The notes: a model not told the origin generated them from the sequence alone. DNA of 63,675 nt, filler included, from Octopus bimaculoides (GCF_001194135.2; 12 parts of 12 records of this genome joined end to end with filler, not necessarily neighbours in it), one strand, 5' to 3'; numbered from the whole stretch's first letter, positions 1 through 63,675 are shown. Numbers and translations: made by a program.

Positions 1-25215: not shown

Positions 25216-28200
25216 CAGAATATGAAAGAGAAGCGATTAATACGCTTCACCGAGAGAAATATAAAAAAAAATGACTAAACATATTTTCTGATTATTTTCC
25301 ACTCTGTCCAAAATAAGATGGTCATTTCTTCTGTCCGAGGCGGTAATCCGTGTCAAATTAATTGTTTGAATCCAACAGACTAGGTGTTTAGTTCAAACAA
25401 ACTCTACCTCCACCCAATGTGCTGAAAACGGCAGACATATAAAATAATTTTCTGTGTTTAATGAGTGATTCCCCTGTTATGGCTGTGTAAATTATAAGAT
25501 ACTATCACATTCATGTACATAGACCGTGACAACTCAGTGAACCAGCATCTCGCTTATCTAAGCGGAACACATGTTAGAGAAGTCTCGAATTTTTTGAGAA
25601 CCAGTTTCAAAATTTGCCCTACTTACTTCTTATTTTTAGAGTTTCCTCTAACGAACTTTAGCAAGTGTTATGAACAGCTTTTCCTCAAGAGGACGTGTGT
25701 CAATATTATACAGACGAAATATTTAAAATGTTTAAATGATTAAATGAATAAATGGAAAATTGGTATTGAGAAAATTCCAGCACAGTTGATACAGTGATTT
25801 GTGTAGTAGGGTGCGTTTTTCGATGGCGATGGTGGCCGAGATCATTAAGTCAATCTCTAACAGTGCAGTCCTCAACCTGCGTCCATATCACCCTTGGCGG
25901 TTCAAATGACATTATGGGGTCCATATAAGTTTTTGTTGTTAGAGGTTACGTGAAATAAATCGTTTATACTTCTATAATACACAAAATATTTAACATTTTT
26001 TGTATACAATTCCTAATAATATTTGATTGTAAAATTATATTAAGGTGTTTTAGATATTGAATGGCTATGAAGGTTCTGTAGAGTAAAATAAGAATCAAAA
26101 GGGGTCTATAGGAAAAGAAACTGACTGAGAACCATTTTTCTAGCACTTCGAAATTATATATTATAGGCATAGCAAAAGTGGTGTCATCACAAGGAAGCCA
26201 ACAACAAACAGATCCCCAAAGCATAATATAATATTGATACTGGATAACTGTGAATGCAGTTTAACCCTGTAAATAATTCTATTATGTTGTAGTCTATGCT
26301 TCTCCGGTGATGTCAATATTACTTCAAAGTATTTGTCTCCCATATTTAGCGAAGAAAAAAAAAACACCAAAAGACAAAAAACCCCGCTTCAACATGAAAA
26401 TAATAGATTATTATCAAATATATTCACCGATTGATAATTTTTAACTAACGATTTAATGTTCCCTGCATTAAATATGCTTTCACTAATTTGGCCATTATTG
26501 AAATTACAGTGTTGCTTTATTTTCAGGACACGAACACCAATATGTATTATAGTAAGGACTTTCGGTGTGCGGTAGCAGTGATTACACGCACGCACACACA
26601 CACATACACACACATACACACACACATATACATACACACACGCGCACACACACACGCGCGCACACACACGCACACACACATACACACACTTATATACATA
26701 CAAATATATATACATATACATTCATATATACATATATATGTATATATACATACACATACATATATGTATATATATATATACATACATATATATACATGCA
26801 TATATACACACATGCATATATATATAGGTACATATATATATATATATACATATCTACATGTACATATACAGATATACATATACATATATATATATACATA
26901 TATATATATANNNNNNNNNNNNNNNNNNNNNNNNNNNNNNNNNNNNNNNNNNNNNNNNNNNNNNNNNNNNNNNNNNNNNNNNNNNNNNNNNNNNNNNNNN
27001 NNNNNNNNNNNNNNNNNNNNNNNNNNNNNNNNATTAGGGTGGAGCGAAAAAGGTACTTTTTACACAGATTTTCGAAATATGTTGTTAAGATTAAATTTTG
27101 TATTGCGAAATCCTTTAAAAATAACTGTTTTAAAATCTGAAGATCTTAAATTTAAATCTTCAGACTCCGCAGCCTATTTAAAATTTTGAATAATGAGCGA
27201 AAAATCAATTTATAACACGTTTACTTTTCCGCACTTTATTTTTACATGCATTATTACGAATTAATTGTCGCTTGCAAAAATTATCAAAAGGAAGAGTGTT
27301 GTTGAAATCTCAAGCTCTAAAATGTATATCTTTAGGCTCCGCAACACAATTAAAATTTGAAAATTATGTGAAATAAATAGACTTTTCAACTTTTGTTTTC
27401 TTGGTTATTTTTAATACTAGGTCAGCGAATATATGTGTTACTTGAGGTCCTGATTACACACACATTAAAATAAAATTACGTGTAAACCAATTTTTGATTC
27501 TTGGCACATTTTGGTGATAAAACTAATTAACAATACTACAATGTCCATAATTTATCTAGCCATAGCTATTTGCCCAGGCGTCACAATCGATTTTATCAAG
27601 GTGTATATAAGCCTTTTAGTGTTCAAACCCTTTACATTGTGCTCTTGTCTAGATGTGTCATTTTGGCTATTTTCTCGTTACATTACTCGCCCTGGTCGTT
27701 CACTATTCATGCACAAGCGTATTGCATTGTTTGATGAAATGATGGGTTGGGTTTCATTTAATATTGCATGAAGTTGCATAATCATCGTTTTATATTTGTT
27801 CCAATATGTTGAAAACTTTATCTACCCTACAAGTTATTGAAATAATTATAACCCGAACAACGTGATACACATTTCTTCATTTCTATATAGGAATGTATAC
27901 GTATTTGTTTCTTTGCAAATGGAGTTCATGAATTGTACGGTAGATATATTATAATCAAATTAACTCGGCTTGAGTGAAGAAAAGTGGGAGTCTGTACCAC
28001 TGTAATATGAAATAAGCGATTTGCCATCGGAGATATAAAGAATCCAGCCACGATTTAAAACCACGGTCGAATCCACCGCTTTCTTGAAAACTACCCCACC
28101 TCCCAACATACACACATGCACATACCAATACACATAAATGCCTTATTCTTAGCTATATAGCAAACATGGCTGTTTGTTTAAGAATGTTCTATATTATCAT

Positions 28201-28459
28201 ATGATTCCAACTTCCAGCTACCTCATACTATATTGATTTTAGTGATCTATTTCTTGCGAATAGCATCGATGGGCAACTTTCATTCAGTTGCATTATCTTC
28301 CATACATCCTCAGATACCTTATTCTACTAGAATTTAATATGATGACACTTGACACTAAATTCATTTTATTCGTATAGTTGACAAACGGTCTTGTCGAAAC
28401 GTAGTAAAAACTATTGAGTTAAATTGTTTGCAATATTTCAGTAACTTAATTGCTTTATA

Positions 28460-28940
28460 CGTTAAGTTATAACAAAAGTAGCCTAACATTCAAAGTAGAG
28501 GCCATCGTATTGCCCTGTCTGAGGCCACCTTTCTGCCACTTCTTTGATCCCCTGCTGATACCAGTTCTTGTCCTTTGATGTCTTTCAAGGTAAAGAGCTC
28601 CTTCTCTAAAGCTTTCACCTCATCTTGGTGTCACGAGTGCAGAAAGTGAGCCATCGATTGGAACAAGTAATAATCCGAGGGAGTTAGGTCCGGACTATGT
28701 GATGGGCAGGACACCTGTCCGATTCCAACCAATTCCTGCAGTTTATTCCGGGTCTTTCGAGAGGTATGAGGTCTTACACTGTCTTGCTGCAGAAAAACTC
28801 GCTTTCTGTTAACCAGCACAGGGTATTTGTGCCGCACAGTGACACACATCCACTTCAGCTGTTATAAGTAAAGGTTGGCATCGATGTTTCGACAGTCCAA
28901 AACGAACTCGTAGTGAATTATTCTCTCATAATTCCACTAG
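28460..28940 (-). mobile_element. Mariner transposase relic (C-terminal half)
   Basis: LVNRKRVFLQQDSVRPH...SHSPDLTPSDYYLF...ERWPQTGQYDGLYFEC*, containing the YSPDLAPSD-like motif. Confidence 0.9.
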
Positions 28941-28984
28941 ACACAGAGAATCACCTTGTGTTCGAAATATCCATGTTTGGCTAC

Positions 28985-29260
28985 AGGTTACGGAAGCTGG
29001 TCCTTGCTTAACCACTGCTCATGCACGTTACGATTGTGGAAAAATATCTGCCTCGGATTATTACTTGTTCCAATCACTGGATCACTTCCTACGTTCGCGA
29101 CCCTCTTTCAGCCATGTGAAGATGGAAGCTTCAGTGAAGGAATTCTTCACCTCAAAGTGAATTCTTCATCTCAGCGTGGGTTCAATGAACTGGCAAAATG
29201 GTGGCTTCGGACCGTGCAACATGCAGGCCTCTACTTTGAATGCTAGGCCGCTATTATTGT
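28985..29260 (+). mobile_element. Second mariner relic of the same subfamily, opposite orientation
   Basis: SASDYYLFQSLDHFL...KEFF...QRGFNELAKWWLRTVQHAGLYFEC*. Confidence 0.85.
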
Positions 29261-29289
29261 AACTTGAATAAAGCAAATAAATTAACAAC

Positions 29290-29510
29290 ATATTGATTTC
29301 AAATTTTAGCACATCGCCGGAAATTCGGGGATGGGGAGAAGTTGATTACATCAACCCCAGAATTCAACTGGTACTTATTTTATCGACCCCAAAAGGATGA
29401 AAGCAAAGTAAACCTCGGTGGAATCTAAATTCAGATCGTAATTACGGACGAAATCCCGCTAGGCATTTTATTCGACATGCTAGCGATTCTGCCAGCTCAC
29501 CCACCGCCTA
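29290..29510 (-). mobile_element. SINE family A copy
   Basis: Reverse complement of the family A body (CTGGCAGAATCGCTAGC...GGGGTCGATAAAATAAGTACCAGTTG). Confidence 0.8.
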
Positions 29511-30340
29511 ATGTTATCAAAATATTGCAAAACTTTTGACTCAAAACAATATTTAACGAACAAAATTTTGTTAACACATGTGTTACTGTATATTCATATT
29601 TACAGATATTTGTTTATGTATTTATTTCACTCACTTCATTCTTTAAGAATTTGATCAAATATGTGTCTACATTTGATTAATTCCTTACTCTACCTTTTTC
29701 GTTTTTTTGTTTTTGTTTTTTGTTTTTTCAGCCTTTGGACTGAGGTATATTAACAAACTATGTACTGAAAATACATATGGCTGTGCTTGAATGCTTTTGA
29801 TCAGAAATATACTTTACCATGGCATGGAATTAAAGAACAGACAAAGCAGTAGCGCACTCATTAAATATATATTGCGTCAGGCTTGCGTGTTTGTCCGGGG
29901 ATAAAAAATCAGAATATAATTATGGTTTATGAATAGAAATACTTTTTAGAATATAGTTTCTACGAAGACACTTGGCCAAAGTTTGACGCGTAAGCACCGA
30001 TATAAAAATAACCCAACTATATAAATTGCATCTCTATAGTAAATTAGAATTGATAATATCAACATTCAACGAAATGTCAGAAAATTGTGGCATAAATTGT
30101 ACCAACTCAAGTAATATTGCAAGAATTATATAAAATAAATTAAATATCTGGGAAAGCTGAAGAAGAAGACTATTGAAAATGCTGACTATTACACAAGTTT
30201 GCATTTAAAAAAATACTATTTATTGATCGCTCAATAAAATTTTATTGGATTAACCCTATTGTTTGTTATGTATGGTCCAAAGTTTGGACTTTCAGTAACT
30301 TGTAATAACTTAAAAAGAAGCATTAATCCGTGTTCAGTAT

Positions 30341-30394
<54 letters not shown>

Positions 30395-31097
30395 GGAGTG
30401 TAGTCAATTCATACACTAGAGTACAATATTTAAAGATGTGGCTGTTGGTTTGTGTGTATGTGTGTGCAAATTCACGCATGAATGCATACAAACGAGGGAG
30501 TGTTCTAAAGGTTTTCAGCATTGGTCCGGCAGCAAGAAAAGAATACTTAAAAGAAAAGGGGACGGAATAGGTTACACTTTGTGTGTTACATATCATCACT
30601 CAGATAACGCTTGGTATATAGCAGCAGCAAATATAAGCACATCAAAATTTTGAAATGTAAATAGAACAACCTACGAGTGACTTAGTAGTAAACCTCTCAA
30701 GAAGTAAACACTCTCCAATTACCTTCCCATGTTAACCTGAAATTACTTGACTCGCTCACTCGAATAAAACCTAGCAAAAGTATCACTCTTAATGACAAAA
30801 ATAATCATGCATGAGTATGTTACTTGTGAAGATGACGATAACACTAAAAGTAACGTGAAGTATAACATCTCTTGAGCTCACCACATCACATTCTGAAAGT
30901 TATTATTCTGGAGTTCAAGAGATGTAGATATTTATTAAAACATCTAACATCGAATAAAGTGGAAGTAAAGCCTATAAACGTCCAATGTATAGATTATGTC
31001 ACACTTCTGAGAAATATACTACACATGTGACCAAGAAGCCTGCCGAACGTGTCATGATGTCACTACCTTCCAATGCGATTATTATTAAAACTATATA

Positions 31098-31327
31098 TAA
31101 GGCGGCGAATGCGGCGAGCTGGCAGAAATGTTAGCCCGCCGGGCGAAATGCTTAGCGGTATTTCGTCTGTTGCTACGTTTTGAGTTCAAATTCTGCTGAG
31201 GTCGACTTTGCCTACCATCCTTACGGGGATCGATAAAATAAGTACCATATGCGTACTGGGGTCGATCTAATCGATTGGCCCCCTGCCCCAAAATTTCGGG
31301 CCTTGTGCCTAGAGTGGGAAGATTATT
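31098..31327 (+). mobile_element. SINE family A, well-preserved full copy
   Basis: GGCGAGCTGGCAGAAATGTTAG...GAGTTCAAATTC...GGGCCTTGTGCCTAGAGTGGGAAGATTATT. More copies at about 32155-32600 (tandem pair, +), 14575-14750(-), 47240-47420(+) and 54530-54680(-). Confidence 0.85.
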
Positions 31328-32937
31328 AAAACAATATATAAAGCCACTGCCAGCAAATATTGTTTTAGAATAACTATAGGGAATACATCCATACGTATCA
31401 GCGCGAAGAGTACAGAAAGAGGAATCTCACCTAAACCCACTTCAAGTGCAAACGTAACAGGCATGGCATAATTCTTTGGGACACAAAACAAAACAAAAAT
31501 GCATAGTTATAGTGACTAGTTGCCCTACTGATGGGAGCATTTCTTCCAAAATCTGAGAAAAACACTTTACAGACAATTCATTCGAAACGAAAGTCTCTAT
31601 TCAGATTATAAATTCACATCTAATTCCATAATAATTGGTGCACTTGGGTATCCCATAAAAAAATAATTGGTGCACTTGGCAATCTTATAAAAAGAAAAAA
31701 GAGTTCTCTAACAAAGAAAATAATTAACTAATGTGCACTTTACAATGTTAATCTCTAAGTTTAACAGTAGAATTATGCAAAGTATTTTTCGAGTTCAATC
31801 AACATCTAACAGCGATGAAATATTTTTACTCGTATTTCGTTATGTCCTTTCCATTAATTGTTGTACACGTCCTTCATTATTATGATTTTCATTTCCACCG
31901 AACGCATTCATAAGTTTCATCTGATTTGTTTCCTTTGCTCGATCTATTTCGCTTCTTTTCTTTTCTCTCGCTCGGTCTCACTCTTCTCTCTCGCTTTCTC
32001 TCACTACAGCTTGCTACTCTCTACCAGTCTGTAATCCCCTTTCCTTTCCATTCTGCCTACTCTTCCTCAGATCCTCCTCTTCTTTCTATCAGCCTTTTTT
32101 ATCTTGCGTGCGTTGCACTCACAATACTTGTTCAATATTTCTCTTATGTTCAAATCGGCGAGCTGGCAAACTCGTTAAGCACCCTGGGCAAAACTCTGAG
32201 CACCATTTCGTCGGTCTCTACATTCGGAATTCAAATTCCATCGAGGTCCACTTTACCTTTCATCCTTCCGCGATCGACTAACTATGCACCAGTTGAGTAT
32301 TTGGGTCGATGTAATCGAATCATCCGCTCCCCTGAAATTGCTGGCCTTGTGCCAGAATTTAAAACCAATACATCTCTATGTTCAAGTCTGCGGACTGGCA
32401 GATTCGTTAGCACGCCGGACAAAATTCTTGGCGGTATTTCGCCCATCTTTACGCTCTCAATTCAAGTTCCACCGAGGTCGACTTTGCCTTTCAACCTTTC
32501 GGGATCGATTAAATAAGTACCACTTGAGCAATAGCGTCGATATAATCGACTTATCCTATCCTCCAAAACTGCTGGTCATGAGCAAAAATTTGAAACTAAT
32601 ATTTTTCAATGTTCAAGTTGCTCTCAGCTGAGAGTCTTTTCTCAATTTCCCTCGGTGCTAAAATTTTCTCAGTCTGTCTTTGGCTAAAATCGAAAATCAT
32701 TTTCTGTCATAAAACTTTGTATCAGTTTGTTCATCTGATAAAGTGTGCGTCTTCTTTTCTTTTCTTTTTTTTTATAGTCGTAAAATTTAACAATTTGTCA
32801 CAGTATTGTTTTGTTTCAATCCAGATGAGAAGATATCAAACTTTTCCGAACCTTGACAGATGCTAAACTTGTTTTATCTATGTTTGTTTTTCGTCCTTTC
32901 TGTTAATCAGTGCATACTTCTCCCTTATTTCCACCGC

Positions 32938-32985
<48 letters not shown>

Positions 32986-33879
32986 AAAGGCGTAGTATGG
33001 CGAAATGTTCAGGCAGTTTGCTTTGCGACTACAATATCAAAGTTTGATCCTTCCTATTTCGTGGTACCTGGAAAATGGGTCGACTCACACCTTATAACTG
33101 AAGCAGGGTTGAAGGAAATTGTATAGAAGCCCGTCGGGTGGATTGTATCTGTAATTCACAAGGTACAGCCATTTCACATATTGTGTCATGCTGATATTGC
33201 CTGAAAATTACGTTAAGGGTCCACATGTCAGCGGGACACCCAGCCACTGATACTTTAATTCAGGAACAAGTGATTCCGTTGATTGAACAAAAGAATGCTC
33301 GTCGTTCAACAACGAAGATCCGTCAGTGCCACCTTTTTATTCATTACTAATATAATTAAATATTTCAAGAATTGTTCAATGATCCATCTGTTTTATATTT
33401 TAGCTTTTATCTTTTTACTTGTTTCAGTCATTAGACTGAGGCCATGCTGGGGCACCGCCCCGAAGAAGTTTTAGTCGAGTAAATCGACCCCAGTACTTAT
33501 TTCGCTTTTGAAACCAGGTACTTATTCTATCGATCTCTTATGCCGAACTGCTTGGTTAAGGCCACGTAAAGAAACAAACACCAATTGTCAAGTGGGTAGG
33601 GGGCAGACATAAAAATAAATACAAAACATAAACACAAGAACAAAAAAACACAAGAACTCTCATCCGAGAAGTGTTTCGGCTCTTATACCTGATACTTTAC
33701 GGGAACTGGGCCCACCCAAGTCATGGCTACTAGGTGACCACCTACTGCTTCCCAAAATCTTGTCTCCTGCAGGATTCGAACCTAGATCATTCTTTCAGTC
33801 CACCAGGCCACTCTGACTTACAAAGGAATCAGTTTTCTTCTTCCTTCTATTCCTGTAAATAGCCAATGTAATCTTTAAC

Positions 33880-34037
33880 TAGGTCCATTGGTCATTTCTC
33901 TTCGTCCATATCTACATTGAGCTGTTTTCAACAACAAGCATTTAATCGTAGCAGTTATTCTGCGGCCTTTGATACCCAACTACCCGAACGTCCGACACAT
34001 TGATGCAGCCACGAAGCCTCACAATCCAACTTCAACT
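33880..34037 (-). mobile_element. HERO/NeSL-like (RLE-type) non-LTR retrotransposon 3' relic
   Basis: YHCTVKPVEVGL*GFVAASMCRTFG*LGIKGRRI resembles the C-terminal PVEVGCRGF...LGI.G motif of HERO-type elements. Confidence 0.55.
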
Positions 34038-34561
34038 GGCTTCACAGTACAGTGGTANNNNNNNNNNNNNNNNNNNNNNNNNNNNNNNNNNNNNNNNNNN
34101 NTTAATTAATTAANNNNNNNNNNNNNNNNNNNNNNNNNNNNNNNNNNNNNNNNNNNNGGGGGGGGGGAGAAAGGAAAGAGAAAGAGATAGAGTAGCGTCG
34201 GAGGATAAGTTTACGAACTACTTACAATTTTTGTGAGACGCTGCGTTCAATCATGTAAAAACAAAAGTAAATGAGTATATGCATATATACGTACAGGTAT
34301 GTGCATACCGACATCCACCTGTATGTATAGGTGCATATCTGGGTACAGGACATTATATTAACCTGCTTGCCTAGTCAGTGGAGTTGCGTCATTCGTAAGC
34401 TAAAACGATACTAAAGCGATGTATACAACCAGCAGCGTATAACAACATCTGATGGTTCGGTCGATCACGTGATACTTCCTTCCCAAGATTGCCTTTATGA
34501 ATTGCTTTATCTATTTTGGCAGTTTTAAGACAGACAATTTTAAAACATTGTTTAATTTCAG

Positions 34562-34667
34562 TTACACCTGCCAAGCGCACCACTCCATGTTTGATGGATC
34601 GTTTTATTGGACAGACGGTAATGCAGAAAAACAGTACACCTGGGCTGGAGGCGATGACGATTATAAG
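34562..34667 (+). CDS. Caspr-type fibrinogen-like repeat gene, exon (module 1)
   Basis: TTTCAG|...|GTAATT, 106 nt (1+105): YTCQAHHSMFDGSFYWTDGNAEKQYTWAGGDDDYK, matching the Y.C...W......W.GG part of the Caspr/NrxIV fibrinogen-like domain. Confidence 0.85.
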
Positions 34668-34775
34668 GTAATTTCTTATAATTTTATAAAAAGACTACCA
34701 TAAGTGCAGGTGTGGCTGTATGGTAAGAAGTTTGATTCCCAACCACATGGTAGATAGAAACTGAAATAAGCCCGT

Positions 34776-34846
<71 letters not shown>

Positions 34847-35764
34847 CATTATTCAGTTTATTTCAAAATTTCTTGCCAACAGAAAAAGAGCCGGTTTCTA
34901 ACTTAGATCCAAGGTCCCTTCTTTGGAATTTCAACATGAACAGAGTATTTGTGCATATATGTATATATGGACAGTATTTGGAGTGTGTGCATTTGCAGGT
35001 TTGTACGTTTTGTTTTATATGTGTATTCTCATGCATATAGTTGCATGTCTAGACATGCGAATATAAACTTAAATGATAAACTTCTGGAAAGTTTAAAACA
35101 TTTTACAGTCCCAGTGATGGCTTGGACCTGCAGTCTTCGAATCAGCTTTCTCCTTTCTGATTTTAGGCAGTGTGTTACATCTCCCACTGCCCCAATTATC
35201 ATGGGTATAAACCTGAATATTGCAATTTGGGTAGAGTAACTGCTAATTTCTCAGTAGTTCAGCGTAAGGGTTTCTTTTTCACTGCTCTTTATCCTTATTT
35301 TAACATTCTCTGGGCCGCTAATTTCCATGTGTATGTACGTACGTATGTATGCATGCATGTATATATGTATGTACGTATGTACGTATGTATGTATGCATGT
35401 ATGCGTGCATGTATATATGCATACATACATACATATATGTACGTCCCCGACTACCGCTTGAGAACCCGGTGTTGGCGCGCTTATGACCTCGTAAATCAGC
35501 GGCTCGTTAATAGAAACCGGTAGAGTAAGTACCAACCTTTTAAAAAAACTAAGAGCTGGGGTTCGTTCGACTAAAATTCTTCAAGGCACTGCCCCAGCAT
35601 GGCCGCAGTCTAATGACTGAAACAAGTAATGAGTAAATGATAAAAGATACTCTTGTCTTCAAAAATACCGATTGTTTTATTAATGATAGGATATAACGCA
35701 TCACAAGAATGGGCGAAACTACTAATAAACGCCAGCAGTCGAATACACAGAACTGAAGCACTTG

Positions 35765-35840
35765 AATTGTGTCAAGGAAAACGAAACCTTTTTGAAAAAG
35801 ATCATAATAGGTGACGAACTGTGGGTTTATGGCTCTGATA
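35765..35840 (+). mobile_element. Small mariner transposase fragment
   Basis: ENETFLKKIIIGDELWVYGSD resembles FL.RIVTGDE.WV. Confidence 0.7.
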
Positions 35841-35996
35841 GATAGATAGATAGATCACATGACAACCACGCCAACAGAGCTGGTATCTGCCTGCAGATAG
35901 TGAGAAACTTCATCCATCTAAAATGTACAGTAGTAAAATCTCACTAAGACAATTGTTAAAGTTATTAACTCTGCCGTTATTTGTTCTTCTTTTTAG

Positions 35997-36195
35997 TGCT
36001 CCTGTGGTGTGATTGGCATGTGTTACGACGTATCAAAAGGTTGTAACTGTGAAAATAACGATTTGCAAGAAACTGACTATGGCAAGATTATTAATAAAAC
36101 CCTCTTACCAATTACAAGTTTTACCAGGATGTCTAATCCCAGCAGCTATGCTCAGATCAGTTTCGGAAACATCAAATGTTCTTCCAGACAGTTTG
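35997..36195 (+). CDS. Caspr-type repeat gene, exon (end of module 1)
   Basis: TTTTAG|...|GTAAGT, 199 nt, phase 0 to 1: CSCGVIGMCYDVSKGCNCENNDLQETDYGKIINKTLLPITSFTRMSNPSSYAQISFGNIKCSSRQF, carrying the C.CG...C...CNC...D.G.....LP...G...C signature. Confidence 0.9.
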
Positions 36196-36239
36196 GTAAG
36201 TAATAAATTCCACATGTTTAAATAGCTGTTGAACCTTAT

Positions 36240-36985
36240 TGAGCAGAAGTAAACTTCTAGTTTTTGTTCTCATTCTGCTGGGTTGTGTCCCCCAATCCAG
36301 TATGCTGCTCATATCTGCACTCGGTCTGCTCAGGAGGTTGTTGTGTCCTAGCATATGTGCTGCTTCTTTTAGTTTTCGTATTTTCCAGTGGTGTTCTCTG
36401 TCTATTATTTTAACTTCATCTCAAAGGGGGAGGTGGTCTCCATTTTTCCATACATGATTTATCAATATCTCCTCGTGTCACAGCTTTGGGATGTTCGTCT
36501 ACCCTTATTTTGAGGGGGCGACATGTTTCGCCTTTGTATAACCTACCACAGCTGCATGGGATGGAGTACACGCAGTTTTTGTTCATATTCTCTTCTATTG
36601 GTGGTTTTACTCGAAGGATATATTTGCGAAGTGTTGTATTACTCTTGAATACTGTCCTGATGTCATATGGGCCGCATATCTTTTGTATCTTTTCGGAGAG
36701 GCCTTTCACATAGGGTAGACAGACTGTGGACAGATTATTGGCCTCATCTTCTCTCTTCTTCATAATTGGAGTGGATAGCATACTTTTGGGGTAGTTGTTG
36801 CTCAACAGATCGTTATTGAGCTTGATCATTTCTTCGTGGGATGTATCACGATCGCTACTTATATTTTTTGCACGATGTTTTAGGCACTGAGCAATCCCTC
36901 TCTTTACATCGTATGGCTGGTGGGAATTGAAGTTGAGGTATCGTCCAGTAATGGTCGACTTGCGGTATACGGATGTCCAAGCAAT
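36240..36985 (-). mobile_element. 5'-truncated Penelope/Poseidon-type element (RT thumb + GIY-YIG) in an intron
   Basis: YRKSTITGRYLNFNSH...LPYVKGLSEKI...VYSIPCSCGRLYKGETCRPLKIRVDEH, then HHWKIRKLKEAAHMLGHNNLLSRPS. Confidence 0.9.
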
Positions 36986-37164
36986 GACCTGAATAATAAT
37001 AATAATAATAATAACAACAACATCGAAAAATACCTTTGGAATGAGAACCCAGGTTCGAAATTTCCCCCAAGACACCTGATGAAGGCTGGAGGGTATATCA
37101 GCCGAAACGTTGTGTTAACAACAAACAAGATGAGGACAAACATCCGTCAAATGTAAATAATGTA
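36981..37164 (+). mobile_element. Inverted terminal-repeat segment ((AAT)n + HHR + tail) fused to the truncated PLE ORF
   Basis: Same sequence as 17290-17463, joined directly to the 5'-truncated end of the minus-strand ORF. Confidence 0.85.
37071..37116 (+). ncRNA. Minimal type I hammerhead ribozyme (intact core)
   Basis: GACAC CTGATGA A GGCTG GAGGGTATAT CAGCC GAAAC GTT GTGTT, with a perfect GGCTG/CAGCC stem II. Confidence 0.8.
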
Positions 37165-37311
37165 CTGTTTATAATAGTTTCTTTCTGAGAAACATCTGAC
37201 AGGGACTTATGAGGTAAAAATATAAGGCTTTGCTCAGAACGCCGATGGATCGCGTGACTGTTTTATCCTGATAACTTATTTTCTTACATGAATTGTTCCC
37301 CTTTCTTCCAG

Positions 37312-37477
37312 ATATCCCAAAGGATTGTCACGAAATGAAGTTTAAACAATACCAGTCACTTAACGTCACTGCGTACATTGACATTGACGGGGAGCTGGAT
37401 CGATTTCCTCCTATTTTGGTGTATTGTGACATGTCATCAGAAAAGCACGTTGGTATTACAACTGTGTCCAACGACTG
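37312..37477 (+). CDS. Caspr-type repeat gene, exon (start of module 2)
   Basis: TTCCAG|...|GTAATT, 166 nt, phase 1 to 2: (D)IPKDCHEMKFKQYQSLNVTAYIDIDGELDRFPPILVYCDMSSEKHVGITTVSND(W), with the C.E...ID.DG....P..VYC.M motif. Confidence 0.9.
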
Positions 37478-37533
37478 GTAATTCTTATTGTTTATTTTCT
37501 TCCACTTTCTACTATTAATGATGCAATATGCTG

Positions 37534-37564
<31 letters not shown>

Positions 37565-39018
37565 TAATGTTGTTGTTGTTGTTGCTGCTGTTTTTGTTGC
37601 TGTTGTTGTTGTTGTTTAACCTCAATTCAGCTATAATCAGAATCGGTACCACGCAGGACAAAATGCTTGGCAGCATCAGATTTCAACTTCTGATTTCAAA
37701 CGCCGCTGGCGTCAAACCTTCGCATGAAACTGTTGTCCTTGTACCAAACTCTGAAACCAGTAATTAAACGTGCAGCAATAATGTCCTTTCTGCCTTTTCT
37801 AGTGCTTCCCCTTTTTTTATATTCCTCAATCCCAATGCAACCTTGATTCTGTAGATTTATCTTTTACTTGTCTCAGTCATTGGACTGCAGCCATACTGAG
37901 GTACAGCCTTTAAACGTTTTTAGCTGAACAGATAGACCCCAATACTTAAGTTGTTGTTTTTTAAAGTCAGATATTTATTCTATCATTCTCTTTCCCGAGT
38001 CGCTAAGTTATGCAAATATAAACAAACCAATTCCGGTTGGTAAGCCGTGATAAATACTGACACAAAAACACAAACACATAGGCATATACATGTGTGCGTT
38101 TGTGTATAACGAGCTTCCATACAGCTGTCGCCTTCCACATTTTCTGACATGACGTTAGTCGGTCTAGGGCTATAGTGGAAGCTAGTTACCTAAGGTGCCG
38201 CACAAAACAAAACTGAACAGAGACCAGGTGGTCTTTGAACGAACTTCTTAACCACACAGCCAGTGATCAAAACTGCTCCACCAATGACTGTCTTGTATTT
38301 TCTAAAGCTACTGGAAAACGCCTCGTCCAGTTTGAGTCACAGAGTTATAAAACAGAGCGGACGGAATTCGTGGAGGAAAGAACCCTGTCATGGAAGACAA
38401 GCAAATCGGAAAAGACAACAAAACATGGTTGTTTTTTAAGCTTGTCGGAGTTATGTCCCTTGTGTTGATTTCTGGCCATTTCAAAGATGCGTCTACCTTT
38501 AATATAATTATCTAGCAAAACCGGTGTGACAACATGTGTGATAATGCTATACTTTTGTGAATTACATGCACAATCTACCCGACAAACAGCCATGCAGTTT
38601 CTACTTGCCGAATTTCACTTACAAAACATGGGTCAACTCAAGGCTGTAGAAAGTTAAGTTTTTTCCCAAGATGCCAGATAGGGAGATCGGATTTGGACCC
38701 TTGGCTTGGAAACTAACTTCTTAACTATTCATCCATTCTGTGCCTTTGTAGCAATTACATTTATTGTAATTAACACATTTCTTAATTAACTAATTTTTCT
38801 ACACGATTTTGGTTCCCGGTTAATACTCCTTTCAATCTATTTTTCACTCATGATTGTCAGACATAGATGTTAGACGGCCTATTTCTTCTTCTAAATTATA
38901 CAGGAGTGGATTTCCTTTACCCCTAACTGCAGCAGGATTGGTCTCCTGCTAATCAATAAATATTTATCCTTTAATCCTCTTTACAAATCTGACACGTTTT
39001 TGTTTTATTTCTTTATAG

Positions 39019-39142
39019 GATTACCATAAAAGAAGTTGTTACACATGATTTCGACATCAACTATTATATGCAACAGGAAATGATTGCGTCGTTAATCAAT
39101 TCATCGCATTTTTGCATGCAGGACATGTCATATATATGTAAG
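39019..39142 (+). CDS. Caspr-type repeat gene, exon (module 2 middle)
   Basis: TTATAG|...|GTAATT, 124 nt, phase 2 to 0: ITIKEVVTHDFDINYYMQQEMIASLINSSHFCMQDMSYICK, with the LI..S..C.Q...Y.C motif. Confidence 0.88.
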
Positions 39143-40272
39143 GTAATTAACAATTTCTAATTAATAGCGCTTTTATATCTAGCTCGTAGCTATGGCATGT
39201 TAGCGTGTAGCTGCAGTTAAATATATTGAGATCATTTCAAAGATGTGGCAATAGAATTTACCAAAGGCTTGTAATAAAGTGGGTTTCGTTTAAAACATCT
39301 TTACATTTATACCTGTTCCCTAACTCATAGTCATCAGAACGCTACCAGCTGACCAAAAGCAAAAAACAGTACTTTCAACATATTTCCGCAGTCTCCGTCA
39401 ACCAGACTTCGACAGGTCACATTTTGGACGTGCCAGCCAGCGGTCATTCAAAGACTTGTCTTATAAGTTTTCCATGGCCGCAGTTTAATGACTGAAACAA
39501 GAGAAAGTTAAAAAATACAAGATGAAAGTTTTTCAAAGTTAAATGTGAGCAGGAACGATTGTGCGGCCAAGAATTTATCTTTTTGTGTTCAATCCAATTG
39601 CCTGGCATATTTGGCATATTTTACCATAGACTCGGAACAAGGAAATCCTTGAAAACAAAATATGGTGGACGGAAACTATGTGGAAGCCTGTTAAAGCCTG
39701 TTTTTGTTTTGGGGGAGTAGGTTTTATCCGACGCTAATTTGAATACAATCTGAAGAAAACAATGAGAAACCTTGAGAATCTGTCTACTTTTAGACCCTAC
39801 TCAAAGACAACGTGTTCGGTTGCATCTCAAACATTCAATAAGTTACGGAACATGAATAAAGATCCTTTATCTTGTTTCAGTCATTCAGACTGCGGCCATG
39901 CTGGAGCACAGCCTTGAAGAATTTTAGTCAAACGAATCGATAACATCGGTAATCAACTGGTGGCAGGGGACAAACAGACACAAAGACGCGTTATCGCACG
40001 CACACGCACACATATACATACATACATTCTTTTATTATTTTACTTGTTTCGGTCACTTCACTGTGGCCATAGTGGAACACCGCCTTAAGGGGGTTTAAGT
40101 CAAACAAATCGACCCCTGGACTTATTCTTTGTAAACCTAGTACTTTTTCTCTCGGTCACTTTTCCCGAACCGCAGAGTTACGAGGACATAAGTACACCAG
40201 CATTGGTCGTCAAGCAATGGAGGTGGGGAAGGCAAACACAGACACACACACACAAATACATACACACACACA

Positions 40273-40306
<34 letters not shown>

Positions 40307-40333
40307 AATACATACACACACACACACACACAT

Positions 40334-40371
<38 letters not shown>

Positions 40372-40629
40372 GTATTTATATACACATATATATACATATA
40401 TATACGACGGGCTTCTTTCGGGTTCTTTCTCCCAAATCCACTCACNNNNNNNNNNNNNNNNNNNNNNNNNNNNNNNNNNNNNNNNNNNNNNNNNNNNNNN
40501 NNNNNNNNNNNNNNNNNNNNNNNNNNNNNNNNNNNNNNNNNNNNNNNNNNNNNNNNNNNNNNNNNNNNNNNNNNNNNNNNNNNNNNNNNNNNNNNNNNNN
40601 NNNNNNNNNNNNNNNNNNNNNNNNNNNNN

Positions 40630-40693
<64 letters not shown>

Positions 40694-40799
40694 TAAATGT
40701 AAGGATAAGCAAGGTAGGTAGGTAGGTCGATGTACAAAGAATATTAAATGAGTTAAATAAAAAATGTATATGTTTACATACAAAAAGGTTCAACTAACA

Positions 40800-41930
40800 C
40801 AGAATAAAAACGATATCAAGAATTAAAGGGGTTGAAGAAGAGTACTACAAACCCAACAGCTGTTTCTGAGAGCTCGGTGGTCCAAATTAATTATTGTAAA
40901 TTGGTTCCATCGTCGGATGTTACGAGCCTCCGTCTTCAAGGAAGAAACATTATATTTGAGGTGTTGAAAGAAAGGAGATTTAAGATGGAATGATTTTGTG
41001 GAGAGCTAAGTGTATTAGGGGGGAGAATTGGGGAGATATTGAGATAGAGAATAATGAAAGGAGGGTATAAATTTCAAGTGTTAGATGTTAATAAGGAGAC
41101 TAGTAGGGAGTTAAGATAGTAGAGGTGGAAAGTAGGAGGAAGAGGGGAGGGTGGTTTATGTAGTATGTGAATGGTAACGTTTGTGTTAGTTTGTATGAAG
41201 GTTATAGAATTAATGGTTGAGATAGTGAAAAAGGGAATAGCCATCATTTGAGGGAAATATGTTGACTGGTTCAGTGGCTGAGGTAGATTATTAAAGGATT
41301 ATTGAAGTATGTAGAGAGGTATAAGGGAAGATAGAAGGGGAGTTGTTTGATCAATATAGCAGTTGTTAGTGGGGCAAATGAACAGGGTTTGTGCTGGAGA
41401 GGGAGTGCCATGGTATGCAGAGGTGTAGGAAATTGAATAGAGGGATGTGAATAGGGAGGCGGTAGATGTTGACAGGTTAATATCAAGGGTAGGAGTAGTA
41501 TTAAGTACTTTTTGTGAGGAGGAGATATAGGAGGGTAGTTAGGAGGGTGGGAAGGTGGGGATGCAATGCAGGAAGTGGTAAGTAGTGGTTTAGGGGAATC
41601 TCCTAATATAATAATGAGTGTAGTGTTTTTATATATTTGTATGTGTGTGTTCAAAATCACGTAGGACGGAGTAGGAGAAAGAGTTGCATAAGTGAAGTGA
41701 GAGGAGAGAAAATAGTAATTCAGTGAAGGAAAAATAGTGAGAGTAATAGCCCTGACTGAGGGGGAGTGAGAGAAAGTAATAGCAATGAGAGAAAGGAAGT
41801 GGCAAAGAGTGTGTTGCGTATCTTGTTTGTCTCCGTCACAACATATGAATGAGAAAGGAAGGGGTGAAAAAATCAGCGTTTCAACTCTGTGTGAGTATAT
41901 GTGTGTGTATGTAAAAGGGAGGTGTGTGAA
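40800..41930 (-). mobile_element. Probable PLE 3'/terminal region with a U3-variant hammerhead (40852-40942)
   Basis: Purine-skewed like 2221-3000. Minus strand reads CC TTGAAGA C GGAGGCTCG...CGAGCTCTC A GAAAC AGCT GTT GGG, with the same ACAGCTGT stem III as the 2165 HHR. Confidence 0.55.
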
Positions 41931-41963
<33 letters not shown>

Positions 41964-42023
41964 AATGGAAATAGGATGGTGAACGTTCAACGCTGAAAAG
42001 AAAAATCAGACATTTCAACTCTG

Positions 42024-42430
42024 TACATTATTTAGATTATTTACATTATTTACATTTGACGGATATTTGTCCTCATCTTGTTTGTTGTTAACACAATGTT
42101 TCGGCTGATATACCCTCCAGCATTCTTCAGGTGTCTTGGGGAAATTTCGAACCTGGGTTCTCATTCCAAAGGTATTTTTCGATGTTATTATTATTATTAT
42201 TGTTGTTGTTGTTGTTGTTATTGTTCAGATCACTGTTTGGAATCGAAATCGGAATCTTGGAGTTAGTAGCCCGCGCTCTTAACCACTACGCCATATACTC
42301 GTGGGCAATTATGGAGTGAATTTTGGGGTTTATAAATCTAATATTTTCCTATCCTTCCTTAATACCGGTTCTCATATGCTGCTCATATCTGTACTCGGTC
42401 TGCTCAGGAGGTTGCTGTGTCCTATCTATG
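42024..42430 (-). mobile_element. PLE 3' end: ORF C-terminus followed in the same orientation by tRNA head + HHR + tail
   Basis: Minus strand reads IGHSNLLSRPSTDMSSI*EPVLRKDRKILDL* (stop about 42330), then TGGCGTAGTGGTTAAGAGCGCGGGCTACTAAC, (AAC/AAT)n, a degenerate HHR at 42090-42135 and a tail ending in AATAATGTA-like repeats. Confidence 0.85.
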
Positions 42431-42567
42431 GATAGTATCGGTGGCGCAGAGAGGGGAGGTTGGTATGCATGGGCGACTACTGGTCTTCTACAAATAACCT
42501 TGCGCGGACTTGTGCTTCGAAGTGTAACTTTCTAAGTGCAATCCCATGGTCATTCAAATTCGAAGGT

Positions 42568-42624
<57 letters not shown>

Positions 42625-43789
42625 NNNNNNNNNNNNNNNNNNNNNNNNNNNNNNNNNNNNNNNNNNNNNNNNNNNNNNNNNNNNNNNNNNNNNNNNNNNN
42701 NNNNNNNNNNNNNNNNNNNNNNNNNNNNNNNNNNNNNNNNNNNNNNNNNNNNNNNNNNNNNNNNNNNNNNNNNNNNNNNNNNNNNNNNNNNNNNNNNNNN
42801 NNNNNNNNNNNNNNNNNNNNNNNNNNNNNNNNNNNNNNNNNNNNNNNNNNNNNNNNNNNNNNNNNNNNNNNNNNNNNNNNNNNNNNNNNNNNNNNNNNNN
42901 NNNNNNNNNNNNNNNNNNNNNNNNNNNNNNNNNNNNNNNNNNNNNNNNNNNNNNNNNNNNNNNNNNNNNNNNNNNNNNNNNNNNNNNNNNNNNNNNNNNN
43001 NNNNNNNNNNNNNNNNNNNNNNNNNNNNNNNNNNNNNNNNNNNNNNNNNNNNNNNNNNNNNNNNNNNNNNNNNNNNNNNNNNNNNNNNNNNNNNNNNNNN
43101 NNNNNNNNNNNNNNNNNNNNNNNNNNNNNNNNNNNNNNNNNNNNNNNNNNNNNNNNNNNNNNNNNNNNNNNNNNNNNNNNNNNNNNNNNNNNNNNNNNNN
43201 NNNNNNNNNNNNNNNNNNNNNNNNNNNNNNNNNNNNNNNNNNNNNNNNNNNNNNNNNNNNNNNNNNNNNNNNNNNNNNNNNNNNNNNNNNNNNNNNNNNN
43301 NNNNNNNNNNNNNNNNNNNNNNNNNNNNNNNNNNNNNNNNNNNNNNNNNNNNNNNNNGCCTCAATCCTTCAGGGGTAGTCTGAAGCATCCAAGCAACCAG
43401 GGGATGTTTAAGTCCGGAGGCACTCCTGGGAATCACCTGTGCGGGTACCGTCTTGGGTAGAGGGCATCCAGAAACAGGTAATTTATTGTTTAAACCGTAG
43501 TTTATAATTATATTTATGTGGAGAATGGAGCAACAAATACAAGAAGAAGCAATTCTGTTGGGCTAGTTAGCCGTTGTTTTATTATGTGGAAATTATGTAA
43601 TGAGTCATTGTGGAGGTTGAGGTTATGTAATGAGTCATAGTGGATGTTATGTAATAGTCATTTACGCACGTTTCAATCTGGCCAATGGTTTGGCAGATCT
43701 CTTCAGAATGTTGAGGAGTATGTTAAGAGTTCATGGTGTGAGAGATGTAGGAGAAGTGATTAGTGGATATATTAATGTATATAGTAATT

Positions 43790-44585
43790 TTACCTTGTCC
43801 TTATTCTTAGTGCAAATTATGAAGAGTGCAGTTCGATTTTAAGTTATTTTTTTCAAAGCTACAAATTAAAAAACAGCATATTCGGCATATTTTGCTTTAT
43901 GAGTTCAATAAAGGTAATAATGCAACGGAAAGTACCAGGAATATTAATGCAGTACTTGGGGATCGGACAATAAGCGTAAGCCAGTGTCAACGGTGATTCC
44001 AGAAATTCCCAGCCGGAAACTATAGCCTAGAAGATGAGCCTCATCCTGGAAGATATGTAGAGCTCGACGAAAACGTCCTGCAAACCCTGTTGGAAGAAAA
44101 TCCCATCGTAACTATTGAAGAACTAGCACGAAAGCTTGTATTCGGTCATTCAAGCAGTCATTCAATTCAGCGCTAGAAGAAAAACGACCATAATTGGTTT
44201 CAAAGCGAAAGATGTTCTTCCATCAGGATAATGCTCAGCCACACACACAGCCTAGATGACATTCGAAAGGCTGGAGTTGTTTGAACGGGAAACGATGCCT
44301 CACCTACCATATTCGCCGGACATCTATTCCGCAGTTTTCAAAATCAATTGGACGGAAAAAATATGAATTCTGTAGACAAGGTCAGAACAGTATTGGAGGA
44401 GTATTTTTCGTCACGGACAAGTGAATTTTGGAAGAGGGGGCTTGCAAGTCTTCCAGATAGATGGAAGAGCATTGTAGAAAATGAAGGAGAGTATATTTTA
44501 TATTTAAAAAGAAGTTTGTTTATCTTAATTTTGGAAAATAAGAGAAGTATAAAAAACCGCATTATTTATGTGATGACCCAGTATA
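43790..44585 (+). mobile_element. Internally deleted mariner element
   Basis: HIRHILLYEFNKG...EDEPHPGR...EENP (HTH region), HQDNAQPH...PYSPD and FWKRGLASLPDRWKSIVENEGEY. Confidence 0.92.
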
Positions 44586-44600
44586 TACATACATACATAT

Positions 44601-44656
<56 letters not shown>

Positions 44657-44660
44657 AATG

Positions 44661-45433
44661 AACAAAGTTTAGGTTACATAGAATATGTTTGTGACATATT
44701 TCAACCGCTAATTCACTGCAGTTCCCTTGAAGAAAATGTTCTCTTACGGTAAAAAGGTGTAAAAACACTATATCCGTTCAGTGACGCCATCTATCAAGAT
44801 TCCCCAGACATCGAAGTTTCTAGCTCCTTAGCCTTAATCAATGGGAAATACCTAAGAGAAGCAACTCTGAACAGATCTTCTTTGGCTTTATTTATAGTAC
44901 AGTCAACAACGCTGACTGATTTTATAGATCAGGTCGTGGAAATTACAGAAATATCAACACCAAGCAGTGTTTAGGTATAAGCAAAGTATAGGTTAGTTAA
45001 AATATGTTTGTGACATATTTCAACTGTTAAAAGACTAATTCACTGCAGTTACCGTAGAGAAATTTTTTCACTTATGGTTAAAACTCTACTTAACGTTAAT
45101 ATTTCGGTAATTTCCACAACCTGGCGGTCTATTCGCGGAAACAAGTCAATGCTGTTGACTGTATTTTAGATAATGCTATAACTTCATGAGATCTGTTCAA
45201 AGTTGCCTCTCTTAAGTATTTTCCACTGATAAAATGTAAGGAGCTTGAAACATCGATGTCTAGGAATCCTCATAGATGGCGACACTGAACAGATATGGTA
45301 TTCTTACACCTTTTTACCGTAAGAGAAAATTTTCCCTACGGTAACTGAAGTAAATTTGCTTTTTAGCAGCTGAAATAAGCCACAAACATATTTTAACTAA
45401 CCTAAACTTTGTTTATGCCTAAACCTTGCTGGG
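44661..45433. mobile_element. Large fold-back (palindromic) MITE-like structure
   Basis: 44661-44958 pairs with the reverse complement of about 45085-45413. The segment 44959-45080 is a direct copy of the arm start. Confidence 0.8.
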
Positions 45434-46105
45434 TGCTAATTCCCAGGCCGGACATTGTGAGTGTTTATTGAGCGAAAACACCTAAAAGCTCCACGAGGCT
45501 CCGGCAGGGGATGGTGGCGAACCCTGCTGTGCTCTTTTACCACAACTTTCTCTCACTCTTACTTCGTGTTTCTGTTGTGCCTGTAATTCAAAGACTCAGC
45601 CTTGTCACACTATGTCACGCTGAATATCCCCGAGAACTACGTTAAGGGTACACGTATCTGTGGAGTACTCAGCCACTTGCACGGTAATTTCACGAGCAGG
45701 CTGTTCCGTTGATCGGATCAACTGGAACTCTGGACGTCGTAAGCGATGGAGTGCCAACAACAACAGTATATATATATATAATAGTAAATGCGTTAGCAAA
45801 TGGGGTAAAATGTAGTTAATGCATATCGCCTTTTGATTAGTAATTCTGTCGATTCTTATAGGTTGTTAGTGTAATTTTACCCATCCTTTCCAGAGTCCTG
45901 AGATGCTGGCATTGACTAAGGAATAAAGGAATAAGGATCTGTATAGATAACTAGACTCACCCAACACATTAAAAGTTCAGTCTTGCAAGGAAGTAATTTT
46001 AGGAACTAAAAACACGTATTAAACTCATATGTACCCTACATTTCCTGACTACATGTTTGTAAATCTCTAATTACATGAATAATTGTGTTTTGTATCTATT
46101 GACAG

Positions 46106-46189
46106 GAATAAGGCCATCCTGCAACGAGTACCGAAATACCGGGTCTGACAAATCCTATACATATTTAATTGATGTTGATGGTCACAAAG
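46106..46189 (+). CDS. Caspr-type repeat gene, exon (start of module 3)
   Basis: TGACAG|...|GTAATA, 84 nt, phase 1 to 1: IRPSCNEYRNTGSDKSYTYLIDVDGHK. Confidence 0.88.
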
Positions 46190-46346
46190 GTAATAAAACG
46201 AACACACAACGCTTTTTTTTTTCTGAGCCTGCTAGGTATGCATTTCAGACATACATTGGGCATGAATGGGTTGAATAGGTATTCAAAATCAATGAAAATA
46301 TTCCCAGTAGAAAAATGTGTTCTTCGTTCTGGTTATGCCATTCATA

Positions 46347-46930
46347 GCCCAGCTTGGTGTTTTCACGCAATCATCGTCTATTAGAATTTCTCTTCTAAGA
46401 CGACTGTTACCACAGCAAAGATATTTCCACATTTGAGTGTAAACAAATATATTAACTCTATACATAATTTATATACTTTATTTTATTCATACTATCACTG
46501 CTTAGAGTGCTTTGATTAATTAATTAATTAATTAATTAATTACCTAATTAACTAATTCTAACTTAACAAACTTTTGCACGCGCCAGCAAATTTATTATTT
46601 GTTGTTTATAAGTAAGCACGTTAGTTCTTAGTTGATTAAGAGCTGATGAAGTGTAATGACACAGAAACACGTCGTACAATCCGACGACGTCAATCATAAC
46701 CCAGCTTAGTGTATTTTTACACATATTGTGTATAGAAAGTATTTCTCTTTTGAAACAGATACCGCAGCGAAGTTCTATCTACATTTGAGTGCACAGGAAC
46801 GAGTTAAATATAAATGTACACTGCTTATTTTGATCATCGCTAATTATTGTTCCTTTAATTAATTAATTAATCCCAGCTTGATAAATCTTTGCACACACCA
46901 GCTAATTTATTATTTACTGTTTATATATGA
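46347..46930. repeat. Diverged tandem duplication (about 350-bp unit)
   Basis: CCCAGCTT.GTGT..., CAGC.AAG...C.ACATTTGAGTG, (TTAA)n and TTTGCAC.C.CCAGC.AATTTATTATTT each occur twice in the same order. Confidence 0.7.
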
Positions 46931-47094
46931 GAATAACAATATAAATGTAGACAGATTTATTTTAATCATCACTTCTTAATTTCTTTCATAAATATACTTC
47001 ATATATTTTAAATTCCATGAATGAAAATAATTGACCTGCTAAGAACATTTAGTAATTTTCTCAAATTTGAAAATGTATCTTTTAATGTGTTTAG

Positions 47095-47183
47095 GTGCGT
47101 TGCAACCGTTTCCGGTCTATTGTCAGATGATCGTTCAACCCCCGTATGGATCGACAATTGTTCACCACCACCTGACTAATATA
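47095..47183 (+). CDS. Caspr-type repeat gene, exon (module 3)
   Basis: GTTTAG|...|GTATGT, 89 nt, phase 1 to 0: (G)ALQPFPVYCQMIVQPPYGSTIVHHHLTNI. Confidence 0.88.
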
Positions 47184-47490
47184 GTATGTTATTCCTTCAT
47201 TATTAAACAAAACTACAGTAAATATTGTAAAACTGCGATAGATTGGCAGAATCGTTAGAGTGACAGTCAAAAAGCTTGATGTTATCACAGTTGCATATCT
47301 AAGTTGAAATTCCTCCGAAGTCCACTTTGTATTTCAACCTTCCTGGGTCGATGAAGTAAACAAGTTCAAACTGGGTCTTTCTCCAAATTAGGGCTGTGTA
47401 CCAATCTTAGAAATAATTATCATAAAGTGAAGTGCAAAGGATTGAGTTAGTAAGGTACAAGACAACTAATCGAGAAGTTGGTGGTTCGCA

Positions 47491-48171
47491 TCATCGCACC
47501 AATACTTTGTATCCAAGTAACATAGGCTACTTACCCCGTAGATAATGTATTAGCAATAATGCCACCAATATAAAACAACATGCTTCATTAGATCCCTGTA
47601 CTGAGTCCAACGTAGGCTACAACATTCTTATAACTTTCCATAAGCCGTGACACCAGTATCTAGTCGAATTCATAGAACCCCATGAACTGAGCCTCTAAAT
47701 GCAAGTCATGTTTACTTTTTGATTCGCTAAGCCTTCATTCAAGTGTTTCTCAGCAAAGAGTTTTTGAAATATAATTTGGATTCCTTGAAAAGCTTCTCCT
47801 CCAAAATCTAGTGCAAAAGTCCCTAGACCTATATTTTTGATACTCCTGTAGCGGTAGTTAGATAGTTGAATGTTCTCCCTTGCAAGAAAGATTATAGAGT
47901 AACCTCCCTTTACTAAGTTTCTCGAAGCATCTGCGTCATGAGACATGATTCTTAGTTAGTCAAGAAGTTTAGCGTTTCTCTTGGAAGTTTCTAGAATGTC
48001 TAGGATTCCATTAATAAAAACAGCTTGCTAACCTAGCTCTTCGCTTCTTAGTTGATTAGACTTAAAGCCAGCCACGTCATTCCAATGCCCGTCTATTTCT
48101 CTGCACCACATGACTGAAAACCACCACTTAGCTGTTATTTCTACATTTTCTATCTCTGAACTTTCTTGCAT
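47491..48171 (-). pseudogene. Decayed intronless ORF of unknown origin (227 codons, five internal stops)
   Basis: One frame reads MQESSEIENVEITAKWWFSVMWCREIDGHWNDVAGF...SHDADASRNLVKGG...IKNIGLGTFALDFGGE...EGLANQKV. Family not identified. Confidence 0.5.
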
Positions 48172-50534
48172 AGATTAATTCATTCAACTAGATTCTAGAT
48201 TTTGTTTATGTATCATCATCGACCAGTAAATAAAATATATATTTTATGTAGTAAATATACAGGTCCTGAATTTATTCTTCGTCTCTATATGAACTCTTGT
48301 AATAATATACACGCAGCCACATCAACACCTGGTACTGACTATATATAACCACTACACTGCTTCGTCATATCCGGCAGTGCCGGAGTATCCTGTGTAAAGA
48401 ATATATCGTCAAATGGTTACGTATTATAGAACAGACATTAGTAATGTACTATTATTTGTTATTAACTTAATTCAAACTCCGCCGTGGTTTAACTTTGTCG
48501 TTCATCTTTCCAGAGTTGAGAGAATACCATCAAATACTGGGGTTGGATGATCGACCACATGAAAAATCAATTTCATTTAATTTAATGTTACATTTTTGAT
48601 GAGAGGCATAAGCTCGGCTTTATCTAGCAACTAACTCGATTCTAGGCTAAGTTTTAGAGAGCCACACCTATATATCATTCTAAATCGAGAATCGGTCTGG
48701 TATGAAAATTAATTTTGGTTAATAAACATTGGTGAAAACCTTTGTCCATGGCAATAAGTGGATCGGAAAAACAAAAATCTTTTCACGTGGTTTCGATGCA
48801 AATCCGTTAGGTTTAGTTCGTTGATATTACTTCAAAATTCCAGTGTTTTTACAGACTTCGTATATCCTTGTAATTTTTCATGCGTACCTCTGAAGAAACG
48901 AGTACCCAGGTTTAAAAATCCATTTCCTAACTGCTCTATTGATACAATTTTCTTAAATTGCATTTGCAACTCTTTTTCTTTCCATTATACTTCTACTCGT
49001 ATGTAAAAACTTATTTTCCTATACACACACACACACATACACACGTACATACATATATATACATATAGAGAGTGTGAGAGAGAGATAGTGTGTGTGTGTG
49101 AGAGAGAGAGTGTGTGTGTGAGAGAGTGAGTGAGAGAGAGAGAGACTTTATTTGTGGATTAAGGAGGCAACCAACGGTTTTATGTAAAGAGATCTTCACA
49201 ATTGTTCAAGCGTGCCTCATACGAGTGTTAGTACTCGTCTCCATTTTGAATATAGATAGATAGATAGATAGACAGACAGATAAAAAAGAGGAAAGAATAT
49301 ACCATAACTATATATAGTTATAGTATATTCTGTTAATAATGTAGTAGAATACAGTATAAAGCTCGTCCATCTTCAGATTTAACCTTGTTATCCAGGAGTA
49401 GTATTATACGTACTTCCAAGTTTGAGTTTGGGTATCTGTCGTGTGTGAATAGATAATTGAAAAAATTGGAGATTTATTATTTTACTCACTACACTTGTTT
49501 CCACGTAACTTAGTTCTCCAGGTGTGAAGATACTTGATTATGTAATTGTTTCCTTGCATTATGAGATCTAGTTGTGTTTCCTCAGGCGATTTGTAAATAT
49601 TCTCTGTAAGTTCAAAATCCTCAGCTTCAAGAACATCATTTGTCATGACCTGAGTTTAATAGTAATCACCGAGATTATCAGGGTGTGTCGTTGTTGAAGG
49701 GACATTGGCAAACTGCTTTAAATGTGTAGATGTAGTGGGATGGTGATTCTGCTACTGTTAAAGTGGTTGCCATTTTAAAGAGATTTGTAATTTCTTTCTT
49801 TCTACTGTTAATTTGTTCTTCGTGGTTGGTAACACATGTAATTGTCCTTAGCTGACCTTTAAGATTCAATGCTCGGACACATACACGCGCACATGGACAC
49901 ACACACATACACATTCACACATATATATATATATAGTTATATATATNNNNNNNNNNNNNNNNNNNNNNNNNNNNNNNNNNNNNNNNNNNNNNNNNNNNNN
50001 NNNNNNNNNNNNNNNNNNNNNNNNNNNNNNNNNNNNNNNNNNNNNNNNNNNNNNNNNNNNNNNNNNNNNNNNNNNNNNNNNNNNNNNNNNNNNNNNNNNN
50101 NNNNNNNNNNNNNNNNNNNNNNNNNNNNNNNNNNNNNNNNNNNNNNNNNNNNNNNNNNNNNNNNNNNNNNNNNNNNNNNNNNNNNNNNNNNNNNNNNNNN
50201 NNNNNNNNNNNNNNNNNNNNNNNNNNNNNNNNNNNNNNNNNNNNNNNNNNNNNNNNNNNNNNNNNNNNNNNNNNNNNNNNNNNNNNNNNNNNNNNNNNNN
50301 NNNNNNNNNNNNNNNNNNNNNNNNNNNNNNNNNNNNNNNNNNNNNNNNNNNNNNNNNNNNNNNNNNNNNNNNNNNNNNNNNNNNNNNNNNNNNNNNNNNN
50401 NNNNNNNNNNNNNNNNNNNNNNNNNNNNNNNNNNNNNNNNNNNNNNNNNNNNNNNNNNNNNNNNNNNNNNNNNNNNNNNNNNNNNNNNNNNNNNNNNNNN
50501 NNNNNNNNNNNNNNNNNNNNNNNNNNNNNNNNNN

Positions 50535-50572
<38 letters not shown>

Positions 50573-50610
50573 CATATATATATAATTTATATTTCAATCG
50601 TGTGTTTCAG

Positions 50611-50734
50611 ACTTCTACAGTTGAATTCACTTACATTTACGCCTCTTACATTCAAGTGACAAAACTAATCTCGAACTCAGCCTACTGTTCCCAATCATTT
50701 AGATATCACTGTTCTGAAGCCCCATTACATTCAA
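50611..50734 (+). CDS. Caspr-type repeat gene, exon (module 3 middle)
   Basis: TTTCAG|...|GTAAGT, 124 nt, phase 0 to 1: TSTVEFTYIYASYIQVTKLISNSAYCSQSFRYHCSEAPLHS. Confidence 0.9.
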
Positions 50735-51305
50735 GTAAGTTTCTTTTCTTTCACCCATTTGAGATTACATATTTATCTACAGGAGAGTTTGTCTCCGTAG
50801 AGTTAGTTGGAAAAATTGATAGGGTGTCGTGTTATCGATTAAAGTGAGTCTATTCTGTAGCCATAACCAAATTCAACATCTTTATTTGAGGGACCCTCTA
50901 TGTGGTCATTTTATCTACATGAAATAGCAGCCAAATCTGACAACATACACTCCACATTTTTAAATAATGTTGTCTTAGGTACAAAAACAAGACATAATGG
51001 TCACAGACAGACTACTTCCAATTAAATATCTGCGCTATCGTTTGAGGTTAAACAACAATGATTCTCACCAACCCAATTGACGAGTTATAAATAATTTAAT
51101 AGTTCGGATATCTTAACTTACCATCTGGTCTTCAATTACGTTTAACGTCGTTCACTCCCTTGGAATGAATTCAGACCAAATTCGTTCCTTCTGAAAGCAG
51201 CGAGAGAAGTAATCCATTGAGTCGAGAGAATTTAAAGAAAAGTCATTCCTGTACTGTCACTGCATAGAAATATATTTATATCTATCAATGTGTGTCATTG
51301 TATAA

Positions 51306-51338
<33 letters not shown>

Positions 51339-51921
51339 NNNNNNNNNNNNNNNNNNNNNNNNNNNNNNNNNNNNNNNNNNNNNNNNNNNNNNNNNNNNNN
51401 NNNNNNNNNNNNNNNNNNNNNNNNNNNNNNNNNNNNNNNNNNNNNNNNNNNNNNNNNNNNNNNNNNNNNNNNNNNNNNNNNNNNNNNNNNNNNNNNNNNN
51501 NNNNNNNNNNNNNNNNNNNNNNNNNNNNNNNNNNNNNNNNNNNNNNNNNNNNNNNNNNNNNNNNNNNNNNNNNNNNNNNNNNNNNNNNNNNNNNNNNNNN
51601 NNNNNNNNNNNNNNNNNNNNNNNNNNNNNNNNNNNNNNNNNNNNNNNNNNNNNNNNNNNNNNNNNNNNNNNNNNNNNNNNNNNNNNNNNNNNNNNNNNNN
51701 NNNNNNNNNNNNNNNNNNNNNNNNNNNNNNNNNNNNNNNNNNNNNNNNNNNNNNNNNNNNNNNNNNNNNNNNNNNNNNNNNNNNNNNNNNNNNNNNNNNN
51801 NNNNNNNNNNNNNNNNNNNTACACACTGACACACATTGATATATATATATTTACAGATGCATATATATGTATATATATATATTTACACACTGACACACAT
51901 TGATATATATATATTTACAGA

Positions 51922-51959
<38 letters not shown>

Positions 51960-52196
51960 CAGGGTTGGACAGAGAGGACGAACACTTTTGAAAAATTCAC
52001 AAATTCATTAATTTTAGCTGCAAACACATTTTATTGACATCAATGTGTTTGTATTGAATTAACATTTGTCAAGATTAAGTGTCGAAAGCAACATGCATCA
52101 TTTTGTAGTTTAATGACAATTATGGCTATGTTTTGTTTGTTTGTTTGTTTTTATAATTGACCGAACAGTAATTGAATGTTAATTGTTTTGATGTAG

Positions 52197-52329
52197 CGAA
52201 TTTCGATAACAAGATTTATGGCCCAAACAATACCATGGATGATCTAACTTGTGATTGTCATTCAGATGAAAGTTGCTTAAATAATGAAAAATGCAACTGC
52301 GATGCAAACCTTGCCAGCGAAACTGACAT
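52197..52329 (+). CDS. Caspr-type repeat gene, exon (module 3 Cys-rich part)
   Basis: ATGTAG|...|GTAAGT, 133 nt, phase 1 to 2: (T)NFDNKIYGPNNTMDDLTCDCHSDESCLNNEKCNCDANLASETD. Confidence 0.88.
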
Positions 52330-52933
52330 GTAAGTAACATATTTCTTATGAAGTCTTATTTTGTCAAACTGTCATTTACATAATTCCTTTAATAGAAGAC
52401 AGACGACACTACATGCTACCGGTGTTTTAAATACGAATTAACTAAAGAAATATAGGTTTTGAGGAAACAATTGTTCGGCAGATTTGGACTATTTAATACA
52501 TTTGACTATTTGGACTATTTAATACATTTAATACATTTAATACATTTAATCATTGGATGAACAAATAGCAAAACTCCGAATTAAACAAAATTTTATATTT
52601 TTTTGTTAAGGTTATTTCTACAGATATCTAAGTTCTATAACTCTAAGTTCTATCACTTAGAGCCAGCACCGATTTTTGCTACAACGTTTCGTATCAACAT
52701 GTCAGATGTAAACAGACAATGTGATCGAAGACAGAAGTGAGATCTACTTTTATCATTATTATGTATTGCCGTATATCAATAGACTATAAGAAATTTTAAA
52801 AGTTAGTATATTTTCTGAAATAATTTGCACCGACGGTGGCACGTAATGTCAAAACTGGTCCCTATGAATGTAGAGGGATTAAATACTATAACTAAAATTG
52901 AATTAAACATTAAAAACAAAATTACGAAAATAT

Positions 52934-53118
52934 GTAGTAAAGATTGTTTGCCAACATAACATGGCTGTCCTGGTTTAGGACGAATGTTGCTGTAATTTAG
53001 CCCCAGGAGACATCGTCTCCAGCTGGCTATACGACACGATCTGTGTCCTGGGGCTAAATTACAGCAACATTCGTCCTAAACCAGGACTGATATGTTGTTG
53101 GCAAACAATCTTTTCTAC
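52934..53118. mobile_element. Hairpin derivative of the 5883/6300 family
   Basis: Perfect 42-bp stem 52967-53008/53046-53087, extended imperfectly outwards. The loop carries the family core GACATCGTCTCCAGCTGGCT...TGTG. Confidence 0.8.
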
Positions 53119-53897
53119 AAAGTATTGTTGCTGAATATCTCTCGTTGTGAGATTTAAAAATAGTAATTTACGAAAAATATGTTGCTGATTTTTTTCATTT
53201 CACAAAAGATAAGAAAATTAGTTTTCCTGGAAGAAGCCTTTCCTTTATTAAGAAAAATCAGACAACCTGGAGGAGATAGTCTCAAGGGCTGAACACAAAA
53301 GACTATTTTGTTGATCCCAGTACCTTTTTAAACACACACACACACACACAGACATACACACATACATATACACTTACAAATGACTGAAACAAGTAAAAGA
53401 GTAGAAGAGTATATTTTTATCCATTGTTTTATCCATTTCTTGTCTGTTATAAGTGTGACTGAGTCATAGAGCTTGAAAATTCTTTAAAACACATTGAATA
53501 AAAAATGACACGCAATCTCGAAACAACTGTCATTTACAAATACTCTTTCATTTCTCCCTCGAGCTCTTGGACGCTTAAGACACGTCACCATGTTTCCATG
53601 GGGTGGACTGGAGCAATATGAAGTGCAGTGCTTTGCTCAAAAGTACAATATGCCGCCCAGTTTTATAACCGAAACCAAGATCTTGCGATCGCGAGTGTAA
53701 CATCCTAACCCCTAAATACACGGGGAATAAATACTGACGATAAATATTAATTAAATATCAAAAAAAAAAATCAGAGTAACAAATATATTGTAACTTTTCT
53801 AAAGAAAATTATTTCACTGATGAAAAGAGAAAACATTTCCACCAGGCTTCCAGCCAACAGAAAATAAGTTTAAAATCTATCTATACACACACATTCA

Positions 53898-53928
<31 letters not shown>

Positions 53929-54145
53929 CGTATATATCTATCTATCTAGAACGAACACGACACAATGAAGTAGAGAAATTTGAAAAGACAACACGAAACC
54001 GGTTATTTCTCAAAATACAATGTTTATATACCAAAAAGATTTTATAACATTTTTCTAACATTTTTCTAACATTTTTCTGACATAATTTAAACATATACTT
54101 TAACCTTGTAACACAAGCCTTCTGTAGTTTTTTCACTCTTATTAT

Positions 54146-54181
<36 letters not shown>

Positions 54182-54350
54182 AGTAAAAATAAATACAAAA
54201 AAGGGGTTTTTTGTATGATTGTGTATAGAGGAATATATTATTTTGTTTAANNNNNNNNNNNNNNNNNNNNNNNNNNNNNNNNNNNNNNNNNNNNTTAATT
54301 AATTAANNNNNNNNNNNNNNNNNNNNNNNNNNNNNNNNNNNNNNNNNNNN

Positions 54351-54495
54351 TGGTGTGTTGGAAACAGTAAGCAAAGATATAGACAAATGGCTGAAGGAGA
54401 GATTGGCACAGAATGCCCAATAGAGCTCCTACAGAACGTTTGTCTCTTAAAGACAGCAAGGATTATCAGGAGGGTTCCATGCACTTGTAAGATTG
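54351..54495 (+). mobile_element. R4/Dong-like non-LTR retrotransposon 3' relic
   Basis: LETVSKDIDKWLK...IELLQNVCLLKTARIIRRV resembles LG.V.K.L...L...LQK..LLGTA.ILR.VL. Confidence 0.6.
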
Positions 54496-54699
54496 CTGAA
54501 AACTTGAGATTTTGGGAGAAGGCTTATCAATTACCTTAACCCCATTTCCCAGCTGGTACTTACTTTAATCACCCCAAAAGAAGGAAAGACAAAATTTACC
54601 TCAGTGGAATTTGAACTCGGAATGTAAAAGAGCTGAGAAAAATGTCATTAACCTTTTTCTCCGACGTGCTAACAATTGCGCCAGCTCGTCGCTAATGGT

Positions 54700-55041
54700 G
54701 ATGATGATGATCACAATGATGGTGGCAGCTGCTGTTGCTAAGGCAGTGGCAGTGGCAAAAACGACAAGAATGACAATAGCGATGATGAAGATGATGATGA
54801 TGATGATGATGATGACGATGACGACAACAATGAAGATGACGGTGGTGATGATAATGATGATGATGACGATGACGATGATGATGATGATGACAATGATGAT
54901 GATGACAATGATGATGATGATGATAATGATGACAATGATGATGATGATGATAATGATGATGATGATGACAATGAAGGTAACAATAATGATGATGATGATG
55001 ATGATGATGACGACAACAATGAAGATGAGGGTGGTGATGAT
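54700..55041. repeat. (GAT)n/(GAC)n compound microsatellite
   Basis: Directly visible. It is followed by a gap and (GATA)n at 55824-56090. Confidence 0.95.
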
Positions 55042-55834
55042 NNNNNNNNNNNNNNNNNNNNNNNNNNNNNNNNNNNNNNNNNNNNNNNNNNNNNNNNNNN
55101 NNNNNNNNNNNNNNNNNNNNNNNNNNNNNNNNNNNNNNNNNNNNNNNNNNNNNNNNNNNNNNNNNNNNNNNNNNNNNNNNNNNNNNNNNNNNNNNNNNNN
55201 NNNNNNNNNNNNNNNNNNNNNNNNNNNNNNNNNNNNNNNNNNNNNNNNNNNNNNNNNNNNNNNNNNNNNNNNNNNNNNNNNNNNNNNNNNNNNNNNNNNN
55301 NNNNNNNNNNNNNNNNNNNNNNNNNNNNNNNNNNNNNNNNNNNNNNNNNNNNNNNNNNNNNNNNNNNNNNNNNNNNNNNNNNNNNNNNNNNNNNNNNNNN
55401 NNNNNNNNNNNNNNNNNNNNNNNNNNNNNNNNNNNNNNNNNNNNNNNNNNNNNNNNNNNNNNNNNNNNNNNNNNNNNNNNNNNNNNNNNNNNNNNNNNNN
55501 NNNNNNNNNNNNNNNNNNNNNNNNNNNNNNNNNNNNNNNNNNNNNNNNNNNNNNNNNNNNNNNNNNNNNNNNNNNNNNNNNNNNNNNNNNNNNNNNNNNN
55601 NNNNNNNNNNNNNNNNNNNNNNNNNNNNNNNNNNNNNNNNNNNNNNNNNNNNNNNNNNNNNNNNNNNNNNNNNNNNNNNNNNNNNNNNNNNNNNNNNNNN
55701 NNNNNNNNNNNNNNNNNNNNNNNNNNNNNNNNNNNNNNNNNNNNNNNNNNNNNNNNNNNNNNNNNNNNNNNNNNNNNNNNNNNNNNNNNNNNNNNNNNNN
55801 NNNNNNNNNNNNNNNNNNNNNNNATGGATAGATG

Positions 55835-55886
<52 letters not shown>

Positions 55887-55911
55887 GATAGATAGATAGA
55901 TAAGTAGATAG

Positions 55912-55995
<84 letters not shown>

Positions 55996-56117
55996 GTAGG
56001 TAGGTACATAAGTAGGTAGGTAGGTAGATATATGAATGGATGGATGGGTGGATAGGTAGATAGGTAGATAGGTAGATAGATGGATGGATGAATATACACA
56101 CACATGCATACACACAC

Positions 56118-56202
<85 letters not shown>

Positions 56203-56425
56203 AATGTTTGGATATATGGAGTGAAATGTTTAAACATTTAAACAGACAAAATGATAAACAGACAGGTAGGAAGAGAGTTAGAAAATCAATATATAATGTG
56301 TATATGTATGTATGTATGTATGTATNNNNNNNNNNNNNNNNNNNNNNNNNNNNNNNNNNNNNNNNNNNNTTAATTAATTAANNNNNNNNNNNNNNNNNNN
56401 NNNNNNNNNNNNNNNNNNNNNNNNN

Positions 56426-56752
56426 GTTTCTACAGCTGGATGCCCTTCCTAACGCCAACTACTCCGAGAGTGTACTGGGTGCTTTTACGTGTCACCCGAA
56501 CGAGGGCCAGTCAGGAGCTGCTACACCAGTCATTGGGTATGACACCTTCATGAATCACCTGGATCANNNNNNNNNNCCAGTCATTGGGTATGACACCTTC
56601 ATGAATCACCTGGATCACAATATGGGGGACTAGACTATAGCCGACACTTCCAGATATTTTAAGCACCTCTGCGGTGACTCCTGAAGGGTCTGGGGCTTTC
56701 CCTGTCTTCACACCCTGAACTGCTTTATCTACCAACGTACTGTCAATTTGAA
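56426..56752 (-). mobile_element. RTE-type LINE fragment (RT N-terminal region plus 3'-type tail)
   Basis: VDKAVQGVKTGKAPDPSGVTAEVLK...EGVIPNDWCSS resembles KAI..MK.GKAPGP.GI..EMLK...G.IP.DW..S. Confidence 0.8.
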
Positions 56753-57270
56753 NNNNNNNNNNNNNNNNNNNNNNNNNNNNNNNNNNNNNNNNNNNNNNNN
56801 NNNNNNNNNNNNNNNNNNNNNNNNNNNNNNNNNNNNNNNNNNNNNNNNNNNNNNNNNNNNNNNNNNNNNNNNNNNNNNNNNNNNNNNNNNNNNNNNNNNN
56901 NATGAGCTATCCATGGCTCTACACTGATGTTTTACGATTTAAACGAGGTAGGACCACAAAGGTTAAAGGATGATGATGATGAAAACACAAGAAAGACCAA
57001 ATCANNNNNNNNNNNNNNNNNNNNNNNNNNNNNNNNNNNNNNNNNNNNNNNNNNNNNNNNNNNNNNNNNNNNNNNNNNNNNNNNNNNNNNNNNNNNNNNN
57101 NNNNNNNNNNNNNNNNNNNNNNNNNNNNNNNNNNNNNNNNNNNNNNNNNNNNNNNNNNNNNNNNNNNNNNNNNNNNNNNNNNNNNNNNNNNNNNNNNNNN
57201 NNNNNNNNNTCATGTTGACGTTCATGAAATAAAGCCTGTCTTTTAGCAGACAAAATATTTATAATTGTTG

Positions 57271-59590
<2,320 letters not shown>

Positions 59591-59703
59591 AGGGANNNNN
59601 NNNNNNNNNNNNNNNNNNNNNNNNNNNNNNNNNNNNNNNTTAATTAATTAANNNNNNNNNNNNNNNNNNNNNNNNNNNNNNNNNNNNNNNNNNNNTATTT
59701 ATG

Positions 59704-59734
<31 letters not shown>

Positions 59735-59803
59735 GTATGTATGTATGTATGTGTGTATGTATGTGTGTATGTGTGTGTGCATGTGTGTATGTACGTATGC
59801 ATG

Positions 59804-59834
<31 letters not shown>

Positions 59835-60678
59835 GTATGTATGTATGTAAGTATGTATGTATGTATGTACGTATGTAATGTATGTATGTGTTTACACAGG
59901 CACATGCAATATATGATTATCCACATACCCCTTGTTTTTAAAGAATAAAGTGTTACTTGAAAATATTCCTTTGAAATACTACTTAAACAACAACACAATT
60001 TTATAACCTCCCTTGTATGGAGTTTAAGAAATGTATAATAATACAACCAGTTGAACCAGAAATGAAATCAACAGCGTACGTTTGAAGCAGCTATATTTGC
60101 CCTTTCTGTTCACAAATGTTTTTAAACGAAAGAACGTAAGGATAAACATTTTCTTCAAACTTTGATTTCATATTTCGAACAAAAAATAAAAATAATAAAA
60201 GATTCAGACAGTGGATACTTCAAAAGATATCTAACTCTATCAAAAGATAACCTAACCCTTCAGATGTTTGAAGCCTGAGTTGTGAGCTTAAAAGAAATTC
60301 AAATTGACTTCTTGGTGCTTAGAGTTCTAGTGGTCAGCTAAGGTAACGTGGTTGTAATACTATGAAAGCGACATCAGTTATTTTCCTTGATTTTCGGTCA
60401 CGTGTCGCGGACAACATGTTTTAGGAATGCAGCATTTTGCAAGATAGGGGTATGGTGCGAGGGCGGTTTAAATGTGTGTTTTGGTTTCGTCGTAATTAAT
60501 GTGCACGCGCTTCTTCAGACTTTCCGTTTTCTTAATAAGTCGTGTTAAATAATGATTTCCTTGTGATATTAGAATTTTTCCCGAGCATATATCAGCAGGG
60601 TTTCGACAGCGTGAAGAAGCGGAAGTAGCAACAGATTATATATACAAATACAAACACCTCCACCATCACACCTCATAC

Positions 60679-60804
60679 ACAAAGAAACAAACACACACTC
60701 ACACATTCTCACACATATAGATACAAATATATATATATATATATAGATACATAGATTTGTATCTATATGTGTGAGAATGTGTGAGTGTGTGTTTGTTTCT
60801 TTGT
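60679..60804. repeat. Perfect 50-bp inverted repeat (hairpin)
   Basis: 60679-60728 is the exact reverse complement of 60755-60804. It lies about 20 nt from a contig end. Confidence 0.85.
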
Positions 60805-62437
60805 ATATGTATATATATATATATNNNNNNNNNNNNNNNNNNNNNNNNNNNNNNNNNNNNNNNNNNNNTTAATTAATTAANNNNNNNNNNNNNNNNNNNN
60901 NNNNNNNNNNNNNNNNNNNNNNNNAATTTTTTGCGAATTTCTTTTGCTCATTTATCTTTCCATCTGTATTATATAAATACATGATGTGGTTTTAGAGCCA
61001 GTTTTGAATCCTATATCTAGTATGGCGGTACCTCTCCAGTACACTTAATTATAATTATATTTCTATAAGTATATATTTATAGTAATTGTTACCTACATCG
61101 TTTTTCCCATGCTGGCTACTTGTTATGACCGTTATTTCAAATAATAGACTTAACTTTATATGTAAATATATACTCGCTCCGTGTCATCACATTCACAGTG
61201 ATGATATTCCTGATCATATAGCACATGGTGTCAGACAGACAAATGGATTAGTCTGGTATATACGTGCATATATATGTATACGCCCGTATATGTAAGTATT
61301 ACTAATTTATAGCACGACATTCATTTTGTACTCTCGTACACGTTCTGTGTGTTGTTTGACAACTAGATAAATTCAGATTACCCTCTTATTTTCGTACTTG
61401 ACAAAACATTTGAGTGCAATTTCACGTATCTAGTACTTTTAGATGGTCGTTTTATTTATCGGGATGAAAAACATATATTTCAATTGTGTATGGCTCCATA
61501 TTATTTTTATNNNNNNNNNNGGATGAAAAACATATATTTCAATTGTGTATGGCTCCATATTATTTTTATTCAATTGAGTTTGCATAGTACTTGTAAATAC
61601 ATATTGTTTGAAATCTGTGTTTCTGCATATATGCGAATGTCTGTGTGTACGTGTTAGAGGTTGTTAAATATCCTCTTACTAAATTATTTAGTACGGCTAA
61701 AAAAAAACGAAGTGACAGTTTGAGTACTATCTANNNNNNNNNNTATTTAGTACGGCTAAAAAAAAACGAAGTGACAGTTTGAGTACTATCTATTATCTTA
61801 GTGAAGTGTCTACTAACATTACCTTCTGTCGGCTAAATCATTGTCGAATTTGTCCAACATCGTCTTTGTGGGAGAGCATCGAATGATTTTGCCTAACATT
61901 CAACTGCCTTGCCACATGTCATGTCACACTCATTCAGTCTTGGGAGAAATTTAAGGAAATGTCCGCCGACGGAATACTCAGCCATTTACATCATATGTGT
62001 ATGAGTAGGTAGATAAGTTGATGGAAAGAAATATTTATTAATAAAATCCAACAGGCTAGATTAGTTTCATACTTTTATCTTAACTTTTTGAGTCTGTCTG
62101 TCAGTTTATATATGTATGTATGTGTGTATATATGTATGTATGTATGTTTGTATGTATGTATGTATATGTATATATGTATANNNNNNNNNNNNNNNNNNNN
62201 NNNNNNNNNNNNNNNNNNNNNNNNTTAATTAATTAANNNNNNNNNNNNNNNNNNNNNNNNNNNNNNNNNNNNNNNNNNNNATATATATATATATATATAT
62301 ATATATACTATTTTTGTTAAAAGAATAATAATTGTGTTCTCTAAAATGTACTGAATAATCTTTTAGCTCAATGTAAAATTGCTTCAGTCTTAACTTAGCA
62401 TAAGAAACCAACGCATGTGCGCGCATGCACACGCATA

Positions 62438-62502
<65 letters not shown>

Positions 62503-63303
62503 GATCCCCTGGGAAACTACAATTTAAAAAAACTAATATTCGTATATTTGTCAGTCAATGTATTGAATAATCTGTTCAATGTAAATTTGTCTTGTAAATT
62601 TCGCTTATTAATTTTTTTCTCCCATATTAATTTCAATTCACTTTATTAATAATGACATAATGAACGCTTATTTCCAGTGGAAAATGTAAGTGCTATGGAC
62701 ATTTACGTAGAGTTGAATGTAGTTACTTACTACCTCCATGTACGGGAACTGAAAAAGAAAGAAAAATATAGAATTAATAAAACTTCCTGAGAGAAATAAG
62801 ACTAGACTTCTTACTGCGAGTGATATATTAATTGAATAAAACTTTAGAAAGTGGTGTTCTTGTCAGGCAAGTGATTTGATTTGGAACTTTGTGTTGAAAG
62901 TAATGCACTTACAAACACTTCAAAAATTTTCACTGCATTGTTTGTTACATGGTGTTGAAACTTTTGACATTTTATGTGTTTTCAAATGGATTATAATGTG
63001 CCTTCAACAGATAGGCACTGAAGCACACACACCAGCATAGATATAACTGAAGTCTTACATATGTGAGACTACGGACTATGACCTTTCTGATGAAAGTGTT
63101 GTTTGCAAAAGTTATAATTTTGAATAATGACAAAAATTATATCAAATCTATATTTATAATCCAACATGGCATACAAGAAGACATGCTCCAGTGAATCGAC
63201 TTACATAGGATAAACTAAGAGACACCCTGAGTGAAGGTGCATTTCTGTAAAACTACATCAACCAGCGCTGTATACTTTGATGAATACACACACGCACAAA
63301 CAC

Positions 63304-63346
<43 letters not shown>

Positions 63347-63350
63347 CACA

Positions 63351-63424
<74 letters not shown>

Positions 63425-63675
63425 AATGTTTGTTTATGAAATCATAGTTCTTAAATGTGATACGGACACTCCATAGTGTACGTTAGTACAATGATAGTAT
63501 ATTTGTGAATACATAGAGGTGTAGGTTCCAGTCTCCTTCGTTCAGCCACATCTACTTTTTTTTCTCGTCGAGGACTTATATGCCCCAATTTTAAACTATT
63601 TATCTTAATCAACGCACGATGATCGATTATAACCTTTAAGCTTATAAAATATTATTATCACTATTATATCTATCT

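What the first reader, a model, noticed from the sequence alone, without database searches (positions are those of the whole stretch)
34562..52329. Gene built from tandem Caspr/Neurexin-IV fibrinogen-like modules without intervening LamG/EGF
Seen: eight canonical exons with compatible phases give the end of module 1, the first half of module 2 and most of module 3. The module 1/2 junction is direct (...GNIKCSSRQF-D-IPKDCHE...). Established: Caspr/CNTNAP/NrxIV have one such domain, flanked by EGF and LamG. Inference: this is a lineage-specific concatemer of the isolated module, probably extracellular, rather than a true Caspr orthologue. Module 3 lacks the W/WGG motif, and intron positions differ between modules, suggesting old duplications.
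Basis: partly seen in the sequence, partly recalled or inferred. Interest (0 to 1): 0.7.

Follow-up and report, generated by a model that had tools for sequence, protein, structure and literature searches.

The report
Tandem Caspr-type modules in secreted protein gene
The exons are real and belong to a giant, still uncharacterised secreted protein shared by molluscs and ribbon worms, which carries seven Caspr-type "fibrinogen-like" modules back to back; it is an old conserved gene, not a lineage-specific invention and not a Caspr gene.

Summary
Observation confirmed. Eight + strand exons (34562-52329) have canonical AG/GT sites and compatible phases. Each one matches a module profile built without this locus (E 1e-16 to 7e-5). 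Joined, they are a 100% substring of a public gene model, P0001 (UniParc UPI00071D71B0).

The module 1/2 junction (...KCSSRQF-D-IPKDCHE...) is direct. It aligns without a gap to an 8.5-kb Sepia esculenta transcript that encodes the ortholog.

- The module is the Caspr/CNTNAP "fibrinogen-like" domain family (CNTNAP2 hit, E 7.5e-7), and the gene is not a Caspr ortholog (no LamG, no discoidin domain).
- It is not lineage-specific. Orthologs in cephalopod, bivalves, gastropods and a nemertean all carry seven abutting modules between EGF repeats and a VWD/EGF/TSP1 tail.
- The window's modules 1, 2 and 3 best match positions 1, 2 and 3 in all 8 orthologs tested.

All four gaps lie in introns. Gaps 3 and 4 hide nothing coding. 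About 94 residues (the second half of module 2) are missing between E4 and E5, where gaps 1 and 2 lie. The public model bridges this with a homology-free 85-nt exon.

A confident model (pLDDT 92) resembles the procollagen C-propeptide more than fibrinogen. Function is untested; I infer a secreted matrix or mucus-type glycoprotein.

The parts
34562..34667 (+). Exon E1, module 1: (x)YTCQAHHSMFDGSFYWTDGNAEKQYTWAGGDDDYK. Starts in phase 2 and ends in phase 0.
   Evidence: AG/GT sites. Module HMM positions 111-144, E 6.9e-5. 100% identical to P0001 435-469.
35997..36195 (+). Exon E2, module 1 Cys-rich end: CSCGVIGMCYDVSKGCNCENND...LLPITSF...GNIKCSSRQF, plus one base (G).
   Evidence: AG/GT sites. 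HMM 148-215, E 1e-16. Aligns without a gap to Sepia module 1.
37312..37477 (+). Exon E3, start of module 2: (D)IPKDCHEMKFKQYQSLNVTAYIDIDGELDRFPPILVYCDMSSEKHVGITTVSND, plus TG.
   Evidence: AG/GT sites. HMM 12-65, E 1.7e-13. The junction with E2 aligns without a gap to Sepia ...CSSKPFDFPVDCHE....
39019..39142 (+). Exon E4, middle of module 2: (W)ITIKEVVTHDFDINYYMQQEMIASLINSSHFCMQDMSYICK. Ends in phase 0.
   Evidence: AG/GT sites. HMM 80-114, E 2.4e-7.
39331..39415 (+). Bridging exon of the public gene model (SSERYQLTKSKKQYFQHISAVSVNQTST+G). Probably a prediction artefact that restores the frame where the second half of module 2 should be.
   Evidence: Present in P0001 633-661. Canonical sites. 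No match to the module HMM (E 54) and none to the Sepia ortholog.
39143..46105 (+). E4-E5 interval holding gaps 40446-40629 and 42625-43357. The exons for the second half of module 2 (about 94 residues, total length 1 mod 3) are expected here and are not in the sequenced bases.
   Evidence: A direct E4-E5 join is out of frame. No HMM hit in any ORF. Pfam on the three forward frames finds only a Mos1 HTH, with no LamG or EGF.
46106..46189 (+). Exon E5, start of module 3: (G)IRPSCNEYRNTGSDKSYTYLIDVDGHK, plus G.
   Evidence: AG/GT sites. HMM 13-38, E 6e-5.
47095..47183 (+). Exon E6, module 3: (G)ALQPFPVYCQMIVQPPYGSTIVHHHLTNI.
   Evidence: AG/GT sites. HMM 41-66, E 5.9e-7.
50611..50734 (+). Exon E7, module 3: TSTVEFTYIYASYIQVTKLISNSAYCSQSFRYHCSEAPLHS, plus A. 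Its acceptor lies 76 nt after gap 3.
   Evidence: AG/GT sites. HMM 82-119, E 2.5e-10.
52197..52329 (+). Exon E8, module 3 Cys-rich part: (T)NFDNKIYGPNNTMDDLTCDCHSDESCLNNEKCNCDANLASETD, plus AT. The next exon (ISDYVTISTKSQLPITK... in P0001) lies beyond the end of the piece.
   Evidence: AG/GT sites. HMM 141-171, E 1.6e-5. P0001 residues 805-895 give no tblastn hit in the piece.

Best explanation
The piece holds the middle of a real protein-coding gene, most likely from an octopod cephalopod. That species guess rests only on the nearest relative being a cuttlefish transcript at 41-50% identity.

The gene is the ortholog of a conserved lophotrochozoan protein that has never been characterised. 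Its full form, about 2600 residues, reads: signal peptide, EGF repeats, seven directly abutting ~200-residue Caspr-type 'fibrinogen-like' modules, EGF_CA repeats, a VWD domain with a weak TIL match, more EGF_CA, a TSP1 repeat, and a C-terminal cystine-knot-like motif. The window encodes the end of module 1, the first half of module 2 and most of module 3.

Each module is a compact domain with ten conserved cysteines, which I infer form five disulfides. Its N-terminal subdomain is that of fibrinogen C domains. Its overall fold is closest to the fibrillar procollagen C-propeptide.

Inferred, not shown: the protein is secreted and acts as a large extracellular matrix or mucus-type glycoprotein. 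The VWD and cystine-knot parts would give disulfide-linked multimers. The seven-module array would give a beaded binding or spacer region.
For: Shown:
- All 8 exons have canonical sites and compatible phases, and each hits the module HMM.
- The joined peptide is a 100% substring of the public model P0001.
- P0001 is colinear with the 2604-aa protein P0002/P0151: 50% identity over the EGF repeats, module 1 and half of module 2, and 41% over module 3 and the start of module 4.
- P0151 is one uninterrupted ORF on ~8.5-kb RNA-seq contigs from 51 index blocks of sequencing-run assemblies. Two of the four listed runs are cited in Sepia esculenta larval transcriptome papers (PMC10571815, PMC11917092).
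- All eight orthologs segmented have seven abutting modules: Sepia, Pecten, Lottia, Mercenaria, Dreissena, two Babylonia proteins and the nemertean Lineus.
- Window modules 1, 2 and 3 score best against positions 1, 2 and 3 in 8 of 8 orthologs.
- EGF and VWD are found, and TSP_1 (TIL is weak and below cut-off); no LamG or F5/8C appears.
- Orthologs have only an N-terminal hydrophobic segment (absent in Lottia and displaced to residues 30-32 in Dreissena) and a conserved C..GGCG..CC..C.C tail.
- The module model has pLDDT 92.3 and pTM 0.87.
- Foldseek against procollagen III/I C-propeptides gives E 1e-7 and TM about 0.6 over the full length. Against fibrinogen-type domains it gives TM about 0.3 over about 106 residues.
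- A profile search of the PDB matches fibrinogen beta at E 7e-9 on positions 11-67 only, and collagen I C-propeptide at E 2e-6 on positions 8-116.
Against: - There is no transcript evidence for this species. A word-indexed search with 157 window residues found nothing, not even P0001, so that index gives no information here.
- The second half of module 2 is absent from the sequenced bases. The E4-E5 interval is full of transposon remnants, so a damaged copy cannot be excluded.
- Function is inferred only from the domain types. No member of the family has been studied: four searches on accession or locus names and domain terms found nothing on this family; a fifth returned one unrelated paper.
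- The cystine-knot call is by eye; Pfam did not report it.
Confidence: 0.85

Rival explanations
1. One reading: a lineage-specific concatemer made recently by copying the isolated Caspr module within one lineage.
For: The modules are only about 40% identical to one another within the window, and intron positions differ between modules. Both facts fit independent histories for the modules.
Against: The same seven-module array, in the same order, is present in a cephalopod, bivalves, gastropods and a nemertean. Window modules 1, 2 and 3 match positions 1, 2 and 3 in 8 of 8 orthologs. The array therefore predates the split between molluscs and nemerteans.
Confidence: 0.03
2. A true Caspr/Neurexin-IV orthologue whose LamG and EGF exons are hidden in the gaps or lie outside the piece.
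For: The module is homologous to the CNTNAP2 fibrinogen-like domain. Annotation pipelines name several relatives 'neurexin-4-like'.
Against: The public model P0001 and the full-length orthologs contain no LamG or F5/8C domain and no transmembrane segment. Module 1 joins module 2 directly across a fully sequenced 1.1-kb intron. Caspr has a single such domain.
Confidence: 0.01
3. A decaying copy or pseudogene of the seven-module gene. On this reading the second half of module 2 was lost through transposon activity, and the public model's bridging exon masks the damage.
For: About 94 residues are missing between E4 and E5. The interval holds a dead mariner, a 760-nt foldback element and fragments of another transposon. 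E4 and E5 cannot be spliced in frame. No transcript-derived protein from this species turned up.
Against: All eight exons are open, keep canonical splice sites and keep every conserved cysteine. Two assembly gaps (nominally 184 and 733 N) lie exactly in this interval and could hold the roughly 286 missing coding bases. In module 1 the same region takes exons of 106 and 199 nt.
Confidence: 0.1
4. A canonical fibrinogen-related (FReD/FREP-type) immune lectin gene, as expanded in molluscs.
For: There is a weak Pfam Fibrinogen_C match on the start of module 3 (E 0.012-0.063). A profile search matches the fibrinogen A subdomain.
Against: The scores (13.5-15.9 bits) are below Pfam's 22-bit cut-off. 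The similarity stops after about 60 residues. The ligand-binding P subdomain of fibrinogen-type domains is replaced by the Cys-rich CxCG...CNCD part. The fold search prefers the procollagen C-propeptide.
Confidence: 0.01

Closest known systems
Fibrinogen-like domain of Caspr/CNTNAP1-5 and Neurexin IV
   Same: It is the same domain family by sequence. It shares the conserved pattern C...Y.IDPDG...PF.V.CDM...C.Q...Y.C...W..GG...CxCG...C...CNCD...D.G...LPV...G.L.C. Tenrec CNTNAP2 582-793 matches the module HMM over its full length at 2e-64 and matches the window peptide at 7.5e-7.
   Different: Caspr has one copy, set between EGF and LamG domains in a transmembrane neuronal adhesion protein with a discoidin domain. 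Here seven copies abut one another in a secreted EGF/VWD/TSP1 protein with no LamG, discoidin domain or membrane anchor.
Fibrillar procollagen C-propeptide (Pfam COLFI; PDB 4ae2, 5k31)
   Same: It is the closest solved fold over the whole module: Foldseek E 1e-7, TM about 0.6, about 225 aligned columns. The profile matches collagen I C-propeptide on positions 8-116. Pfam COLFI is the precomputed hit on many single-module relatives.
   Different: Sequence identity is only 14-18%. There is no collagen triple helix upstream. The modules are strung along one chain rather than forming a trimer of three chains. Whether they oligomerise or bind calcium as the C-propeptide does has not been tested.
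Fibrinogen beta/gamma C-terminal domain family (angiopoietins, tenascins, ficolins, FREPs)
   Same: The N-terminal A subdomain (about 60 residues, with its first disulfide) is shared: profile E 7e-9 against fibrinogen beta.
   Different: The rest of the domain does not superpose (TM about 0.3). The window peptides fall below Pfam's cut-off.
VWD-containing multimeric secreted glycoproteins (von Willebrand factor, gel-forming mucins, SCO-spondin, zonadhesin)
   Same: The full-length orthologs share VWD, a weak TIL match, EGF and TSP1 domains and a cystine-knot-like tail. One gastropod fragment is auto-named 'zonadhesin'.
   Different: There is a single VWD rather than a D-domain series. No mucin-like or other low-complexity region was reported by the Pfam scans, though none was specifically looked for. 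The seven-module array has no counterpart in those proteins.

Membership tests
Caspr/CNTNAP/Neurexin IV | N-terminal discoidin (F5/8 type C) domain | tested here: not met
   Pfam scans of the locus's public model P0001 and of full-length orthologs P0002, P0003 and P0007 show EGF and VWD families only.
Caspr/CNTNAP/Neurexin IV | Four LamG domains, with a single fibrinogen-like domain flanked by EGF and LamG | tested here: not met
   No Laminin_G hit, nor in the three forward frames of the E4-E5 interval. There are seven abutting modules instead of one.
Caspr/CNTNAP/Neurexin IV | Single-pass transmembrane segment and cytoplasmic tail | tested here: not met
   A Kyte-Doolittle scan of five orthologs finds at most an N-terminal hydrophobic segment. 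The window itself does not reach the C-terminus.
Caspr-type fibrinogen-like domain (the domain, not the protein) | Full-length homology to the CNTNAP fibrinogen-like domain, including the CxCG...CNCD cysteine pattern | tested here: met
   CNTNAP2 and the window modules hit the same HMM. All conserved cysteines are present in the window exons. The direct hit is E 7.5e-7.
Fibrinogen_C (Pfam PF00147) | Score above the curated cut-off (22 bits) over the ~220-residue domain | tested here: not met
   Best scores are 15.9 and 13.5 bits, on positions 4-41 only.
Procollagen C-propeptide fold (COLFI) | Structural superposition over the whole domain | tested here: met
   Foldseek E 1e-7, TM 0.56-0.64, with a model of pLDDT 92. 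This shows fold resemblance only. Pfam COLFI did not score on the window peptides.
Procollagen C-propeptide fold (COLFI) | Trimerisation through interchain disulfides and a calcium site | not testable with these tools
   This needs biochemistry or a multimer model with validation.
Lophotrochozoan EGF / 7-module / VWD / TSP1 protein (unnamed; e.g. Lottia V4AG22, Pecten XP_033732371) | Colinear alignment, with each module matching the same position in the array | tested here: met
   Colinear BLASTP to the Sepia protein. Positions 1, 2 and 3 are the best match in 8 of 8 orthologs.
Lophotrochozoan EGF / 7-module / VWD / TSP1 protein | Complete seven-module array and C-terminal VWD/TSP1 part in this species | not testable with these tools
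   The piece ends inside module 3. P0001 itself stops in module 4.

The most novel reading that the evidence does not exclude
The seven-module protein could be an unrecognised, ancient spiralian extracellular polymer. In this reading the procollagen-C-propeptide-like modules drive chain association or matrix assembly, as they do in collagens. The single 'fibrinogen-like' domain of Caspr/Neurexin IV would then be a captured copy of this older, widely used module family, rather than a fibrinogen relative.
Probability: 0.15. Interest if true: 0.55.

Novelty: new variant of a known kind. Interest (0 to 1): 0.35.

Why it matters
The domain type is known from Caspr/CNTNAP, where its function is still unclear. 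The gene itself is already in public databases as an unnamed prediction, so the locus is not a discovery.

What is not in the literature I could search is the following:
- This domain forms a conserved seven-copy array in a giant secreted protein across molluscs and a nemertean.
- Tandem arrays of the domain recur in many animal phyla.
- The fold looks more like the procollagen C-propeptide than like fibrinogen.

This gives a second, non-neuronal setting in which to study what the Caspr-type domain binds. It also flags a systematic mis-naming of such proteins as 'neurexin-4-like' or 'contactin-associated protein-like'.

Tried and rejected
- Pfam on the window peptides gave only sub-threshold Fibrinogen_C.
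- phmmer of the window peptide against PDB sequences found nothing.
- A word-indexed protein search with 157 window residues found nothing. Only the exhaustive HMMER search found the family.
- I first considered the ORF at 44753-44971 (KTLYPFSDAIYQD...) as a possible end-of-module-2 exon. I rejected it because it has no HMM hit and lies inside a 760-nt self-complementary foldback element.
- I examined ORFs at 48199-48467 as a candidate E7 and rejected them because the phases did not fit and there was no motif. The real E7 lies just after gap 3.
- Repeat finder output was swamped by N runs and microsatellites, so I replaced it with a self-blastn.
- The look-up of encoding contigs had no record for P0001.
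- Literature searches by ortholog accessions and locus names, and by COLFI or CNTNAP2 terms, found nothing relevant.
I redid the scan with X in place of stops.
- I did not predict a two-module structure, so the geometry between modules is unknown.
Full report
**What the piece is.** The usable piece is 34158-54250. It is 36% G+C, rich in microsatellites, and has four N runs. It is eukaryotic genomic DNA, with short exons separated by introns that carry transposon remnants.

**The exons.**
- Reading the DNA with its three frames and then checking every boundary by script gives eight + strand exons.
- Their coordinates are E1 34562-34667, E2 35997-36195, E3 37312-37477, E4 39019-39142, E5 46106-46189, E6 47095-47183, E7 50611-50734 and E8 52197-52329.
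- Each has an AG acceptor behind a pyrimidine-rich tract and a GT donor.
- All six junctions that can be tested keep the frame, and the joined sequence has no stop codon.

**More than chance.**
- I built a module HMM from 259 homologous modules, leaving out the model of this locus, and scored each exon peptide alone.
- All eight exons hit it in the right order along the profile, with E-values from 1e-16 to 6.9e-5 for a search space of 944 ORF fragments.
- A scan of all 944 ORF fragments on both strands found seven of the eight exons and nothing else. E7 was missed only because my N filter dropped its ORF.
- Within the window, the two Cys-rich ends and the two module starts also match each other weakly (E 0.001 and 5e-4).

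**Homologs.**
- Pfam, PDB sequences and the word-indexed protein search were almost blank for the window peptides.
- The exhaustive HMMER search of 1.84 billion representatives gave 320 hits at E <= 0.001.
- The top hit, P0001 (895 aa, UniParc UPI00071D71B0), contains the joined window peptide as an exact 369-residue substring. P0001 is therefore the public gene model of this very locus.
- P0001 adds EGF repeats and the start of module 1 upstream of the piece. Downstream of the piece it adds the end of module 3 and the start of module 4.
- P0001 also inserts one further exon, 39331-39415, between E4 and E5.

**Orthologs.**
- The next hits are proteins of 1458 to 5886 residues from Dreissena, Pecten, Lottia (UniProt V4AG22, 'VWFD domain-containing protein'), Mercenaria, Babylonia and the nemertean Lineus. 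All are annotated 'uncharacterized'.
- P0002/P0151 (2604 aa) has no source name. It is one uninterrupted ORF on ~8.5-kb contigs assembled from sequencing runs, listed in 51 index blocks.
- Two of the four listed run accessions appear in papers on Sepia esculenta larval transcriptomes (PMC10571815, PMC11917092). P0151 is therefore an expressed cuttlefish mRNA.
- P0001 aligns colinearly with it. Identity is 50% over the EGF repeats, module 1 and the first half of module 2, and 41% over module 3 and the start of module 4. No gap falls at any of the window's exon junctions.

**The array.**
- Iterated HMM segmentation finds seven modules of about 200 residues in each of the eight orthologs. Their envelopes abut or overlap by a few residues, so there is no spacer domain.
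- Pfam places EGF-type repeats before the array. After it come EGF_CA, one VWD, a weak TIL, more EGF_CA and a TSP_1 repeat. LamG and F5/8C are absent.
- The orthologs have at most one hydrophobic segment, at the N-terminus, and share a C..GGCG..CC..C.C tail that looks like a cystine knot by eye.
- In all eight orthologs the window's modules 1, 2 and 3 score best against positions 1, 2 and 3. The seven-fold duplication therefore predates the mollusc-nemertean split.
Pecten and Lineus module 3 keep a tryptophan there (sequences). So the loop is a cephalopod trait and not a missing exon.

**The gaps.**
- No exon touches a gap, and all four gaps are flanked by simple repeats.
- Gaps 3 and 4 sit in introns E6-E7 and E7-E8. 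Since E5-E8 align to Sepia module 3 with only three single-residue indels, nothing coding is hidden there.
- Gaps 1 and 2 sit in the 6.96-kb E4-E5 interval. E4 ends in phase 0 and E5 needs one preceding base, so they cannot be spliced directly.
- Sepia residues 518-611, which form the second half of module 2 with the W..GG, CxCG and CNCD motifs, have no counterpart in the sequenced bases.
- The forward frames of the interval contain only a Mos1-type HTH, with no LamG or EGF.
- The bridging exon of the public model restores the frame but has no similarity to anything (E 54). I regard it as a prediction artefact.
- The missing exons are either in the gaps or lost. In module 1 the same region takes 106 + 199 nt, and the gaps are nominally 184 and 733 N.

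**What the module is.**
- CNTNAP2 of a tenrec (P0121) is among the hits at E 7.5e-7. Its residues 582-793 match the module HMM end to end at 2e-64. From memory, that is the region UniProt annotates as the fibrinogen C-terminal domain of human CNTNAP2.
- A 50-module alignment has ten invariant or near-invariant cysteines.
- Its profile matches fibrinogen beta and gamma, angiopoietins and tenascins only on positions 11-67 (E 7e-9 and weaker). It matches the collagen I C-propeptide on positions 8-116 (E 2e-6).
- AlphaFold2 on the alignment, with the window's module 3 as target, gave pLDDT 92.3 and pTM 0.87.
- Foldseek against the PDB ranks 17 procollagen I/III C-propeptide chains first (E 1e-7 to 1e-6, TM 0.56-0.64, about 225 columns). 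Fibrinogen-type domains follow far behind (E about 0.01-0.1, TM about 0.3, about 106 columns).
- The 'fibrinogen-like' label therefore fits only the N-terminal subdomain.
- The target sequence included 11 residues of the doubtful bridging exon (pLDDT 65) and 43 residues that lie outside the piece.

**Wider distribution.**
- The same module occurs in tandem in several other proteins, none of which shows a LamG hit:
  - a flatworm EGF protein;
  - sturgeon and shark proteins with the order Xlink-CUB-SRCR-2 modules;
  - a hemichordate SRCR protein and other hemichordate proteins;
  - starfish and brittle-star proteins;
  - Lingula proteins;
  - newt proteins.
- It occurs singly behind an Ig domain in hundreds of coral proteins.
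- Several of these are auto-named 'neurexin-4-like' or 'contactin-associated protein-like'.

**Function.**
- Nothing has been tested experimentally for any member. Searches by accession or locus names and by domain terms found nothing relevant.
- From the signal peptide, the purely extracellular domain types, the VWD domain and the cystine-knot-like tail, I infer a secreted, disulfide-multimerising matrix or mucus-type glycoprotein. The seven-module array would be a beaded binding or spacer region.
- This is inference from domain types only.

**Verdict.**
- 'Not a Caspr orthologue' and 'old duplications' are right. 'Lineage-specific concatemer' is wrong.
- The locus is an already predicted, uncharacterised member of a conserved family, so interest is moderate to low.
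- The reusable points are the conserved seven-module architecture and the collagen-C-propeptide-like fold of the Caspr-type domain.

Noticed in passing
window 43823-44605 (+): Remnant of a mariner/Mos1-type transposase in the E4-E5 interval. Pfam HTH_48 scores E 1.4e-19, and the frame is broken by several stops.
   Followed up: partly
window 44658-45416 and 52933-53119: Two self-complementary (foldback or MITE-like) elements. The first is 72% self-complementary over 789 aligned columns and sits directly after the mariner remnant. The second is 85% over 194 columns. The first contains the 73-codon ORF that at first looked like an exon.
   Followed up: partly
window 36416-37075 (-), with copies at 42042-42213 and 42375-42424: A 219-codon ORF in intron E2-E3 with a GIY-YIG-like motif by eye (NCVYSIPCSCGRLYKGETCRPLKIRVDEH), which suggests a Penelope-like element. 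Pfam gave no hit. A 173-nt stretch recurs inverted at 94% identity, and a 50-nt stretch recurs direct at 96%, in the E4-E5 interval.
   Followed up: partly
window 35562-35626 and 39871-39936: A 66-nt repeat at 92% identity in inverted orientation, probably a SINE-like element, present in two different introns.
   Followed up: no
window 40446-40629, 42625-43357, 49947-50534, 51339-51819: Every assembly gap is bordered by TA, CA or GA/CT microsatellite, which is probably why the assembly broke there.
   Followed up: yes
related proteins P0017, P0249, P0299, P0304: Proteins from newt, coral, Saccoglossus and Lingula are auto-named 'neurexin-4-like' or 'contactin-associated protein-like'. The coral protein shows only Ig-type Pfam families besides this module; the others are 179-486-residue proteins or fragments, the newt one holding two tandem modules. 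The names look like systematic mis-annotation.
   Followed up: partly
related proteins P0020, P0021, P0023, P0029, P0038: Sturgeon and shark proteins, some named 'versican core protein-like', have the order Xlink, CUB, SRCR, then two tandem Caspr-type modules at the C-terminus. This vertebrate architecture contains no LamG.
   Followed up: no
P0001 residues 1-140 versus 141-335 (outside the piece): The public model starts without a methionine. It appears to carry two copies of the N-terminal EGF block where the Sepia protein has one after its signal peptide. This could be a real duplication or a model or assembly artefact.
   Followed up: no
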